In this document: piece by piece, positions 1 to 64,000 of the stretch
Position numbering within the stretch: position 1 is the first letter of the stretch
Layout: each line of letters begins with the position of its first letter
Assembly: GCA_965219955.1 (NCBI GenBank)
Contig: OZ244799.1
Location: 4,064,001 to 4,128,000, forward strand
DNA: 64,000 nucleotides
From: a bacterium
GTDB lineage: Bacteria > UBA8248
Reading direction: 5' to 3'
Notes under the pieces: generated by a model
Databases searched by the model: none
The model's input: only the letters and a program-made list of their open reading frames with translations
What the model was told of the DNA's origin: nothing
Position numbers and translations under genes: made by a program

Positions 1-51
1 GCTTGGTTGCGGCGTGCGCTGCGTGACCCGTCATACGTCCGTTCTCGAAGC

Positions 52-70
52 CGGTTTTTTCAACAGCCCC
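52..70. repeat. Right end (TTTTTCAACAGCCCC) of a composite intergenic repeat element; the left end lies outside the window
   Basis: Same terminal motif as the elements at 6564-6802 and 46803-47089. Confidence 0.7.
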
Positions 71-167
71 TTGTCAGAGGGCTTTCTTGAGCGTCGCGCC
101 GCTATCATTCCCTTCCTTTTCTCCCTCCGTGAAGCTCCGCCGGGAGGCGTTTCCCGCATCCTCCTCC

Positions 168-1202
168 CTAATCCCGAACCGCCTTCGTGACCGCGCGGGT
201 TTCGCCGTAGGTGGGGAAGAAGAGCGTGTGGCTCCCCGGACCCCCGGCCACACTGATGAGTATGCTCTCCGGCCCGTCCGCCACCGGAACGGCGTCGGGT
301 TCCGTGCCCTCGAAAAGTCCGGGCCTTCTGCCCCGCACGCGCTCGGCGATCTCGGGCGAAAAACTCGTAAGCGGCACGCGCGCCCCCTCAAAGAGCGCGC
401 GCTGGGCGTCCTCACGGCTCATGCCGCCCGCCTCAAGCAGCCCCAGGTGCTGGGGGCTGATGACGACCAACACCTCGCCGCCGCCCTGGGCGTTGTTCGA
501 ACCGGGGTAGGACATCGTGGCGGTTATCATGCGGAGCACGCTTTCGGCGCTTCCGCTCGCGTAATCGTTCACGTTCACAGGCGCGTCCGCAGCCACGACC
601 GTCACCGCGCTCTGTTCCGCACGGAACCCCCGCGTCGCGTGGAGCGGCTCCCAGCCGCAGGCCGCCTCGGCGAAACACGCGGAGAACTTGCCCCCGTGGC
701 CGAAGGTGGCCATGTCGGTCTCGCCGGGCACCGCCATCCCCAGCCGCACGGCGGCCAGGCGGACGGCGCGGCCGATGGCGGCGTTCGCCCGGAAGCCCGG
801 CCCCAGGCACCCGCTGCCCGAATGCACGCCGAGGCGCTCGGCTATCGGCCCGTGGACGATGACCAGGGGCGAGGCGAGCTCGGTGGTCGCCTGGATGGCC
901 AGAAAATTGAACTCGGGCTCCATGACGGCTTCGAGCGCCGCCAGGACCACCGGAAAATACGAAGGCTTGCACCCTGCGGCCACCGCGCAGACGGCCGCAT
1001 CCTCGACCGTCACGTCCACCATGCCGGGCGCCATCATCCCCAGGACGTGGCCGGAACCCTCCTGGACGGAAGCGAGCATGGCGTCCACCGCTCTCCGGGT
1101 CGGCGGGATGAGGGGAAGGCCGTCGCCCGGCCCGTTCTCCATCGCGGCTTCGAGCGCGGCCTCCGCACCCGGCGAGAGTTCGCTCAGGAGCGCCCCGGGC
1201 AT
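168..1202 (-). CDS. Conserved hypothetical protein of the type linked to UGSC-family selenoproteins; paralog of the C-terminal domain of the upstream gene
   Basis: 344-aa ORF. GDGLPLIPPT, AVAAGCKPSYFPVVLAALEA and ANAAIGRAVRL match TDGMPVIPPT, AIMAGCTPGVMPILVTAVQA and VNASVGRAIKL in 1206-2453. Starts 3 bp after the upstream stop. Confidence 0.8.
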   Translation of the reverse strand: MPGALLSELSPGAEAALEAAMENGPGDGLPLIPPTRRAVDAMLASVQEGSGHVLGMMAPGMVDVTVEDAAVCAVAAGCKPSYFPVVLAALEAVMEPEFNFLAIQATTELASPLVIVHGPIAERLGVHSGSGCLGPGFRANAAIGRAVRLAAVRLGMAVPGETDMATFGHGGKFSACFAEAACGWEPLHATRGFRAEQSAVTVVAADAPVNVNDYASGSAESVLRMITATMSYPGSNNAQGGGEVLVVISPQHLGLLEAGGMSREDAQRALFEGARVPLTSFSPEIAERVRGRRPGLFEGTEPDAVPVADGPESILISVAGGPGSHTLFFPTYGETRAVTKAVRD

Positions 1203-1205
1203 GGC

Positions 1206-2816
1206 CTAGTCTATCTTCCGCGTTACGGAGCTGTGGTTCAGCGCGCCGGGCGCCATGAGCGAGTTCGGCCCCGCGCCGCCGTGCACCAGGATGGTGATGT
1301 CCTCCCTCTCCTCGACGATGGGCAGGGTCGCGTTCTCCATCGTGTTCACACCGTAGAGCATCTGCTTCCAGTCGCTCCAGCGCTCGCGCGATTCGGGGGG
1401 ATAGGTGTTGACCGGAATCCGGTGGACCTCGCAGAGGTAATCGCGCACGAGCTTCTTGTCGAACCCCGCTTCCGCGACCTTGTTCGCGTGGGTGGGGCCG
1501 AAGATGAGCATGATCTCGCAGCGGCCGAACTGCGGCCGCGTGCCCGAGCAGGCGGCCACGGTGCCGAAGGTGCCCAGGATACCCTGCGCGGTGAGCGCGC
1601 TGTGGTCGTCCACCATGTGGAGGGGCTCGGCGGTGAACACCGTCACCACGCTGTCAGATTCTGAAAAACCCTTCTCCACGTGGAGCGGCTCCCAGGGGCT
1701 CTGCTCGATGTTCTCGGTGATGGCGTCGAAATACTTGGCGAAGTGGCCCTGGCAGGTGGCGCCCCTGTTTTCGAGGTCGCCGATGCAGTTGAACATGATG
1801 AGCTTGATCGCGCGGCCGACCGAGGCGTTCACCCCCCAGCCCGCTGCGCTCAGGTCGCGCCCGTCGCTCATCCCGACCTCGCGCGCGATGGGGCCGCTCA
1901 CGACGACGATGGGGAAAAGCGTGTGCGCCGTGGTGATGACGTGGTTGACGTGGTATTCCTCCGCCCCCATGGCCTGCACCGCCGTCACGAGGATGGGCAT
2001 GACGCCCGGCGTACAGCCCGCCATGATGGCGTTGGCCGCGATCCGCTCCACGGTGATGTCCGCCAGCCTCGGCATGAGGCGGGCGACCACCTCATCTCCC
2101 TTTCTGCCCGAGGCCGCCACGAACCGCTCCACCATATCCAGCGTGGGGGGGATGACGGGCATCCCGTCCGTCGCCCCCAGATCGAAGAGCGCTCCGTTCG
2201 CACCGATGGGGTCTCCTGCGATGGAGAGGACCCGCTCGATGGGGTCATCGGCGACGGCTGCGGCCTCTCCCCCGTTCGCCGTGTTCATCCACTCGGCGGC
2301 CACCGTATCCACGCCGTTTTTCGCCATGCGCATCAGGGCGTCGCCGCCCTGGTGGGCCACGGTGTCGTCCACGAGGAGAAGGCGGAGATGGGGGGATTTG
2401 TAGGCCTTGGCGAAGCTGCGCGCCGCCGTTTCGAAACCGTTGCCCACCACCACGACGGTGGGGACGCCGCGTTTTTCCAGCTCGGCCGAGTCGTGGACAC
2501 TCCACGACGTGCAGCCCCCTCAGACCCCGAAGCCGGTCACCGCCACGTCGCAGTTCGACGCTATCTCGTCGAGCGTCTCCTCGCCTGCGCCCTGCGCGGC
2601 CCAGCCCTTCTTGTGCACCAGGAGCTTCGCGTCGTGCCGCTCGGCGAAGACCTCGCCGACGTGGCTCAGAAAATCGCCCGCGTGGGGCATGGAGTTGTCG
2701 AGAAGCGCGATGCGGAGCCCGTCCAGGCCCGTCACGGCGGCGCCCGCGGCGGGGCCGTCGTCCTGGGCCACGGCTGCGATGGGGTTGATGATCTCGATGC
2801 GAGCGTTCTCGCCCAT
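1206..2816 (-). CDS. UGSC-family selenoprotein (U-G-G-C motif) fused to a conserved C-terminal domain; in-frame TGA at 2520-2522 read as Sec
   Basis: ORFs 2520..2870 and 1206..2453 share a frame and join as VTGFGV-TGA-GGCTSWSVHDSAELEKRGVPTV. ATG at 2816 has a GGAGGGAG RBS. A hairpin follows the TGA. Confidence 0.8.
2490..2508 (-). promoter_or_regulatory. Putative bacterial SECIS element
   Basis: mRNA GUCGUGGA-GUG-UCCACGAC perfect stem starting 11 nt after the UGA. Confidence 0.65.
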
Positions 2817-3055
2817 AGATAGACTCCCTCCGAATGCGCGGGAACACGAACACCGCGCTTTGGGGCTCAACCGGCGATCCGATGGTCTGCGTAGATGGAT
2901 CAGTTATAAACGGGAATCCGATGCGATGTCAATTATTCCGGGGGTGCGTACGGTGGCGCTCCCCGGCATGGGGATGGGCATGAGGCATGGCGTGTTGCGT
3001 CCGTCGCCAGGGGCTGCGAGAAATTCGGCTGGTCTACCGGGCTGCCTGAATTCAT

Positions 3056-3141
3056 TGACGAAGGATGAGAGATTCAAACCCCCGGAACATTCGCTCAATG
3101 ATTTTCAAGACCTCCGCCTTCGGCCGCTCGATCATCCCTCA
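3056..3141 (-). pseudogene. Decayed copy of tRNA-Ser(TGA)
   Basis: Ungapped alignment to 22377-22462 gives 72/86 identity by hand count. Anticodon TGA retained; CCA end, T-loop and acceptor stem mutated. Confidence 0.8.
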
Positions 3142-3220
3142 GTCCAGGGTGCGAATGGCCTTCAGGTGAACCAGCGCGAACTTTCTTGCAACATGTCGTG
3201 TATCATGCAATGATCCCGCT

Positions 3221-3787
3221 ATGAGGATTGCGCGCAAGGGACTGCGGCGGTTGTACGAGAGCGATGACGCGCGTTATTTGAACCCCGAGCACCTCGGGCG
3301 CATCCGCCGCATGTTGTCCGACCTGGACGCGGCGAGGCAGCCCCGCGACCTGGAATGGCCCGGTTACCGCCTGCATCCGATGACCGGCGACATGGGTGGC
3401 TATTGGAGTATGCGCGTCTCCGCCAACTGGCGTATCGTCTTTCGCTTCGCCGACGGCGAAGCCGTCGATGTAGACTTGATCGACTACCACCAGGAGGAAA
3501 CATCCGATGCCCATGCTCAACCCGACGCATCCCGGCGAGAGCATCCGAGAAGCCTTGAAGGCCGCAGAATGGACGGTGACGGATGCCGCAAAGCGGCTCG
3601 GTGTTACGCGAAATACGCTCTCGCGCCTCGTGAACGGCCGTATCGGCGTTTCACCGGAAATGGCTCTGGCCCTGGAGCGGGTCGGCTGGAGCAACGCCGA
3701 ATTCTGGATGAGAAGACAAGCCGCATACGATCTTGCGCGAGCGCGAAGCGCCCGGGATTCGGCAGCGTAACTCAACGCCCCGGGTAG
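3221..3787 (+). CDS. higB: HigB/RelE-family toxin (plasmid maintenance killer type) with probable stop-codon loss
   Basis: KGLRRLYE...PGYRLHP...YWSMRVSANWRIVFRF...VDLIDYH. The family normally ends at DYH, but the next codon is CAG (3491-3493). Confidence 0.75.
   Translation: MRIARKGLRRLYESDDARYLNPEHLGRIRRMLSDLDAARQPRDLEWPGYRLHPMTGDMGGYWSMRVSANWRIVFRFADGEAVDVDLIDYHQEETSDAHAQPDASRREHPRSLEGRRMDGDGCRKAARCYAKYALAPRERPYRRFTGNGSGPGAGRLEQRRILDEKTSRIRSCASAKRPGFGSVTQRPG
3507..3770 (+). CDS. higA: HigA-family HTH antitoxin
   Basis: MLNPTHPGE...AAKRLGVTRNTLSRLVNGRIGVSPEMALAL...AEFWMRRQAAYDL; AGGAGG upstream. Confidence 0.9.
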   Translation: MPMLNPTHPGESIREALKAAEWTVTDAAKRLGVTRNTLSRLVNGRIGVSPEMALALERVGWSNAEFWMRRQAAYDLARARSARDSAA

Positions 3788-3971
3788 CTTCGAAGCGAGT
3801 TTATGCGGTGATTCGGGGATAAGCTCGAGACCGTTTCCTCATCGCGGATGCGCCGGAACAGCTCCCGGATGCGTATCGGCAGCTTTTTCGCCCCGGTTGC
3901 CACCCAAAACCCCCTTGTGTAGTGTTGTTCGAAACATACATCTCGGAAAATCCCGCGCGGAGGAGGATGCC

Positions 3972-5360
3972 ATGGCTGCGAAGTCCAGGGTGGATGTCCT
4001 GATCGAGAACGGAACCGTCGTCACCGTGGACCCGGAGCGGCGGGTCATCCGCAAGGGCGCCGTCGCCATCACGAGGAACCGGATCAAGGACGTGGGGAAG
4101 GCTTCGGCGCTCCGGAAGAAATACGAGGCCAGGCGGACCTACGACGCCACGATGAAGCTCGTCACCCCCGGCCTGATCAACGCGCACATCCACTTCTACC
4201 ACCACATGCACCGCGGCCTCTCGCCCGAGACCCTGGCGGGGATGCCGTGGTCCGACTTCGTCCACCGCAAGGTCGCCACCATCGTGAACGCCGAGGACGA
4301 GATATGGGGCGGACTCGGCATTCTGGTCGAAACCCTGAAGACGGGGGTGACGACCTTCCTCGAGGCGGGCTCCTACAACATCGGCCCCGTCATCGAGGGC
4401 GTCTCCCGCATCGGGATGCGGGGCCTGATGGGCCGCAGGTCCTTCGACATGGTGAGCCAGGGCCACGACATGCTGGTCGACAGCACCCGGAAGTGCCTGA
4501 ACGAGAACGAGAAGTTCATGAAGGACTACCGGGGCGGGGTGGGGCTCGTGAAGCCCTGCGTCGTCGTCGTCGGGATGGGGCGCTGCTCGGACAGGCTCTA
4601 CGTCAAGTCCAGGGAGATGGCCGATAAGTACAGGACCATCCTCCACATGCACCAGGCCAACATGATCGAGAACGTCCAGGAGAGCCTGAGCATGAACGGC
4701 GCCCGCCCCATCGAGCACCTCTACAATATCGGCGTCCTCGGGAAGAACGTGGCCCTCACCCACATGGTCCACGTGAGCGCGAAGGAGATCGGGCTTCTCG
4801 CCGAGACGAAAACGAACGTGCTTCATTGTCCGAGCACCGCCATGAAGATCAGCTACGGCCTCTCCGCCTTCGGGAAGTTCCCGGAGATGATGGAGGCGGG
4901 CGTCAACGTCGCCATCGGCACCGACGCGTCGGACTGCTCGAACTTCAACGACATGGTGCGCCTCATGTACCTGGCGGCGGCGACGCCCAAGGACTACCGC
5001 TACGACCCCTCCGCCGGCAGCGCCGAGAAGGCCATCGAGATGGCGACCATCAACGGCGCGAGGGCGATGAACATGGAGCGGGAGATCGGTTCCCTGGAGC
5101 CCGGCAAGAAAGCCGACGTCGCCATCTTCGACATGAATCGGCCGGACTGGGCCCCCCTCTACAACGAGCTACAGAATTTCGTCTACTCGGCCCAGGGGGG
5201 CAGCTGCGAGAGCGTCATGGTCGACGGGAAGTTCGTGATGGAGAACCGCGAGGTCAAGACGATAGACGAGACGGAGGTCGTGGAGCGGATCGGGCGCCTT
5301 GCGAAAGGGGTCATCAAGAGGAGCAAGGTGCCGCTCTACAGCCCGTGGAAGTTCATCTAG
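3972..5360 (+). CDS. Metal-dependent amidohydrolase (SsnA / MTA-SAH deaminase-like)
   Basis: PGLINAHIH, GTD and IGSLEPGKKAD motifs; AGGAGG RBS before ATG 3972. Confidence 0.85.
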   Translation: MAAKSRVDVLIENGTVVTVDPERRVIRKGAVAITRNRIKDVGKASALRKKYEARRTYDATMKLVTPGLINAHIHFYHHMHRGLSPETLAGMPWSDFVHRKVATIVNAEDEIWGGLGILVETLKTGVTTFLEAGSYNIGPVIEGVSRIGMRGLMGRRSFDMVSQGHDMLVDSTRKCLNENEKFMKDYRGGVGLVKPCVVVVGMGRCSDRLYVKSREMADKYRTILHMHQANMIENVQESLSMNGARPIEHLYNIGVLGKNVALTHMVHVSAKEIGLLAETKTNVLHCPSTAMKISYGLSAFGKFPEMMEAGVNVAIGTDASDCSNFNDMVRLMYLAAATPKDYRYDPSAGSAEKAIEMATINGARAMNMEREIGSLEPGKKADVAIFDMNRPDWAPLYNELQNFVYSAQGGSCESVMVDGKFVMENREVKTIDETEVVERIGRLAKGVIKRSKVPLYSPWKFI

Positions 5361-5388
5361 CCCCGGCCGCCCGGAGGAGGAGACCCTC

Positions 5389-6522
5389 ATGACGCGCATC
5401 GCCACCACCCACGTCGGGTCGCTTCCCAGAAGCGAGCGGGCGCTTGATTTTCTCTTCGCCCGCGACCGGGAAGAACCCTACGACGCGGAAAAGTTCGCCG
5501 CCTGCATGGCGGAGGAATGCGCGGAGACGGTCCGCAAGCAGGTCGAAGCCGGGGTCGACATCGTCTCCGACGGCGAGACCTCCAAGATTTCCTACACCAC
5601 CTACGTCAAGAACCGCTACAACGGCTTCTCCGGCCAGAGCGAGCGGGCCGTGCCGGGGGACCTCAAGCTCTTCCCGCGCTATCTCGAACGCCTCGCGCGC
5701 GAAGGCGGGACGCCCAAGCTCGTCCGCCCGCGCTGCACCGGGCCGGTCGCGCCCAAGGACGACGCGGAGCTTCGGGCCGACATCGCCAATATGAAGGACG
5801 CGATGGCGGCGCATGGTGCGGCGCGCGGATTCCTGAACGCGGCGTCGCCCGGCGTGGTCGCGCTGTTCATGCCGAACGCCTACTACCCCTCACGCGAGGC
5901 CTATCTCGAGGCCCTCGCCGACGCGATGAAGGCGGAGTACGACGCGATACTCGCGGCCGGCTTCGACCTCCAGCTCGACTGCCCGGATTTGGGCCTTGCG
6001 CGCCACGTGCTGTATGAGGATCTTTCGGACGCCGAGTTCGGTGATATTGCGAAAGCCAATGTCGAGGTACTGAACCACGCGCTGCGCGACGCCGACCCGG
6101 CGCGGGTGCGGGTCCACATCTGCTGGGGCAACTACGAGGGGCCCCACGTGTGCGACGTGGGGCTTGACCACGTGTTCTCCGCCCTGATGTCGGTCCGCGC
6201 GCGCTACGTCCTGTTCGAGAACGCGAACCCGCGCCACGAGCACGAGTGGACGGTATTCCGCGACCGGAGCGACGAGATACCCGAGGAGAAAATACTCGTG
6301 CCCGGCGTCATCGACACGACGAGCAACTTCGTGGAGCATCCGGAACTCATCGCGCAGCGCATCGGGCGCTTCGTGGAACTCTTTGGTCCGGAGCGGGTTA
6401 TCGCCGGGACCGACTGCGGGTTCGGGACCTTCGCCGGCTTCGGGGCGGTCGATCCCGAGGTCGTCTACGTCAAGCTCGCGGCCCTGGCCGAGGGCGCCGC
6501 CATCGCGTCCGGGAGAATCTGA
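5389..6522 (+). CDS. Cobalamin-independent methionine synthase II family protein (MetE C-terminal-domain type)
   Basis: TTHVGSLPR, SDGE, HICWGN and GTDCGF Zn-ligand motifs; GGAGG RBS. Confidence 0.85.
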   Translation: MTRIATTHVGSLPRSERALDFLFARDREEPYDAEKFAACMAEECAETVRKQVEAGVDIVSDGETSKISYTTYVKNRYNGFSGQSERAVPGDLKLFPRYLERLAREGGTPKLVRPRCTGPVAPKDDAELRADIANMKDAMAAHGAARGFLNAASPGVVALFMPNAYYPSREAYLEALADAMKAEYDAILAAGFDLQLDCPDLGLARHVLYEDLSDAEFGDIAKANVEVLNHALRDADPARVRVHICWGNYEGPHVCDVGLDHVFSALMSVRARYVLFENANPRHEHEWTVFRDRSDEIPEEKILVPGVIDTTSNFVEHPELIAQRIGRFVELFGPERVIAGTDCGFGTFAGFGAVDPEVVYVKLAALAEGAAIASGRI

Positions 6523-6563
6523 GGCGCGCTGGAAGCGGCAGCCGCAGCCGGAGGCTTCTTTCC

Positions 6564-6848
6564 GGGGCTGTTGAAAAAGTCACCCTCCTCAGGGGATAAA
6601 AGCACCCCCCCCTACCCCCCCTTGTCAGGGGGGCAAGAAAAAGCAAAGTCCCTCAACCCGGTGGGGGCGTATCGCCTTTTTATACCCCCCTGACAAGGGG
6701 GGGTAGGGGGGTTGGTTTCAAAGAGGGAGGTCGGGGGTTCGCGCGAAAGCGGTCTTCCCCCTAAAGGCGATGTCCACCGACGAGGGGTTTTTCAACAGCC
6801 CCATTGTCATTCCGTTTGAGAATGGATTCCGGCTTTCGCCGGAATGAC
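6564..6848. repeat. Composite palindromic repeat element (MITE-like) plus REP-like hairpin
   Basis: GGGGCTGTTGAAAAA...TTTTTCAACAGCCCC inverted ends at 6564 and 6802 enclose a CCCCCTACCCCCCTTGTCAGGGGGG palindrome; followed by GGATTCCGGCTTTCGCCGGAATGAC. Confidence 0.85.
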
Positions 6849-6924
6849 GGCGGTGGTCATCTCTGACAGGTCTTGCATGGTGACCTGTTTGTGAACTATA
6901 TTTGGTTCGATAAGGAGGGAGCCA

Positions 6925-7200
6925 ATGAGCCTGTCCAGCCGAATCAAGCCAATCAGTTATCTCAAGGCCCACGCTTCGGAGATTGTGCGCACGCTTCGCG
7001 ACGAAGGGGAACCCTTGATCATTACCCAGAACGGCGTAGCCAAGGCGGTCGTGCAGGATATTGACGCTTACGAGCAAATGCAGGAGACCGTGGCGCTGCT
7101 CAAGATCCTCGCGCTTGGCAGCCGCCAGATCGAGGAGGGCCGGGTGCAACCAGCCGCCGACATCATCGCGCGGCTGCGGGAGCGGCGACAGACTTCCTGA
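6925..7200 (+). CDS. Phd/YefM-family antitoxin
   Basis: IKPISYLKAHASEI...PLIITQNGVAKAVVQDI; stop overlaps the toxin ATG. Confidence 0.9.
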   Translation: MSLSSRIKPISYLKAHASEIVRTLRDEGEPLIITQNGVAKAVVQDIDAYEQMQETVALLKILALGSRQIEEGRVQPAADIIARLRERRQTS

Positions 7201-7526
7201 TGCCCTTTTCGGTGCAGTTGACCGATGACGCGGAGCGCGACCTGGAGGAACTCTGCGATTACATCGAAAGACACGATACGCCGGGAAGGGCGGATCATGT
7301 TTTGGAGCAACTCGAAAAGGTGTTCGACAACCTGTCCGCGCATCCCCACCGGGGAAACTATCCGAAAGAATTGCTGGAGGTCGGGATTCGGGAGTACCGT
7401 GAAGTCTTTTTCAAGCCCTATCGCGTTATCTACCAAGTGATGGAAAACGAGGTCTACGTGCTCCTGATCGCAGACGGGCGGCGCGACATGCAGACGTTGC
7501 TGCAGCGGCGCTTGCTGGGGGCGTGA
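7200..7526 (+). CDS. RelE/ParE-family toxin
   Basis: VQLTDDAERDLEELCDYI...YREVFFKPYRVIY...LIADGRRDM. Confidence 0.9.
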   Translation: MPFSVQLTDDAERDLEELCDYIERHDTPGRADHVLEQLEKVFDNLSAHPHRGNYPKELLEVGIREYREVFFKPYRVIYQVMENEVYVLLIADGRRDMQTLLQRRLLGA

Positions 7527-7639
7527 CCCTGTCTCACCAGCTTGTCCAAGGCGAACTTCACTCCGCGCCCCCGGCCAGCCCTTGATGTCAGGGCTGACCG
7601 GAGGCCGTTGTTCGGCCTCGCGCGACTACCGCGAAGCGG

Positions 7640-8602
7640 CTATTTCTTCTTCACGAGCTTGTCCACGAGCGCCTTCATATTGGCGTTTTCTTTCACCAGG
7701 AAGGACTCGAAGTTCTTCCCGCTCATGTAGATCACCCGCTCGCCCATGCGCTTCACCATGGACTGGAAGGATTTGTCCTTCACCCCCTTGTCGAATGCCG
7801 CCCGGAGCTTGGCCAGGATGTCCGCGGGCGTCTTCTTGGACGCGAAGACCGTCCGGAACATGGCGAACTGCACGTCGAAGCCCTGCTCCTTCATGGTGGG
7901 CAGGTCGGGGAGTTGCGGCAGCCGGTCCGGCGCCGTGATGGCGAGAACGCGGACATTTCCCTTGGAGAGCTGGGGCGTCACCGTGGAGGCGAAGGCGGGG
8001 GCGATGTCGATGTGCCCGCCGAGGAAGGCCTTCCAGGTGGGGCCGCCGCCCTGGAACGGAACGAACTTGAGCTTGATGCCCGCCTTGAGCGCGAGAAGCT
8101 CCATGGGAATCTGGTCCACCCCCAGGCCGGGGACGCCGCCGAAGGAGATCTTGCCCGGCCTGCGCCTGGCGTCCTCGATCAGGTCGCGCAGGTTCTTCCA
8201 GGGGGCGTCTTTCTTCACGGTGATGAGCAGGGGGCTGTAGTTGATTCGCCCCACCGGCACGAAGGACGCCGAGGTGTAGGGAAGGCTCTCGATGAGAGGC
8301 TTCACCAGGATGCTCTGCTGGTCGCCCAGGATCAGCGTGTGGCCGTCCGCCCGCGCGCGGGCCACGAAGCTCGCTCCGATGGAGCCGCCGCCGCCCGCCC
8401 GGATGACCGCGAGCATCGGCTGGCCCAGATAGGGTTCCATGACGCTCGCGAAGGCGCGCGCGTGCGCGTCGTGCGAGCCGCCCGGCGAATAGGGAATGAC
8501 CAGCCGGACGGGCTTGTTCGGGAACTTCGCCGCTTCTGAGTGGGTCGGCGCCAGCCACAGCGCCATGGCCGCGATGAGCAATACTGCCGAGAGTCGTTTC
8601 AT
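7640..8602 (-). CDS. tctC: Tripartite tricarboxylate transporter substrate-binding protein
   Basis: Signal peptide, FPNKPVRLVIPYSPGGSHD, GGGG motif, VPFQGGG. Confidence 0.9.
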   Translation of the reverse strand: MKRLSAVLLIAAMALWLAPTHSEAAKFPNKPVRLVIPYSPGGSHDAHARAFASVMEPYLGQPMLAVIRAGGGGSIGASFVARARADGHTLILGDQQSILVKPLIESLPYTSASFVPVGRINYSPLLITVKKDAPWKNLRDLIEDARRRPGKISFGGVPGLGVDQIPMELLALKAGIKLKFVPFQGGGPTWKAFLGGHIDIAPAFASTVTPQLSKGNVRVLAITAPDRLPQLPDLPTMKEQGFDVQFAMFRTVFASKKTPADILAKLRAAFDKGVKDKSFQSMVKRMGERVIYMSGKNFESFLVKENANMKALVDKLVKKK

Positions 8603-8671
8603 GGTGAGTCCCTCCTGTGGGTTGTGGTTGCCTTCTCTGAAATCACGCGCCCAGATTCAGTGAAATCCTCC

Positions 8672-10177
8672 TCATTCATCGCTGCCCAGCGGGGTTCGGC
8701 GGCGGGCGCCCCAGACGACGAACCCCGCGGCCAGCAAGAGGAAAACGAGCGAAATCGGCCGGCGGACGAACAGGGAGAGGTCGCCGTCTCCCAGAATGAG
8801 CGATTGTCCGAGGGAAGACTCGAACGCCTTCCCCAGAATGAAGGTGATGATCAGGGGCGCGACCGGGAAATCGAATTTCCTGAGAAAATAGCCCACCGCA
8901 CCGAATACCAGCATCACCTTCACGTCGAAGAAGCTGTTGTTCAGCGCGTATGTCCCCACCACGCAGAACGCCGCCACCACGGGGAAGACCGCCCGTTTCG
9001 GGAACCGCGCGATCATGGCCACGTAGCGCAGGCTGAAATGCCCGAGGAGGAGCATGAGGGCGTTGCAGAGCAGCATGGCGATCAGGATGCTGTAGACGAT
9101 CGCGCCGTGCTCCTCGAACAGGCGCGGCCCCGGCCGGAGCCCCTGCACCATGAAGGCGGCGAAGAGCACCGCGGTCACGATGTCGCCCGGGATGCCGAAG
9201 CTGAGCAGGGGGATGAGGCTCGAGCCGTTGACCGCGTTGTTGCCGGTCTCGGCGGCCGCCACCCCCTCGAGCGATCCCTTCCCGAACCGCTCGGGCTCCT
9301 TCGACCTCCGGTGGGCCAGGCCGTAGGAGACGAACGCGGACACCACCTGGCCCAGGCCCGGTATCGCGCCGATGATCGTGCCGACCACCGCCGAGCGCGA
9401 GATCGTCCGGCCGCAGCTCTTGAACTCCTCCAGGGTCAGGGGTTCGTTGCCCTCGGCGCGCCACGCGGTCATTCGCATCTCGTCCTCGGCCGCCCGCTCC
9501 TCGCGGGTCCTCTCTCCGTAGAGGAAGATTTCCGACAGCGCGAAGATTCCGATCAGCATCGCGATGAACGAGATTCCCCCGGTCAGGTCCACCGAGCCGA
9601 AGGTGAAGCGCCGCACCCCGATCAGGGGGTCGAGGCCGATCGAACTCAGGAACAGCCCGAGGGCGGCGGCCATCAGCCCCCGGATCACCGAGCGGCCCGT
9701 GACGCAGCTGATGATGGCGAAGCTGAATACGAAGATGGCGAAATATTCAGGCGGCCCCACCAGGAGGGCGACCGCCGCGATGGCGCCCGCGATGAAGATG
9801 GTGACGACGTCGCTGAAGGTGTCCCCGATGACGGAGGAATAGAGCGCCATCTCGAGGGCCTTCCTCGCCTTGCCCTGCTGGGCGAGGGGGTAGCCGTCCA
9901 GGACGGTGGCGGCGGCCGCTCCCGTCCCCGGCGTGTTGATGAGGATCGCGGGTATCGACCCGCCGAATATCGCTCCCTTGGTGATGGCCAGGAGGAAGGG
10001 AATCCCGAGAACGGGTTCGACGAAGAAGGAGATCGGCAGCAGAACCGCCACCGCCATGGCGGCCGTGAGGCCGGGGAGGCCGCCCACCACGATCCCCAGC
10101 AGCATCCCGATCACCAGGACGGCGAGCACGTCGAAGCGCAGGCACAGGAGCAGGCCTTCCGCCAGCTGGGCCCACAT
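8672..10177 (-). CDS. tctA: Tripartite tricarboxylate transporter permease, large subunit
   Basis: GGLPGL, FGGSIPAILINTPG, GVAAAETGNNA, LLSFGIPG, GLRPGPRLF. Confidence 0.92.
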   Translation of the reverse strand: MWAQLAEGLLLCLRFDVLAVLVIGMLLGIVVGGLPGLTAAMAVAVLLPISFFVEPVLGIPFLLAITKGAIFGGSIPAILINTPGTGAAAATVLDGYPLAQQGKARKALEMALYSSVIGDTFSDVVTIFIAGAIAAVALLVGPPEYFAIFVFSFAIISCVTGRSVIRGLMAAALGLFLSSIGLDPLIGVRRFTFGSVDLTGGISFIAMLIGIFALSEIFLYGERTREERAAEDEMRMTAWRAEGNEPLTLEEFKSCGRTISRSAVVGTIIGAIPGLGQVVSAFVSYGLAHRRSKEPERFGKGSLEGVAAAETGNNAVNGSSLIPLLSFGIPGDIVTAVLFAAFMVQGLRPGPRLFEEHGAIVYSILIAMLLCNALMLLLGHFSLRYVAMIARFPKRAVFPVVAAFCVVGTYALNNSFFDVKVMLVFGAVGYFLRKFDFPVAPLIITFILGKAFESSLGQSLILGDGDLSLFVRRPISLVFLLLAAGFVVWGARRRTPLGSDE

Positions 10178-10178
10178 C

Positions 10179-10670
10179 CTAGAAGACCCCGCCGAAAAGC
10201 CTGCCTTCCGGCAGCACGACGCCCAGAAAATGTCCGAAGAACACCCAGATGAACAGCGGGGTGAGCAAGACGATCAGCGCGAGGGTCCGCCATTCGCGCA
10301 TCCCGAGCTGAAAGGCGAACAGGGCGACCGCGACGGGGGTGGCGGGGAGCATCCCGAACCATTCGACCAGGAGGATGTAGAGGACGAAGGTGGCGGCCGG
10401 CGCCAGGGCGCGGGTCCGAAGCGGCCCGCCGGGAAGCGGCTCACGCCCGGAGGAGGGGGCGAACCAGCTCCGCGCGGCCATCAGGGCGGCCATGAGCGCC
10501 AGCAGGGAGAGGGCCAGAGCGGGGAAGGCGCCGGGCGGGAACGGGATGGTGCGCTCCCCCACCTTTCGAATCAGCACCTGGCTGGGTATCAGCGCAAGCC
10601 CTGTCAGGCTGAAGGCGAGAACGAAAAGCCCTACCCACGTCTCCCAGTGGAATCGCTTCATTGCGCACAT
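10179..10670 (-). CDS. tctB: Tripartite tricarboxylate transporter small subunit
   Basis: Hydrophobic segments, PGAFP, C-terminal FLGVVLPEG; directly upstream of tctA. Confidence 0.8.
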   Translation of the reverse strand: MCAMKRFHWETWVGLFVLAFSLTGLALIPSQVLIRKVGERTIPFPPGAFPALALSLLALMAALMAARSWFAPSSGREPLPGGPLRTRALAPAATFVLYILLVEWFGMLPATPVAVALFAFQLGMREWRTLALIVLLTPLFIWVFFGHFLGVVLPEGRLFGGVF

Positions 10671-11041
10671 CCTCCAGCCGGGCGCTCACCACATCGAGGC
10701 CCGCTCGCAGAGAAAAGCGGCGCAACTACCGACCTGACGCTCCCCCGCGGAAAACGGCCCGGCGAAGGATCACGCTTCCGGCGGCCTCTTTGGGGGGCCG
10801 GGGGAGCCGTCATTTCGATTTCTGCTATGAACACAGATTACGGGAGCGCAATCTCCGGGTCAAACGCGGGCGAGGAGGGGTTGTTGAAAAAGTCTTGATC
10901 CCGTGATTCGGCGTATGCGGCCGATCGGGGAGGGGGTCCGTAGGGATAGGCCGCGGCCTTGGCCCGTTCACAAGAACGGCCCACTACGAGGCGGTGCGGT
11001 TTTGTTCGTCCCGGACTTTGGAGCCATCTTGTCGCTTGGCC

Positions 11042-11067
11042 TATTACAGGTTATATTACTGGTAATA
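11042..11067. promoter_or_regulatory. Putative autoregulatory operator of the vapBC-like module
   Basis: Palindrome TATTAC-TG-GTAATA (11054-11067) with an imperfect tandem copy, just upstream of the AGGAGG RBS. Confidence 0.5.
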
Positions 11068-11082
11068 ACGAGGAGGTCAATC

Positions 11083-11385
11083 ATGAGCGACATATCCCGG
11101 AGACGTGCGACAAAAAAATATCGGAGCCGTTTGACGGAACGCGGCATGGCCCGCTTCGAGGTCCTCGGGCGCGACGCTGACAAAGAGCTTATCCGCTCGC
11201 TGGCCAGACGTTTGGCAGAGGACTGTCCGGAAGCCGATCGTCTGAGGAGCGTCGTCAGACAGGGCGTCACGGGGAAACCGCCACGGAAAGGCGGAATCCT
11301 TGAAGCACTGCGCCGCTCGCCGCTCGTCGGCGCCGAAGTTATTGCGTCCCGTCCATTCGAGTCCGGTCGCAAGGTTGATCTGTGA
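11083..11385 (+). CDS. Putative antitoxin (VapB-like)
   Basis: 100-aa ORF from ATG 11083 with strong RBS; GTGA overlap with the PIN toxin; GGILEALRRSPLVG. Confidence 0.75.
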   Translation: MSDISRRRATKKYRSRLTERGMARFEVLGRDADKELIRSLARRLAEDCPEADRLRSVVRQGVTGKPPRKGGILEALRRSPLVGAEVIASRPFESGRKVDL

Positions 11386-11816
11386 GCCAGTATCTTCTTG
11401 ACACCAATATCATCAGCAGTGTCACGAAGCCCGCGCCACCGGAGTCTCTGCTGGCCTGGATGGCCGAGCAGGCTGACGAAAATCTCTTCATATCCGCACT
11501 CACCATCGCGGAGGTCCGACGCGGCATACTGGAGAAGCCTGCCGGTCGTAAACGTGATCAACTTGAAGCGTGGTTCACAGGTCCGGAAGGTCCATCGGCT
11601 CTTTTCGCCGGTCGCGTCCTCCCCTTCGACGAGAGGGCCGCTCTCGTATGGGCAAGACTGATGGCGGAAGGCAAGGCGCATGGCCGTTCCCGCAGCGCGC
11701 TCGACACGATCATCGCGGCGGTCGCGGAAGCCAATGAATGTATCGTCGTGACCGACAATGAGAGGGACTTCATCGGCGTCGAGACGTTCAACCCGCTTCG
11801 AAACGCGGCGCGATGA
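11382..11816 (+). CDS. vapC: PIN-domain toxin
   Basis: YLLDTNIIS, ISALTIAE, LDTIIAAVA, VTDNERDF. Confidence 0.9.
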   Translation: MSQYLLDTNIISSVTKPAPPESLLAWMAEQADENLFISALTIAEVRRGILEKPAGRKRDQLEAWFTGPEGPSALFAGRVLPFDERAALVWARLMAEGKAHGRSRSALDTIIAAVAEANECIVVTDNERDFIGVETFNPLRNAAR

Positions 11817-11912
11817 AAAAGCGAGTGCTCAGTTTGTATGCCACCAATGACTACAATTTTGGAATTCGGTGATTCTTAACCTATTGATTTATAAGGCTAT
11901 AAACCCCTGATA

Positions 11913-12004
11913 TGGCGGAGAGAGAGGGATTCGAACCCTCGAGGCCGGTTTCCCAGCCTACTCGCTTAGCAGGCGAGCGCCTTCAGCCACTCGGCCATCT
12001 CTCC
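11913..12004 (-). tRNA. tRNA-Ser(GCT)
   Basis: GGAGAGATGGCCGAGTGG...CTCGC-CT-GCT-AA-GCGAG, long variable arm, GGTTCGAATCC, ends CCA. Confidence 0.95.
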
Positions 12005-12075
12005 GCGAGAGAGCGTCATTCTATATCACAAGAGGGGGCGGCGGCTATCCTCCGCAGGAGAAATCGGCTCCTCGT

Positions 12076-12475
12076 GGGGTTGTTGGAAAAGCCTGATCCA
12101 TCGGGTTCGATATGTAGGGGCGGACCTATGTGTCCGCCCAATCGCTCGGATGAAAACACGGAAAACCGGGGAACACACAGGGCGGACACGCAGATCCGCC
12201 CCTACGAAAACCGTAAACCCTCCTTCCCTCATCGGGACTGGCCCTGCTGCCGTCATTCCGGCGAAAGCCGGAATCCATTTGCGGGTGCGGGTGAATACAC
12301 GACGGCGTTTCATTCTCTGGCGATGGCGGGAACCCTGACGAAAGGCAAAAGGCGTAAAATGGATTCCGGCTTTCGCCGGAATGACGGCGGTGGTCAATTT
12401 CGAGCAATGAGGATTTTTCAACAACCCCGTCTTTGCCGGATTGAACCGTAGGGGCGGTTCGCGAACCGCCCCTAC
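12076..12475. repeat. Composite palindromic repeat element followed by a perfect GTAG-type REP palindrome
   Basis: Ends GGGGTTGTTGGAAAA / TTTTTCAACAACCCC (12076, 12428), inverted pair of GTCATTCCGGCGAAAGCCGGAATCC, and GTAGGGGCGGTTCGCGAACCGCCCCTAC at 12448-12475. Confidence 0.85.
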
Positions 12476-12508
12476 AAACCCCTTCATGACGCGACATCGC
12501 CCGGCGGC

Positions 12509-14887
12509 TCAGAACGCCCTTTGCCAGCCGGCGAGGAACGTGAGCCTCGACCCGGCGGAGGCGCTGTGGCCGGGGTTCCGGCTCCAGACGACGCCGAGGC
12601 GCAGCCGCCCGTCCGCCAGCGGCCTCTCCCAGCTTGCGGCAACGTCGATCTGGCGCTCATCGGGCGCGAGTGGCGAGACGATGGACGTATGCAGCACCCT
12701 CCCCAGTTTCGTTCTGGCCACCGGAAGCGTCAGCGACGCCCGGCCGTTCTCGACGCGCAGGGGCTGCGCCAGGGAGAGGCGCACGGTGTCCTTGTCGGTA
12801 ACGGCGGCGCGCGCGTGCAGCGCGAACGCGCTGGTCGTCATGGGCGAGACCTCCCCGATGAGCCCGCCTCTCGCTTGCGGACGCGCGCGTCCCCATTCCG
12901 CGCCGGCCCCGAGCCGCCACGCGCCGAGCCTCACGTCCCCCTCGAGGCGGATGAAGGCGGTATCCGCCGCCAGTGACCCGAAGGCCCCGTGCCCCTCGCC
13001 TCCGAGAATGGTCTCATCCTCGGTGATCCAGCCGACGCGGAGGCCGAGCGGCGAGCCTTCCGGGCGCCAGCCCAGCGTCCCGCCCGCCGCGTCATGCTCC
13101 CGGTTCGTCCCGAACACCGAGGCGGAAAGCCCGGCCCGTCCCTCGAGGGTCGCCATCATCCCCCCCTCGGCGATCGAGAGGTGGCCGCCTCCGGCTTCCG
13201 TCGACGTCTCCTGAACACTGACCCCCCGCCACTCGGGAGCCTCGCGCCTCCCGCCCGCGAGAAAGCCCCGGACCCGCGCGTCCACGGGCGGACCGCTCGC
13301 CGTCGCCACGAAATCGCCCAGCCTGTACCAGAAGGGCGCGCCCAGATCGTCGAGCGCCATGATCTCGTGGTTCCCGACCGAGCGGGCGAGTCCGTTCCCG
13401 AGCGGCGCCCCGAGACTCAGGCGCGTGGCGCGCAGGTTGTTCCCGGCCCGGTTCGCGTTCACGGCGACCGGAACCCCCAGGACGCCCACGGGGTGGGTGG
13501 CGGCGGCGAGGTCGAGTTTCCCCCTGCCGTAGACGGCCCTGTTCGCGTAGGCGCCGGTGTCGTCGGCGGTCTCGAGGAGGCGCGTCACCAGTTCGGTGTT
13601 CGAGAGCTGATCCCGGAAGAGTTGCTTCATGATCGCGAGCCCGCCCGAAACCATCGGCGCGGCGACGGAGGTTCCGCTGCTCCTCCCGACGCTCCGGATG
13701 GGCCGGGACGTGTCGGGATGGGGTCCGAAATAGGCGACCCGGACGTCTTCTCCGGGCGCCGCGATGCAATAGTCCGCCGCGATGCCGCAGCGGTTGGAGA
13801 AGTCCGCGATGGTTCCGCCCGGCCCCAGCGCCGCGACGGCGACCGTATGCCCCCGAAGCTCCTCGACCCGCGCGGCGAGGCCCGCCAGCACCTCGGGCGA
13901 AACGGCGTTGATTTTCCCGTTCTCGCAGTGGGCCACGGACGAAGCGCATGAACTTCCGTGGGCGTTGCCGGCCGCCCAGACGAAAATCGCCTTATCAATG
14001 GCGTCCGCCTGCGCCATCGCGGTGATCGCTTGCCCCAGGGTCGTGCGGAGGTCGGCCTCATTGTAGTCGTCGATGATGCCCTGGTAGCTGATGCTCAGGT
14101 TCAGGATGTCCACGCGCCTGCCGCCGTTTCGCCACGCCAGGACCCGGTTGAGCCGCGACGCCCACGAGGTGTCCGCGTCTCCCGGGCTCGCGAGAGAGAC
14201 GGGGTCGTAGTCGCCCTCCGGGCTTCCTGTGGGAATGGCGAACATGGCGATGTCGGCGCCCCAGGCGACGCCATGCGGGCCGGTGGGGACGAAATGGTCC
14301 CGGATCCCGGCGGCGACGCTCGCGACGGCCGTGCCGTGAGAGAAGTTGGCGCCCGTCTCGTTCGGGGTAGCTCCCAGGAACACCTCGGTGACCGCCTTGC
14401 CCGCGAACATCCGGTGCGAGGTATCGATGCCGCTGTCGAGGAAGCCGATGGTCACGCCTGACCCCGGAGAGGTGTTTTCCCCCTTGAGCAGGTGGACGTG
14501 GGCGTAGGCCCGGTCCGCGCCGATAGCCGCGAGGCCCGGCTGGTTCCTGAAATTCCGGTGTGCGGCGTATGCGCCGGCGAGCCGCCGCGCCCGGCTGTTG
14601 AAATCGTCGACCGAGGGGCAGGTCCCGTCATGGAGCGGAACGCATTCCTGCGTCGGCGGCGGTGGTGGCGGCTGCGGCGGCTGTACGGGCTCTTGCGGGG
14701 GTGGCTGGGGCTGCGGGGTTTCGGGCGTCACCGCGGCTTGTGTGCGCACTCCCGATCCGCCGCCCCCGCCGCAGTTCGTGAGAACGAGCATCGCGCAAAG
14801 GAGGACGGCGCAGGCGGAGGCCCGGTACGAATAAGCGCCGTTCGCGCCTGCCCTGTCACCACCTTTGCCTGACCTGGGAGTCCCCAT
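12509..14887 (-). CDS. Subtilisin-like S8 serine peptidase with lipoprotein-like N-terminus and probable C-terminal outer-membrane beta-barrel
   Basis: Catalytic triad motifs FLDSGID, HGTAVAS and SGTSVAAP; AAGN; LTNCGGGG lipobox-like; Pro-rich linker; terminal aromatic residue (WQRAF). Start uncertain (14887 or 14977). Confidence 0.85.
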   Translation of the reverse strand: MGTPRSGKGGDRAGANGAYSYRASACAVLLCAMLVLTNCGGGGGSGVRTQAAVTPETPQPQPPPQEPVQPPQPPPPPPTQECVPLHDGTCPSVDDFNSRARRLAGAYAAHRNFRNQPGLAAIGADRAYAHVHLLKGENTSPGSGVTIGFLDSGIDTSHRMFAGKAVTEVFLGATPNETGANFSHGTAVASVAAGIRDHFVPTGPHGVAWGADIAMFAIPTGSPEGDYDPVSLASPGDADTSWASRLNRVLAWRNGGRRVDILNLSISYQGIIDDYNEADLRTTLGQAITAMAQADAIDKAIFVWAAGNAHGSSCASSVAHCENGKINAVSPEVLAGLAARVEELRGHTVAVAALGPGGTIADFSNRCGIAADYCIAAPGEDVRVAYFGPHPDTSRPIRSVGRSSGTSVAAPMVSGGLAIMKQLFRDQLSNTELVTRLLETADDTGAYANRAVYGRGKLDLAAATHPVGVLGVPVAVNANRAGNNLRATRLSLGAPLGNGLARSVGNHEIMALDDLGAPFWYRLGDFVATASGPPVDARVRGFLAGGRREAPEWRGVSVQETSTEAGGGHLSIAEGGMMATLEGRAGLSASVFGTNREHDAAGGTLGWRPEGSPLGLRVGWITEDETILGGEGHGAFGSLAADTAFIRLEGDVRLGAWRLGAGAEWGRARPQARGGLIGEVSPMTTSAFALHARAAVTDKDTVRLSLAQPLRVENGRASLTLPVARTKLGRVLHTSIVSPLAPDERQIDVAASWERPLADGRLRLGVVWSRNPGHSASAGSRLTFLAGWQRAF

Positions 14888-15037
14888 GTCGCTTTCCTGT
14901 CCCCTCGACCGCCTTTGTCGGTCGCCGTCCGGTGGACTGCATGCCATGGCGCCATTCTGCAGAAATGTTCCGGGCAAGTATAGCGGCGAGTCGGGGCGTT
15001 GTGTGGACGGCGTTCCGGCGCGGCCCGTGAAAAGGGG

Positions 15038-16451
15038 GGTAAAGTCCTAAACTTGCTGGAAAAATCAGAGGGGTGCATCCTCGGCAGAGGCAACACAAAA
15101 CCGTGCCGGTAAGCGCCGGCACCAAACCGAGGAGGCACCCCATGAAGAAGAGAATACAGGCATCGATGCACACACGCCAATCCCTGTCCGACTTGATCGA
15201 AGGCCGTCTGTCGAGTCCCGATGCGCGGGCCGACCTGGTGAAGCTCGCCACGCGGCTCATCGTGGAAGAGGCGCTGGAGGCGGAGAGCCGCGACGCTCTG
15301 GGCCGGGAATACTACGAGCACGGAGCGAAGCCCGGCCAAGGCTACCGCAACGGCCACCGTGCTGGTCGTCTCAAGACGGCGGAAGGGTTCGTCGAGTTCG
15401 CGGCGCCTCAGATTGCCGGGCGCGAGGAGGCGTTCCGCTCGGCGATTAGAGACAACCTCAAGGGGCGCACCGAGGGGCTCGAGGAGTTGGCGGTGGAGCT
15501 TCTGGCGCGCGGTCTCTCGGTGCGGGACATCGAGGACGTCTTCAGCGACGAGAGCGGCCGTCTGCTGCTCTCTCGCACGGCGGTCTCCGAGCTCGGCGAA
15601 CGGTTGTGGTCAGAATATCAGGAGTTCGCTTTGCGGGATTTGGGCGAGTACGAGGTCGTCTATCTGTTCATCGACGGGATCGCCGAGCGGCTCCGCCCGG
15701 GGAGCAAGCGCGAGCCGGTGCTGGCGGCCTGGGGAATCACGGCGAACGGTGCCAAGGTGCTGCTGCACCTGATGGCGGGTTCGAAAGAAGACGCCGAGAC
15801 GGTGAGCGCGTTCTTCCAGGACATGCGCGCCCGGGGTCTGGGCGACCCGCTGGTTGTAGTGAGTGACGGAGCGCCCGGCATCATCAAGGCGATCGAGACG
15901 TGCTTCCCGCGCTCGGAGCGGCAGCGCTGTCTGGCGCACCGCATGCGGAACCTCGCGGCGAAGGCGCCCGAGGACCTCTGGCCGGAGTTCAGGGAGCGGG
16001 CCGCGGCGGCCTACCAGGCCCCCTCGCGCGCCATCGCCCGGGAGTTGGCCGAGGGACTCGCCAGGGACTACGAGTCCAAACTACCCAGCGCCGTGGCTTG
16101 CTTCCGCGACGACTTCGAAGCCTGTATCGCGCACCTGCGTGCGCCGGTCAACCATCGCCGGGCCGTGCGCACCACGAACCAGCTGGAGCGTTTGTTCGTC
16201 GAGGAGCGCCGAAGGCTCAAGATCATCCCGAATGCCTTCGGCGAGAAACCGGTGCTCAAGCTCATGTTCAGCGCCATGATCCGGGCCGCCGAAAGGTGGC
16301 GCGCGCTCAAGATTACCGGCTTCGAACGACGCCAGATGGAAGCCCTCAGACGGGAACTGGACCAGAACTACGAGGAGGAAAACGAACTCAACCGCAGGCC
16401 CTCAGCCGATATGCGCCAAAAGAAAGTTTCCAGCAATTCTCGGACTTGACC
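15038..16451 (+). mobile_element. IS256-family insertion sequence, apparently intact
   Basis: Imperfect inverted ends GGTAAAGTCCTAAACTTGCTGGAAA / TTTCCAGCAATTCTCGGACTTGACC; 8-bp direct repeat AAAAGGGG at 15030-15037 and 16452-16459. Confidence 0.92.
15142..16449 (+). CDS. IS256-family (Mutator-type) DDE transposase
   Basis: YRNG, GLSVRDI, YLFIDG, VSDGAPG, QRCLAH, RTTNQLER; AGGAGG RBS. Confidence 0.93.
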   Translation: MKKRIQASMHTRQSLSDLIEGRLSSPDARADLVKLATRLIVEEALEAESRDALGREYYEHGAKPGQGYRNGHRAGRLKTAEGFVEFAAPQIAGREEAFRSAIRDNLKGRTEGLEELAVELLARGLSVRDIEDVFSDESGRLLLSRTAVSELGERLWSEYQEFALRDLGEYEVVYLFIDGIAERLRPGSKREPVLAAWGITANGAKVLLHLMAGSKEDAETVSAFFQDMRARGLGDPLVVVSDGAPGIIKAIETCFPRSERQRCLAHRMRNLAAKAPEDLWPEFRERAAAAYQAPSRAIARELAEGLARDYESKLPSAVACFRDDFEACIAHLRAPVNHRRAVRTTNQLERLFVEERRRLKIIPNAFGEKPVLKLMFSAMIRAAERWRALKITGFERRQMEALRRELDQNYEEENELNRRPSADMRQKKVSSNSRT

Positions 16452-16811
16452 AAAAGGGGTTGGTGAGTATCAAAATGTGATCGGCGATGCCCGCGTGGAA
16501 AGGCTGCGAGAAACCCGGGTTGCCTCCAGGTCCGCCCGTATGAAACTGGCGGAAAAATCGTGTACATATTTCTGTCACATCATAATCTCCTCTTATTCAT
16601 TGTAGATAGTGGCCGTATATCGCGTTTCACCCAAATGTCTTGCCATATACTACAAAATAGTTTCAATGGTTTTCAGGCTCATTCCATGTTAAAAATACGG
16701 CAAAATCAGGACACTCGGAGAAATTAATTGAGTAAACCCTGCTAGATTTAAGACACATTAATACACATTTTATGTCTTAATTTTACAGACACCGATATTC
16801 ACACTAGAATG

Positions 16812-17558
16812 TTAGTTTTCTGATTCTGAAAATTGGTCATATGGGAGAAATTCCAGTAGCTTCCACCACCCCATCTCGCCAAAATCTAATTGGCTGTTAG
16901 ACGGGTCCCATTCGAACATTATTCGTACGCTATAGGTCTCTCCGTCTCTGGCATCCTCAAATATACGCAAATCGGATAAAAATTTCTGGTTCAAACGCCC
17001 GAGTAACTCTTTGGAAAGCCAATCGCATAACCGTGCATAATCTGATGGTACTTCTGGTGGCAGTTCCTCTGCGCTTAAATCTTCTATAAGAAGACCGAAG
17101 GTTGCCACCCAAATTTGCTCGTGTTGTGAGAGTGTCATCGCAACCCTCGCTCCCCCAAGCTTATCGAACAAAAGTGCGGCCACTTCGTTCAAACACCTAC
17201 CGCGTAGATCCAAGTAGCCCACATTATCCGGCAATCCGACAAGAAGGGAATCATCTATACGTAACGGCAAGATGAATTCCTCATCTCTTTTCTCTGCTTC
17301 ACGTGTTGCAACACTCCATTCAAATTGTGGCCATGCTCTTTCAACATAGGTCTTTGACACGATTGGCACAAAGTATCGAGTACCTTCACCAAACACCCAA
17401 GAAAACTGGCTGTCTAAGCGTTTTCCCAACAAGTGTGCGGAGAAATATTCGTCATAAAAAACCCGAGCTCCTTGCTCGATTAGAAGTTCCGCAAGCTTCT
17501 CAGCCACCTCCCGACAATCCCCCGAAAATGACATGGCAAAGTCAAATGCATATTGCAT
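16812..17558 (-). CDS. TIR-domain protein with unknown C-terminal domain
   Basis: FDFAMSFSGDCRE, RVFYDE, SKTYVERAWPQFEW (catalytic Glu position), ILPLRID; AT-rich relative to the host. Confidence 0.85.
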   Translation of the reverse strand: MQYAFDFAMSFSGDCREVAEKLAELLIEQGARVFYDEYFSAHLLGKRLDSQFSWVFGEGTRYFVPIVSKTYVERAWPQFEWSVATREAEKRDEEFILPLRIDDSLLVGLPDNVGYLDLRGRCLNEVAALLFDKLGGARVAMTLSQHEQIWVATFGLLIEDLSAEELPPEVPSDYARLCDWLSKELLGRLNQKFLSDLRIFEDARDGETYSVRIMFEWDPSNSQLDFGEMGWWKLLEFLPYDQFSESEN

Positions 17559-17670
17559 TCAGTACCCTTTTCAATATTAACTAGAAGCAACTAGTTACGT
17601 TAAGACGTGCGTGAGAGAGGAAAGCACACTGCAACAACACTAGTGGGATCACGCAGCGATTGACTTCAAT

Positions 17671-18762
17671 TTACCCGACTTGAAAGCAGAAATCGTGTTC
17701 AAACATTAACGAAGCTTTTGAACCCCTGAAAGCATTGGATTGCGAGCGTTTCACCTCGCTCGTCACGCCATCGTCAATCAGCCGAACGGAACGATTGGCA
17801 GCATTATATATTGAGCGTTCTAATCCATCTCTGGCTTCTTCCTTAGTTAACTTTCGGCCACCGATTCGGACAACAATCCTAGCCTCTTTTGCTAGCAGCG
17901 GAACTACTCCACTCCAAGCTTCTTCTAAGAATTTCCAGTATTTTTGCGCGTTGTAGTGTCTGCCATCGTCTTGTTGGTATTGAATCTTTGCATCTCCACC
18001 AAGGAACCAATTCCGCAACCACTGATCTTCACGATAGTTTGTTGTATCTAAGTAAGGTGGCGAGGTTATTACATCAGTTACTTTCCCACATAAATGCTGA
18101 AACTTCTCGAAAACTCGGCGTGCATCTGACATTGCTACTTCTCCGCGCAGTTCCGGAGGCGGTGTTCTAAATCGATATTCGTTTACTTTTCTCAAGATTT
18201 CAAATACATCGCGTTTAGGTGGTTCATATCCGTGTTTTTTCCACCACCGAACTGAATATGCTGGTTTAGTGCTGATAGTACGAGGCATCCGATTACTAAA
18301 GTAGTTTGGGCTCCGATGAGACTCGCCATGCAGTGCTCCCAATGCCAAGGTTGCAATGAATCGGTCAATCCTATCTGTTTTCCATTGCAGCATTTTCCGA
18401 AGAAATTTCACCTGACTTAAGGTCGAACTCTCAAAACAAAGTAAGAAGAATTCCTTCATCTCTGACATCACTTCGACAGCGGATTCTGTCCGACTTTCTT
18501 TTTCGAGCTGCGCAAGACGCTCATACACTTCTGTTTTTTGGGGTGGGTCGCTCTTCGCACCACTCACACAGACTGCAACGGGATGCACATCGCACCCTGC
18601 AGCTAGCCGTCCTCGAATAAGACTTTCAAATACTGTAGTGCCACGACCACAAAATGGATCAAATACGACGCCGTCGTATTTTGTAGCCGCCAAGTGTTTT
18701 TCAACGAATGTCTCTGGAAACATCGCAAAATAGGGGCAAATTGAATGGAATCGGTGTCTCAT
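17671..18762 (-). CDS. DNA amino-methyltransferase (SPPY, probably N4-cytosine, alpha-type motif order)
   Basis: Motif I DPFCGRGTT precedes motif IV TSPPY; N-terminal PYFAMFP. Confidence 0.85.
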   Translation of the reverse strand: MRHRFHSICPYFAMFPETFVEKHLAATKYDGVVFDPFCGRGTTVFESLIRGRLAAGCDVHPVAVCVSGAKSDPPQKTEVYERLAQLEKESRTESAVEVMSEMKEFFLLCFESSTLSQVKFLRKMLQWKTDRIDRFIATLALGALHGESHRSPNYFSNRMPRTISTKPAYSVRWWKKHGYEPPKRDVFEILRKVNEYRFRTPPPELRGEVAMSDARRVFEKFQHLCGKVTDVITSPPYLDTTNYREDQWLRNWFLGGDAKIQYQQDDGRHYNAQKYWKFLEEAWSGVVPLLAKEARIVVRIGGRKLTKEEARDGLERSIYNAANRSVRLIDDGVTSEVKRSQSNAFRGSKASLMFEHDFCFQVG

Positions 18763-19760
18763 GCGGCGCGAATCCGACTACCGTACCCTTTCACCCAGTC
18801 CACAGCTGCATCCAATCGGTCAAACGTTTCGACCAAAATTCCTTTCTCCACCAATCCTGCTGCTTCATCAACACGATAGGGTAGTCGTAGTCGATGCAAA
18901 ATATTTCCGAGAATCAGAACATCATCTCGAAAGAGTTCGTCCGGCCGAGCAAACGGAATGATGTGATAAGCAACAAGCTGTGTAACTGGCGTACGTCCAA
19001 ACCAACGCTGGAAGAACGGACCGGATACATGCGCTTTGATTGATTTTTCTTTCCACCTACTACCCGTTGCGACTTGCCCAGCCGCCAAGAAAAACCCTGG
19101 TAGTTCGTCCCTTTGCTCTCTCCGAGCAAATACGTCGACTTGGTCATCTTTTGGGTTAGCGGGCGCAGAAGGGTCGGCCTCTACGTTGCCATCCTTAATC
19201 ACGTTCCAAATCTCTTTAAGCTTCTTTATAAAATCTGTGCCATCTGGTCTGGGGTACCCAAAAGACCAAGCAGGACCGCCCACTTCCGCAGCGATTGCGG
19301 CAGTGGCAAAGTACTGAAAATATTGACGAAGAGCTCTGACTTCATTATCAGTTGGGTAGACTGAGGCGTCTCCTATCAATGGAGACACGGACCTAAGATT
19401 TGAGAGAACTAATGATACCAAATAAGCTGCCTGCCCCAAGGTTGGGTCGTTGGCCGTAAATGTCACTACGGCGCCAGTTTCATCAAGCTCAAATGGATAT
19501 GCCAACTTCAAAATACGCCGCCTGAAATCCATACGGTTGATCGCACCGATTGCTATGACTTCCCGGGTTCTAATTTCATCGTCTACAGCCTCGAAACTAC
19601 CATCAGCCGATAAATCCAGTGCATCGATAATGTCCTGACTTAGAGCCTGTTGGTCGCCAGAAAAGAATGCTGCCAGTTCGAGATAATCGGCGGCTAAATC
19701 CAGATCAGGGTTTTGGCTCCCATGGAACTCATCCGAAGGTAGATAAACCGCGCCGCTCAT
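18759..19760 (-). CDS. Hypothetical protein, putative restriction-endonuclease-like (PD-(D/E)xK variant)
   Basis: KDDQVDVF...GQVATGSRWKEK resembles D..D..QxxxG Mrr-like nuclease motifs; ATGA overlaps with both neighbours. Confidence 0.55.
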   Translation of the reverse strand: MSGAVYLPSDEFHGSQNPDLDLAADYLELAAFFSGDQQALSQDIIDALDLSADGSFEAVDDEIRTREVIAIGAINRMDFRRRILKLAYPFELDETGAVVTFTANDPTLGQAAYLVSLVLSNLRSVSPLIGDASVYPTDNEVRALRQYFQYFATAAIAAEVGGPAWSFGYPRPDGTDFIKKLKEIWNVIKDGNVEADPSAPANPKDDQVDVFARREQRDELPGFFLAAGQVATGSRWKEKSIKAHVSGPFFQRWFGRTPVTQLVAYHIIPFARPDELFRDDVLILGNILHRLRLPYRVDEAAGLVEKGILVETFDRLDAAVDWVKGYGSRIRAA

Positions 19761-20899
19761 TCATCACCTTCGATTTCAAGTTTCTTTTTTCTCATCCTCG
19801 CATAGATGGCTTGCGCCGTCTCCGAGATGTCTTCGGCAATATCAATCAATGCTTGGTCTTGACCATCGAAGCCGCGAAGACTGTTTGAAGCTTCCCGTAC
19901 TGCTGTTCTCGCACGCAAGAGGGCTTCTGTGAGCTTCTGCCCTGCAGGTTGAATGCTCGCATGTGCCTCGGCCAGTGACCCTGTTGTACGTAGAACAGTC
20001 AATCCTTCCACACTTGCAAGCACTAGTCCTAAGTTTTTGATGTCAGGGTTTTGGGACTGAATTATAGGCTCAACACTTTCTTCTTTTGAACCGTAAATCC
20101 AACGAAGTACCTCACCAAGATCATCCAGTTTTTCTGTCGCAATCGGGGCAGGACCCGGATTGTACCTTGCCCAAGCTGCTGGCAGGCCCAAGAAGTCCAT
20201 ATAAGTGGAACGTGATAGTGCTGTGTACAAGTGAGAAAAATTAAAGCGTAGGGACATTCTATCGGAAAGATGGAAGTGTCCGCTTTCTTCAGCTTGTTCT
20301 AGTACGTAGATAGCATTTACCATGCGCTTGATTGTGTCGTGCTTGTCGCCAATTCGTTCGGCAATCTCATCTAGAGTGACATTTCCGTCACGATACCAGT
20401 CTGCAGCAAATTTCGCCTTGGCGTAAGATTCCCACTTCGCGGCACCGTTAATATGTTTGAATCCAACAAAGGATCGGGCGTCATCCCGACTTGCCACGCA
20501 ATAGACTGTAACTTGGTCAAGTGTCGCTCGGTTTTGTTCAGAGATATCTGGCAAATTGATTCGAAATTTTCCAGTTTTAGAAACTTTATCGGCAAGTGAA
20601 TCCTCACGAAACAAATTGATCGCTGCAAGCCGCCGGTTTCCCTCTAGGACTAACAAAGCGTTATCTTGCTTCATTACAATTAATGGTTCTATATCAAGAT
20701 ACCCATTCGCCGCGATCGATTGCAGAAGTTCTCCTAAATCCTCGCTACGGTAAAGTTGAGCAATAATCTCCGCATCAGCCGTCATCTGATCAACACTTAT
20801 TAAGCGTGGATTCTCATAGTCAAGCACGAGACAATCCACTGACACTTTCGTCGCTGTCTTGAGAGACACATCGGCTATGCTATTCATTTCTTCAACCAC
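19757..20899 (-). CDS. ParB/Srx N-terminal-domain protein with HTH-like region
   Basis: LDYENPRL, LLQSIAANGY...EPLIV, VLEGNRRLAA, LDEIAERIG. Confidence 0.8.
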   Translation of the reverse strand: MVEEMNSIADVSLKTATKVSVDCLVLDYENPRLISVDQMTADAEIIAQLYRSEDLGELLQSIAANGYLDIEPLIVMKQDNALLVLEGNRRLAAINLFREDSLADKVSKTGKFRINLPDISEQNRATLDQVTVYCVASRDDARSFVGFKHINGAAKWESYAKAKFAADWYRDGNVTLDEIAERIGDKHDTIKRMVNAIYVLEQAEESGHFHLSDRMSLRFNFSHLYTALSRSTYMDFLGLPAAWARYNPGPAPIATEKLDDLGEVLRWIYGSKEESVEPIIQSQNPDIKNLGLVLASVEGLTVLRTTGSLAEAHASIQPAGQKLTEALLRARTAVREASNSLRGFDGQDQALIDIAEDISETAQAIYARMRKKKLEIEGDE

Positions 20900-22376
20900 G
20901 CAAACCTTTCTTGTTGATGTATACGCTACCTTTCTCTAAGCCTACACTAGCGTTCTTGAAATCCACTTCGAGAGCCCTGATGTTCTTGGTTGTAAGAAGA
21001 ACTACGTCCTTTCTTGAACTTAGTAATTGTTGCCAGTACAACACCAAAGCGTTCAACCAATTTGACCTAACTTCACTTCAAGTTAAGCACGAACTATCCA
21101 ACAATGCTCTGGTGGAATCACTACTTCAGAAACTTTTCACATTTTTAAAAAATTATAGCATCAAAAAAATCAATTAGCATGCTCAAAATCTAGTAACAAA
21201 ATTTGTATCATGGCTAAAGCCGCTTACTCGACTTCAAACACTATGAGTCAAAGAATTATCTGCTAGATCTGTCATAATATGTGACGCCGACGCATCCCTC
21301 AGATAATGCCGTTACGGATCGGACTTTGAAAGGCACAGGTGCAATTGTCCGACAAGAGTAAGCATTCGGTGGCAAAGTGATGGCCGAGCTGAAACCGGTG
21401 CCTGCATGAAGTATTGTCCGAAAGGAGTTAAACCAGCGAAGTGCCCTCACCACTTCGGCAATGGCAGGATATTCAGGTAGTCCCGGTGAATCAGCAACAT
21501 TCTCACTGCTCGGTGGGGACATTGGCCCGCGTCGTTAACACTCACTCAGGAGAGTTTGTGGTCCGCTCTATCACCCCACGACCGAACGGATGTAAACGTT
21601 CGGTCGTGGGGTGATAACCTAGTCGATGCCGGAGACAATTTTAGGAATCGCGCGGTGTAGCCGGCTTGAGTTAGTGTTTTCCAGTCCTCCATCACCCTGC
21701 CGCCGAACGGATACGAACGGATGTAATTGTTCATCCGGGCCGTGATGGCAGCACCCGAATAGTTGCAGTTTGGTGTTCTGTCCGAACGTAACTAGTCCGA
21801 CCTAATGCTTTCCCCACTATCCAATTCAGCAGGGACCCAAGGCATTTGCAGTGCTTGTACAGCATTCCAATATTGGGCTTCATCTTTATGGGTCGCACCA
21901 AACCACATCCAATCGGCGCTGAGTCCCATTCCATCACGGCTTGGAAGAACATTTACATCTTTAGTAAGCGTTCGCTCGCACCGTGACGGAATAGGTCTCA
22001 GCGCCGCTCTGGTTCGGATTCATGTTGACTTATATGAGAAGGAAGTCGATGTCGGGATGCAGTCAATGCACCAAAGTTGCCTGAATATTCTGCCGATTTG
22101 GGTGGCAGCAAAAATATTAGGCCGGGCCAGTCACGTTTGGACAACCACCGAACTACCGCTGCTTGGACGCTTCTATCACGGCCCGCCCGAACGCTTACCA
22201 TCTTTACCCCGACACGGATTCGCCAGAGTGCGCGGCAGTTTTAATCAATCCGCTTTCGTTTTGATTACATAGTTGGAAATGCAGATTCAAGAAAGCATCG
22301 ACAAGATGAATATATGCAATGTTGTCAATATGTTACAGCAATTTAACGGCAAGTGAAAATTGCCTGAATATCGAAT

Positions 22377-22462
22377 TGGCGGAGGGAGAGGGATTCGAAC
22401 CCCCGGAGCTTTCGCTCAGTGGTTTTCAAGACCACCGCCTTCGGCCGCTCGGCCATCCCTCC
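22377..22462 (-). tRNA. tRNA-Ser(TGA)
   Basis: GGAGGGATGGCCGAGCGG...GTGGT-CT-TGA-AA-ACCAC, variable arm, GGTTCGAATCC, ends CCA. Confidence 0.95.
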
Positions 22463-22527
22463 GTGATCTGCGAGCGGTCGAGACTCTTCCGGCATTCTAG
22501 CACGGCTCGGAGGGGTTTTCCGCCGTC

Positions 22528-22805
22528 GTAGGGACAACCCCTTCGGGTTGTCCTGCCCTCCGTGGTTGTCCTTTTACAGGATGTTTACAATCAGGACAGG
22601 CACGGAGGCCTGTCCCTACGGGGCGGGCCTCCTCGTTCGGTTTGATTGCCCTCTCACTTCCATGAAAAGCAACCCCCCCTACCCCCCCTTGTCAGGGGGG
22701 CAAGAAAAAGCAAAACCCCCTCAGCCTGGCGAAGGGGCATCGCCTTTTTATACCCCCCTGACAAGGGGGGGGTAGGGGGGGTTGCCTTTATCCCCTGACA
22801 AGGAG
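22528..22805. repeat. GTAG-type REP pair plus CCCCCTACCCCCCTTGTCAGGGGGG palindrome module
   Basis: GTAGGGACAACCC...GGACAGGCACGGAGGCCTGTCCCTAC; near-identical modules at 46835-46893, 56725-56783 and 6600-6716. Confidence 0.85.
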
Positions 22806-23695
22806 GGTTCGCGGCGGGGCGCATTTCCCCGCATTTGCGGCTGGGCGCTCATCGCTCCCTCACGAGGTCCGGGCGGAATTCTCTGCATCCCGCTCGAAGC
22901 GACCCGCATTTGCCCGCAATTGCCGTCCGCGCGGATATGGGGGAGTCCGGTATGATGGAGAAGCCGGGCGCTTCGTTCGAGAATACGGAATTTCCGTAAA
23001 TTTCGATAAAATTAGATAAATTTACGGGGTAATTCGGTAAATTGACGGGGTCTTTCCGGGAATTGTTTTCTTTGGAAATGACGCCGCGGAATCCGGGCGC
23101 AGGGGAATCCTGCCACGGCCCGCGACGCCCGCCATGACGGCAAATGCGGGGAAATGCGGTGCCGCGCGTTGCGTATTTTCAGGGCGCGAAGGGCCGCGTT
23201 CGGGGCGCGCGATGGGCCGCGCCGGGGTCAATCGCGATTGAAGAGTGAGCGATTGCCGCGTTCGGGGCGTGCGTTGGGCCGCGCGGGGAAGCCCCGCGTT
23301 CGGGCTTTGCGCTTCCGGAGGAATCGACCGGAGCCGCCCGAGCCAACAAGGCGGAGGATCGGCCGAAGTCCGGGTGCGCATCCGCGCGACCGGATGGCGC
23401 TCCCGTCTCCGGGGCGGGTGGGCCCGTTTGCGGGGCCGTTGGCCCCCGCGCGGCGTATCCGGCCCGCCGCCGCCTCGTCCACGAGAGCGAAGCAGCCCGG
23501 CATCCCCCGCCGGATTCGCCTGTCGTCTCTCCAAACACCCGTCGAGGCTGATCAAACGGCTTGCATGGTATCAGCGAAGGCGGCGGCGGTGGGTAAAGAT
23601 TCTGTAAAGGTTTCCGCTCCGGGCGCCGGAGGGAATTCCAGGCCGGGATGAAACTGAAAATGTATCTAATTGATTTTTATGTTGTTATGTAGGTC

Positions 23696-24994
23696 TTAGA
23701 TAGATATGGAAGCGGTTCCGCCCATGTGGGGGCGCAAGGCCTCGGGTATCGTCACGGAGCCGTCCGCGCGCTGGAAGTTCTCCAGAATCGCCACCAGCGT
23801 CCGGCCCACGGCCAGCCCCGAGCCGTTTAAGGTATGGACGAATTCGGGCCTGGCACCCGCACCGGGGCGGTAGCGGATGCCCGCGCGCCGGGCCTGGAAA
23901 TCCTCGAAATTGCTGCACGAGGAGATCTCGCGGTAGGTGTTCTGCGACGGCACCCAGACCTCGATGTCGTACGTCTTGGCGGCGGAGAAGCCCAGATCGC
24001 CCGCGCACAGCGTGACGACGCGGTAGTGCAGCCCCAGTAGTTTCAATACTTTCTCGGCGTCTGCGGTGAGGCTTTCCAGTTCCTCGTAGCTCGTCTCGGG
24101 GCGGCTGAACTTCACGAGTTCCACCTTGTTGAACTGGTGCTGGCGGATGAGGCCGCGCGTGTCCTGGCCGTAAGAGCCGGCCTCGCTCCTGAAACAGGGG
24201 GTATAAGCCGTGTACTTGAGGGGAAGGTCCTCGCCGCTCAGGATTTCGTCGCGGTGGATGTTCGTGACGGGCACCTCGGCGGTGGGGATGAGGTAATACT
24301 TTCCGTCATTTACGCGGAAGAGGTCTTCCTCGAATTTGGGCAGCTGACCCGTGCCCGTCATGGCCTCGGGGTTCACCATGAAGGGGGGGAGCCACTCGGT
24401 GTAGCCGTGCTCGTTCGTGTGCAGGTCGAGCATGAAGTTGATGAGCGCGCGCTCGATATGCGCGCCCGCCCCCCGGTAGAGCGCGAACCGCGCCCCGGCT
24501 ATCTTGGCGGCGCGCTTCATGTCGAGAATCCCCAGGGCTTCGCCCAGCTCGTCGTGCGCCCTGGGTTCGAAGTCGAAAGCGGGTTTCTCGCCCCAGACCC
24601 TCACCAAGGCGTTGTCCTCCGCACTCCTGCCTTCGGGGGTGGTTTCATGCGGCGCGTTGGGCAGTTCCAGGAGGATATCGTTTTGTTTTTGTTCGAGTTC
24701 CCTCAGTTCTCCCTCCATGGATTTGGCCTCGGCCGTCAGGCGCTGGTTCTCGGCCAGAAACGCCTCGACCTCCTCCTCGGACGCCTTGTTCCTTTTCAAC
24801 TCGCCGATTTGCCTGCTGCGCTTTCTCACGTCGGCCACCCGGCTTTCGACCTGGTGGGTCAGATCCCGCCTTCTGGCGTCGATCTCCAGCAAGCCCGGGA
24901 GGTCCCAATCGCCGCCCCTTCGCGCGAGGGCGCGCGCCACCGCTTCGGGGTCTTGTCTGATGAGGCGAATGTCGAACAATTTCCACTCCTCCAT
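23696..24994 (-). CDS. serS: Seryl-tRNA synthetase
   Basis: [63 protein letters not shown]. Confidence 0.97.
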
Positions 24995-25169
24995 GATGAA
25001 GCGCCGTGCGGTTTCTGCTTCGGCTAGTGAACATAGAACGGGAGGTTTCGCGCGTCAACGGAAACATCCCCTGGAGGTGAAATAACCGCGCTGGATTTTG
25101 GTCTCGCAAATGGGTATCCTCGATGAATCAGAAGCGTTTTCCGGCAACGACAGGGGATCGGAGGCGAAC

Positions 25170-25646
25170 ATGTTCGGCATCATGCGGTTGATAGTGCGCT
25201 CGGGAGGCGCCGTGGCCGTCTGTCTGGGGATCGTGGCCCTGGCGTTCTACGGCATCGCGCAGACGAGCGTGATGATAGTGGATGAGCCCGCCCGCGCCTT
25301 CAAGGTGCTGGGCGTCTTTTTCGCTCTGTCCGTCGTATTCTGCCTGATGCTGAAATGGGTTTTGCGCCAGGCGATCGCGCAGGCCCTCCGGCCGCTCGGC
25401 GCGGCGAAAGAGGCGACCTCGCGCCTCGTCTCCATCGGCGAGGAAGGCGGCAAGAAAGCGTTTCGCTCGCTCGGCAGAAGAACGCGAAACGCGGGCAGCA
25501 CGCTCACGTGGGCGGTGGGCGGTGCGGCCAGAACCCTGTGGCGCGTGCGCTATGTATGGCCTTCCTCCTGGCGGGGACGCCGCCGGGATGACGCGCAAAA
25601 GCCTGCGGATGTCATCCCCCTCAAGAGGAATCAGGAGGGTCGTTAA
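25170..25646 (+). CDS. Hypothetical membrane protein
   Basis: Two hydrophobic segments; GGAGG before ATG 25170; start uncertain. Confidence 0.55.
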   Translation: MFGIMRLIVRSGGAVAVCLGIVALAFYGIAQTSVMIVDEPARAFKVLGVFFALSVVFCLMLKWVLRQAIAQALRPLGAAKEATSRLVSIGEEGGKKAFRSLGRRTRNAGSTLTWAVGGAARTLWRVRYVWPSSWRGRRRDDAQKPADVIPLKRNQEGR

Positions 25647-25673
25647 TCTTCAGGCGCGATTGAGAGAGTTTTT

Positions 25674-26141
25674 TCACCTTTCCGGCTGGTCTTCTCTTTG
25701 CTCGAAAATCAGATAGTGGCTTTGCTCCATGTTCAGGTTCCTGTAAACCGCCTGGGCCGCCGCGTTCTGCGCGTCCACGTATAGCTGGAGCCCGCACGCG
25801 CCGGCCTGCTCGGCGAGATTTTTGACGTAGTTGTGCAAGGCCCTGTAGATACCCTGGTTTCTCTCGGACGGAACGACATAGACGTTCTGAATCCACCAGT
25901 ACTGGCCGTTGTTCCAGTCGCTCCACTCCAGCGTGACCCGGATTTGCCCCAGAATCTCATCGCCCCGGTGCGCGAGGTAGTATTGTCCCACCGATGGATC
26001 GGCGAGGGATTTTTCCACGCCCCGGCGGACTTTCCCGGGCTCCAGGCGCAGGTTTTCACTCTCCAGGGCCATCTCGATGTTGAACTGGACGATCGTTTCC
26101 GTGTCCTCGATAGTGGCCGGACGTATCTCGAAATTCATCAT
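25674..26141 (-). CDS. GNAT-family N-acetyltransferase
   Basis: IRPAT, WIQNVYVVPSERNQGIY, LYVDAQNAAAQAVY. Confidence 0.88.
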   Translation of the reverse strand: MMNFEIRPATIEDTETIVQFNIEMALESENLRLEPGKVRRGVEKSLADPSVGQYYLAHRGDEILGQIRVTLEWSDWNNGQYWWIQNVYVVPSERNQGIYRALHNYVKNLAEQAGACGLQLYVDAQNAAAQAVYRNLNMEQSHYLIFEQREDQPER

Positions 26142-26415
26142 GCCTCCGAATTGTCGGGTCTGTTTCGATTGTTCTGACGGACCCTATCCAATTCGATGAA
26201 GCAAGTAAAACCCGTACCGGGTGATATCATTTCCCAGGGTTTCATCCATGAACTTTGTGCGGAAATTCGCCTGTTGAGAAATAAAGGGCTTTAAGCCCAC
26301 AATAGATTCGGGCGTGGAGCAGCACTACGATTTCCCGGGTTTTTTCAGGAACTTGCCCAAACGGGTGTCGTCAGGTGAAACGAAACTGGTCAAGCAGGCG
26401 GGCCGCAGGAGCAGG

Positions 26416-27705
26416 ATGTATGACATGCGCTTGAAATTCATGGTGTTAATCGTTTCCATGTTCCTTTTCGCGCTCCCGGCGTTTTCCCGGAAGACATCAA
26501 AAAGCTTCTTCTTTCCCTCCGTTCAAGCTTCGGAAAAAAAAGGGATTCCCGGAAAATGGAAGCATTGGCGGGATTTCGTGAACGATCACTTCCGCTATCC
26601 ATTGCCTCCCATGGGCGAGGCGCCGAAATCATACAAGGGCGCCGAACGCTCCCTTTCGCCGGAGCGTTGCGGCAGCTGCCATCCCGAGCAGTACAAACAG
26701 TGGAGAACCACGCTTCACGCCAGGGCGATGAGTCCGGGCGTATACGGACAGCTCGTCGATATGTGGAAGGCGAATCCCGGGGGAGCGCAAAGCTGCAACG
26801 AGTGCCACGCGCCCTTGGCGGAACAGCAAAAGCGCGCGAATTTCGGCGCGGGCCCTCCGGCGAACTGGCGGAAAAACCCGGTCCACGACCGAAAACTGGA
26901 GATGAGTGGGCTGGTCTGCGCCTCATGCCATGTGCGCGATTGGCGTGTACATGGCCCCCGGAAGAAAGAGACCCCCGAAGGCATGGATGATACGACAGGC
27001 AATGGCCCGCATGGTGGTGTGGAGCGCACGCTTTTCTTCAGCCGCTCTGAATTTTGCACGGGTTGTCACCAGCACACGTTTCCCGGGCCGAACGGGAAAT
27101 CGATTCAGAATACCTACAACGAGTGGAAAAACTCGCTTTGGGGGGAGGAGGGCGTCTCCTGCCAGAGTTGTCACATGCCCGACCGGGCGCATCTGTGGCG
27201 GGGCATACATGACAAGGAGATGACGCAGAGCGCCGTGCAAGTCGACGTTTCGCTGGGAGCGGAAGCGCGCGGGGAAATCGTGACGGCCGTGATCAAGCTC
27301 ACGAACTCGGGCGCCGGCCATTATTTTCCCACCTACATCACGCCCTCGGTGGACGTCATCTCCGAACTTGAGGACAAGACCGGGCGAACCATTCCGGGTT
27401 CAAGGCAGATCAACGTAATTGAGCGGAAGCTCTCGCCCGATTTCAGCCGTGAAATCCATGACACGCGCATTCCCCCCCAAGAATCCATCACGTTCCGGTA
27501 CAGGAGGGGACGAGGCGAAGGAGCCGCCAGGCTCAGGGTGCGCGTTCACGTGCGGCCCGATGCGTTTTATTACAATTTCTTCATGGAATTTCTCAAAAAC
27601 CCTGCCATCTCGAGCCTGTCGCGGGAGCTCATCGAGCAGGCGAGAGACATCGCGGCGTCATCGGACTTTGACATTTATGACGAGAAATTCGAACTGAAAA
27701 ACTAG
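26416..27705 (+). CDS. Secreted pentaheme c-type cytochrome
   Basis: Five CxxCH motifs (CGSCH, CNECH, CASCH, CTGCH, CQSCH); N-terminal hydrophobic signal; start uncertain. Confidence 0.85.
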   Translation: MYDMRLKFMVLIVSMFLFALPAFSRKTSKSFFFPSVQASEKKGIPGKWKHWRDFVNDHFRYPLPPMGEAPKSYKGAERSLSPERCGSCHPEQYKQWRTTLHARAMSPGVYGQLVDMWKANPGGAQSCNECHAPLAEQQKRANFGAGPPANWRKNPVHDRKLEMSGLVCASCHVRDWRVHGPRKKETPEGMDDTTGNGPHGGVERTLFFSRSEFCTGCHQHTFPGPNGKSIQNTYNEWKNSLWGEEGVSCQSCHMPDRAHLWRGIHDKEMTQSAVQVDVSLGAEARGEIVTAVIKLTNSGAGHYFPTYITPSVDVISELEDKTGRTIPGSRQINVIERKLSPDFSREIHDTRIPPQESITFRYRRGRGEGAARLRVRVHVRPDAFYYNFFMEFLKNPAISSLSRELIEQARDIAASSDFDIYDEKFELKN

Positions 27706-30029
27706 GAAATCGATCCGGCGGCGCTCTTTTCGCGCACCGCGCGCACGACGTCCTCCGGCGCAATCGGCAACGTGTTGAGGTTCTGGTTTGCCGGGTCCCC
27801 GATGGCGTCCGCTATCGCGTTCGCAATCGCGGGCGCCGCCGGAATGAGCGGCATCTCTCCCGCCCCCTTGGCCCCGTAGGGGCCTTCCACGTCGGGCGAT
27901 TCCACGATCACGCTTGCAATTTCCGAGACGTCCAGACTCGTGGGGTTGAGTTGACTCTCGAAATCCGCGTGGGCGATGAGGCCCTCTTCGTGGTGGATCT
28001 GCTCGGCGAGGGCCCAGCCCAGCCCCTGTGCGATGCCGCCCTCTATCTGTCCGTTCAGGGTGAGGGGGTTCATGGCGAAGCCCACGTCCTGCGCGCTGGT
28101 GATTTTCACCACCCTGGTTTCTCCTGTCTCGGTGTCGACTTCTACCTCGGCGATTTGGGTGGCGAATTCGGGCCCGGGCCTCGAGGGTTCCGGGTGGCCG
28201 CGCACGTTGTCCGTCCGGTGGGGGGGATTCTCTCCGCGGTAGGAGCCGCGCCCGGTCACGGGGCCGTCGCCTTTCCATACGGCCGAATGCGCCACATCGG
28301 TGAACGCGATGGCGCGCGATGGCGCCGCGCGGACGAATATGTTTCCCTCGCCTATCTCCAAGTCTTCCGGGGAGGATTCGAGCATGCGCGCCGCCTGGCG
28401 AAGCATTTGTTCGCGGGCGTCTTCCGCCGCCATGCGCACGGCGTGCGCCATGTTGAACGTGGTCCGGCTCCCCGCGGAGATGGCGTCGAAGGGCGTGGCT
28501 TCGGTGTCGGCGATGCGGACGCTCACCTTTTGGACCTCGGCTCCAAGAACCTCCGCCGCCACCTGCGCCATCACGGTAGCCGCGCCCGTACCGAGGTCGG
28601 CGCATCCGGCCAGCACGGCCAGGCCCCCGTCCTCGTTCACCTTGACCACGGCGCCCGACGCTCCCCCGCCCGTGGGATAGCGTGCGCAGCCGATGCCCAT
28701 CCCCCGCCTGATTCTGCCATTCCGGTTTTCTTTTTTCTGCTTCCCCCAGCCCGCTTTCTTGCCCGCGCGCTCGAGCGTTTCCTTGATGCTTACGCTCTGC
28801 AGAATCGTGCCTGCGGGGTCCTCATCGTTTTCATCCATCCCGTTGAGGATTCGAAAGGCGAGCGGGTCCATTTCCAGTTCCGAGGCGATGCGGTCGGTAT
28901 GGCGTTCGCAGGCGAAAGCGACCTGCGCAACGCCCAATCCCCGGTAGGAGCCGCTGGGCGGAAGGTTCGTATACACGAGCAGACCGTCCACCCGGACGTT
29001 AGGAATCTTGTATGGTCCCGCGCTGGTGTAGCAGGATTTGCCCAGCACCATCGGCCCCGTCATGCAGTAGGCGCCGTTGTTCGATGTGATTTGTATGTGG
29101 CGCGCAATGATTTTCCCCTCCCGCGTCACACCCGTGCGATAGCGCATGCGGTAAGCGTGCCTCGGGTTTCCGGTGATGGTTTCCTCCTCGCGGTTGAGCG
29201 TCAGTTGAACGGGCCGGTTCGACTTTCTGCTCAAAAGTACGGCCAGGGCTTCCATCAGATGTTGGGATTTGCCGCCGAAAGCGCCGCCCACATGGGTGCT
29301 CACGACGCGCAGTTTGTTCATGGGGAGTTCGAGAATTTCCGAGGCGATGGCGCGCACCACGAAAGCCCCCTGGGTGGGCGAATAGACTATCGTGCTGTCC
29401 TCGGGTCCCGGCTCTGCGAGCATGGCGCGGGGCTCGAGATAGTTCTGGTGAACGCGGGGGGTTTCGTATTCGTCCTCGAATACGAAATCCGCGCGCGCGA
29501 GCGCGGCTTCGATGGGATCGCCCGAGCGAATGAGAATATCGGCGGCCACGTTCCCGTAGCGCACGATGCCCGGATATGATGCGTAATCATCCAGCGTGTC
29601 ATGCAGCAGTGGCGCGTCGTCCTTCGTGGCGTCATCCGTCGTGAAAACGGCGGGGAGCACCTTGTAATCGACATGAATTTTCTCGATTGCTGCTTGCGCG
29701 GCTTCGGGGGTTTCGGCGGCCACGGCCGCCACGCGTTCGCCGACGTAAAGCACCTTGTCGATGGCGAGCAGCGGTTCATCGCGCACGAGCCTGCCGTGGC
29801 GGATGCCGGAAAAATCATCCGCGGTGACGACGGCGTGTACGCCGGGAACCTTCAAGGCGTCTGTGGTGTCGATTTTCTTGATCTCGGCGTGGGGGTGCGA
29901 GCTCAGGAGCAATTTCGCGGTGAGGCAGCCGTGCCTCCTTAAGTCATCGCCGAAGTCGGCGAGTCCTGAGACCTTCTCTGCGGAGTCGAGTCTCGGTATG
30001 GATTTGCCCAGAACCTGATATTCAGACAT
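27702..30029 (-). CDS. Xanthine dehydrogenase-family molybdopterin-binding subunit
   Basis: HQNYLEP, VGGAFGGK, SYRGLG, DLGTG, GQIEGG, GAKGAGE. Confidence 0.92.
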   Translation of the reverse strand: MSEYQVLGKSIPRLDSAEKVSGLADFGDDLRRHGCLTAKLLLSSHPHAEIKKIDTTDALKVPGVHAVVTADDFSGIRHGRLVRDEPLLAIDKVLYVGERVAAVAAETPEAAQAAIEKIHVDYKVLPAVFTTDDATKDDAPLLHDTLDDYASYPGIVRYGNVAADILIRSGDPIEAALARADFVFEDEYETPRVHQNYLEPRAMLAEPGPEDSTIVYSPTQGAFVVRAIASEILELPMNKLRVVSTHVGGAFGGKSQHLMEALAVLLSRKSNRPVQLTLNREEETITGNPRHAYRMRYRTGVTREGKIIARHIQITSNNGAYCMTGPMVLGKSCYTSAGPYKIPNVRVDGLLVYTNLPPSGSYRGLGVAQVAFACERHTDRIASELEMDPLAFRILNGMDENDEDPAGTILQSVSIKETLERAGKKAGWGKQKKENRNGRIRRGMGIGCARYPTGGGASGAVVKVNEDGGLAVLAGCADLGTGAATVMAQVAAEVLGAEVQKVSVRIADTEATPFDAISAGSRTTFNMAHAVRMAAEDAREQMLRQAARMLESSPEDLEIGEGNIFVRAAPSRAIAFTDVAHSAVWKGDGPVTGRGSYRGENPPHRTDNVRGHPEPSRPGPEFATQIAEVEVDTETGETRVVKITSAQDVGFAMNPLTLNGQIEGGIAQGLGWALAEQIHHEEGLIAHADFESQLNPTSLDVSEIASVIVESPDVEGPYGAKGAGEMPLIPAAPAIANAIADAIGDPANQNLNTLPIAPEDVVRAVREKSAAGSIS

Positions 30030-30105
30030 TTGCGCCCTCATCATGACGTTCAAGACATTATCGTTTCTTGACGAGTCCTCGATCACGAAATTGGCATATT
30101 TGAGT

Positions 30106-30849
30106 TTATCTTACTTCCAGCTTTTCCAAAAAGCCGCGTATCCGCCTGGCGTTCTCGCCGATATCGCCGACGCCGACGCGGGACTTCGAGCGGATGTCGA
30201 GGCGCGTTTTTCCGCTGCTCGACGTGATCCGTATGACGATATCGTCGATGAAGCCGTACCAGAAAGTCGTGTCATAGGCCTCGATGCGTCCTTCGGTCGG
30301 TTTGGACGACACCACATGCCAGCCCATGGCGTTCGCGGCGTCCCGGGCGCGCTTGAAAACTTCTTCTTTTGAAGTCTGGAAAGTAAGTGGTTTGATATCC
30401 GGATATGCTTTTTCCTGGAGCCGCGCGATGCGCGCCCCCCCGTAGGCGGGCGGGTTCTTCGCCCCTGTCCTGAGCGGGAGAACGGCCTGAAAGACGGGCG
30501 GGTTTCGGGTGTCCGTCGTGATGTCGTGAATCTTGGGCACCCGTCTCGCGATCTGCATGTGCGCGTGTAGAAAGCCCGCAACGATGAAGCCGAGTGCGAT
30601 GCCGAGCGCGGCGGCCAGCGTCTTGCGCCTGGAGGCGTCTCGCAAGGCGAACAGGCCACCCGCCATGGAGACGGCCACGGAGAGCAGCGCGATGACGGAT
30701 GCCGCCTTGAAAATCTGGAACCCCGTGCTGAAATGCCACAGCTCCCAGCGATGGCCCAGCCCCGACGCCACGGCGGCCAGCGCGCAGACGCCCGATATGA
30801 ACAGGCCCAGATACGAGATGGATGAGAGAACGCTTGATTTATTGGCCAC
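30106..30849 (-). CDS. DUF1499-family membrane protein
   Basis: PKIHDITTD..NPP.F, GFIDDIVIRI, RSKSRVGVGDIGENARRI; N-terminal TM helices. Confidence 0.85.
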   Translation of the reverse strand: MANKSSVLSSISYLGLFISGVCALAAVASGLGHRWELWHFSTGFQIFKAASVIALLSVAVSMAGGLFALRDASRRKTLAAALGIALGFIVAGFLHAHMQIARRVPKIHDITTDTRNPPVFQAVLPLRTGAKNPPAYGGARIARLQEKAYPDIKPLTFQTSKEEVFKRARDAANAMGWHVVSSKPTEGRIEAYDTTFWYGFIDDIVIRITSSSGKTRLDIRSKSRVGVGDIGENARRIRGFLEKLEVR

Positions 30850-31441
30850 GGATCTTCTTTTTCAACCTCTCGATGGCGGCCTGCAACTCCCCGGGTCCTT
30901 CGGGATTCTGCTCCACGTGCCCGAAGGCGTAGTTGATCGTGTTGGCGAAGTTTCTGTAGACAGCGGCGGCGATGATGTCCACGACGTTCTCCTCGCTGAA
31001 GCCGGCGGCCCGCAGACTTTCGATGTCCGTTTTTTCCATCGAGTGAGGCGTGTGAGTGATCTTCTCCGCATAGGCGAGCATGGCGCGGTCCGCTTGGTCG
31101 AGGATTCCCGCTCGCGTCGGGTCGTCCAGCACCTCGGCTACTTCGGCGATGGAGGCGTCATCGCATTCGTCACGGAACAACTGCCCGTGGTTCATCGCTC
31201 AGCCGTATCACCCCCCGTGAGCCGCCACGTAAAAAGCGAGCAACTCCGCCCGCCTCGTGCCGAGGCTCGAGCCGCCATGAACCGCTCCACGGAGCGTTTC
31301 ACGCCCGGCCAGAATATCGGGCCTCCTGCCCATCTCGAGAAACATCCTGGGAATGGGTTTTCTCGCCTCCCGCAGACCTTCGACAATTTCTTTTGTCGCT
31401 CCCTCCGCGGCATCCGGAGAAATGGGTCGAATCCAGCTCAT
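30839..31441 (-). CDS. AhpD/carboxymuconolactone-decarboxylase-like peroxidase with two in-frame UGAs (U-Y-G-U); 200 aa if both are Sec
   Basis: ORFs 31208..31441 and 30839..31195 share a frame and join as ELLAFYVAAHGG-TGA-YG-TGA-AMNHG at the family CxxC..H site; C-terminal part YAEKITHTPH...DIESLRAAGFSEE..DI. Confidence 0.8.
31171..31189 (-). promoter_or_regulatory. Putative SECIS hairpin
   Basis: mRNA CACGGG-CAGUUGU-UCCGUG starting 9 nt after the second UGA and 18 nt after the first. Confidence 0.5.
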
Positions 31442-31633
31442 GTCGTCCTCCTTTGATAATCGTGGAAGAGGTTCTCAAGCACAGGAGAATTGCGCAAGAG
31501 AGACGCTCGAAATCTTTGAATGTTTCCTCGTATAGATGAAAGGGTTCCTAAAGATGGATTGCCGTTGCCTATCATGATGCTCGTGCTTCATTATCAACCT
31601 CGTAGTTTCGTTCTTGATTGATCGGGGGACGCC

Positions 31634-32278
31634 ATGAAATTCGACCTGTCGCTGATCGTCATCACCGACCGGGAGATATTGTCCCGGGCTTCCGGATGGA
31701 AGCTGAGGGACGCGGTTCGCGCAGCCGCGGCGAACGGAGCCGGCACGATCCAGCTTCGAGAGAAAAACTTGAGCGGCGTGGAAATGATTCGCCTGGCGGA
31801 TGAGTTGCGAGAGGCTCTGGAGGGAACCGGCTGCGCTTTTACGGTGAACGATCGGGTGGACGTCGCCATGGCCTGCGGCGCGGACGGGGTGCATCTGGGA
31901 CAGGAGGATTTTCCGCTTCCGAGGGCCAGGGAGATGGCGGGAGATGCGTTGTTTTATGGCGTGACGGCCGGGAAATCCGAATGGGCGTCGCGGGCCGCCG
32001 CCGAGGATGCGGATTATATCGGCGTAGGCCCTGTATATGCGACGGGGAGCAAGGCCGATGCGAGAACGCCGATCGGGCCGGAAGGATTCCGGCGGATTAT
32101 CGAACACGCCCCCGGCTTGCCCGCCGTCGCCATCGGGGGAATCGGCGTCGAGAACGTGGAGCCCGTCATCGAAGCCGGCGCCTCCGGCGTCGCCGTTATC
32201 GGCGCGGTGATGGGGGCGTCCGACCCGGGGGCAGCGACCCGGGAGTTGCGCAATCGCATCGAGAGGGCGAGAGGGTGA
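31634..32278 (+). CDS. thiE: Thiamine-phosphate synthase
   Basis: IQLREK, VNDRVDVA..GADGVHLGQED, DYIGVGPVYATGSK, AIGGI. Confidence 0.95.
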   Translation: MKFDLSLIVITDREILSRASGWKLRDAVRAAAANGAGTIQLREKNLSGVEMIRLADELREALEGTGCAFTVNDRVDVAMACGADGVHLGQEDFPLPRAREMAGDALFYGVTAGKSEWASRAAAEDADYIGVGPVYATGSKADARTPIGPEGFRRIIEHAPGLPAVAIGGIGVENVEPVIEAGASGVAVIGAVMGASDPGAATRELRNRIERARG

Positions 32279-33303
32279 ACGGCGAATCAGCGAGAGAGAT
32301 TGGCGAATTCGCCCTGATAGAGCGCCTCAGAAATAAACTCGGCTCGGTCGGAAACGACGCGGACGTCATCGTCGGCAACGGGGATGATGCGGCCGTCATC
32401 AGGGCGGGGGATGGAAAATGCTGGGTCGTGACGTGCGATGCGCAGGTGAGCGGCGTGCATTTCCCGTCCACGGGGGATGTTTCCGGTTTCGCCGCGGGCT
32501 ACAAGTCGCTGGCCGTGAACGTGAGCGATGTGGCGGCCATGGGAGGAAAGCCGCGCTTCGCGCTCATCTCGCTGGGCATACCCGAGGAGACGTCCGTTTT
32601 GTTTCTGGATGACGTGTATGGCGGGGTTCGCGCGCTCTCGGAGCAGTACGATATTTTGGTTCTGGGGGGAAACGTCACGCGGACGAGTGGTCCTTTGTTC
32701 GTCGACGTGTTCCTCGTCGGCGAGGTGATGGAGGAGAAGGTGCTTCGCCGAAGCGGCGCCCGTCCGGGGGACCGGATTCTGGTGACGGGATATTTGGGCG
32801 ATGCCGCCGCGGGACTGCATTTATTGTCCGGGTCTCAAACACGAGTCCGGGAAGACTTGTATGCCTCGCTCACGCGCGCGCAGCTGGAACCGCAGCCCCG
32901 GGTTGCGGAGGCTGTAATTATCGCGGAATCGGGGCTGGCGACCTCCATGATGGACATCAGCGATGGTCTGGCGGGTGATATCCGTCACCTGTGTGAGGCG
33001 AGCGGGGTGGGCGCGCTCCTCTGGGAATCCGAACTGCCCGTCTCCGGTACGCTGTCCGAAGTCGCGTCGCTCGCCGCGAAAAAGCCTCTCGAATGGGCGC
33101 TGCACGGCGGAGAGGACTACGAACTTCTCGTCACGACGCCCGCTGAATCCGTAAGAGCGCTTCAGGAAGTCGTCCGGCAATCGAGAGGGGCGCCGCTTAC
33201 GCCCATCGGAGAAATCCTGCCGGCCCCACAGGGGATTTCTCTCAAACGCGCAGACGGGATTTCCGCGCTGGAAAACTTCGCCTGGGAGCATTTTTCCGCC
33301 TGA
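32275..33303 (+). CDS. thiL: Thiamine-monophosphate kinase
   Basis: IGEFALI, GDDAAV, NVSDVAAMGG, MDISDGL, GGEDYELL; GTGA overlap with thiE. Confidence 0.95.
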   Translation: MNGESAREIGEFALIERLRNKLGSVGNDADVIVGNGDDAAVIRAGDGKCWVVTCDAQVSGVHFPSTGDVSGFAAGYKSLAVNVSDVAAMGGKPRFALISLGIPEETSVLFLDDVYGGVRALSEQYDILVLGGNVTRTSGPLFVDVFLVGEVMEEKVLRRSGARPGDRILVTGYLGDAAAGLHLLSGSQTRVREDLYASLTRAQLEPQPRVAEAVIIAESGLATSMMDISDGLAGDIRHLCEASGVGALLWESELPVSGTLSEVASLAAKKPLEWALHGGEDYELLVTTPAESVRALQEVVRQSRGAPLTPIGEILPAPQGISLKRADGISALENFAWEHFSA

Positions 33304-33558
33304 AAGTTTTCGTCATGACTGGGTGGCGCACCGCATGAGCCGGGCGCTCCTATTTTGAGAGCTGATCCCCTGCGAGAGCGGGACCCTGGAATTTGCCCTT
33401 CGCCTCGGCCACGTCCGGGAGAACTTGTAAAGACGTTTTTTGCTATCATCCCGATGCCGGGGAGCGCGCGTTGAATTTCATCAGGATTCCTTGACAGACT
33501 GCACCGCGCCTTTGCAAAGTTCATACTTTCGTAAAAATCTTCTTGGCTTTTACTCAGG

Positions 33559-34809
33559 ATGGGGATGATGAACGCACAGGGACCATTGAAGGGAATTCGC
33601 GTGTTGGACTTGTCCCGGATTCTCGCCGGGCCCTTCTGCACCACGATGCTCTCCGATCTGGGTGCGGAAATCATCAAGCTCGAATCTCCCGGAAACGGCG
33701 ATGAAACCCGCACCTGGGGTCCTCCGTTCGAGAAGGGAGAGAGCGCCTATTTTTTGGGCGTGAACCGCGGCAAGAAGAGTATCGTGGTCGACCTCAAAAA
33801 AAGCGAAGGCCTCGAGGTCGCCTGCGCCATTGCAAAAAAGGCGGACGTGGTTGTCGAGAATTTTCGACCGGGCGTCGTGGATCGCCTGGGCGTCGGGTAT
33901 GAGGCGCTGTCCGCCTTGAACCCTCGACTGATATACGTTTCCGTCTCCGGCTTCGGGCAGACGGGCCCGTATCGGGAGCGCTCGGGTTTTGACATCGTCG
34001 GCCAGGCGATGAGCGGCATCATGAGCGCAACGGGCGAACCGGACGGCGGACCTTGCAAGGCCGGGGTTCCGCTCAGCGACCTCACGGCGGGGATGTGGGC
34101 GGCTTACAGCGTAAGCAGCGCGTTGTTCGCCAGGGAGAAGACGGGCAGGGGGCAATACATCGATCTGTCCCTTCTCGACAGCAGCGTGTCGCTGCTCACC
34201 AACCTGAGCGGCTGCTATTTCATGGATGGCAGCATGAGCGAGCGGTGGGGTTCGGCCCATTTTCAAATCGTCCCCTATCAGGCGCTCAAGGCCAAGGATA
34301 AGGAAATCATCATCGGTGTGACGAGCGATCGGTTCTGGGGTTATTTCTGCGACATCATCGAGGCTCCTGAGTTGGCGAATGACCCGAGGTTCGTCGACAT
34401 CCCCAGCCGCGCGAAAAATCGCGAGCAGCTCATCCCCATATTGGAGCGGTATCTCTCAAGGCGAAACGGGAATGAATGGCTGAAATTACTGGAGGAAAAA
34501 GGGATTCCCTGCGGCCCGGTTTATGATGTCGGCGAAGCGCTCGAGGATGAGCAGGTTCGCCACAGAGAGATGGTGGTGGAAACGGAACATTCGCTTCTGG
34601 GTAAAATGAACACCACCGGCGTTCCTCCCAAATTCTCCGAGCATCCGGGCAAGGTGCAGGGGCCGGCCCCTTTGCACGGGGAACATACACGCGAAGTGTT
34701 GTCCGAAATTCTAGGGTGGAATGATGAAAGAATAGAAGAGTTGGTTCGAGGCAATGTGGTTTCAGATCCTAAGCCCAGATCGGAGATTGGAATTCCCCTG
34801 GAAGATTGA
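33559..34809 (+). CDS. CaiB/BaiF family III CoA-transferase
   Basis: PLKGIRVLDLSRILAGP, NRGKKS, VENFRPG, GFGQTGPY. Confidence 0.93.
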   Translation: MGMMNAQGPLKGIRVLDLSRILAGPFCTTMLSDLGAEIIKLESPGNGDETRTWGPPFEKGESAYFLGVNRGKKSIVVDLKKSEGLEVACAIAKKADVVVENFRPGVVDRLGVGYEALSALNPRLIYVSVSGFGQTGPYRERSGFDIVGQAMSGIMSATGEPDGGPCKAGVPLSDLTAGMWAAYSVSSALFAREKTGRGQYIDLSLLDSSVSLLTNLSGCYFMDGSMSERWGSAHFQIVPYQALKAKDKEIIIGVTSDRFWGYFCDIIEAPELANDPRFVDIPSRAKNREQLIPILERYLSRRNGNEWLKLLEEKGIPCGPVYDVGEALEDEQVRHREMVVETEHSLLGKMNTTGVPPKFSEHPGKVQGPAPLHGEHTREVLSEILGWNDERIEELVRGNVVSDPKPRSEIGIPLED

Positions 34810-34827
34810 GGACTCTTGATGAGCGCC

Positions 34828-35985
34828 TCATTTTGAAGACAGCCTTTCTATCAACCCCCCGAGCAGCGCGCCTCTCGGGGCGATCGAATCGAGTTCCAGG
34901 TATTCCTCGTCCGTATGCAAATTTCCACCTACGGGCCCCAGACCATCGAGAACGGCGACCCCGAGCGGGGAGAGATAATTCCCGTCGGACCCTCCGCCGC
35001 TGGGTGCGTGCATGAATTCGACGCCCGCATCCTCGGCGATTTCCGCCGCGATGGAGACGAGTCTTTTCGTTCCGGCGTTGAACTCCATGACGGGCCTCCC
35101 GCCCAGTTCCTGAAATTCCGAGTGCGTTCCTTCGATGTGGGGGCTGGAGGTAATGCGGCGCAACTCGTCCGTCATGGAATCGAAAATCGCTTGTCGTTCC
35201 GCGCGCATCTCGACGTGGCAGGAAGCCTCGTCCGCCACGATGTGCGGCCGGCGTCCGCCCGAGAGACCGGTGATGTTGACTGTCCCTCCCGCGCGCTCGA
35301 GATTCTGAATGGCCACCATTTGGTGGGCGAGCTCGTGGACGGCGCTTCTGCCTTTTTCAGGGTCGACGCCCGCGTGGGCCGAGACGCCGCTGACGCGCAA
35401 TCTTCCGAAGCAACTCCCTTTCCTCGAGGAGACGATGGAGCCGTTCGCGCGGCCGGACTCGATGATCAACGCGGCAGCGGCGTCTTTGCCGACTCGCTCT
35501 ATCACTTCCCTCGAAGAGGGGTTCCCGCGTTCTTCATCGGTGTCGTATAAGACACTGATTTTCCCGAACTCCTCGAACCCTTCTGCGAGCAGCGCCTCCA
35601 TCACGAATTGGCATGTCACAAGACACCCCTTCATGTCGGCCACCCCGGGACCATAGGCGATATCGTCTTTTATGGTGAACGGTCTTTGCGCGGCGGTTCC
35701 CTCGGAGAAAACGGTGTCGCAATGGCCGATCAGGAATATATGTGGGCCGATTTCCCTTTTGCCTTGAAACGTCGCCAGAAGGTGATCCCCCGTTTCATGC
35801 GTGCCGGGAATCATCTCTATGTCAGCTCCCATGGCGCGATATTTTTCTGCGAAATGGGAGGAGACGGTGTTCGTTCCCTTGCCGGGAAACGTCGGGGAAT
35901 CGATGCTCACCACGTGGGCGATTTGTTCGATGATTTCCTCTTGTCTGGCTTCAAGCGCATTTCTGATGGTGGCCGCGCCGATCAT
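34828..35985 (-). CDS. M20-family metallopeptidase (glutamate carboxypeptidase-like)
   Basis: GHCDTVF, GPGVADMKG, DEE, AHAG, GGGSDGN, LDGLGP.GG..H. Confidence 0.9.
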   Translation of the reverse strand: MIGAATIRNALEARQEEIIEQIAHVVSIDSPTFPGKGTNTVSSHFAEKYRAMGADIEMIPGTHETGDHLLATFQGKREIGPHIFLIGHCDTVFSEGTAAQRPFTIKDDIAYGPGVADMKGCLVTCQFVMEALLAEGFEEFGKISVLYDTDEERGNPSSREVIERVGKDAAAALIIESGRANGSIVSSRKGSCFGRLRVSGVSAHAGVDPEKGRSAVHELAHQMVAIQNLERAGGTVNITGLSGGRRPHIVADEASCHVEMRAERQAIFDSMTDELRRITSSPHIEGTHSEFQELGGRPVMEFNAGTKRLVSIAAEIAEDAGVEFMHAPSGGGSDGNYLSPLGVAVLDGLGPVGGNLHTDEEYLELDSIAPRGALLGGLIERLSSK

Positions 35986-36767
35986 TTGTGTACTCTCCCG
36001 CGATAAAATTTTCCCGCGATGGAATCTCCCGCGAGCAGGTAATCGTAAATGCCGCCGGGTACGGCCTCGAATATCGTTTGAGCTTCCTGAAGGGCTTCCC
36101 GGGAAGTACAATGGCTCAGGTAGAGTATCCGCTTTGCGCCTCCGGGAAACCGGCTCGGGTAGCTCTCCGGATGACTCGCCAATCTCGCCAGATGATGCGC
36201 TCCGATAACTTCCCCGGCCGCCAAGCCTGCGACGGCGCGAACTTTTTCCATGCGGTGGACGATTCGCTCATCCGCTCTTCGCCCGATGGCGGCGAGTCCC
36301 AGCACGAGTACGCAATGCGTCGCTCCTTCGGGAATGACCGGCTCACCCGGTCCCGGGGCCTTGATGAGCCGTTTCCTCGCGCCATCGGTTTTCACGACCA
36401 TCACGCCGTGAAAACCCGAGGCGCGCAGAGCCTCCACCTGTCTCGCCTTGAGGCCGCGAAACATGTTCTGGGGCAGTTTTTTCTCCACCCAGACGACGGC
36501 GCCGCGCCGCGACCAGTCCTGAGCGACGGATTGCAGTTCAGCGCGTCCCTCCTCGCTCAACAGCACCGGCGGCGCGTCTTCGACTCCCAGGGCGTGGAGG
36601 TTCGTCGTGCTGGTGATGATGACGGGAAACGGCTCATCGAGCATCTCCTGGATGAGCCGCTTCATGAGCGTGGCCTTGCCGCCGGCGCCCATGACGCAGA
36701 CCATATCGCCGGGGGCGATGTCCATCAGCGGGCGCAGCTTTTGCGAAGAAAATGGCTCCATGGGCAT
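35982..36767 (-). CDS. yqeC: YqeC-like selenium-dependent molybdenum hydroxylase accessory protein
   Basis: VMGAGGKAT, ITSTTN, VKTDGARKRLIKAPGPGEPVIP resemble YqeC signatures (GAGGKTT, EADG..PLKAP...EPVIP) with some deviations. Confidence 0.75.
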   Translation of the reverse strand: MPMEPFSSQKLRPLMDIAPGDMVCVMGAGGKATLMKRLIQEMLDEPFPVIITSTTNLHALGVEDAPPVLLSEEGRAELQSVAQDWSRRGAVVWVEKKLPQNMFRGLKARQVEALRASGFHGVMVVKTDGARKRLIKAPGPGEPVIPEGATHCVLVLGLAAIGRRADERIVHRMEKVRAVAGLAAGEVIGAHHLARLASHPESYPSRFPGGAKRILYLSHCTSREALQEAQTIFEAVPGGIYDYLLAGDSIAGKFYRGRVHK

Positions 36768-36769
36768 CT

Positions 36770-37918
36770 TCAAGCCGCGGCGCGGTAGATTCTCTCGATG
36801 TCCTCGAGCGTGAGTTCTTTGGGATTGCAGCTTAAAAGACGTTCCAGCTTGAAAGCGGCTTCGGCCAACTCCGGGATGGCGTGTGCGGGCACGTCCACTT
36901 CGCCGAGCCGGGTAGGCACCCCGCAGTCGCGACAAAGTTTCTCGACCGCGCCGACGGAAAGCCCGGCAGCTTCAGCCGTGGACATGCCATCCGTGGATTC
37001 GCCCAGGATCCGGGCGATGCGGGCGAATTTCTCCGGCGCCGCCGCATGGTTTTCCTTCATGACGTGGGAGAACATCAGCGAGTTGCTGACCCCGTGGGGA
37101 ATGTGGAACCGCGAGCCGAGCGGATACGCCAGGGCATGAATGGCGCCCGCCCCGGCTCCCGCGAGCGCGACGCCGCCATAGTATGAACCCAGGGTCATGT
37201 CGGTTCTTGCCTCGATGTCGCTTCCGTCGTCACATACGCGCCTCAAGGAGCGGGCGATGAGTTTCATGCCCTCCAGGCTGTACATCTCGCTCAGTGGCGT
37301 GGCGTTTCTGGCCACGTAGGTTTCCAGGCAATGCGTGAAGGCGTCCACACCGGCGGCGGAGGTTACTTTCGGCGGGGCGGAGAGCGTGAGATTCGGGTCG
37401 ACGATGGCGGCGAACGGGATGACGTGCGTGCTCACGATGGCCAGTTTCACCTGCTCTTCCGGTACCGAGAAGATGGCGTTGGGCGTGGCCTCGGCGCCCG
37501 TTCCGCTCGTGGTGGGCGCCAGGATGGTGGAAAGGCCCGGTTTCGGCACGAGTTCTATGCCCAGGTAATCCCTGGGCGCGCCGTCGTTTCCCAGCAGAAC
37601 GCCGATGGATTTCGCCATGTCCATCGAACTGCCGCCCCCGACCCCGACGACGAGGTCGAAAGAACCGTTTTTGAACTCATCGAACGCTTGCTCCAGGTCG
37701 CCGATGGCGGGTTCGGGCGGACACTCATCGTAAATCGTGACTTGCACGCCAGCCTCTTCGAGAGGAGCCAGCGCCATGTCCGCTACGCCCGCGCCCCTCA
37801 CACCCTTGTCCGTGAAGAAAAGCGCATTGCGGGCGCCCAGAAATTCCGCTTCATCCTTGATTTTCGCTATGGTTCCAAGGCCGAACCAGGTTCGTTTCGG
37901 GTGGCGTATGCTGTACAT
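36770..37918 (-). CDS. Iron-containing alcohol dehydrogenase
   Basis: GGGSSMDMAK, PTTSGTGAE, DAFTHCLE, HALAY..G...HIPHG. Confidence 0.93.
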   Translation of the reverse strand: MYSIRHPKRTWFGLGTIAKIKDEAEFLGARNALFFTDKGVRGAGVADMALAPLEEAGVQVTIYDECPPEPAIGDLEQAFDEFKNGSFDLVVGVGGGSSMDMAKSIGVLLGNDGAPRDYLGIELVPKPGLSTILAPTTSGTGAEATPNAIFSVPEEQVKLAIVSTHVIPFAAIVDPNLTLSAPPKVTSAAGVDAFTHCLETYVARNATPLSEMYSLEGMKLIARSLRRVCDDGSDIEARTDMTLGSYYGGVALAGAGAGAIHALAYPLGSRFHIPHGVSNSLMFSHVMKENHAAAPEKFARIARILGESTDGMSTAEAAGLSVGAVEKLCRDCGVPTRLGEVDVPAHAIPELAEAAFKLERLLSCNPKELTLEDIERIYRAAA

Positions 37919-38046
37919 GAGGCGAACTCCTTGCGCGTAAGCTCAATTATCGGAAAGTCATTTGTTCAGGATGCTTCCAACCCCGAGAGACGGCATTATC
38001 TCCATGCGCAGGGTCGGATGCAACGGATTCGGGGGAATTTCGTGAA

Positions 38047-39096
38047 TCAAGGCTTCCAGCGGCGGTTCATCAGAAGCCGCCATGCGTTCCGGTAGGCGAT
38101 GAGCTTTCTCGCGGGCGGGCTGATGTTTCCAAGCACGTTTTCACGGAAGAAGAGCGTCCTTCCCGCATAGGTCGCTGGATTGGCGGGAGAGGAGTCGTTC
38201 CCGGCGGTGAAATGCCCCACCCGCGCTTCGAGCAATGCTCTCCATTCGCGAGAGAAGGCTCCGCCCGGGTCGTAGAGGTGGTTTTTCCGTGGAACAGTTG
38301 CATCGGAGGCTGGGGGATCCTGGGTGAGGGTGAAGAGGAGGCCCGCGTGCCTCAGGCTCAGCGCCCGCAGGACGCCGTGCCCATAACCGGGTAACGCGCT
38401 CAAATTCAATATCCTGCCGGCTTGCGTCCAGATGATTCTCGCCTCGGGCGCCGCCCTCAACAGCCGCTCGATCAGTTCCAGGCCATCATCATCGGGCGGC
38501 ATGTCGAGAAGCAGGAAGCTGCGCGTTTGCGTCGCCAGACGGATGATTGCTCCCAAAGCCTCTCCAGCACGAGTCATTTGCGCCTTATCGGAGGAGGCGG
38601 GACGCCACGTGATCTTCCCGATCCCGAATGCGCCGCCCTCGAGTTGTCGTTTCATGCTGGATAAATAGGCCCCGCTGTCCTTCATCCAGTCATTCCGGGA
38701 GGCCGAGGTGGTGAGCGGTATCAATCGTCCGGGGTATTGCGCTACGGCTTTTTTGATGGCCTCCTCACGCGCCGAGGTGACCGCGCCCAACGCGACGCCC
38801 GCGCGGTTCATGCCCTCGATGAGCCCTGCCGCGCTCTTCCAGCGATCGAGCGAGATTTCGAGGTCGATCAGGGGATAGGGGCCGGACGCCAGATGCGTCT
38901 TGAGCGTGCGCTCATACAGCTCGACCCGCGCCTCGCGGTTTTGCATCACGTTCGATTTCAGTGCGTTAGGCGGTTTTGCGGCGTCGGAAATCCCGGCGGT
39001 GGAGAGTGGCCCGATCAGGAGCGGGAGCGAGAAGACGATGAGGCGAATCGCCCGTTTTCCCGCCCGGGCGGCTCCTCTGCGGCCCGTGAAAGCCAC
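38047..39096 (-). CDS. Hypothetical secreted protein, possibly a degenerate amidohydrolase-like TIM barrel
   Basis: Signal-like N-terminus; GAFGIGKI, IIWTQAG and IAYRNAWRL resemble the amidohydrolase_2 layout but lack the metal-binding His residues. Confidence 0.5.
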   Translation of the reverse strand: MAFTGRRGAARAGKRAIRLIVFSLPLLIGPLSTAGISDAAKPPNALKSNVMQNREARVELYERTLKTHLASGPYPLIDLEISLDRWKSAAGLIEGMNRAGVALGAVTSAREEAIKKAVAQYPGRLIPLTTSASRNDWMKDSGAYLSSMKRQLEGGAFGIGKITWRPASSDKAQMTRAGEALGAIIRLATQTRSFLLLDMPPDDDGLELIERLLRAAPEARIIWTQAGRILNLSALPGYGHGVLRALSLRHAGLLFTLTQDPPASDATVPRKNHLYDPGGAFSREWRALLEARVGHFTAGNDSSPANPATYAGRTLFFRENVLGNISPPARKLIAYRNAWRLLMNRRWKP

Positions 39097-39102
39097 TTTC
39101 GT

Positions 39103-39822
39103 CTACTCGTTCACGATGGCGACGGCGCGGATGTGGGTCCCGGTGGCGCCTTGCCAGTGAAGCGGCAGGACGCTCGCCGTGAACCCGTGGGCCGCGGGGA
39201 TGGCGTCCAGGTTGCAGAGGTTCTCGATGTGCCAGTACTCGCGTGTCTGGAAGAGGCGGTGGCACGGCCAGGGGTCTTTGCGCTCCAGCATCTCCTTGAT
39301 GGGCAAGTCGAAGCCCGGCGCGTCGATGCCCATCACGCTCACGCCCTGGTCGATGAGCCACTCCGCGCTATCGCCCACCATGCCGGGGTGGTCCGTCAGG
39401 TAGCGCGGCTCGTCGTTGTAGGCGGCCGCCCCCGTCCAGAGGAAGACGATCTCACCGCCCCGGATCGTGTAGTTCTCCTTCGCGAGAGCATCTTGTAAAT
39501 CACTGATTTCAATGGCCTCACCCGGTTTCTTGCCCCGCATGTCGAGCCTGAGACCCGGCCCGTAGCACTTGTCCAGCGGGATGTCCTCGGACCACGAATC
39601 GTTCCTGCCGCCGTGGCTTCTCGCGTCGATGTGGGTGCCGCAATGCTCGCTGAAGATGCACACACTGTGGGCGAACAACTCGGGGAAGCCCATCTTGTCG
39701 GTCCCGATGCGCGTGGCGGACTCGAAGGTCGTCTCTATCATCTGGATGACGGGCTGCGGCGTGCCCGGATAGCGCTCCATCCACATGTGGACGGGCATGG
39801 ACAGGTCGATAATTTCAGGCAT
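39103..39822 (-). CDS. Cyclase / kynurenine formamidase-family protein
   Basis: IIDLS, EHCGTHIDA, GIDAP, IENL. Confidence 0.9.
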   Translation of the reverse strand: MPEIIDLSMPVHMWMERYPGTPQPVIQMIETTFESATRIGTDKMGFPELFAHSVCIFSEHCGTHIDARSHGGRNDSWSEDIPLDKCYGPGLRLDMRGKKPGEAIEISDLQDALAKENYTIRGGEIVFLWTGAAAYNDEPRYLTDHPGMVGDSAEWLIDQGVSVMGIDAPGFDLPIKEMLERKDPWPCHRLFQTREYWHIENLCNLDAIPAAHGFTASVLPLHWQGATGTHIRAVAIVNE

Positions 39823-40212
39823 TTGCTCGCATCTCCTCTCGTTTCGTCGCATTTCCCGGTTTCATGCGGGCGGCGGATGCGCCTAATATACATCATCGCG
39901 CCCGGGGAAAAACCCCCCGGCCCGCCCCCGTTTCCCACCGGTTTTATTTTCAGAAAAACGTCGTGAATTTACCGGAATTTATCTTATTGTATCGAATTTT
40001 CCGGATATAAAACCCGGGCGATGGGGGGCCGTTGAAAAAGCCCCGAAAAGGAGAGGTTGACCTGACTGATCCGGGAAGGCGTACTGAACTCGTTTTTGCT
40101 CGTCACTCCCGGAATTGCAGGGTAATTCTGCTACCCCCACAAGGGGGGAGCGAATTGAGATTACTCAACGAGGAGTGACGGCAGCCTGCGCTGTCTAATC
40201 ATTCAGCCACGC

Positions 40213-40797
40213 CTACTTGAGCAGCGCCGCTTTCAGCCGCTTATAAACTTCCGTGCCCCTGAGCGCTGCGTTCTCTTTCGCATAGTCCCAGGGCGTCTTG
40301 CCGGATTTGTTTCTTGCCGCAGGGTTCGCGCCCGCATCGAGCAGCGCCGCCACGACCGCAGCTGCCTTGCTCTCCCGCGCCGCGGTGTGCAGAGGCGTTT
40401 GCTTGAACTTGTCCCGAATGTTCACTTTGGCGCCCGCCTTCACCAGCGCCTGGACTATCGCCGGCGTTCTGCCGAACGCAGCGGCCGCGTGCAGGGGCGT
40501 CGTTCTCTTGTAGAGATTCCGCGCGTTGGGATCCGCCCCCGCCTTCACGAGCGCCTCGATGACCGCCGGGTTCCTGCCGTAAGCCGCCGCATTGTGCAGG
40601 GGGGTGTCTCCGCTGAATACGCTCCGCGAGACCGGGTTCTCCCCGGCCTTGATGCACCGGGCGATATCCTTTGCGCCTGCGCGCTCGAAGAAGGCTTGCG
40701 TGTTCCAGTCGCCGCACGAAGCCCCCGCCGCCGTCGCGGGCGCCGCGCCCGTCCACGCCATGAGCCACAGGCACAGCATCACCAGGAGTGGCTTCAT
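40213..40797 (-). CDS. Secreted ankyrin-repeat protein
   Basis: Signal peptide; repeats TPLHNAA/TPLHAAA/TPLHTAA...LVKAGADPNARN. Confidence 0.9.
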   Translation of the reverse strand: MKPLLVMLCLWLMAWTGAAPATAAGASCGDWNTQAFFERAGAKDIARCIKAGENPVSRSVFSGDTPLHNAAAYGRNPAVIEALVKAGADPNARNLYKRTTPLHAAAAFGRTPAIVQALVKAGAKVNIRDKFKQTPLHTAARESKAAAVVAALLDAGANPAARNKSGKTPWDYAKENAALRGTEVYKRLKAALLK

Positions 40798-40983
40798 CTC
40801 CCCTGTCTCCTTCACTTCACGGAATCAAGCCGCCACGTTTCGCGGGTGGCGTCTTTGAGTTTGCCTGTCATTCCGGCATCCAAGCGGATGAGGAGCGAAC
40901 TGTCAATCCCGGTTTGGAAAGGAGGGTGCAGGTGATTACCGAAAGGTGTCGACCAATGGGAGCAGGCGATTTTGCTTTTGATT

Positions 40984-41497
40984 GTCATTCCGGCGCATGC
41001 CGGAATCCAGAGCTGATAAGGATGCCGACATCACAGGACGACCCATATAAACGATAAAATGAAAAGACGAAACCAGAGGCAAAGTCCCTGGATTCCGGCA
41101 TGCACCGGAATGACGGACAAAACCGCACCGCCTCATCCTGAGTAGCGGCGGAGCCGCGTATCGAAGGCCGAACGCGATTGATGAATGAGTGTTTGCTCTC
41201 GTCCCAGTGCGCCCCCTCGCCCTTCGATACAAACGCTCCTTTCTCAGTCGCGTTTTACCTTCGGCGGCTACTCAGGGTGAGGAAAGGGGGGTAGGGGGGT
41301 GCTTTTATCCCCTGACAAGGGCCGGCTTTTTCAACAACCCCTTGAGGGTCGAGCTTTCCCCCTCGGGAAGCTCGACGATGAAGCCGAGCGTTTTGTGCGA
41401 AGGCTGAATCGGTGGGAAGAGCTTTCGTAAGGGCGGACCCCTGTGTCCGCCCGGAACGTAAAGAGGGAGCCGGACAGGCACGGGGGCCTGTCCCTAC
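40984..41497. repeat. Mosaic of palindromic repeat modules
   Basis: GTCATTCCGGC..CCGGAATCC inverted pair, CCTCATCCTGAGTAG..TCGAAGG / CCTTCGA..CTCAGGGTGAGG pair, TTTTTCAACAACCCC end, GTAG-type REPs. Confidence 0.85.
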
Positions 41498-41566
41498 GGG
41501 ACTCTACAAGTGAATGATGTCGTCGTCAGAGATATATGTCCGCCACCCCTGTGGTCGTCCATAGCT

Positions 41567-41884
41567 CTACCGGACCGCGCGCACTTCGAGCCTGATCCCC
41601 TCGCGCTCCTGGAGCCGGGCGATGACGTCGAAGAGGTTCCGCGCCTGGGGATTGCCATCCGGCCCGAACATGCGCATGAGGCTCTTCGGCGATTTTCCGG
41701 TGAGTGCACCCAGGGTCTCGAAGCCGACCGTCGCGTTGATGAAATCGCGCAGGGCCGCCTTGGCCGTTTCCACCTCGCCCGAGAGGAGGCATTCGACGCC
41801 TTCTTTCAACAACTCCTCCCGGAAGGCCGGATCGCGCACGACCCTTGCCTGAATCGTTTCCCTGAAATCCCGCGTGAGTGGCAT
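41567..41884 (-). CDS. HTH addiction-module antitoxin
   Basis: MPLTRDFRETI...LRDFINATVGF...KSLMRMFGPDGNP; downstream of the toxin. Confidence 0.85.
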   Translation of the reverse strand: MPLTRDFRETIQARVVRDPAFREELLKEGVECLLSGEVETAKAALRDFINATVGFETLGALTGKSPKSLMRMFGPDGNPQARNLFDVIARLQEREGIRLEVRAVR

Positions 41885-41886
41885 GG

Positions 41887-42216
41887 TTAGTTCTCCTCGT
41901 GTATGCGGTATCTGTATTCCCGCCAAAGACTGCGGGCCAATTCAATGTCGGCTTGCTGGCGGCTTTTGGTTCCTCCTCCCAGGAGAATGATGAGGGTATC
42001 CCCATCTTTTCCGAAATAGATCCGGTAGCCGGGGCCGAAGTTGATTCTGTATTCGAACACGCCGCCGCCTACGCCCTTGGTGTTCGAGAGGTTTCCCTGC
42101 GCCATCCGAACAGTCGCCATTGCGACCTTGGCTGCAGCCTGGGCATTCAGCCGATTGAACCATCTGGCGTATGGACTGCGGCCAACGGCGTCGATGTACT
42201 CCCTTACCTCGATCAT
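41887..42216 (-). CDS. RelE/HigB-like addiction-module toxin
   Basis: GRSPYARWF...GNLSNTKGVGGGVFEYRINFGPGYRIYFG...LLGGGTKSRQQADI. Confidence 0.9.
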   Translation of the reverse strand: MIEVREYIDAVGRSPYARWFNRLNAQAAAKVAMATVRMAQGNLSNTKGVGGGVFEYRINFGPGYRIYFGKDGDTLIILLGGGTKSRQQADIELARSLWREYRYRIHEEN

Positions 42217-42224
42217 TTGATAAA

Positions 42225-42242
42225 GGTAACTTATAAGTTACC
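42225..42242. promoter_or_regulatory. Putative TA operator
   Basis: Perfect 18-bp palindrome GGTAACTTATAAGTTACC, 8 bp upstream of the toxin ATG. Confidence 0.65.
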
Positions 42243-42506
42243 ATATGTCAATCCCTGGAGATGTGTTGCCGACCACGAAAGATATGGGAAGGCGTTTCTA
42301 ATCTACGGCTTTGCTCGTCATTCCGGCATTTCCTCCTTCCTCAGTCGGAAATGATGCCGGAACGACGGGGGGGCTTCCGTGTCGGCGGCGCATCGGTGCC
42401 ATGATTGCGGTTGTGATGGTGGATGATAGAATACACGATTAGAAAAACGCCGGATACGCGCGATGCGTTTGGCTCGTTCCAGCTTGTGGAACCCGAGGAG
42501 CAGCCC

Positions 42507-42602
42507 ATGGCGAAAGAACAGAACCCGCCCCCGAGCAGAAGCGGAAAAGGCCCTGTCAGCAAGCCTCCTCCGCCTCCTCCGCCTCCGCCGAAAAAGAGGT
42601 AG
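42507..42602 (+). CDS. Putative 31-aa polyproline peptide MAKEQNPPPSRSGKGPVSKPPPPPPPPPKKR
   Basis: GAGGAG 6 nt before the ATG; 9 consecutive Pro codons; below the ORF-track size cutoff. Confidence 0.45.
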   Translation: MAKEQNPPPSRSGKGPVSKPPPPPPPPPKKR

Positions 42603-42815
42603 GCGAGGATTGTGCGTTTGGTTTCCGAGCGAGCCATGCGGGCAAAGTAGAGAGCGTTTTTCTTGGTGCCGCGAGATCAGTTTGCTTCAAAGGTGCGTCA
42701 AGAATATAAAACATCTATGGTTTTCTGAAAAAGACAGCCTCTAACTTCTACAAGACCTGAAAAGATATCATCAGAGCATCGAGCGCCGCCGGAAGTCAGT
42801 GCTTAATCGGGATGA

Positions 42816-44177
42816 ATGAACATGGAGAATCTTCAGGAACGCGCAGAGCGTTTGGCGGAACAATGTGCTGAACAGGCGCGCAAACCGTTGGTCATAGAGT
42901 TCGCGGGAGTTCCCAAAGCGGGTAAGACTACCACGCTGAGAAATGTGCAGACGTTTCTCAAACGGTGCGGATTTCATACCGATGTCGTCGTCGAGCGCGC
43001 TTCGGTTTGCCCGATTCGTGACAAGAAGCACGCGAATTTCAATATCTGGACCGCATGCACGACGCTCGCTCAGATTCTGGAAAAGACGCAAAATCCGCCG
43101 CGGCCTGGTGATCCTCATATCCTTTTTCTCGATAGAGGGCTTTTCGACTCCATCTGTTGGTTGACCATGATGGAGCGGCTCTCTCGTTTGCGTAAAGAAG
43201 AAAAAGAAATAATCCAAAAATTTCTGACAGTCGATGACTGGAAGAAGCGCATCTCGGCCGTGTTTGTGATGCTGGTTTCTCCGAAGGATGCGATGACGCG
43301 CGAGCAAGGAATCAGGCCTGCGAATGCGAAAGAAGGCTCCATTATGAATCTCGATATCCTTGGAAAAATCAGGGAAGTGAACAAAGATTGCGCCAAGGAA
43401 CTCGAAGGGGATTTCCGGATTCATACCATCGATACGTCCAGCGGCGCCGCCGGTTTGGATCAGGAATCTACGGCGGAGACTGTCACCGATGTCATTCTAG
43501 GTCTGGTGGAAGAACAACTCGCGGAAAACATACTTTCATGCTCCAGGAAAACAGTAAAGGCATTGTTTGGAGACAAGAATTTCGTTGATGCTTCCAAAGC
43601 GGATGAGCTGGCGCGGCATTTCGAAGGCTCCGAGCATAGTTATTTCAGGACCAGGGATGAGGTGGAACAGGACGCTTCCCGCGTCCAGGCGCTTCCCGTG
43701 GTGGTCGTTCGGAATGCGGATGGGGACGTGCTTCGTCTGCGCCGGCGTGAAAAAAGAGGCGACAACCCCCTTCATGAGAAGATAGTAATCTGGGCCGGGG
43801 GACATGTCCGATGCGAGGATGCCGCCGACGGCGCTCCGCTCGTCAATTGCGCCATTCGGGAACTCGGAGAGGAATTGCGGCTCCAACTCGAGCCCTCATC
43901 GATGAAATTGATTGGAGCGGTGTATTTCGACGATGGCGAGAGAGCTTCGAAACACGTGGCAATCGTGTATGAATGGCGCGCGCCGAAAAACGACGTCTCG
44001 GTGGTGCTCAGCAGAACCGAATTCTTCGAGAGGCGCGGAACGTCTCTCAGCGGGAGTTTCGCGCCCGTCGATAAACTCGTGGCAGATATAAAGAAGAAGA
44101 ATCTTGTAGAACCCTGGTCGGTGGAATTGGTTCGTGAATACCTGGCGAAAGATGAATTTGAGCCGCGTCTGTTCTGA
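42816..44177 (+). CDS. Thymidylate-kinase-like P-loop domain fused to a NUDIX hydrolase domain
   Basis: IEFAGVPKAGKTT, FLDRGLFDS; C-terminal Q.LPVVV, GGHVRCED...AIRELGEEL. Confidence 0.8.
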   Translation: MNMENLQERAERLAEQCAEQARKPLVIEFAGVPKAGKTTTLRNVQTFLKRCGFHTDVVVERASVCPIRDKKHANFNIWTACTTLAQILEKTQNPPRPGDPHILFLDRGLFDSICWLTMMERLSRLRKEEKEIIQKFLTVDDWKKRISAVFVMLVSPKDAMTREQGIRPANAKEGSIMNLDILGKIREVNKDCAKELEGDFRIHTIDTSSGAAGLDQESTAETVTDVILGLVEEQLAENILSCSRKTVKALFGDKNFVDASKADELARHFEGSEHSYFRTRDEVEQDASRVQALPVVVVRNADGDVLRLRRREKRGDNPLHEKIVIWAGGHVRCEDAADGAPLVNCAIRELGEELRLQLEPSSMKLIGAVYFDDGERASKHVAIVYEWRAPKNDVSVVLSRTEFFERRGTSLSGSFAPVDKLVADIKKKNLVEPWSVELVREYLAKDEFEPRLF

Positions 44178-44253
44178 ACCGTTCATTTCTGATTCACGAA
44201 AACGGAGTTCGTGAATCAAGATCACGACGATTTTTCTGTTGTTATTCTCCCCC

Positions 44254-44958
44254 CTACCTCTTCCACTTCACGAAATCCAGCCACCAGGTCTCCCGCACCG
44301 CGTTCCCCAGATTCGGCCGCATGGCGGCGCTTCGGGGCGTGCCGTAGGCGGCTTCCTCCCAGGCGTCCGTGGTCGGGATGGCCGGGTCTTCCATGTCGTA
44401 GAGCGCGATGATGCGGCGCGCGCCCGTCCTGGTCTCCTGAATTTCCGCCTCCGCCGTCGCCCCGCCGGTGGCCTCGGATTCGAGCTGATACACGCGCCCG
44501 CGCGTCATGCCTTGGACCTCATACAAACGCTCCAGGTGTTCCTCGCGGTACCAGGAGAGCATCTCCTCTTTCATCTCCTCGCTCTCGGGATTGGGACTCA
44601 CCATGTAGAGCCAGGGCGCATCGTAGCGGTGCGGCTCGCCGATAGTGGCTTGTAAGCTGTAGACGGCGCGCTCGGCATTGTTGATGAAGGCCATGCACTT
44701 CTTGGTCCACGGCGAGGGGTTGTCTCTGGATTCTTTGTAGTAATCGCTCGTAAACGCCGCGAGTGTATCCCCCTCGAAGGTGCAGAGGATGTTGTGGTTC
44801 GCGTTCTTGTCCACCGCGTTGTAGCGGTAGCCGACGCGGAAGCCGGGGCCGTCCATCCGGTCGGTCGAGTGCTCGCAGTTGTGCCACTTCCTGAATTCTT
44901 CGGTGTTCTCGGAAGCGACGTTCAGCCAGATGGCGACGAGCGCCTGGGTTGGGTTCAT
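44254..44958 (-). CDS. Hypothetical protein with two EthD-like dimeric alpha/beta-barrel repeats
   Basis: EFRKWHNCEH and EMLSWYREEHL repeats; similar layout to 62066-62815. Confidence 0.6.
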   Translation of the reverse strand: MNPTQALVAIWLNVASENTEEFRKWHNCEHSTDRMDGPGFRVGYRYNAVDKNANHNILCTFEGDTLAAFTSDYYKESRDNPSPWTKKCMAFINNAERAVYSLQATIGEPHRYDAPWLYMVSPNPESEEMKEEMLSWYREEHLERLYEVQGMTRGRVYQLESEATGGATAEAEIQETRTGARRIIALYDMEDPAIPTTDAWEEAAYGTPRSAAMRPNLGNAVRETWWLDFVKWKR

Positions 44959-44971
44959 CCCGAAAGTCTCC

Positions 44972-46405
44972 TTATTCGATGCCCGCGAGGCGTTTTGCAT
45001 AATCGATGGCGGGGGCGACCTCGTGTTCGCGCCAGATGGTCATCTTCTCGGCCTCGATGCTGCCCTCGGCGTGAATCGCGAGCACGGCCTGGTAGCCCGC
45101 GAAGTCGGACGCGGTGATCTCCGCGATCAGGTTCATGAGCCTGAGGCGCTCTTCGGTCGACGCGGCGGGCGAGGCGCCCAGGTATTTGTCGATGAGTTCG
45201 GCGAGCTTCGGGTCGTCCATGTCCTCCGCACTCGGCCCCGTGACGAGCAGCCCCCCGGCGATGTCCTGCACCCACGCGAGCGCCTGGTGGTAGCCGGTGG
45301 CGAAGTGGAGCTTCGCGATGTTGATGATCTCCGCATTCGGCACGGCGACGCCGTCCATGACCTTGCACTCCCTCGCGGCTTCTCGCGTCATGCCCCGGCA
45401 GATCTGCGCGTAGGAGATGAGCTTGGCGAGCTTGTCGCGCACGTGGCCCGCGCGCAGGATGCCGTTGTACTCCGCCATGAGGTGCGACGCGCCCACGAAC
45501 AGGTCCACGAGCGGCAGCTTGTAGCTCACGGCGGTGAAGCGGTGGAACTCGACGAACGTCTTGGCCAGCGGCCCGGCCATCTCCACCTCGCCGTTTAAGA
45601 ACACGCGCTCCCAGGGGACTTTCACGTCGTCGAAGACGGTGAGCGTTTCCATCATCTTGTGTTTGCTCGAAATCGGGTTTTCGAAATCCGTTCCCTTCCG
45701 GCCGCCGTAGCCGCTCGCCAGCATGGTGAGGCCCGGCGCGTTGGCGGGCACGGCGCAGGCCACCGCATACGCCTCGTCTCCCGCGCGCATGTTCCGCGTG
45801 GGCAGCACGATGATCTCGTGCGCGTTCGTGGAAACCGAGGTGTGCACCTTGGCCCCGCGCAGGGTGATCCCCTCCTCATCCTCGGCCGCCACGCGGACGT
45901 AGTAATCGGGGTGCGCCTGATCGCCGGGGCCTTTTCCCCTGTCTCCTTTCACGTCGGTCTGGGCGACGGCGACGGCGAGGTCGTTGTCGCGGCAGTGCTC
46001 GTGGAATTTCCGGACGCGCTCCAGGTAGCTCGTGCCCATATTCTTGTCCATGTAGGAGGCGAGCAGGCGGAGTGCGAACAGCGCGTCGGTCCCGATCTCC
46101 TTGATGAGGACGACGAGGGTGCCGCCAAGGGCCGTGGCGCGCTCGATCAAGGCGCTTCTTTTCAGGAGATCGTCCGCGTTCTCGGGGATGTGGTAGTAGC
46201 GCGAATAGGGGCCGCCTGCGCCGTCGACGAGAGCGAGTTCTTTATCCTTCTCGTCTTCGGCCATCTCGTAGTCGATGGCGGCGTGATCGACCGCGATGCC
46301 GATGACGGGGTGGGCGGCCACGTCCTCCACCCGCTCGCCCCGGTAGTAGACGACGCGGCCGTCATTCAGGCTTTGTTTGTATTCACTCGGACTCATGAGC
46401 GGCAT
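44972..46405 (-). CDS. 4-hydroxyphenylacetate 3-hydroxylase / 4-hydroxybutyryl-CoA dehydratase-family flavoprotein
   Basis: EYKQSL..GRVVYYRGERVED...HP, AQTDVKGDR, GITLRGAKVH, VFDDVKVPWERVF, HAEGS. Confidence 0.88.
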   Translation of the reverse strand: MPLMSPSEYKQSLNDGRVVYYRGERVEDVAAHPVIGIAVDHAAIDYEMAEDEKDKELALVDGAGGPYSRYYHIPENADDLLKRSALIERATALGGTLVVLIKEIGTDALFALRLLASYMDKNMGTSYLERVRKFHEHCRDNDLAVAVAQTDVKGDRGKGPGDQAHPDYYVRVAAEDEEGITLRGAKVHTSVSTNAHEIIVLPTRNMRAGDEAYAVACAVPANAPGLTMLASGYGGRKGTDFENPISSKHKMMETLTVFDDVKVPWERVFLNGEVEMAGPLAKTFVEFHRFTAVSYKLPLVDLFVGASHLMAEYNGILRAGHVRDKLAKLISYAQICRGMTREAARECKVMDGVAVPNAEIINIAKLHFATGYHQALAWVQDIAGGLLVTGPSAEDMDDPKLAELIDKYLGASPAASTEERLRLMNLIAEITASDFAGYQAVLAIHAEGSIEAEKMTIWREHEVAPAIDYAKRLAGIE

Positions 46406-46560
46406 GGCGCTTTCCTCCAGGCTCAAAGCCGCGCCCTCGGGTGCGGCGAAATGTGATTTTAGAGAGGGTATCTTCTTTCGCGATTCGGTGAAACGCCGCC
46501 CCGCCGGAATCAGGCGAAAAGAGGGCCGCTCTCGCTTTTATGGCGTGGACGGCTCGGGAG

Positions 46561-47089
46561 GGGAGTGTTGAAAAAGTCCTGATGAAGGAGGGTTTGACGC
46601 AACCGAGGAGGGGTGGTTTTGTAGGTAGCGCTCCCTTCTTGGGAGCGCTACAGACATGCGGCCCTTGTAGTGGGCAAAAAAATCAGGGTCGCATATATGC
46701 GACCCCTACACACAAACAAATTTTCCTCTCGGGGTTTATCAACAAGCCCCTTTGAGGGTGATTGCTGACCGGTGGGAGAAGAATTTCACTCCCCCCTTGA
46801 GAGGGCTGTTGAAAAACCTTCGTGATGGTTTTGTAGGGACAACCCTCCGTGGTTGTCCTTCTGTTAGGACAGGCACGGAGGCCTGTCCCTACGGGACAGT
46901 GGGGTTTTGTTCGTCATTCCGGCGAAAGCCGGAATCCATTTGCTTTGTCTTTGTTTTTTCTTTTCTGATCGATTCGCGCCGATGACGAGGAGATGAAAAG
47001 CCGGCGTATTGTCATTCTGCTTGAAAATGGATTCCGGCTTTCGCCGGAATGACGGCAAACCCGGCATTGCAGGCTTTTTCAACAGCCCC
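46561..47089. repeat. Two adjacent composite palindromic repeat elements
   Basis: GTTGAAAAA / TT(T/A)TCAAC end pairs at about 46561-46750 and 46803-47089, with internal GTAG REPs and a GTCATTCCGGCGAAAGCCGGAATCC inverted pair. Confidence 0.85.
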
Positions 47090-47103
47090 GGTCGGTTCCG
47101 CCT

Positions 47104-47355
47104 TTAAGCGAGTTCGCTCAGCTTTCCTTCCTTGTCGTAGGCCTGAAGCTGCGGGAAGCCGCCGATGACCTCGTCGTCGATGACGATCTGGGGCACCGAC
47201 TTGCCGCCGGTGCGCGCCATCATGGCGTCCCATTCGGGCGTGCCGCCGAAGACGAGGTGCTCGGTCCATTCGAGACCGCGCTTTTTCAATAAATTCTTCG
47301 CGGCCAGGCAGAAGGTGCAGGGCTCGGTGGTGTAGACTTCGATGCTTGCCGCCAT
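47104..47355 (-). CDS. grxC: Glutaredoxin 3
   Basis: YTTEPCTFCLAAKNLL, SVPQIVI, IGG. Confidence 0.9.
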   Translation of the reverse strand: MAASIEVYTTEPCTFCLAAKNLLKKRGLEWTEHLVFGGTPEWDAMMARTGGKSVPQIVIDDEVIGGFPQLQAYDKEGKLSELA

Positions 47356-47437
47356 TTTTCTCTCCATGAAGACGGTATGGATGGGTGTAGCCGACTCGTC
47401 CATAAAATAGCAAAACGGGGATGAATCGTCATCCGGC

Positions 47438-47935
47438 GGGGTTGTTGAAAAAGCCCTGGTCGGCGACCTCGGACAGGCACAGGGGCCTGTCCCTACAAAA
47501 CCGAACACAACAATACGAACCCGTAGGGGCGGCCCCCCGTGGCCGCCCTGCCCTAATGGCCGCATGTGGTCCGTTATTGGCCGTCATTCCGGCGAAAGCC
47601 GGAATCCATTTTTATGCCTTTTGCCTTTCGTCAGGGTTTCTGCGCATCGGTGGGGAATGAAACGCCGTCGTTGATTCACTCTCATCCGCAAATGGATTCC
47701 GGGCAATCCCTCCCTCCTTGGTCGGCATTGATTGCCGGAATGACGAACAAAGCCACACCGCCTCATCCTGAGTAGGCGCGTAAGCGCCGTATCGAAGGAT
47801 GCCCTGTTGCCACGGCGCGAGCCCTTCGCCCTTCGATACGCCGCCTTCGGCGGCTACTCAGGGTGAGGTTGATATGGCGGTATGTAAGTCGATGGGAACG
47901 CCCCGCTCTTGGAACCGGGTTTTTCAACAACTCCC
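47438..47935. repeat. Composite palindromic repeat element
   Basis: GGGGTTGTTGAAAAA...TTTTTCAACAACTCCC enclosing three palindrome families. Confidence 0.85.
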
Positions 47936-48070
47936 TCAGGGGGGGAATGAATCCTCCCTGCTGAATTGGAATAACCCTCAAGGGGGCGGGAGTGTCCGCC
48001 ACATTCCAAAACAGGGCGTTCGCGGCGTCTTGCGCAACGGAAAACCGGCGTCTTCCGCCTCGGGAAATCG

Positions 48071-48154
48071 TTGACACGAAAGAGAAAAGAATATATATCT
48101 TTTCGCCCTGTTGTTTAGGAAACATATTTTTGCAGTCATTCTTTGCTAAACAAC
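48071..48154 (+). promoter_or_regulatory. Putative sigma70 promoter and operator sites of the polyamine operon
   Basis: TTGACA at 48071; palindrome GAAAAGA-N7-TCTTTTC over the -10 region; inverted repeat GTTGTTTAG / CTAAACAAC (48110, 48146). Confidence 0.5.
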
Positions 48155-48300
48155 CGGATCGACCGCCCGGCTCCTCTAGACAACAGATGGAATCGCGCGG
48201 CCGGACCCCCCGAACGGGAGCGTTTTCCCGTTCCGAAGCGGAGCGAACCGGACAGATGGGTGATGAGGTGGAACACGGGGAAAAATCGAACAGGACCGGC

Positions 48301-48861
48301 ATGAGCCGCTCCGTCGAGAGCCTGCTGCGCGTGGGCGCGCGCATCCGGGGCCTGCGCCGCTCCCACGGCCTGACGCAGGAGGAACTCGCCCATCGCTCGA
48401 ACCTGACCAAGGGGTTCATCTCCCAGTTGGAGCGCGACCTGACCTCCCCCTCGCTCGAGAGCCTGCTGGAGATTCTCGAAGCGCTCGACACCGACATCGT
48501 CCGCTTCTTTCAGGGCCACGAGGAGGGGCGAATCGCGTTCGGTCCGATGGATTCGCGCCACGCGGCGACCTACGGGGAAGTGAGTGCCTTCGAGCTCATG
48601 GTGCCCGGAACGGCGAACCGCAACATGGAGCCCGCCCTCGTGACGATGGAGGCGGGCGAGTCGATTTACGAGGACGCCCACGCGGGCGAGGAGTTCGGCT
48701 ACGTCCTGGAGGGCAAGGTTCAGATCACCTACGGGGAGAGGCGCGCCAAGGCGAAAAGGGGCGAGTGGTTTTATTTCGCCTCGGAAAGAAACCACCGGGT
48801 GGCGAACCCCTACAAGAAGCGCGCGAGGCTCCTTTGGGTCTCCACGCCGCCGAGTTTCTGA
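48301..48861 (+). CDS. XRE-HTH/cupin transcriptional regulator (PuuR-like)
   Basis: LTQEELAHRSNLTKGFISQLERDLTSPS; HAGEEFGYVLEG; start uncertain (48257 or 48301). Confidence 0.88.
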   Translation: MSRSVESLLRVGARIRGLRRSHGLTQEELAHRSNLTKGFISQLERDLTSPSLESLLEILEALDTDIVRFFQGHEEGRIAFGPMDSRHAATYGEVSAFELMVPGTANRNMEPALVTMEAGESIYEDAHAGEEFGYVLEGKVQITYGERRAKAKRGEWFYFASERNHRVANPYKKRARLLWVSTPPSF

Positions 48862-48913
48862 TTTCAGGAGGTCTGAGGTTGGTTCGTCGATTCGTCTTTG
48901 GAGGAAGCCTGAG

Positions 48914-49351
48914 TTGAATTCCCTGGGCCGCCACCTGCTGGCGGAATTCTATGACTGCGAAACCGGGGCCCTGAACGATCCCGCGCAGATCGAGCGGTTG
49001 ATGAACGAGGCCGCGCGCCTGAGCGGGGCCACCGTCGTCCAGAGCGTGTTCCACACCTTCAGCCCCCACGGGGTGAGCGGGGTGGTCGTGGTGGAGGAAA
49101 GCCACCTGGCCGTGCATACCTGGCCCGAGCACAACTACGCGGCGGTGGACTATTTCTCCTGCGGGGAAGTCGATTGCGACGCGGCGGTGCGCTATCTCGC
49201 GGAACACCTCGCGCCCGGGCGCGTGGAGACGAGAGAGGTCCCGCGCGGCGTCATCGAAGAACGCGAGGCGTCGCTCGACGCGCCGTTCGCATCGAACGGA
49301 GAGGGAGAGGCCTCCCGCGCCTTCAAGAACGGAGAGGGGCGCGAACGATGA
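48914..49351 (+). CDS. speD: S-adenosylmethionine decarboxylase proenzyme
   Basis: [46 protein letters not shown]. Confidence 0.93.
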
Positions 49352-49815
49352 TCGTCGCGACGCCGACCAGGTATTTCCTGGCGCACGGGAGTGCCGAGGG
49401 CGTGACGGAGCTCAACGCCTTCGACGCGGCGCTTCTGCGCGCGGGCGTGGGCGACACGAACCTCGTGCGCGTGAGCAGCATCCTGCCGCCCGGATGCGAG
49501 GGGGTGGAGCCTCCCCCGCTGCCGCCGGGCGCGCTCGTGCCGGCGGCCTACGCGTCCGTGACTTCCTCGGTACCCGGCGAGGTGATCACCGCGGCGGTGG
49601 CGGTCGCCTTGCCCGAAGACGAGGCCCGCCCCGGCCTCATCATGGAGCATCACGGCCACGCCCCGCGCGCGCGTGTGGAAGAGGAGGCCCGGCGCATGGC
49701 GGAGGCGGGCATGGCGTATCGCGGAACGATGGTCCGGGAGATCCGGAGCGTCGCCGCCGAGCACGTCGTGATGAATACCGGCGCCGCCTTCGCGGGAGTC
49801 ATCCTTTGGAACTGA
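49348..49815 (+). CDS. pdaD: Pyruvoyl-dependent arginine decarboxylase
   Basis: [34 protein letters not shown]; ATGA overlap with speD. Confidence 0.9.
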
Positions 49816-49829
49816 CGCGCGCCCCCTTC

Positions 49830-50687
49830 ATGCCCGAAAGCCCTCCGCCCAAGCCGGCGACCTGGTTCACCGAGTACCACGGACCCGGCACCGGCCTCAC
49901 GATGAAGGTGCTGCGGACGCTCTATTCGGAGAGGAGCGCGTTTCAGGAGATCACCCTCGTGGAGACCGAGGATTTCGGGCGCGTCCTCCTGCTCGACGGG
50001 ATCATCCAGACCACCGAGCGCGACGAGTTCGTCTACCACGAGATGCTGGTCCACGTGCCCCTGTGTATGCATACCGATCCAAAGAACGTCCTCATCGTCG
50101 GCGGAGGCGACGGCGGCTGCGTACGCGAGGCGCTGCGCCACGAGACGGTGGAGAAAGTGACGCTCGTCGAGATCGACGGGATGGTGGTGGAGTGCTGCCG
50201 CGAGTTCCTGCCGTCCATCGCGGGAGGCCTGAACGACCCCCGCGTGGAGGTGCGGATAGAGGACGGGGTGAAGTTCATTGAGGGCAAAGAAGCAGCCTTC
50301 GACGTCATCCTGGTCGATTCCACGGATCCCGTCGCCATGGCGAATCCGCTCACGCAGGTCTCCTTTTTCCGCGCGGCCAAGCGCGCCCTCAGGCCCGGCG
50401 GCCTCTACGCCGCGCAGACGCAAGGCCCCGTGTTCGAGGGTCACAGGATGCGGCGCATCACGAGGCGCATCCGGCGGGTGTTCCCGGGCGCGGCGACGTA
50501 TCTCGCGAACGTGCCGACCTATCCGGGGGGGATATGGTCTTTCGCGCTCGCGCCCGAATCGAGGAGAACGGACGTCCGCGCGAAGCCGAGGCCGATGCCG
50601 CAGGCTGAGAAGACCCATTACTACTCCCCGGAAGTCCATGAGGCCGCCTTCACGCATCCCCCCTACGTGGCGGAGATTCTCGGCTGA
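49830..50687 (+). CDS. speE: Spermidine synthase (polyamine aminopropyltransferase)
   Basis: LDGIIQTTERDEFVYHEM, VLIVGGGDGG, VEID, DSTDP. Confidence 0.95.
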   Translation: MPESPPPKPATWFTEYHGPGTGLTMKVLRTLYSERSAFQEITLVETEDFGRVLLLDGIIQTTERDEFVYHEMLVHVPLCMHTDPKNVLIVGGGDGGCVREALRHETVEKVTLVEIDGMVVECCREFLPSIAGGLNDPRVEVRIEDGVKFIEGKEAAFDVILVDSTDPVAMANPLTQVSFFRAAKRALRPGGLYAAQTQGPVFEGHRMRRITRRIRRVFPGAATYLANVPTYPGGIWSFALAPESRRTDVRAKPRPMPQAEKTHYYSPEVHEAAFTHPPYVAEILG

Positions 50688-51544
50688 TGGGCGGGGAGGC
50701 CCGCCCGCGTTTTCTCTGCGCCGAAACCCCTTTCGAATCAGCGCGCGTCGTTCTCCTGGGGTGCCCCTTCGATGAGACGGCGAGCTTCCGCCGGGGCGCG
50801 CGTTTTGGGCCTGACGCCATCCGCGAAGCGTCCGATTGCCTCGAAACCTACAGCCCGCATCTGGATAAGGATTTGAGCGACGCCGCCCTGTGCGATATGG
50901 GCGACGTTGATTTTGTGTCCGACGATACGGAATCCGTTCTCGATTCCATCCGCTCCGAAGCTTTAGGGGTATTCCGGGCGGGCAAGCGCCCCATATTCCT
51001 GGGCGGTGAGCATCTGGTGAGCCTGCCCGCCGTGGAGGCGGCGCTGGGCGTCTTCCCCGGTCTTGCCGTATTCCAGTGGGACGCCCACGCGGACTTGCGC
51101 GACGACTACCTCGGCGGGCGCCTCTCGCACGCCTGCGTGATGCGGCGCATCCTGGAGCTTGAGGGCGTCGGGCCGCTCCATCAGTTCGGCGTCCGCTCGG
51201 GTACGCGCGAGGAGTTCGAATGGATGCGCGCGAACGACACCATGCGGCTCTTGAGTCCTGAGGCCGTATCGGCGGCGCTTCAGGAGACGGGCGATAGCGC
51301 CGTATACCTCACCCTCGACGTGGACGTCGTGAACCCCGGCGAGATGCCCGGAACCGGCAGCCCCGAACCCGGCGGCCCGGGGCTTGATGCGCTCATCGAT
51401 TGCATCCGTGTTCTCGACGCCTCGGGCGCGCGCATCATCGGCGCCGACGTGGTGGAACTCGCGCCGGAATGGGATCCCTCGGGTGCCAGCGCCGTCGCCG
51501 CCGCGAAGATAGTCCGAGAATTGACGCTCGTGCTGGGAGCGTGA
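50687..51544 (+). CDS. speB: Agmatinase
   Basis: GARFGP, LGGEH, DAHADL, DVDV, PGTGSPEPGG, DVVEL. Confidence 0.93.
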   Translation: MGGEARPRFLCAETPFESARVVLLGCPFDETASFRRGARFGPDAIREASDCLETYSPHLDKDLSDAALCDMGDVDFVSDDTESVLDSIRSEALGVFRAGKRPIFLGGEHLVSLPAVEAALGVFPGLAVFQWDAHADLRDDYLGGRLSHACVMRRILELEGVGPLHQFGVRSGTREEFEWMRANDTMRLLSPEAVSAALQETGDSAVYLTLDVDVVNPGEMPGTGSPEPGGPGLDALIDCIRVLDASGARIIGADVVELAPEWDPSGASAVAAAKIVRELTLVLGA

Positions 51545-51562
51545 GGGGGCAAATTTTTCCTG

Positions 51563-51658
51563 TTGACGAAGACTCGTAACAGTGGCATAGTTTTTTCACT
51601 ACTCCCCCAGGGGTTTCGACCGCTGGGTGCGGGGCCTCGGACGAGGCCCTGCTTTTTT
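51563..51658 (+). ncRNA. Putative promoter and short structured RNA ending in an intrinsic terminator, directly upstream of the NYN gene
   Basis: TTGACG-17nt-CATAGT; hairpin CCCAG.GGT-TTCG-ACC.CTGGG; hairpin GCGGGGCCTCG-GA-CGAGGCCCTGC followed by T6. Confidence 0.5.
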
Positions 51659-51668
51659 CAGGTAAGAT

Positions 51669-52292
51669 ATGCGGACTTATATCTACGTCGATGGATTCAA
51701 TCTCTACTACCGCTCGCTGAAGCAAACGCCGTTCAAATGGCTCGATCTCTCCGGGCTTTTCCGTGACGTGTTGAAGCCCCACCACGATATCCGCAAAATC
51801 AAATTCTTCACGGCGCGCGTCTCGGCACGACCTAACAATCTATCTGCACCGCAACGCCAGGACACTTATTTGCGAGCGTTAAAACATTATTGCCCGGAGG
51901 TTGAAGCTTATTTCGGGCATTTTCTGACGCATAAGATTCAAGCGCCGCTTGCCGATACCGGCAACAGGCGAAGGCTGGTGAATGTCGTCAGGACCGAGGA
52001 GAAGGGATCGGATGTAAATCTTGCCGTACACCTCCTGAATGATGCGTGGCTGAATGACTATGACTGCGCGGTAGTAGTTACGAACGACAGCGATATCGCC
52101 GAGGGCATGCGTCTCGTGAAAAAGCACAAAAGAAAATGGATTGGACTGGTAACACCCGGAACGAGTCATCCCTCTCGAGAGTTAATGGCCCATGCCGATT
52201 TCTCCCGCCGGATTCAAAAGAGAGCGCTGCGAAAGAATCAGCTTCCGTCCCCGATTCCCGGAACCAACATCACCAAGCCGACCAACTGGTGA
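51669..52292 (+). CDS. NYN (LabA/DUF88, PIN-like) domain ribonuclease
   Basis: YVDGFNLYY, EEKGSDVNLA, VTNDSDI. Confidence 0.9.
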   Translation: MRTYIYVDGFNLYYRSLKQTPFKWLDLSGLFRDVLKPHHDIRKIKFFTARVSARPNNLSAPQRQDTYLRALKHYCPEVEAYFGHFLTHKIQAPLADTGNRRRLVNVVRTEEKGSDVNLAVHLLNDAWLNDYDCAVVVTNDSDIAEGMRLVKKHKRKWIGLVTPGTSHPSRELMAHADFSRRIQKRALRKNQLPSPIPGTNITKPTNW

Positions 52293-52430
52293 ATTCGCTT
52301 GACTCCTGTTGCTGGAACACCCGCCCTGATCGCCGTCGCCGCATGGTCTTTGCTTTTTGTGCCCGGAGATGGGGATGTCTGGGCATCCACCACGGGTTAC
52401 ATGCGTATTCGTATTCAGGTCAGGTGAGGC

Positions 52431-52793
52431 ATGGACAGGCAAGGACATACTGGCTTCTGGGCGCTGGCGCTCCTGTGGCTGCCGGCCGGGATGGTCGCGA
52501 CCGTCATCGTGCGTTTCGGGGCCGAGCCGGCCATTTGGGCGCAGATGCCGATGGCGATGGTGTCGCTTATCCCGGTCGCGCCCTGCGGCCTTCCGCTGGC
52601 GCTGGGGTGCCGGCGGCTGTGGCGGCTGGGCTACCGCCGCGACGCCTGGGTGGCGGGAGTCTTGCTTGGCGTTTTCACTCTGGCGACGACGCTGGTGGGT
52701 GGACTGCTCGGCCCGATAGCCATCGCCCTCTTCGCGGTGGTCTTGAGCCTGCCGGTCTGGGCGGCGTCGTGGTGGCTCGCGCGGCGGGGTTGA
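52431..52793 (+). CDS. Small hypothetical membrane protein
   Basis: About four hydrophobic segments; GAGG RBS; host-like GC. Confidence 0.6.
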   Translation: MDRQGHTGFWALALLWLPAGMVATVIVRFGAEPAIWAQMPMAMVSLIPVAPCGLPLALGCRRLWRLGYRRDAWVAGVLLGVFTLATTLVGGLLGPIAIALFAVVLSLPVWAASWWLARRG

Positions 52794-52837
52794 GGGTGGG
52801 TACCTAAGAGGACAACAAAATACTGGGAAATGATCGA

Positions 52838-53407
52838 ATGGAAAAACGCATAGCTTTGCTTGGTTGGGGTTCTCTCCTTTGGGATAACAATAAGCAATTC
52901 GACGACTGGCATGGGCCTTGGCAAAGTGATGGTCCTACACTCAAAATTGAATTTTCTAGAATTTCTTCGTCCCGATGTGGTGCCCTAACGCTAGTCATAG
53001 ATCCAGACAATGGATTTGCCAATTCAGTATCTTGGGCCCTGAGCTATCGTTCAGAGCTTAGTGATGTCATTCAGGATCTGAAAAAACGAGAAAAAACCAT
53101 TTACAAATACATCGGTAGATTTTCTTTTGGAGGATACGAACATAGTTTAGACAGCAGTTCGCTCTCGGCAATCCGCAGTTGGGCAAATGAGCGTGGGCTG
53201 TATGGAGTCGTGTGGACAGACCTACCTAGTAACTTTGTGAAAGAAACCGGCTATTCCTTCTCAATTCATAATGCTTTGCAACATCTGCAAAGCCTAGATG
53301 ACTGTGCTAGGAAAAAGGCACTTGAATATATTCAAAAAGCTCCAGGTTCTATCCAAACACCGCTTCGTAACGCTATTGCACATCAACTGGAAAGTGGATT
53401 GACATGA
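52838..53407 (+). CDS. Hypothetical protein, gamma-glutamylcyclotransferase-like fold suspected
   Basis: IALLGWGSLLW resembles the GGCT/ChaC FGYGSL motif; EFSRIS, LTLVID; AT-rich single-gene islet. Confidence 0.6.
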   Translation: MEKRIALLGWGSLLWDNNKQFDDWHGPWQSDGPTLKIEFSRISSSRCGALTLVIDPDNGFANSVSWALSYRSELSDVIQDLKKREKTIYKYIGRFSFGGYEHSLDSSSLSAIRSWANERGLYGVVWTDLPSNFVKETGYSFSIHNALQHLQSLDDCARKKALEYIQKAPGSIQTPLRNAIAHQLESGLT

Positions 53408-53428
53408 ATTAAGTTTCTAAGCTCCCCC

Positions 53429-54163
53429 CTAACCCCCCTCCGCCTCGACGGCTTCCGCCATCTCGCCCATCGAGAAGAAGATGAAGTCGGTCGTGGGCAT
53501 GTTCTCGACCTTTTCCGTCGCTCCCCAGCTTCCGCCTTCGGAGAGCCTCTGCCGGTCGATCCAGGCGTTGGCGAGGCCGAAACGGTTCGCGGGCGCGTGG
53601 TCGTGGCGCAGGCTCTGCGCGGTGTGGAGGACGTCGGATTTCTCCAGCCCGAAGTCCGATTTCAGATGCGCGAGGAGGTACTCGAAGTTGGCGTCCGAAG
53701 GCTTGTAGGAGCCGATGTCCTCGGCGGTGTAGACCGCGTCGAACGCGACGCCGAGTTTCCTGTTCGAGGCGGCGAAGCCCTCGCGGTGGACGTTCGAGAG
53801 GATGACGAGCTTGTAGCGCCGCTTCAGGACGCGAAGCGCGTCCGCGGTATCGGGAAACGCCGGCCACAGCGGCACCGATGCGCCGAACGCTTGATCGAGC
53901 GCGCCGCTCGTCTCGAGGCCCAGGCTCTCCGCCATGCTCCGGTGGACTTTTGCGAGGAGGTCGGGATAGCGAAGCCCGGGCGAGGCGTGCTCGTGGTGGG
54001 CCTCCCACTTCGCGAAGGCCAGGAGTGTGGCCTCGCGCGTCACGCCTGAGTCGCCGCCTCCCATGATGAGCGGCTGCAGCGCGTCCCAGATGCCGGTCTC
54101 CCAGTCGATGAGGGTGCCGTAGCAGTCGAACGTCAGTACGCGGTAATCGGTCAGTCGGCCCAT
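53429..54163 (-). CDS. HAD-superfamily hydrolase (haloacid dehalogenase type II-like)
   Basis: LTFDCYGTLIDWE, ILSN, YKP, HTAQSLRHDH. Confidence 0.9.
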   Translation of the reverse strand: MGRLTDYRVLTFDCYGTLIDWETGIWDALQPLIMGGGDSGVTREATLLAFAKWEAHHEHASPGLRYPDLLAKVHRSMAESLGLETSGALDQAFGASVPLWPAFPDTADALRVLKRRYKLVILSNVHREGFAASNRKLGVAFDAVYTAEDIGSYKPSDANFEYLLAHLKSDFGLEKSDVLHTAQSLRHDHAPANRFGLANAWIDRQRLSEGGSWGATEKVENMPTTDFIFFSMGEMAEAVEAEGG

Positions 54164-54306
54164 GGTTCCGGTTTCCTGTGCGGGGGGATTCGGGTCTGCA
54201 CGATCAAAGTTTCTATGGCTGTGAGCGGGGGGTGTCAAGGGCCGCGCCACCAGCGTGAACGACACCCAAGCCGCAACGAAGCCGCGTACCGAAGCACACG
54301 CAACCC

Positions 54307-54441
54307 GTCATTCCGGCGAAAGCCGGAATCCATTCGCCTTTCGTTTTTATACTGTCGTTCCCGGCCCGATCATCGAGAAAAGAGAATGCCGTTATATGCG
54401 CGCCTCGTCTCTTTTTGGATTCCGGCTTTCGCCGGAATGAC
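54307..54441. repeat. Inverted pair of REP-like palindromes
   Basis: GTCATTCCGGCGAAAGCCGGAATCC...GGATTCCGGCTTTCGCCGGAATGAC. Confidence 0.9.
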
Positions 54442-54644
54442 GGCGCGTATCGGGGTTTCATTCAAACCCGGTTTGCATGGCGGAAGGAAATGTTTGTATA
54501 GTATAAATATCTTTGTGATTGATAAGATTGTATACAGTATACTTTATGGACGGCGGTTTTCCTCCGCGAATCGTTGATGGGGTAACCCGCTGATAATCAA
54601 AGTATTTCTGGAGCCGATTCATCATCTTGCGCTTGGAGACGCCC

Positions 54645-55814
54645 ATGGCAGAAGAAAAACCCCGCCAATTCGTTGGCAGCGTGGAATTCAAAAAGGGTCT
54701 CGAGGGGGCCATCACGAACGAGAGCGCCATCAGCTACGTGGATGGGGCGAACGGAAAGCTCATCTACCGCGGATACAGCATCGACGACCTCTGCGCCGGG
54801 GGCGGGGGATACGAGGAAACGGCCTACCTGCTGCTGAACGGGAAGCTGCCCACGCGGAGCGAACTCGACGTCTTCAACGCGGATCTGGCCTTGCGCCGGC
54901 CCATCCCCCAGCCGGTGAAAGACCTGATCGTGCAGATCGCAGGCACGTGCCACCCCATGAGCACGCTGCGCACCGCCGTCTCCATGCTCGGCTGCCTGAA
55001 CCCGAAGGAGTTCGAGGTGACGGTGGAGAACAATTTCGACATCGCCCTCACGCTCACGGCGCAGTTCCCCACCCTCGTGGCCGCCATCCAGCGGGCGCGA
55101 AGGGGCGAGTTCCTCATCGAGCCCGACCCGGCGAAAGGCCTCTCCGAGGATTTCCTGCGCATGATGACGGGCGAGACGCCCGACGCCCGCACCGTGGAGG
55201 TGATGGACATGGCCCTCATCATCCACGCCGAACACGGCATGAACGCCTCCACCTTCTCCTCGATGGTCACGAACAGTTCCCTGACGGATTTCTACAGCTC
55301 CATCGTCGCGGGAATCGGCTCCCTCAAGGGGCCGCTGCACGGAGGTGCGAACGAGGCCACGCTGCGCACGTTCCAGGAGATCGGAGACCCCGCCACGACC
55401 GAGGACTGGTTCGCCGAGGCGAAGACGAAGAAGGTGAAGGTCATGGGCTTCGGCCACCGCGTCTACAAGGCCTACGACCCGAGGGCGCGCCTGTTCGACC
55501 CCATCGCCAGGGAGTTCTCCGAGCGCGCCGGCACGAGCCATCTCTACGAGATCGCGAAAAAGCTCGAAGCCCTCGTGGTGGCGGACCTGGGCGGCAAGGG
55601 CATCTTCCCCAACGTCGATTTCTTCTCGGGCGTCATCTACGACGCCATGGGCATCGACACGGACATGTTCACGCCCATCTTCGCCGTGCCGCGTATCGCC
55701 GGTTGGTCGGCGCGCATTCTGGAGTACCTGCCCGACAACCGGCTGTTCAGGCCCCGCGCGGTCTATATCGGCGACCTGGAATCGCAATACACGCCGATTG
55801 CCGAGCGCGGCTAG
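54645..55814 (+). CDS. Citrate (or 2-methylcitrate) synthase
   Basis: GKLIYRGY, HAEHGMNASTF, LKGPLHGGANE, GFGHRVYKAYDPR, PNVDF. Confidence 0.95.
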   Translation: MAEEKPRQFVGSVEFKKGLEGAITNESAISYVDGANGKLIYRGYSIDDLCAGGGGYEETAYLLLNGKLPTRSELDVFNADLALRRPIPQPVKDLIVQIAGTCHPMSTLRTAVSMLGCLNPKEFEVTVENNFDIALTLTAQFPTLVAAIQRARRGEFLIEPDPAKGLSEDFLRMMTGETPDARTVEVMDMALIIHAEHGMNASTFSSMVTNSSLTDFYSSIVAGIGSLKGPLHGGANEATLRTFQEIGDPATTEDWFAEAKTKKVKVMGFGHRVYKAYDPRARLFDPIAREFSERAGTSHLYEIAKKLEALVVADLGGKGIFPNVDFFSGVIYDAMGIDTDMFTPIFAVPRIAGWSARILEYLPDNRLFRPRAVYIGDLESQYTPIAERG

Positions 55815-55831
55815 ATTTAATAAGCAATCCG

Positions 55832-55864
55832 AAAAGCGGCCTCTCGAACGGGGGCCGCTTTTTT
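55832..55864 (+). terminator. Intrinsic terminator after citrate synthase
   Basis: AAAAGCGGCCTCTC-GAA-CGGGGGCCGC-TTTTTT. Confidence 0.8.
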
Positions 55865-55938
55865 GTATGGGCTTCTTTGTCGAGACCGGTTTTTTCCGAC
55901 GGACTTCTTGAGAAATCTCATATCGAGGAGGCATCCCT

Positions 55939-56364
55939 TTGGCGTTTGAAGACGGCTTCGTGATCGAGACGAAGGGGTTTGCGGATGTTCTGGACATCAC
56001 CCCGCAGGTGGAACAAGTCGTTTCGGCGAGCGGGGTGCAGAGCGGGATCGTCCTCGTCTTCACGCCCGGCTCGACGGCGGGCTTGACGACGATAGAGTAC
56101 GAGCCGGGCGCGGTTTCGGATTTGAAGGACGCTATCGCCCGCATCGCGCCCGAGGGCATCGCCTATGCGCACGATGCGCGCTGGGGGGACGGGAACGGCT
56201 TCTCCCACGTCCGCGCCGCCCTGCTGGGGCCGAGCCTCTCTCTTCCCGTTCGGGGAGGGGCGCTCATCACCGGAACGTGGCAGCAGGTCGTCCTGGTCGA
56301 TTTCGACAACCGCCCGAGGAGCAGGCGGGTGGAAGTGCAGGTGCTGGGGGTCAATCGCGACTGA
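55939..56364 (+). CDS. yjbQ: YjbQ/UPF0047 family protein
   Basis: GSTAGLTTIEYEP, HD..WGDGNGFSHVRAALLGPS, GTWQQV..VDFD. Confidence 0.9.
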   Translation: MAFEDGFVIETKGFADVLDITPQVEQVVSASGVQSGIVLVFTPGSTAGLTTIEYEPGAVSDLKDAIARIAPEGIAYAHDARWGDGNGFSHVRAALLGPSLSLPVRGGALITGTWQQVVLVDFDNRPRSRRVEVQVLGVNRD

Positions 56365-56421
56365 TGAAGGAGCGATTGCATGCGGATCAGAAATCCAACG
56401 ATTTGCAAAGCCTCTCTCCTC

Positions 56422-56843
56422 GGGGCTTGTTGAAAAAGTCCTTGTCGGGGGACAAAGGCAACCCCCCCTACCCCCCCTTGTCAGGGGGGCAAGAAAAAGC
56501 AAAACCCCCTCGGCCCAGAGGGGGCGCATCGCCTTTTTATACCCCCCTGACAAGGGCCTGTTGAAAAAGCCCTCGTCATGGGGGTTGGGGGTTCGGAGGG
56601 AATCATGGTTTTGTAGGGGCCGCATACATGCGGCCCGTCGCAGGGCGGCAAAAAATCAGGGTCGCATATATGCGACCCCTACACACAAACAAATTTCCTC
56701 TCTCCGGGTTCTTCAACTCCCCGCGTAGGGACAACCCTCCGTGGTTGTCCTTCGTTAGGACAGGCACGGAGGCCTGTCCCTACGGTGAATAATTCGATGA
56801 TCGGGGTTCCTTCCCTCCCCAGGGGGGCTTTTTCAACATCCCC
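56422..56843. repeat. Nested composite palindromic repeat elements
   Basis: Two GTTGAAAAA left ends (about 56422, 56555) and two right ends (about 56707, 56843); internal block nearly identical to 46658-46730. Confidence 0.85.
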
Positions 56844-56961
56844 TTCAAGGAGGGAGTGATTCCGTCATATCCTTTTGCACGCGGCACATGGATGACGCGC
56901 GCCCGTCGGCGTAGCGACCGGAAATCGTAATTCTTCATCTAAAGCAACGAAGCATGAAAGC

Positions 56962-57381
56962 CTAGTCGTCGCCTTCGGCGAACTCCTCGAAGGTGTAGAA
57001 CAGCCCGTCGAGCACGCGCGCGGCCTGCTCGTCGACGCCCGGCTTGTCGAGGGGCAGGTCGATGGCGTAGCGGAACACGCCGTCGTGGTAGTGCTCCACC
57101 TTGTGCTCTTCCTCCTCGCCCGCCTCCTCCATGCCGTCGTAGATGAAATCATCTATCGGGTCCTTGCTGTCGAGGATGGCGAGTTCGATGTCCTCGTTCA
57201 TGTAGCGGTCTTTGGTGGCGAAGCTGATGCGGAGCTTGCCCTCGGCCTCGTTCTTTACGAACTCGAACCAGCAGACCTCGTTCATGACGAGCCGGATGGA
57301 GCGGCCCGAAGGGTCGGGTTCGGGCGTGAAGCGGTCATCGGTAGCGTAGCGTTTGATCATGCCTGTGATGATGTCGGCCAA
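56962..57381 (-). CDS. Acidic hypothetical protein
   Basis: Host-like codon usage; TTG start with GGGAGG RBS; no family recognised. Confidence 0.65.
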   Translation of the reverse strand: MADIITGMIKRYATDDRFTPEPDPSGRSIRLVMNEVCWFEFVKNEAEGKLRISFATKDRYMNEDIELAILDSKDPIDDFIYDGMEEAGEEEEHKVEHYHDGVFRYAIDLPLDKPGVDEQAARVLDGLFYTFEEFAEGDD

Positions 57382-57424
57382 AACAGGAGCCTCCCTGCGC
57401 GTGGGTTTTCGAGAGTTTGAGAAT

Positions 57425-57609
57425 GCGGTCTTGCCTCGTTCGGGGGGAAATATAGCTTGGAGTCTTCGTTTCGCCAAGCGGCGCCGGATGTCGGGAAACG
57501 AGAGGCCGGCCTTGCCCCTGCGAGCGCTCGTTGTGGGAAGGTTCGACCCCACCGGCGCGGCAGCGGGCTTCGCGGAACCTCTAACGTCCTCAAGCCGAGC
57601 AAGTGCCCC
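57425..57609 (+). ncRNA. Possible 6S RNA-like rod-shaped RNA
   Basis: Nested pairings CTTGC/GCAAG, CTCG/CGAG, GGAGTC/GGCTTC, GCGCCGG/CCGGCGC, GTCGG/TCGAC and AACGAG/CTCGTT around an unpaired central bubble; G-U pairs favour the + strand. Confidence 0.4.
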
Positions 57610-57613
57610 AAAC

Positions 57614-58254
57614 CCTCATCCTGAGTAGGCGCGCAAGCGCCGTATCGAAGGATGGGGGCGCATCTCTCCGGAAGGCGCGAACTTCGCCCTTCGACAGGCT
57701 CAGGACAGGCCCCTTCGATACGCGGCTTCGCCGCTACTCAGGGTGAGGCGGAGTGGCGGGCGGCGCGTGGTGAGGAACAGACAGGTTGCGCGGGACGATG
57801 CGGTGGAGGTTTAAACCTGACGGATGCGGGACTGCCGAAAAAGCCCCCTCCCCAGGGGATAAAGGCAACCCCCCCTACCCCCCTTGTCGGGACTGTTGAA
57901 AAAGACACCCTTGGTCGGAATTGACCACCGCCGTCATTCCGGCGAAAGCCGGAATCCATTTTGATTTTTTACCGGGCGGGGTGGTCACGACCTTGTTGTC
58001 GCGCGGCGTCGGGATGCGGAATTCAGAGAATTCGCCTTTTGTGTTCGGTTCCGCTCCCACCCGCCCGGGGGTAAAAACGCCCGAACGAGGAGGCGGAAAG
58101 GCAAAGGCGAAAATGGATTCCGGCTTTCGCCGGAATGACGAACAAAACCGCACAGCTTCTTGTAGGGACAGGTCGCGACCTTGTCCCTACGAACCCTTCT
58201 CACCGGTCGGCTCTATGCCCCGAATCACGAAGTCAGGAATTTTTCAACAACCCC
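57614..58254. repeat. Mosaic of palindromic repeat modules and a composite element
   Basis: CCTCATCCTGAG..TCGAAGG pair, CCCCCTACCCCC module, GTTGAAAAA (about 57890) to TTTTTCAACAACCCC (58254) with an internal REP pair. Confidence 0.85.
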
Positions 58255-58283
58255 GATATGAGAAGGATTTACTCCGCTTGTGG

Positions 58284-58334
58284 AAAAACAAAGGGGGTGA
58301 GCGGCGCGCGTTTCGGCCGCCGCCGCTCACCCCC
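58284..58334 (-). terminator. Intrinsic terminator of the tct operon
   Basis: GGGGGTGAGCGGCG / CGCCGCTCACCCCC stem followed on the minus strand by TTTGTTTTT. Confidence 0.75.
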
Positions 58335-58356
58335 GATAATGCCTGGTCCTGTAAAC

Positions 58357-59337
58357 CTATTTCTTCATCGTCATGGCCTTGATGAGCTGCGTGTAGCCGT
58401 CGAAGTTCGGCTTTCTGGTTTTTTCATAATCCGCTCCGCTCATGAACACGACGTTCTCGCCGATGCTGCGCATGAAGCGCTTGAAGGACTTGTTCTTCGT
58501 GAGCTTCTCGAAAGCGCCCCGGAGCTTCTTCAGCCTGTCGGCGGGCGTCTTGGAGGGCGCCATGAAGATGCGGTCCATCGTGAAGCCCACGCCCTTGTAG
58601 CCGAGTTCCGTCGTGGTCGGGACCTCCTTGAAGTCCTTGTCCTTCGAGAGGCGCATATCGCCCGTGAGCGCGAGCACGGTGACCTTGCCTGCCTTCTTGT
58701 GGGGGCGAAGCTGGGTCGGGAAGGCGATGCCCACGTCGTCCTGTCCCGAGAGGACGGCGCGCAGCGCGGGGCCGCCGCCTTTATGCGGAATGAAGTTCAC
58801 CTTGATGCCCGCCGCGCGGACGAACTGCATGGAGGGCACGTGGCCCGCGCCCCAGACGCCGCTGTGGCCCCAGTTGACCTTGCCGGGGTTTTTCTTGGCG
58901 TAGGCGACGAATTCCTTCATGTTCTTCCACGGCCTGTTCGAGAGCGAGAAGAACACCGGCTGTCCGTGGTTGATCTTGGCGACGGCCGAGAAATCGCGAA
59001 GCGTGTCGAAGGGCACCTTGCGGGTCTGCGGCACGAGCTGGTCGAAGCCGTTGTGGGTGAAGAGCAGGGTGTAGCCGTCCGGCTTGGCCTTGGCGACGAA
59101 GCCGGTGCCCTTCATGCCCGCGCCGCCGGGCACGAGCTTCACGACCATGGGCTGGCCGAGTATGTCGGCGATGATGCTGGTGATGCCGCGCGCGTGGAGG
59201 TCGTGGCTGCCGCCCGCGCCCACGGGCAGGACGAGCGTGATGGGCCTGTCCGGATAGGCCGCCGTGCTCGCGGAGGGGGCTCCCAGCGCGACGACGAGGG
59301 CCAGCGCGGCCAGGATGGCGAAGAAGCGTTTTTTCAT
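58357..59337 (-). CDS. tctC: Tripartite tricarboxylate transporter substrate-binding protein
   Basis: MKKRFF signal peptide, YPDRPITLVLPVGAGGSHD, KPDGYTLL, IPHKGGG; the 963-aa track ORF is an artefactual upstream extension. Confidence 0.9.
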   Translation of the reverse strand: MKKRFFAILAALALVVALGAPSASTAAYPDRPITLVLPVGAGGSHDLHARGITSIIADILGQPMVVKLVPGGAGMKGTGFVAKAKPDGYTLLFTHNGFDQLVPQTRKVPFDTLRDFSAVAKINHGQPVFFSLSNRPWKNMKEFVAYAKKNPGKVNWGHSGVWGAGHVPSMQFVRAAGIKVNFIPHKGGGPALRAVLSGQDDVGIAFPTQLRPHKKAGKVTVLALTGDMRLSKDKDFKEVPTTTELGYKGVGFTMDRIFMAPSKTPADRLKKLRGAFEKLTKNKSFKRFMRSIGENVVFMSGADYEKTRKPNFDGYTQLIKAMTMKK

Positions 59338-59363
59338 GATGATCTCCCTTGATGAATGTGCCC

Positions 59364-60869
59364 TCAAGGGGCGGCGGACCCCCTGGTTCGCCGCCACATC
59401 GGGGCAAGAATGAGATATGCGATCCAGACCAGCGCCGCGATGAGAAAGGCGGACGCTATCGGACGTTGTACGAACAGGTACGAGAACGGAGCCCCCTTCG
59501 CGTAGAGCATCGACTGGCTCAAACGATACTCTATCGGCTCGGCCAGCACGAACGCGATAATCAGGGGCGCCAGGTCGAACTTGAACTTCCTTAAAATATA
59601 GGCGCAAACGCCGATGATGACCATCAGGATCACGTCGGTGTTCGCCCCGGTGGAGAGCGTGCCCACGAAGGCGAGCGCCACGATGACGGGGATGAGATAC
59701 GCCTTTTTGAACTGGATGGCGCGCGCGAAGGGTTTCAGAAGAACGTAGCCCAGGAAGAAGAACAGCACGTTCGCCAGCACCATCGTGAGGATGAGGGCGT
59801 ACATGAGCGCCCCTTGTTCCTGGAATATCTGGGGGCCGGGCCGCATGCCGTGCGCCACGAACGCGCCCAGCAGGATGGCCGTCACGTTGTCCCCGGGGAT
59901 GCCCAGCGTCAGCAGGGGGACGAGCGTGGGGCCGTTCACGGCGTTGTTCGCCGCCTCGGGCGCCGCGACGCCGTCGAGTTCGCCCTTGCCGAAATTCTCC
60001 GGGTTCTTGGAGGCGCGCTTCGCCGCGCTGTAGCCGATGAAGGCGGCGACGACCTGCCCCACGCCCGGCACCATGCCGATGCCCGTCCCGATGGCGGTCG
60101 AGCGCAGGATGGAGCGGATAGACGCCTTGAACTCGCGCCAGCGCAGGCGCTCTCCCGCCTTGGCGAGGTCGACGTGCTCGCTGATGAAGCGCACGGTGCG
60201 CGTTTCGACTGCTTCGAGTACCTCGGGCATCGCGAAGATGCCGATGGCCAGCGGGATGAGGGGGATGCCGCCGCTCAGGGCTTCCAGGCCGAATGTCATT
60301 CGCGTGGCGCCGGTGGTGGCGTCGGTGCCGATGAAGCCCAGCCCCATGCCGATGCAGGCGGCGATGGCGCCCTTGAGTCCTGAGTCGCTCGATACGCTCG
60401 CGATGAGCACGAGCGAGAAGATGATGACGGCGAACACCTCGGGCGGGCCAATCAGGAGCGTGATGATGGCGATGGGGCCGATGAGCGCCAGGGTGAAGAT
60501 GTCGGACAGCGTATCGGCGATGGTGGAGGAGAAAAGCGCCATCTCGAGCGCCTTTCGCCCCTCGCCCTTGCGCGTGAGCGCGGGGCCGTCGAACGTGGTG
60601 GCGATGGATGCGCCCGTGCCCGGAATGCCGACCAGGATCGCCGGGATGCTGCCCCCGTAGATGCCGCCCTTGTAGATGCCGATCAGGAACGGGATGCCGA
60701 GCATGGGTTCGAGCTTGAAGGAAATCGGAAGCAGGACCGACATGGCGAGGATGGTGGTGAGGCCCGGCATCGCGCCCACGAACATGCCGATGGTCAGCCC
60801 CGCGCAGATGTAGAGATAGGTGTCCACCCGCATCAGCAGGGCGAAGGCTTGAAGGAAGGCGTCGAGCAA
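59364..60869 (-). CDS. tctA: Tripartite tricarboxylate transporter permease
   Basis: GAMPGL, YGGSIPAIL, GVAAPEAANNA, LTLGIPG, GMRPGP. Confidence 0.92.
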   Translation of the reverse strand: MLDAFLQAFALLMRVDTYLYICAGLTIGMFVGAMPGLTTILAMSVLLPISFKLEPMLGIPFLIGIYKGGIYGGSIPAILVGIPGTGASIATTFDGPALTRKGEGRKALEMALFSSTIADTLSDIFTLALIGPIAIITLLIGPPEVFAVIIFSLVLIASVSSDSGLKGAIAACIGMGLGFIGTDATTGATRMTFGLEALSGGIPLIPLAIGIFAMPEVLEAVETRTVRFISEHVDLAKAGERLRWREFKASIRSILRSTAIGTGIGMVPGVGQVVAAFIGYSAAKRASKNPENFGKGELDGVAAPEAANNAVNGPTLVPLLTLGIPGDNVTAILLGAFVAHGMRPGPQIFQEQGALMYALILTMVLANVLFFFLGYVLLKPFARAIQFKKAYLIPVIVALAFVGTLSTGANTDVILMVIIGVCAYILRKFKFDLAPLIIAFVLAEPIEYRLSQSMLYAKGAPFSYLFVQRPIASAFLIAALVWIAYLILAPMWRRTRGSAAP

Positions 60870-60881
60870 GGCGGGGTCTCC

Positions 60882-61460
60882 CTATTTCCCGAGAAAAATG
60901 CCGGAGAGGAACTTCATGATGGCGTCCTCGACGACGGCGATGGTTTCGTAATCGCTCCTCGGCAGCGAGATGAGCAGCAGCCTCTCGAAGATGAAGCGCA
61001 CGACGATGGGCATGAGAACGGCCACGGGCGCGACGACCCATATCTGCCGGATGCCCAGATACCAGATGACCGCCCCGGCCATCAGAAGCGTCGAGAGGCC
61101 GTAGCCCAGCGCCGACACGAGGAGGGAATAGGCGGCGATGATGACGATCATCGCCACCCCGCGCCGGAAGCGCGCCGCCTCGCCCGGGTTCGCGTCGGAT
61201 TGGATGTGGCGCGCCCTTCGCCAGGCGTCCAGCAGGTAGAACGCGCACAGGGCGGCCAGCACGGCGAACGCGAGCCTCGGGAAGAAGACGGGCGTGAGGC
61301 GCAGGAAATCCTGCGCGGAGGAGATGCCGCCCGTCGCGATCAGGTAGGGCATGAAGACGGCGAACCCCACGGAGAGGAGCATCATCGCCGCGGCCAGGTA
61401 GATCTCCAGGCGCAGCATCGTGGGGCTTGGAGCGTTCGTAGATTCGTTGTCCGAAGCCAT
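60882..61460 (-). CDS. tctB: Tripartite tricarboxylate transporter small subunit
   Basis: Hydrophobic helices, PVFFP, FERLLLISLP; upstream of tctA. Confidence 0.8.
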   Translation of the reverse strand: MASDNESTNAPSPTMLRLEIYLAAAMMLLSVGFAVFMPYLIATGGISSAQDFLRLTPVFFPRLAFAVLAALCAFYLLDAWRRARHIQSDANPGEAARFRRGVAMIVIIAAYSLLVSALGYGLSTLLMAGAVIWYLGIRQIWVVAPVAVLMPIVVRFIFERLLLISLPRSDYETIAVVEDAIMKFLSGIFLGK

Positions 61461-61649
61461 GGGTCGTCCTGTCTCATGGGGCCTTTCGTTCCTGCCGACC
61501 CCGAAGCGTTCCTCATCGCTTGATGAAGTGGTTTTGTTCTACGGGTTTGCGTATTATTCACCAATCGGCTGGCCGGAGCAAACTTTCATCCCATCCGTTC
61601 AAATGCGCGCGCCACAAGCGCAAACCGAGGATTCCAGGAGAGAAGATTC

Positions 61650-62033
61650 ATGAAAATCATCAATTCCATGAGCGTGGACAAGGACAACGCCTACGAGCCT
61701 CCCTACTCCATCATGTGGGGGGTGAACGACGAGACGACGGACACCAGGGTCATGACCATGCAGCGCACCATCATCCCCCCCGGCGGGAAGAACAAGATGC
61801 ACACCCACACGTGCGACGCGGTGTTTTACGTGAACAAGGGGCCCATTTACGTCTATTGCGGCGACCCGGAAAACCCCGAGAAAATCCTCGTCGAGTCCGG
61901 GCATTTCTGCTACGCGCCCGCGGGCGAGCCGCACGGGCAGGAGAACCCGAGCGAGACCGAGCCCGCCGAACTCATCGCCACCTACGGGAACTGCTCCCAC
62001 CAGGACAAGGCGGGCACGACCTTCGTGCAGTAG
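61650..62033 (+). CDS. Cupin-domain protein
   Basis: PPGG...HTHTCDAVFYVNKG...PAGEPHGQEN. Confidence 0.85.
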   Translation: MKIINSMSVDKDNAYEPPYSIMWGVNDETTDTRVMTMQRTIIPPGGKNKMHTHTCDAVFYVNKGPIYVYCGDPENPEKILVESGHFCYAPAGEPHGQENPSETEPAELIATYGNCSHQDKAGTTFVQ

Positions 62034-62065
62034 CGTCTCACCAACCTTATGGATGGAGTCATGTA

Positions 62066-62815
62066 ATGGATCGAGGAATCTGGGCGTCCTGGTACGACCT
62101 GCCCGAGGATAAGAAAGAAGACTACTGCGCCTGGCTGCACGGGCACCACCTGCCGTCGATGCTGCGGCGGGCGGGGTTCCTGTGGGCGGCGCATTACGAG
62201 GTGGCCGGCGAGGGGGCGCAGATGGAGCAGGTGAAGAACACGGCGCTCACCTACACCGCGCCCGGTGAACTGCCCGGCGGCACGGGGTACGTGCTGCTCT
62301 TCGGGGCGGTTTCGCCGCACGTCTTTTTTGACCCCACGCTCGCCGACGTCGCGAAAGAATACGACGATGAGACAAGGGCGATGCTGGGCCTTCGCGAGGG
62401 GTATCGAGAGTGCGTCTTCAGCGAAGAAGCCCGCGTCGACGGCCCCGACGTCGCCGCGAGAGGCCCCGGCATCACGCCCGGCCCCGCGATCCAGATGGGG
62501 CAGTTCATCTCCCGGGACGCGGAGGCCGAGCACGACCTCGGCGCGTGGTACGCGCAGTACCGCCTGAAGTTCATGGAGGGGATGCCCGGCTGCATCGGCG
62601 CGAGAAAGCTGCTCTCCGCCGCCGGCTGGGCCAAGCATTCGATCATGTACGAGTTCACCTCGCTCGAGGCGCGGGAGGCGGGCTTCCAGAAGCACGAGAG
62701 CCTCTCGCTCGATGAGAGCGGCTGGTCGGGCCGGGTGGTGAGGTCGCTCGTCCATGCCCCCGGCAGCCCGAGCGTGGGCCGCCGCCTGTGGCCGCCGGTG
62801 AACCGAGCCTTATAA
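62066..62815 (+). CDS. Hypothetical protein with EthD-like repeats
   Basis: YCAWLHGHHLPSMLRRAGFLWAAHY and LGAWYAQYRL...MPGCIGARK; ATG at 62066. Confidence 0.6.
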   Translation: MDRGIWASWYDLPEDKKEDYCAWLHGHHLPSMLRRAGFLWAAHYEVAGEGAQMEQVKNTALTYTAPGELPGGTGYVLLFGAVSPHVFFDPTLADVAKEYDDETRAMLGLREGYRECVFSEEARVDGPDVAARGPGITPGPAIQMGQFISRDAEAEHDLGAWYAQYRLKFMEGMPGCIGARKLLSAAGWAKHSIMYEFTSLEAREAGFQKHESLSLDESGWSGRVVRSLVHAPGSPSVGRRLWPPVNRAL

Positions 62816-62837
62816 CCCGTATCGGGAGGAATGATTC

Positions 62838-63521
62838 ATGGCGCAACTACCGATTCTGAGTGATGAAGAGGCAGGCCCCGAGGCCACCGTGGTGTTCGAC
62901 GCGAGCCGCAAGATGTTCGGCCGCGTGGCGAACGCCATCCGCGTGAGTTCGGCCAGCCCGAGGATGCTCCAGCCGCTGTTCGGCTTTCTGATCTCGCTGT
63001 GCCGGGCGGAGATCACCGACGTGCTGGACGCGAAGACGAAGGCGCTCCTGATCCTCAAGACCTCGATGGAAAACGGGTGTAAGTACTGAACGGCCCACAA
63101 CGTCACGTTCGGTCGAGCGTGCGGGCTGTCGGATGAGCAGATTGACGCCGTGAGGGACGACGCGTATCAGGATTCGGACCTGTTCTCAGACGCCGAGAAG
63201 GCGGCCATCGCCTGGGCGTATCACCTCACGAAATACACCTTCGCCCAAAACCCGGAAGCTCTCGAGAACATGAAGAAGCACTACGATCACGCCCAACTCG
63301 TCGAGGCGACGCTGGTGTCGGGCTATTTCAACATGTGGAACCGCTTCACCGACGCGCTCGAGACCGACCTCGAAGGCGATGACCAGATGACCCTGTTCAC
63401 CAAATCCGCCGTGATCGACAAACAGGACCTGGCCGATTTCATGAACGAGTGCTGGTGGGCGAAAGAGGGCGCAACTGAAGAAAAACAAGCGCTCCCGGCG
63501 TCCGCCGGTTCTGAGGGGTGA
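62838..63521 (+). CDS. AhpD/CMD-like selenoprotein with C-K-Y-U motif; TGA at 63087-63089 read as Sec
   Basis: ORFs 62838..63089 and 63150..63521 share a frame and join as KTSMENGCKY-TGA-TAHNVTFGRACGLSDEQI...FSDAEKAAIAWA..LT...FNMWNRF. Confidence 0.85.
63101..63123 (+). promoter_or_regulatory. Putative SECIS element
   Basis: CG(U)CACGUUC-GGUC-GAGCGUGCG hairpin with a bulged U and GGUC loop, starting 11 nt after the UGA. Confidence 0.7.
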
Positions 63522-63571
63522 TTTTTTAGGTTCACGAACGGCGCAGAATGTCTTCCCGGGGAGGACACACC

Positions 63572-64000
63572 ATGAGCACAGATGATATCTGCCGGCTGGA
63601 GCTTCACGAGATTTCTGAAGGAATCGGGAAGGGCGAGCTTTCTCCCGTGGAAGTGGTCGAGGCGTTCCTGCGCCGCATCGATTCGCTCAATCCCACCATC
63701 CTGGGCTTTCTCGAAGTGACGGCGGACGCCGCGCGGGCCGAGGCTGAGCGCGCGCAGGAGGAAATCGCCGCCGGCCGCAGGCTGGGTCCGCTGCACGGGG
63801 TTCCCTACGGGGTCAAGGACATCGTCGACACGGCGGGCGTGCGGACGACGCGCGGGTCGAGTTTCTTCCGCGACAACGTGCCCGAGGAGGACGCGGAGTG
63901 CGTCGCCCGCTTGAAGCGCGCCGGCGCGATTCTTCTCGGTAAATGCCATACCCAGGAGTTCGCCTCGGGGCCGCTGAGCAAAAACGCCCACTTCGGCACG
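63572..64000 (+). CDS. Amidase-signature enzyme (GatA-like), truncated by the window end
   Basis: LSPVEVVEAFLRRI...GPLHGVPYGVKD...TTRGS...RLKRAGAILLGK; GGAGG RBS. Confidence 0.9.
   Translation, partial: MSTDDICRLELHEISEGIGKGELSPVEVVEAFLRRIDSLNPTILGFLEVTADAARAEAERAQEEIAAGRRLGPLHGVPYGVKDIVDTAGVRTTRGSSFFRDNVPEEDAECVARLKRAGAILLGKCHTQEFASGPLSKNAHFGT

Follow-up and report, generated by a model that had tools for sequence, protein, structure and literature searches.

An AhpD-like bacterial gene with UGA codons at both redox-cysteine positions: a probable two-selenocysteine (UxxU) variant of the CxxU selenoproteins

The locus described here raises the question of whether a gene in which both redox cysteines of a family motif appear as in-frame UGA codons is a real gene, whether both codons are read as selenocysteine (Sec), and whether one RNA signal could serve the two. 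In the window, the whole 64,000-nt stretch of DNA that was analysed, direct translation of the minus strand from 31441 to 30839 gives a single 200-codon frame that ends in TAA and holds two in-frame UGA codons at residues 78 and 81 (U78 and U81; Table 1). The codons around them read CAC GGG GGG TGA TAC GGC TGA GCG ATG AAC CAC, and the translated core is AAHGG-U78-YG-U81-AMNH85. An earlier note on this DNA had described such a frame, with its TGAs at these positions and both halves intact; reading and translating the minus strand bears out the former, and the halves do form one continuous frame, under purifying selection on either side of the UGAs. Bases 31199-31210 are identical in contigs from two independent DNA studies and in one RNA-library contig, all spanning both codons. 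The RNA-library contig, 483 nt long and of metatranscriptome origin, covers 30792-31274 with both TGAs intact, its RNA-library origin being by itself no proof of transcription. Since the same two TGAs recur in the same alignment columns across genomes, metagenomes and independent contigs, chance or sequencing error is excluded as the source of the two-TGA frame.

Table 1. Positions in the window of the AhpD-like gene, its recoding features and its neighbours
Feature	Position	Strand	Remarks
AhpD-like (TIGR01926) CDS	30839..31441	-	Frame, HMM scores, dN/dS
Ribosome-binding site AAGGAGG	31447..31453	-	5 nt upstream of the ATG (31441-31439); read from sequence
UGA1, residue 78	31208..31210	-	Replaces first Cys of the family CxxC; predicted Sec, apparently derived
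UGA2, residue 81	31199..31201	-	Replaces second Cys of CxxC; predicted Sec, apparently ancestral, common to the CxxU paralogue
His85 codon CAC	31187..31189	-	His of CxxCxxxH; doubles as start of the hairpin 5' arm
Second CACGG copy (His75-Gly76)	31215..31219	-	Just upstream of UGA1; could pair with the 3' arm of hairpin A
Candidate SECIS hairpin A	31171..31189	-	Arms CACGGG (31189-31184) and UCCGUG (31176-31171); loop CAGUUGU (31183-31177)
DUF1499 gene	30106..30849	-	PF07386, 88.4 bits; overlaps the AhpD-like stop codon; exact start uncertain
Molybdopterin-binding subunit, xanthine dehydrogenase/aldehyde oxidase family	27702..30086	-	PF02738 252 bits, PF20256 236 bits, PF01315 91.5 bits

The readthrough protein scores 86.9 bits against NCBIfam TIGR01926 (the AhpD-like "peroxidase-related enzyme"; cut-off 81.8), the match running from residue 2 to residue 178 and covering positions 1-176 of a model 178 positions long, and reaches 24 bits with Pfam CMD against a cut-off of 23. 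A match to the AhpD of PDB 6k40 (E 1.7e-15) aligns its C-V-Y-C-A-V-S-H with C-Y-G-C-A-M-N-H. The three motif sites are occupied by Cys, Cys and His in 67 of 91 full-length family representatives, and H85 is invariant in all 31 UxxU and CxxU sequences and nearly so in a 107-sequence family alignment; because both UGAs align with the cysteines of the family CxxCxxxH, U78 and U81 fall on catalytic sites. An AlphaFold2 model (pLDDT 96.9, pTM 0.91) is all-helical, without strands, and in it a helix of residues 79-91 begins directly after U78, so that U78 forms the N-terminal cap and U81 lies in the first turn of the same helix. Leading Foldseek matches are AhpD-like, with 6k40_A at the top (E 1.6e-7, TM 0.75/0.80). 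D. radiodurans AhpD (PDB 6k40) and the JCSG 'peroxidase-related proteins' (2oyo, 2prr, 3c1l, 2pfx), whose CxxCxxxH aligns residue by residue, match best in sequence and in structure, yet they are all-Cys and about 25% identical. The AhpD fold claimed in the earlier note is thus upheld by family score, model and structural match alike, and we confidently predict an AhpD-type helical protein with U78-x-x-U81-x-x-x-H85 in place of CxxCxxxH. Homologues had been expected to show one of three states at the two positions, and all three occur: Cys/Cys in the family representatives just mentioned, Cys/UGA in a paralogue of the same genome and its relatives, and UGA/UGA in the orthologues.

Both UGAs are kept in 32 of 32 UxxU sequences, which come from 24 genomes and eight metagenome loci. 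Among the 51 genomes of the phylum that were examined, 24 have a two-TGA orthologue (genus g1 19/23, g2 4/5, g3 1/1); the same two TGAs occupy the same alignment columns in 23/23 orthologous loci from different genomes, and also in the 24th genome (L057), and all eight metagenome loci with two TGAs are genuine. A scan of genome contigs with a loose IUPAC pattern for G-U-x-G-U-x-x-N-H-G contributed at least 15 genuine loci among the 119 matches listed; 104 of the 119 are chance matches, and the scan gives no verdict on UxxU AhpD-like genes outside the lineage. Two distant '2 TGA' matches (G028 and G025) were rejected as UxxU, both being CxxU proteins in which the second TGA is the stop codon. 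The motif AAHGGUYGUA[MVI]NHG is invariant in genome and metagenome sequences. For the 23 orthologues pooled, Nei-Gojobori dN/dS comes to 0.170 in the part before U78 and to 0.255 in the part after U81; relaxed selection would have spoken for a pseudogene. Synonymous variation is seen in 45 of 47 near-invariant degenerate codon columns, and neither TGA is ever TGC or TGT, a replacement looked for in all 32 sequences and in the independent contigs. The gene is absent from three genomes of the genus and survives in one as an internally deleted remnant, and is therefore dispensable. It occurs in sponge-associated and marine bacteria.

The same genome also encodes a CxxU paralogue, 49% identical to the UxxU protein. 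The tree groups the UxxU sequences in a single clade (support 100/99) whose neighbours are the CxxU sequences, and a CxxC protein branches outside the two. The position of UGA2 is TGA in 31/31 aligned UxxU and CxxU sequences, and the UGA1 column is TGC or TGT in 8/8 paralogues. Judged from the alignment and the tree, the UxxU form is of single origin, adjoining the CxxU paralogue that the genome still keeps; UGA2 is by the same evidence the ancestral Sec codon and UGA1 the derived one.

The genome encodes the apparatus needed for Sec insertion, and the check for selA, selB, selD and selC that had been proposed found all four. There is a single tRNA-Sec gene over the Rfam cut-off (75.9 bits, anticodon TCA), together with selA (578 bits), a Sec-type selD (333 bits) and selB (390 bits), all over curated cut-offs, and only one selB in the genome exceeds its cut-off. 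The selD gene itself contains an in-frame TGA. A further 19 single-TGA candidate selenoprotein genes are present. No Cys-recoding tRNA was found: whole-genome ARAGORN lists 51 tRNAs, among them a single tRNA-SeC(tca) and a single tRNA-Cys(gca) of ordinary type, 75 nt long, and ARAGORN assigns the next seven matches of the Rfam tRNA-Sec model to tRNA-Leu, -Ser or -Tyr. A genome-wide screen for closely spaced double-UGA genes began with 1738 raw candidates, of which a codon-usage filter left 16. Six of the 16 are copies of one repeat and two resemble the boundary between two genes, with a ribosome-binding site separating the stops; eight candidates checked by Pfam were all junctions of two adjacent genes. 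The screen is insensitive, its codon-usage filter having discarded the true UxxU gene too, and has no bearing on the absence of such genes.

The neighbourhood of the gene is conserved as well. The DUF1499 gene lies directly downstream in 20 of 23 UxxU loci (19/19 in the genus, and L044) and at 0/8 paralogue loci, and is probably co-transcribed with the AhpD-like gene; the molybdopterin-binding subunit gene is kept downstream in 19/19 loci of the genus. Neither neighbour, DUF1499 or the molybdenum subunit of the xanthine dehydrogenase family, offers a clue to the substrate.

In asking what would direct Sec insertion, we start from a single hairpin after the UGAs, which had been claimed with its base at 9 and 18 nt. 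It is present with exactly these spacings: the base of hairpin A lies 9 nt past UGA2 and 18 nt past UGA1, and its apical loop 15-17 nt from UGA2 and 24-26 nt from UGA1. In an alternative register a C-G pair closes around an AGUU loop. Hairpin A is found in 32/32 UxxU sequences and a second model-compliant hairpin in 1/32; its free energy is -5.7 kcal/mol here and -5.7 to -6.8 in 31/32, and only L044 reaches -10.0. The bacterial SECIS consensus, as set out in a review, has a stem of 4-16 bp and a loop of 3-9 nt whose first two positions include a G; it lies 16-37 nt from the UGA and has a minimum free energy of -7.5 kcal/mol or below (PMC13188914). Set against that description, hairpin A fits in loop and stem size, its UGA1 spacing falls inside the range and its UGA2 spacing at the lower edge, and the energy threshold is reached in one of the 32 sequences and missed in 31. 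One of the first two loop bases is a G only if the hairpin is drawn in the AGUU/GGUC register, which has a bulged U. The loops, carrying AGUU or GGUC, resemble other candidate SECIS loops of the genome. Among the 19 single-Sec genes, 17 have their best hairpin 16-24 nt from the UGA, which makes the 16-17 nt of UGA2 typical and places the 25-26 nt of UGA1 one or two nucleotides beyond.

The 3' arm of hairpin A appears to be under constraint as RNA, since its TTC-CGT is frozen at synonymous sites: F89 is TTC in 31/31 sequences and R90 is CGT in 30/30, and these are the sole single-codon columns among the 47 near-invariant degenerate ones. The five core pairs hold, and two-sided covariation is absent, shuffles equalling it (500/500); the sequences are too similar to give such a signal, and the support for the hairpin is the synonymous-site invariance. 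At the protein level, the invariant His-Gly also dictates some of the 5' arm. Other structures can be drawn over the same bases. The second CACGG copy is specific to the UxxU clade (AAHGG, against AT[IL]GG in the paralogues), and in an alternative structure B, formed with the 3' arm of hairpin A, 89% of cells are paired with covariation like that of shuffles (190/500). A further, overlapping hairpin downstream, C' (UUGUU/GACGA around CCGU; -4.2 kcal/mol), occurs 23 nt from UGA2 in the sequence of the window itself and is missing in members of the genus with Ala instead of Glu at residue 92. The minimum-energy fold of the 86 nt after UGA1 has a z-score of +0.75, and its long-range helices are not conserved; an Rfam scan of the whole window returned two tRNA-Ser genes only and no RNA family at the locus, a result that carries little weight. 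RNA folding, proposed as a check on the signal, therefore gave a divided answer: the hairpin is conserved throughout, but its energy is weak and the longer fold is no better than shuffles. In the CxxU paralogues of the genus the better SECIS candidate is a different, overlapping hairpin (GCUUUC/GAAAGC, loop CGUGCU, 24 nt from the UGA), so that the SECIS need not be continuous between the CxxU and UxxU forms.

That the gene is real and both of its UGAs are recoded as Sec we regard as highly probable. Public gene callers split the locus, as a broken gene or two genes would require, into a 77-residue N-terminal and a 118-residue C-terminal product from Met83, and 24/24 database proteins for the gene are C-terminal pieces of 117-118 residues, the two named ones being labelled hypothetical protein. 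This annotation is scarcely credible as biology: the two halves, each under purifying selection in one continuous frame, together make up one AhpD-like domain that is modelled with a pLDDT of 96.9, in each genome the two stops coincide exactly with the columns of the catalytic Cys, and residue 83 is Val or Ile in 4/23 orthologues (L044-L047), so that the supposed internal ATG is not conserved. A very improbable alternative is that one or both UGAs are read as Cys by a SelB-dependent tRNA-ReC (selC*). Such a tRNA has been raised for UXXU hydrogenases, and in the part of that report available to us tRNA-ReC-like genes are more frequent in genomes with these enzymes (PMC13582414), but the present genome has one tRNA-Sec over the cut-off followed by seven ordinary tRNAs, one ordinary tRNA-Cys and one selB.

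The remaining alternatives accept Sec at one codon at least. One UGA, most likely the ancestral UGA2, might be efficiently decoded as Sec while the other is passed by near-cognate readthrough or acts as a leaky stop that throttles expression; UGA1 is the derived codon and lies just beyond the 16-24 nt usual in this genome. We nevertheless consider a single Sec improbable, because UGA1 occupies precisely the site of the family's first catalytic Cys, where a residue other than Sec or Cys is not expected to be so maintained, and is TGA in 32/32 sequences while 45/47 comparable columns have drifted synonymously; its 25-26 nt are also within the published 16-37 nt, as the review's available text gives them (PMC13188914). 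With both codons read as Sec, separate signals could be at work, UGA1 being served by hairpin A at about 25 nt and UGA2 by C', by structure B or by some missed context. The best SECIS candidate of the paralogues does stand 24 nt from its UGA, matching the distance of hairpin A from UGA1 and not from UGA2, and both a C'-like hairpin and the extensive pairing of structure B are there to be seen. Yet neither of the first two bases of the C' loop is G and C' is lost in the Ala92 members of the genus, structure B would be inside the ribosome during decoding of UGA1 and covaries no better than shuffles, and a second hairpin that complies with the model turns up in just one of the 32 UxxU sequences; separate signals are, in our judgement, rather unlikely. 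In E. coli fdhF the spacing from UGA to hairpin is reportedly tightly constrained, which argues against one hairpin for two codons 9 nt apart, and we found no experimental report in the literature of one bacterial SECIS serving two UGAs. On balance we still lean towards one hairpin serving both UGAs.

Shchedrina and colleagues are said to have described in 2007 SelL of aquatic eukaryotes as a UxxU diselenide protein, with the diselenide proposed or shown as its oxidised state. SelL has a thioredoxin/Prx-like fold and a eukaryotic SECIS in the 3'-UTR. The AhpD-like protein shares its UxxU redox motif and differs in having an all-helical AhpD-type model and a SECIS candidate within the coding region, and so is not of the SelL family. 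The AhpD-fold debrominase Bmp8 (PDB 6ohi/6ohj), a thiol-dependent dehalogenase, shares the fold (TM 0.67-0.72) with weak sequence similarity (E 2.3e-4) at only 18% identity; it is cited just as an alternative chemistry for the AhpD fold, a halogenated substrate not being indicated here.

The AhpD-like proteins belong to the most abundant selenoprotein families of the sea (PMC13188914, PMC9312934, PMC2398784), with 299 AhpD-like CxxU genes in the GOS survey (PMC2398784). The earlier note was right that CxxU AhpD-like selenoproteins had been described: review tables enter the AhpD-like selenoprotein TIGR01926/COG2128 ('AhpD-like 1') as 'CxxU, 1' (PMC13188914, PMC9312934). Within those table entries for the AhpD-like family the two-Sec form is absent, and the present protein is a variant of the CxxU subfamily, not a plain member. 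It agrees with the CxxU proteins in HMM family, in fold and in the Sec that stands second in the motif ahead of xxxH; unlike them it has UGA at the first position also, which would give two Sec per chain, and its oxidised form would be Se-Se where theirs is Se-S. SelL had been named as the precedent for UxxU, and SelL does carry that motif, but it is not alone. The parts of the 2022 and 2026 reviews available to us include three bacterial families, a Prx-like thiol:disulfide oxidoreductase (PF00578), the metal-binding NF041115 and the FmdB-family TIGR02605 (PMC13188914), and UXXU group 4 [NiFeSe] hydrogenases were reported in 2026, whose authors, in the text we could consult, likewise suggest one downstream SECIS for both codons (PMC13582414). 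Like our gene, these are bacterial and have a pair of UGAs spaced by three codons; theirs are thioredoxin-like, metal-ligand or Ni sites, while here the fold is that of AhpD, the genome still carries the CxxU sister as a paralogue and there is no tRNA-ReC candidate.

The best overall explanation is probably a TIGR01926 oxidoreductase in which both redox cysteines are encoded by UGA and inserted as Sec, and each proposed check that was run on the reading as a two-Sec AhpD-type protein came out in its favour. We infer selenium insertion, diselenide formation and the use of a single SECIS, which could proceed as follows. The product, about 22 kDa in size, would be a cytoplasmic thiol/selenol oxidoreductase with the active site U78-Y-G-U81-A-M-N-H85. 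SelB and Sec-tRNA(Sec) would decode both UGAs, the 19-nt hairpin A acting as SECIS for the two codons and SelB being recruited twice within three codons. In catalysis U81, the Sec position of the CxxU relatives, would attack and U78 would resolve, leaving in the oxidised state an intramolecular diselenide instead of a selenenylsulfide, to be re-reduced by some partner. The substrate might be a peroxide, a peroxiredoxin disulfide or another compound. The modelled geometry of helix cap and first turn would allow a diselenide, and we see about an even chance that it is the oxidised catalytic state. The joint reading, an AhpD-fold diselenide centre that evolved from CxxC through CxxU to UxxU with one hairpin programming both Sec insertions, is put forward tentatively.

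Public calls for the gene are all truncated fragments, which means that the family is mis-annotated and that surveys of selenoproteins made from predicted proteins will miss the UxxU AhpD-like gene. A conserved UxxU AhpD form would be a second fold, besides the thioredoxin-like, with a vicinal di-selenol or diselenide centre. The gene is a compact test case for whether one SECIS can serve two UGAs 9 nt apart, a question revived in 2026, in the part of the report available to us, for the UXXU hydrogenases (PMC13582414); if it can, the working window of a bacterial SECIS would be at least 9 nt wide and the element reusable within one ribosome passage. The occurrence of UxxU and CxxU forms in one genome amounts to a natural experiment on redox potential, resistance to over-oxidation and choice of partner. 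If the diselenide reading is true, the Se-Se/2 SeH couple would place the redox potential of the UxxU protein far below that of its CxxU sister, and this might suit it to a role as an unusually strong reductant or to halogen- or peroxide-abstracting chemistry.

Read on the minus strand with TGA taken as U, the locus forms an unbroken frame of 200 codons that ends in TAA and has a ribosome-binding site, AAGGAGG, 5 nt upstream of its ATG. The active site reads GCU CAC GGG GGG UGA UAC GGC UGA GCG AUG AAC CAC GGG, giving ...AAHGG-U78-YG-U81-AMNH85GQLFR.... The standard code splits the locus into ORFs of 77 and 118 residues, and public gene calls are C-terminal fragments of 117-118 residues in all 24 database relatives found, only two of which are named, both as 'hypothetical protein [Nitrospinae bacterium]'. 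A reading as two genes is ruled out because four orthologues have Val or Ile at residue 83, the gene callers' 'start'.

With Sec entered as Cys for the family and structure programs, the readthrough protein scores 86.9 bits against NCBIfam TIGR01926 'peroxidase-related enzyme' (curated cut-off 81.8), covering nearly the whole model, and barely passes Pfam CMD (24 bits vs 23). The general TIGR01926 alone exceeds its cut-off in NCBIfam, which has no model specific to the UxxU form. The top solved relative by sequence is Deinococcus radiodurans AhpD (6k40, E 1.7e-15), whose C-V-Y-C-A-V-S-H aligns with U78, U81 and H85. AlphaFold2, given a 107-sequence alignment, predicts an all-helical fold with confidence (pLDDT 96.9, pTM 0.91), in which a helix, 79-91, begins right after residue 78; the model's top Foldseek matches are the AhpD-like structures 6k40 (TM 0.75/0.80), 2prr, 2oyo and 3c1l, followed by the Bmp8 debrominase (TM 0.67-0.72), while classical M. 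tuberculosis AhpD is far more distant (TM 0.45/0.52). Family score, alignment and structure thus agree on what the earlier note had claimed, an AhpD-fold protein with UGAs at both CxxC sites: both redox cysteines of the CxxCxxxH centre are replaced. Homologues also carry the residues that the note had anticipated. A library-wide phmmer search returned 1209 relatives at E <= 0.001, and among the 150 matches listed, 67 of the 91 relatives of 165-235 residues fill the motif positions with Cys, Cys and His; a same-genome paralogue has Cys/UGA, and the orthologues UGA/UGA.

A six-frame, stop-tolerant search found both in-frame TGAs in 23 of 61 genomes (E <= 2.3e-63). Within the phylum, the two-TGA orthologue occurs in 24 of 51 genomes, namely 19 of 23 in genus g1, 4 of 5 in g2, the single genome of g3, and none of the other 22. 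Two weaker matches with two TGAs were discarded as CxxU proteins whose second TGA is their stop codon. When 23 orthologues were aligned with 8 paralogues, the TGAs occupied the same columns in all 23, within an invariant AAHGG-U-YG-U-A[MVI]NHG. Metagenome contigs, scanned with a strict pattern, gave eight loci, all genuine orthologues (54-88% identical), and among the 119 matches listed by a looser scan of genome contigs at least 15 are genuine loci with the same motif, those with an organism name being Nitrospinota or Nitrospinaceae. The orthologue of the 24th genome (L057, G065:C227) repeats six residues in tandem (GGATDA GGATDA) a short way past the active-site helix. Three genomes of the window's genus have the CxxU paralogue without the UxxU gene, and another, G010, carries the gene twice in an internally deleted form that lacks residues ~11-115, including the active site.

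Both halves of the gene are intact, as first noted, and are under purifying selection (pooled Nei-Gojobori dN/dS across 23 orthologues 0.170 before U78 and 0.255 after U81). Across 32 UxxU sequences neither TGA has been replaced by TGC or TGT, the substitution looked for as a sign of ordinary Cys codons, while 45 of 47 near-invariant degenerate codon columns vary synonymously; from this comparison Sec, beyond mere Cys, appears to be under selection at both positions. Contigs from two independent DNA studies span both codons without change, and the same holds for a 483-nt metatranscriptome-library contig, a hint but not proof of transcription. The stretch is present in 20 rows from 7 studies, in runs labelled as sponge, marine and coral metagenomes.

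The window's genome, a single 4.28-Mb contig, contains the Sec machinery on which the proposal depends: selA (578 bits), selB (390 bits), selD with an in-frame TGA of its own, and tRNA-Sec (75.9 bits, anticodon TCA). By Pfam searches it looks rich in candidate selenoproteins, with in-frame TGAs in 9 CMD-domain, 7 AhpC-TSA and 1 Rdx (SelW-like) matches; one CMD-domain candidate lies in the window, and there a GGUC loop caps a 9-bp hairpin 21 nt past the UGA. One or both UGAs might instead be decoded as Cys by tRNA-ReC, as the available text of a 2026 study raises for the UGAs of UXXU hydrogenases (PMC13582414). We regard this as very improbable here: a single gene exceeds the cut-off of the tRNA-Sec model, whose next seven matches are Leu, Ser or Tyr tRNAs by ARAGORN, and the 51 tRNAs that ARAGORN reports genome-wide include one tRNA-SeC and one ordinary tRNA-Cys, so neither search of this genome supports a Cys-recoding tRNA.

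Hairpin A, our candidate SECIS, pairs CAYGG(R) with (U)CCGUG in 32 of 32 UxxU sequences (24 distinct), and its base lies 9 nt past UGA2 and 18 nt past UGA1, spacings that the earlier note had given correctly. Its 3' arm coincides with codons F89-R90, which are TTC (31/31) and CGT (30/30), the sole single-codon columns among 47 comparable; at each of the six other invariant Arg columns, 3-5 different codons occur. Judged on codon usage, this is the signature of RNA constraint, not protein constraint. The five core pairs are kept in all cells but one; changes are one-sided (C-G to U-G), two-sided covariation within hairpin A is lacking, and a shuffle control fails to set the structure apart from chance. 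Against the bSECIS consensus as outlined in Fig. 2 of PMC13188914 (3-9 nt loop, 4-16 bp stem, G in loop positions 1-2, 16-37 nt from UGA to loop, <= -7.5 kcal/mol), hairpin A has conforming loop and stem sizes, places the G only in a bulged-U register (AGUU or GGUC loops), and lies 24-26 nt from UGA1, within range, and 15-17 nt from UGA2, at the lower edge; its energy mostly misses the threshold: of the 32 sequences, one reaches -10.0 kcal/mol and the other 31 lie between -5.7 and -6.8. An identical search of 19 single-UGA candidate genes of the same genome provided a calibration. Their best model-compliant hairpins have GGUC, AGGU, GGA or AGUU loops, mostly the first two, three are as weak as hairpin A, and spacing is 16-24 nt in 17 of 19 (the remaining pair, both doubtful, lie at 33-34 nt), so hairpin A is typical for UGA2 and 1-2 nt past the observed range for UGA1.

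The single downstream hairpin of the original proposal recurs throughout, and since a second compliant one occurs in just 1 of 32 sequences, we lean towards one SECIS serving both codons. Two features caution against so simple a story. In CxxU paralogues of the genus (L024, L049-L052) the better candidate is GCUUUC/GAAAGC with a CGUGCU loop, 24 nt from the UGA; this hairpin (~18-35 nt past the UGA) differs from hairpin A and overlaps its position, which suggests that a shift of the recoding element accompanied the gain of the second Sec. Furthermore, a second CACGG, confined to the UxxU clade, can pair with the CCGUG 3' arm of hairpin A.

The same-genome paralogue is 49% identical, carries GG-C-YG-U-T-M-NHG and is present in nearly all genomes of the genus. 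In a maximum-likelihood tree of 42 sequences, all 24 UxxU sequences form one clade (support 100/99) adjoining the CxxU paralogues; the CxxC protein P0026 lies outside both (100/98), and further CxxC and CxxU proteins branch more distantly. With direction inferred from a midpoint root, the economical reading of this topology is a progression from CxxC through CxxU to UxxU, in which first-position Sec would have been gained once, after duplication.

Gene neighbours give no pointer to function. A DUF1499 gene overlaps downstream in 20 of 23 UxxU loci; next comes an XDH-family molybdenum subunit gene in all 19 of those from the genus. In the window, a multihaem cytochrome c gene is convergent with this subunit gene. 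The upstream side, on the opposite strand, has thiE and then an AIR-synthase-type gene, most likely thiL and not a second selD, its selD-family match being weak (74.9 bits) and below cut-off. A 210-codon ORF here was dismissed as the antisense shadow of thiE. Elsewhere in the window a seryl-tRNA synthetase gene sits near tRNA-Ser(tga), and the genome has at least six near-identical copies of a two-ORF element, probably an insertion sequence, with the junction ...PEFNHPLA-TGA-GQRKE-TGA-TMTATATH....

Features of the UxxU locus, its surroundings and related loci
Feature	Position	Strand	Remark
Gene under study	31441..30839	-	
Second CACGG	31215-31219	-	codons His75-Gly76, just upstream of UGA1
UGA1	31210-31208	-	read from window sequence
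UGA2	31201-31199	-	read from window sequence
Hairpin A	31189-31171	-	downstream of the UGAs
Metatranscriptome-library contig	30792-31274		
thiE, then AIR-synthase-type gene	31634-33303	+	thiE: TMP-TENI, 181 bits; upstream of gene under study
Antisense ORF	31475-32107	-	
tRNA-Ser(tga)	22377-22462	-	stretch 22377-24994
Seryl-tRNA synthetase gene	23696-24994	-	stretch 22377-24994
Multihaem cytochrome c gene	26314-27705	+	
CMD-domain candidate selenoprotein	62985-63218	+	TGA 63087-63089; NGCKY-U-TAHNV
Two-ORF element, example copies	G000:C1 3701692-3702702, 2602064-2603074, 1867341-1868354		window's genome
Deleted remnant L058	G010:C4:126800-128200		genome of the genus
Deleted remnant, second copy	G010:C5:835962-836216		genome of the genus

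M. tuberculosis AhpD uses the second motif Cys as its attacking nucleophile and the first as its resolving Cys. We propose that SelB with Sec-tRNA(Sec) on hairpin A would decode UGA1 and then, three codons on, UGA2. With the M. tuberculosis roles carried over, U81 would be the residue that attacks the substrate and U78 the one that resolves the adduct; the intramolecular diselenide so formed would need a cellular reductant to re-open it. The second-position Sec of single-Sec relatives agrees with the second Cys as nucleophile.

As far as their available text goes, recent reviews give the AhpD-like protein (TIGR01926/COG2128) as CxxU with one Sec (PMC9312934, 2022; PMC13188914, 2026) and mention UxxU only in a Prx-like oxidoreductase, the metal-binding protein NF041115 and an FmdB-family protein; the GOS survey has AhpD-like 1 and 2 both as CxxU, and UxxU in a Prx-like family only (PMC2398784). 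UXXU in group 4 [NiFeSe] hydrogenases is described by PMC13582414 (September 2026), which suggests a single SECIS. Full-text literature searches on UxxU selenoproteins, AhpD-like selenoproteomes and AhpD diselenides turned up no account of an AhpD-like protein with UxxU. The gene may already be listed under 'AhpD-like' in BSepDB, where Nitrospinota-labelled lineages figure as rich in selenoproteins. The protein is a member of TIGR01926; having two Sec where the described CxxU subfamily has one, it is not a plain member of that subfamily, and its different fold makes it no relative of SelL. The locus is well supported as a gene, with Sec decoding and diselenide chemistry proposed for it; we consider the UxxU form a variant of known AhpD-like selenoproteins, novel in its double Sec.

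Follow-up and report, generated by a model that had tools for sequence, protein, structure and literature searches.

The locus and its predicted small RNA

The locus described here lies on the forward (+) strand of a 64,000-nucleotide stretch of a bacterial contig, OZ244799.1; we call this whole stretch the window. A G+C-rich polyamine operon ends there in a speB-like agmatinase gene (50687–51544; Pfam Arginase family, E 3.3e-70), and a gap of 124 bases separates the agmatinase stop codon from the start codon, at 51669, of an open reading frame of 207 amino acids that encodes an NYN-domain protein (51669–52292). This gap holds a promoter and two hairpins, all on the same strand as the two genes. 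The promoter is sigma-70-like (51563–51591), with TTGACG, 17 nt and CATAGT, a TG before the -10 hexamer and 9/12 matches, and a start site inferred from the -10 hexamer would give the RNA a predicted single-stranded 5' tail, ACUACUCC (51598–51605). Fold prediction places next a hairpin, P1 (51606–51627), of 8 pairs with one unpaired G per side and a UUCG tetraloop cap, followed by a second hairpin, P2, which together with six U residues makes up an intrinsic terminator (51629–51658) and the predicted 3' end of the RNA. The P2 stem (51629–51652) has 10 bp, 8 of them G-C, and a GGAC loop; the T6 run occupies 51653–51658, and this is also the sole terminator after speB. The NYN start codon lies 10 nt past the end of the T-run, and the 10-nt spacer (51659–51668) carries an AGGT Shine-Dalgarno-like box and is too short to hold a separate promoter for NYN; a promoter scan found no promoter-like site between the terminator and the NYN ATG. 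An earlier, sequence-only reading of this DNA had described the promoter, the UUCG hairpin, the GC stem with T6 and the short distance to the NYN gene, and each of these elements was found in place. Its remark that the NYN gene is more AT-rich than the spe genes also held, with a G+C content of 49–53% compared to 64–69%.

The predicted 61-nt RNA (51598–51658) had a minimum free energy of -35.9 kcal/mol (z = -4.46), and none of 200 shuffled sequences folded equally well; the minimum free energy structure accounted for 82% of the ensemble. No tandem repeats were detected between 51400 and 52400, so that the RNA in the window is a single unit of two plain hairpins, and Rfam 15 gave no matches at E values up to 1 on either strand of 50500–53500 with permissive filters. 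A scan of 3 kb for promoters returned 2 promoter-like sites where 1.2 were expected, and the window promoter, taken alone, is therefore not beyond chance. That count, and the position of P2 as the first terminator past the speB stop codon, would fit the simple explanation that the hairpin serves only to end the speB operon and that the promoter-like match is accidental. We consider this explanation very improbable, since the same motif precedes NYN genes where no spe genes are found, in many phyla, plasmids and viral contigs. P2 may nevertheless also terminate speB transcripts in this genus. It is the comparative evidence, rather than the local evidence, that lifts the observation above chance.

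The NYN protein

The protein encoded at 51669–52292 matched the Pfam NYN family PF01936 with 36.1 bits against a gathering cut-off of 24.2 (E 1.2e-8). It also matched, over essentially its full length, the PADLOC profile PDLC04163, which represents the candidate defense family HEC-09 (E 2.2e-40, 136.5 bits; residues 2–207 aligned to profile positions 3–202 of 203). The suggestion in the sequence-only reading that the NYN protein might be antiphage thus gains a link to a named candidate family. Residues D8, N11, E110, E111, D140 and D142 were invariant in 22 homologs, and D115 was kept in at least 90% of rows. An AlphaFold2 model built with the 22 homologs reached a mean pLDDT of 90.3, and the best structural matches reported by Foldseek were 2qip and the MARF1 NYN domains 5yaa and 6fdl, with a probability of 1.00 to MARF1 NYN and 2qip. 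The score, the acidic active-site residues and the modeled fold all fit, and the protein belongs to the NYN domain ribonucleases, with metal-dependent RNA cleavage as its predicted activity. A search of solved structures by sequence profile gave only a chance match for the NYN protein (E 0.64), NCBIfam gave no match for it or its neighbors, and PADLOC gave none for the two open reading frames downstream of it. In existing annotation, HEC-09-type NYN genes figure as hypothetical nucleases standing alone, and some are mislabeled as HspA monooxygenase.

Within approximately 4 kb, the neighbors of the NYN gene are the polyamine operon, a small membrane protein, a GGCT-like open reading frame and a HAD hydrolase. 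The helicase-methylase-ATPase (Hma) system is absent over this distance, and an Hma context is not a requirement of the HEC-09 profile. The agmatinase gene also precedes the module in close relatives, whose upstream DNA has the same gene end.

Conservation and covariation of the RNA

We gathered 49 loci through the NYN protein alone, independently of the RNA, from records whose titles name Nitrospinota, Arenicellales, Paracoccaceae, Desulfobacteraceae, Ignavibacteriales, Leptospiraceae, Chloroflexota, Acidobacteriaceae, Gemmatimonadaceae, Patescibacteria and others. Nearly throughout, the 130 nt upstream of the NYN homologs held a promoter-like site, an AC.AC/CCC tail, P1, a linker of 1–3 nt and P2. 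P1 was mostly closed by UUCG in these relatives, P2 was G+C-rich and ended in UGC and a U-run, and ACUAC or AC.CCCC was kept just 5' of P1. A covariance model, R1, was made from a MAFFT alignment of 28 upstream sequences, for which RNAalifold returned 16 pairs, 15 of them with compensatory changes. Of the 49 loci, 47 had an R1 match immediately before NYN, scoring 36–84 bits; the two negative loci were one in which a longer-stemmed variant was visible by eye (L034) and one that holds only a short piece of NYN, residues 142–179 (L049). The window gave one strong match (E 4.1e-25), and its source genome contained neither a second NYN gene nor a second strong copy of the motif, the other two R1 matches having E values of 0.24 and 0.51. 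Covariation upstream of NYN homologs was the check that the sequence-only reading had itself proposed, and such covariation was found. The reading had also named, as part of the outcome that would undo it, a hairpin that acts only as the speB terminator and is not conserved; what we found was the motif, with its covariation, upstream of NYN homologs in unrelated contexts.

A larger alignment fitted to the model contained 106 matches (104 distinct) from 100 sources. Such an alignment leans towards the structure of the model, and the independent MAFFT alignment agreed with it on that structure. Across the model-fitted alignment, 96.9% of cells were paired, 135 cells had changed on both sides, and 15 of 16 pairs showed compensatory changes, values that none of 500 shuffles reached; sliding the 3' partner by one column lowered pairing to 59%. 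Among the 104 distinct sequences, all 8 modeled pairs of P1 had compensatory changes and 95.3% of cells were paired, while for P2 the figures were 7 of 8 modeled pairs and 98.6% of cells. G-U pairs were abundant, occurring in 40 sequences at one pair and in 27 at another, indicating that the fold was selected on this strand. The promoter census covered the 103 sequences with enough upstream DNA: 74 scored at least 8, compared to 38 in shuffled controls, and in 55 of these 74 the promoter-like -10 element ended 11–16 nt before P1.

R1 falls short of the variant RNAs in more distant NYN clades, which we examined by eye. It gave 10.8 bits on the array of the 4.5-kb E. coli plasmid described below, and nothing meaningful on the Klebsiella, Pseudomonas, Rhodococcus and M. 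kubicae loci. In the most distant NYN clades, at 27–30% identity (for example L197, L198, L234 and L235), no RNA was evident. RNA classes seen among the variants were GCGUGC-loop and AUUAAGUU. A riboswitch or antiterminator was considered for the conserved element and set aside, on account of its plain helices, its tetraloop-closed P1 and the lack of a conserved alternative pairing on inspection by eye.

Taken together, these results demonstrate that the RNA is conserved, structured and strand-specific, and is a constant neighbor of the NYN family in many phyla, plasmids and prophages. We saw no intact NYN gene of this subfamily without it, and the single-stranded positions beside the helices were conserved as well. 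Such strict co-occurrence with intact NYN genes, together with the conserved unpaired positions, is compatible with an RNA that scaffolds or activates an NYN ribonucleoprotein rather than inhibiting the enzyme, as is the fact that the published HEC-09 construct is not reported to be toxic in the passages of the preprint dealing with it (bioRxiv 10.1101/2024.01.29.577857). We regard a positive cofactor as unlikely. An RNA made in excess, with a terminator ahead of the enzyme gene, is a known design for an inhibitor, and copies of the RNA that outlive NYN and stand alone beside phage genes, described below, are difficult to explain for a cofactor; as a variable guide, moreover, the RNA is too conserved in sequence.

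Orientation, arrays and mobile settings

At most loci, as in the window, the RNA is co-directional with NYN and terminates 10–60 nt ahead of the NYN start codon, and no other promoter is present. This arrangement could reflect a purely cis-acting leader or attenuator, in which P2 throttles transcription and P1 is a site for autoregulatory binding or cleavage by NYN, with no toxin-antitoxin relation between the two. Other arrangements speak against it. In a Mycobacterium prophage (L189), the strand opposite to NYN carries a complete motif, equipped with a TTGACA promoter of its own, immediately past the NYN stop codon and convergent with the gene, and on a Paenarthrobacter plasmid (L190) the motif is likewise convergent to NYN (57.5 bits). 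Among 47 viral loci found through the protein, 28 had an R1 match, of which 24 were co-directional, three convergent at the NYN 3' end (L218, L219 and L221) and one upstream but divergent, with TTGACA-17-TATCGT (L220); most of 12 R1-negative viral loci that we inspected had a variant two-hairpin RNA upstream, with a GCGUGC-type loop. The RNA stays beside NYN in three relative orientations, the convergent and divergent cases coming from few lineages, mostly actinobacterial. Where it is convergent or divergent, the RNA gene retains its own promoter and terminator, and it therefore cannot be a leader of NYN there.

The small plasmids of E. coli provide a second line of evidence. On ColE1-type plasmids of approximately 4.5 kb, the NYN gene is preceded by a promoter-like site, three to four tandem units of approximately 33 nt, and a terminator hairpin with a U-run, and each unit consists of an AC.ACCCC box and a P1-like hairpin. 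Tandem Repeats Finder counted 2.6–3.3 copies of a 29–33-nt unit, and four can be seen by eye; the array stretch is present in 17 plasmid records. The terminator hairpin was predicted by RNAfold and missed by a simple terminator scan, its loop being too short for the rule. A simple leader would not be expected to occur as a series of P1 units in tandem, no conserved alternative (antiterminator) pairing was seen by eye, and complete motifs persist without NYN, some of them beside phage genes. On this evidence, we give a leader without any antitoxin role somewhat more than a one-in-five chance; inverted layouts, tandem arrays and NYN-less copies favor a separate RNA gene over a mere leader.

Prophage and viral contigs carried NYN homologs, and so did 452 plasmid records, including plasmids of 3.5–4.6 kb. 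Genes of the HEC-09 NYN type are common among the plasmids of Klebsiella, E. coli and Xanthomonas, and symbiont genomes contain them too.

Copies of the RNA without NYN

A scan for exact matches to the P1-linker-P2 core, which took no account of NYN, returned at least 120 genome loci, 80 of which were fetched. NYN sequence lay downstream in 47 of the 80, in many cases as fragments only, and 21 loci held full motifs with no detectable NYN. The remaining 12 were rejected as chance matches, lying inside G+C-rich coding-like DNA and lacking P2 (L061, L064, L067, L068, L077, L078, L082, L085, L090, L092, L093 and L113); these, along with identical or overlapping loci, were left out of the 100 alignment sources. 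Of the 106 model matches, 49 were followed by an intact NYN, 20 by a remnant and 21 by none; in 13 further cases NYN was covered but interrupted or started outside the search window, and three were cut by contig ends. Within the genus of the window, 18 of 23 genomes carried the motif, and the NYN beside it was intact in 9, broken in 4 and missing in 5.

The same pattern matched 13 viral contigs, four of which represent one identical element, and NYN was present in only one of the 13. In five of the others the motif lay beside genes for a portal, an endolysin, a T7-type scaffold and connector, or an integrase. The first NYN codons are kept at L181, and some of the copies beside phage genes may be remnants of the NYN module. 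The pattern in which the RNA outlives NYN is confounded in three ways: the scan can find intact motifs only, a target of approximately 65 nt is mutated less often than a gene of 620 nt, and P2, which in this genus also ends the speB operon, could have been preserved for that reason alone. We had also considered an argument from model scores for selection on the RNA after loss of NYN, and dropped it because of the intact-motif bias and the role of P2 after speB.

Second copies of the motif were found before a small open reading frame and a Fic gene in three close relatives (L001, L003 and L006, with a Pfam Fic match in L001 only), next to a Fic gene in L054, and as two copies around a metallo-beta-lactamase-fold gene in L247, while orphan copies adjoin toxin-antitoxin, restriction and methylase genes. 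Copies that flank other cassettes in this way raise the idea that the element, folded as DNA, marks the boundaries of mobile cassettes or serves in their recombination, or else that it is a generic insulator of promoter and terminator carried along with cassettes. The strand-specific G-U pairs, the promoter at a fixed distance and the U-run after P2 are at odds with this idea, and no recombinase was consistently associated in the flanks examined. Behind some second copies lies instead a remnant of NYN or another NYN gene in tandem (L002, L012, L018 and L020), so that duplication of the module accounts for at least some of them. We therefore give a cassette boundary only a slim chance.

Discussion

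We propose that the locus is a two-gene module, a gene for a non-coding RNA of approximately 60 nt followed by a HEC-09-type NYN gene, in which the RNA keeps NYN inactive as an antitoxin-like partner. We would put the probability of this reading at about one half. The RNA gene would comprise its own promoter, a short 5' tail (ACUAC...), the UUCG-capped P1, and P2 as its intrinsic terminator. In the window NYN lacks a promoter of its own, and its transcription depends entirely on polymerases reading through P2; the free RNA is accordingly expected to be far more abundant than NYN mRNA. The RNA, in large excess, would bind NYN and hold it inactive, as an RNA antitoxin or a pseudo-substrate. We take P1 and the AC.ACCC box on its 5' side to be the recognized element, because the E. 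coli arrays consist of repeats of just this part, and where such arrays occur NYN may cut them into units. If the supply of RNA stopped, as upon plasmid loss or when a phage shuts off host transcription, NYN would be freed and could cut cellular and phage RNA, resulting in growth arrest or abortive infection. The comparative evidence thus suggests an RNA-controlled toxin or phage-defense module, in which the roles of NYN as toxin, RNA binder and defense protein are putative.

Type III toxin-antitoxin systems are the closest known parallel. They are classified into three families, with CptIN and TenpIN as further families beside ToxIN, and a terminator separates toxI from toxN. The NYN module resembles them in its gene order, in which the gene for a non-coding RNA comes immediately before that for an endoribonuclease and a terminator separates the two, in its occurrence on plasmids and in defense contexts, and in the tandem RNA repeats of some of its E. 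coli plasmid relatives. It differs from them in that the RNA in the window is one unit of two plain hairpins rather than a series of pseudoknotted repeats, with ends that would be set by the start site and the terminator so that processing would be unnecessary, and in that the enzyme is NYN/PIN-like, not of the ToxN/AbiQ, CptN or TenpN type with a Kid-like fold; inhibition by the RNA is putative here. The sequence-only reading had proposed a type III-like module. The layout of promoter, RNA, terminator and RNase, which proved to be family-wide, and the tandem repeats on E. coli plasmids support that proposal. The single-unit RNA and the NYN/PIN-like fold set the module apart from the known type III families, so that it resembles type III systems but belongs to none of those families. 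For comparison, ToxN of the Pectobacterium plasmid pECA1039 is described as having a Kid-family fold and being held by pseudoknot repeats of 36 nt (PMC3475682).

Two other kinds of system share part of this organization. The module is like VapBC in its PIN-like metal-dependent RNase as the presumed toxin, and in being small, mobile, often decaying and located in toxin-antitoxin or defense islands. The PIN-domain toxin VapC is neutralized by a protein antitoxin encoded upstream of it. No protein partner is conserved next to NYN, and a structured RNA occupies that place. The E. coli genes rne, rnc and pnp have autoregulatory 5' leader hairpins that are part of the mRNA only. Like these leaders, the RNA described here is a stable hairpin structure before an RNase gene and could be bound or cleaved by the product of that gene; unlike them, it has its own terminator, and it keeps its own promoter when inverted.

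The protein family itself is already published, and what is new here is the RNA partner for HEC-09. In the preprint describing the family, HEC-09 is a candidate defense gene embedded in Hma systems and, in the passages concerned, is treated as a single NYN protein with a MARF1-like fold and conserved aspartates (bioRxiv 10.1101/2024.01.29.577857). The NYN protein of the window belongs to the same family and matches it in fold and aspartates, and differs in its setting, since the gene follows a polyamine operon instead of lying inside an Hma system. According to the same passages, the HEC-09 representative in what is the one published test, which was cloned together with approximately 150 bp of its upstream DNA and driven by an inducible promoter that had been added, gave no protection against the phages tested, and apparent toxicity was reported for HEC-03 and HEC-04 only; the words "non-coding" and "ncRNA" were absent from the preprint passages searched (10.1101/2024.01.29.577857). 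Our literature searches returned no paper that connects NYN with a partner RNA or with an antitoxin made of RNA.

It is conceivable, by analogy with ToxIN, that HEC-09 NYN, together with its two-hairpin RNA, makes up a fourth family of type III-like RNA-antitoxin systems, unrelated in structure to the other three, and that the NYN-less copies on the phage side are counter-defense decoys in the manner of pseudo-ToxI; we hold this extended reading as tentative, with the odds against it. Phage PhiTE is described as carrying pseudo-ToxI, an antitoxin-like non-coding RNA, without the toxin (PMC3475682), and the full motifs without NYN beside phage genes resemble this case. They differ from it in being candidate anti-defense RNAs, some of which may be remnants. 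If this fourth-family reading is true, such systems would be found in many phyla, as well as on hundreds of plasmids of Klebsiella, E. coli and Xanthomonas, and the HEC-09 test in which no defense was seen could reflect the co-expressed RNA and unsuited phages.

The existence of a conserved RNA partner has consequences for the annotation, cloning and testing of HEC-09-type NYN genes. Should the RNA prove to be an antitoxin, the range of RNA-protein toxin-antitoxin systems would come to include the PIN-like superfamily, no antitoxin of this kind would be known that is simpler than this single hairpin with a terminator, and the NYN-less copies of the RNA would offer phages a ready counter-measure. 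The versions of the module on E. coli plasmids make it directly testable.

Gene content of the slot downstream of the NYN gene

A REP-like palindromic element with the core CGTCATTCCGGCGAAAGCCGGAATCCA brackets the segment that carries the polyamine operon, the NYN gene and the HAD hydrolase gene; its copies lie in both orientations, at positions 46907–47059, 47571–47617 and 54301–54444 of the window. Spurious ORFs arise from these copies, and the peptides FRRKPES and IPAFAGMT recur in them. Within the segment, examination of the gene neighborhood revealed a variable slot, flanked on one side by the gene for a conserved 120-aa membrane protein (52431–52793) and on the other by the HAD hydrolase gene (53429–54265, reverse strand). 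The slot is occupied in the window by an A+T-rich ORF of 189 aa (52838–53407, forward strand; 41–47% G+C), which had no family match in Pfam, NCBIfam or PADLOC. Its protein-language-model neighbors were AIG2/gamma-glutamylcyclotransferase-like clusters, suggesting a possible kinship that we offer as a lead only. Among close relatives, locus L247 carried a metallo-beta-lactamase-fold gene in the slot, and locus L001 carried an EEP-family nuclease gene together with an HTH gene, as well as a second copy of the RNA motif with further cargo, described below.

NYN paralogs and annotation

A second, longer NYN paralog of about 250 aa was located elsewhere in some genomes of the window's genus and family (G014, G016 and G012), and matched the A4 profile with E values of about 1e-64 to 1e-68. 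No match to R1, the covariance model of the RNA motif, was reported adjoining the longer paralog in these three genomes. In some Klebsiella and Xanthomonas plasmid records (those under matches H33, H49, H51, H53 and H60), the NYN homolog is named '6-hydroxy-3-succinoylpyridine (3-)monooxygenase or hydroxylase HspA'. This label is at odds with the NYN nuclease fold and is apparently a misannotation that was propagated.

Variants of the RNA motif and its association with Fic genes

One relative (L008, 2888–2997) had an insertion of about 45 nt within the loop of the P2 terminator, and retained P1 and the base of P2. A viral contig, represented by both L186 and L200, carried two complete motifs in tandem (1483–1542 and 1551–1615 in L186) immediately 5' of the NYN gene, a layout that is midway between a single unit and a repeat array.

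The motif also occurred without an NYN gene. In three Nitrospinota relatives, the second copy in the slot was followed by a small ORF and a Fic-like gene with the motif HPFINGNGR (L001, 5513–6497; L003, 2182–3277; L006, 5807 onward), the Pfam Fic assignment being confirmed for L001 only. In a gammaproteobacterial MAG (L054), an NYN-less motif preceded a 90-aa ORF and a Fic_N/Fic gene. On a 3.46-kb Escherichia coli plasmid (L187, 1967–2167), NYN was paired with a gene of the VbhA family of Fic antitoxins. The association of the NYN-RNA module with Fic genes is a neighborhood that recurs.
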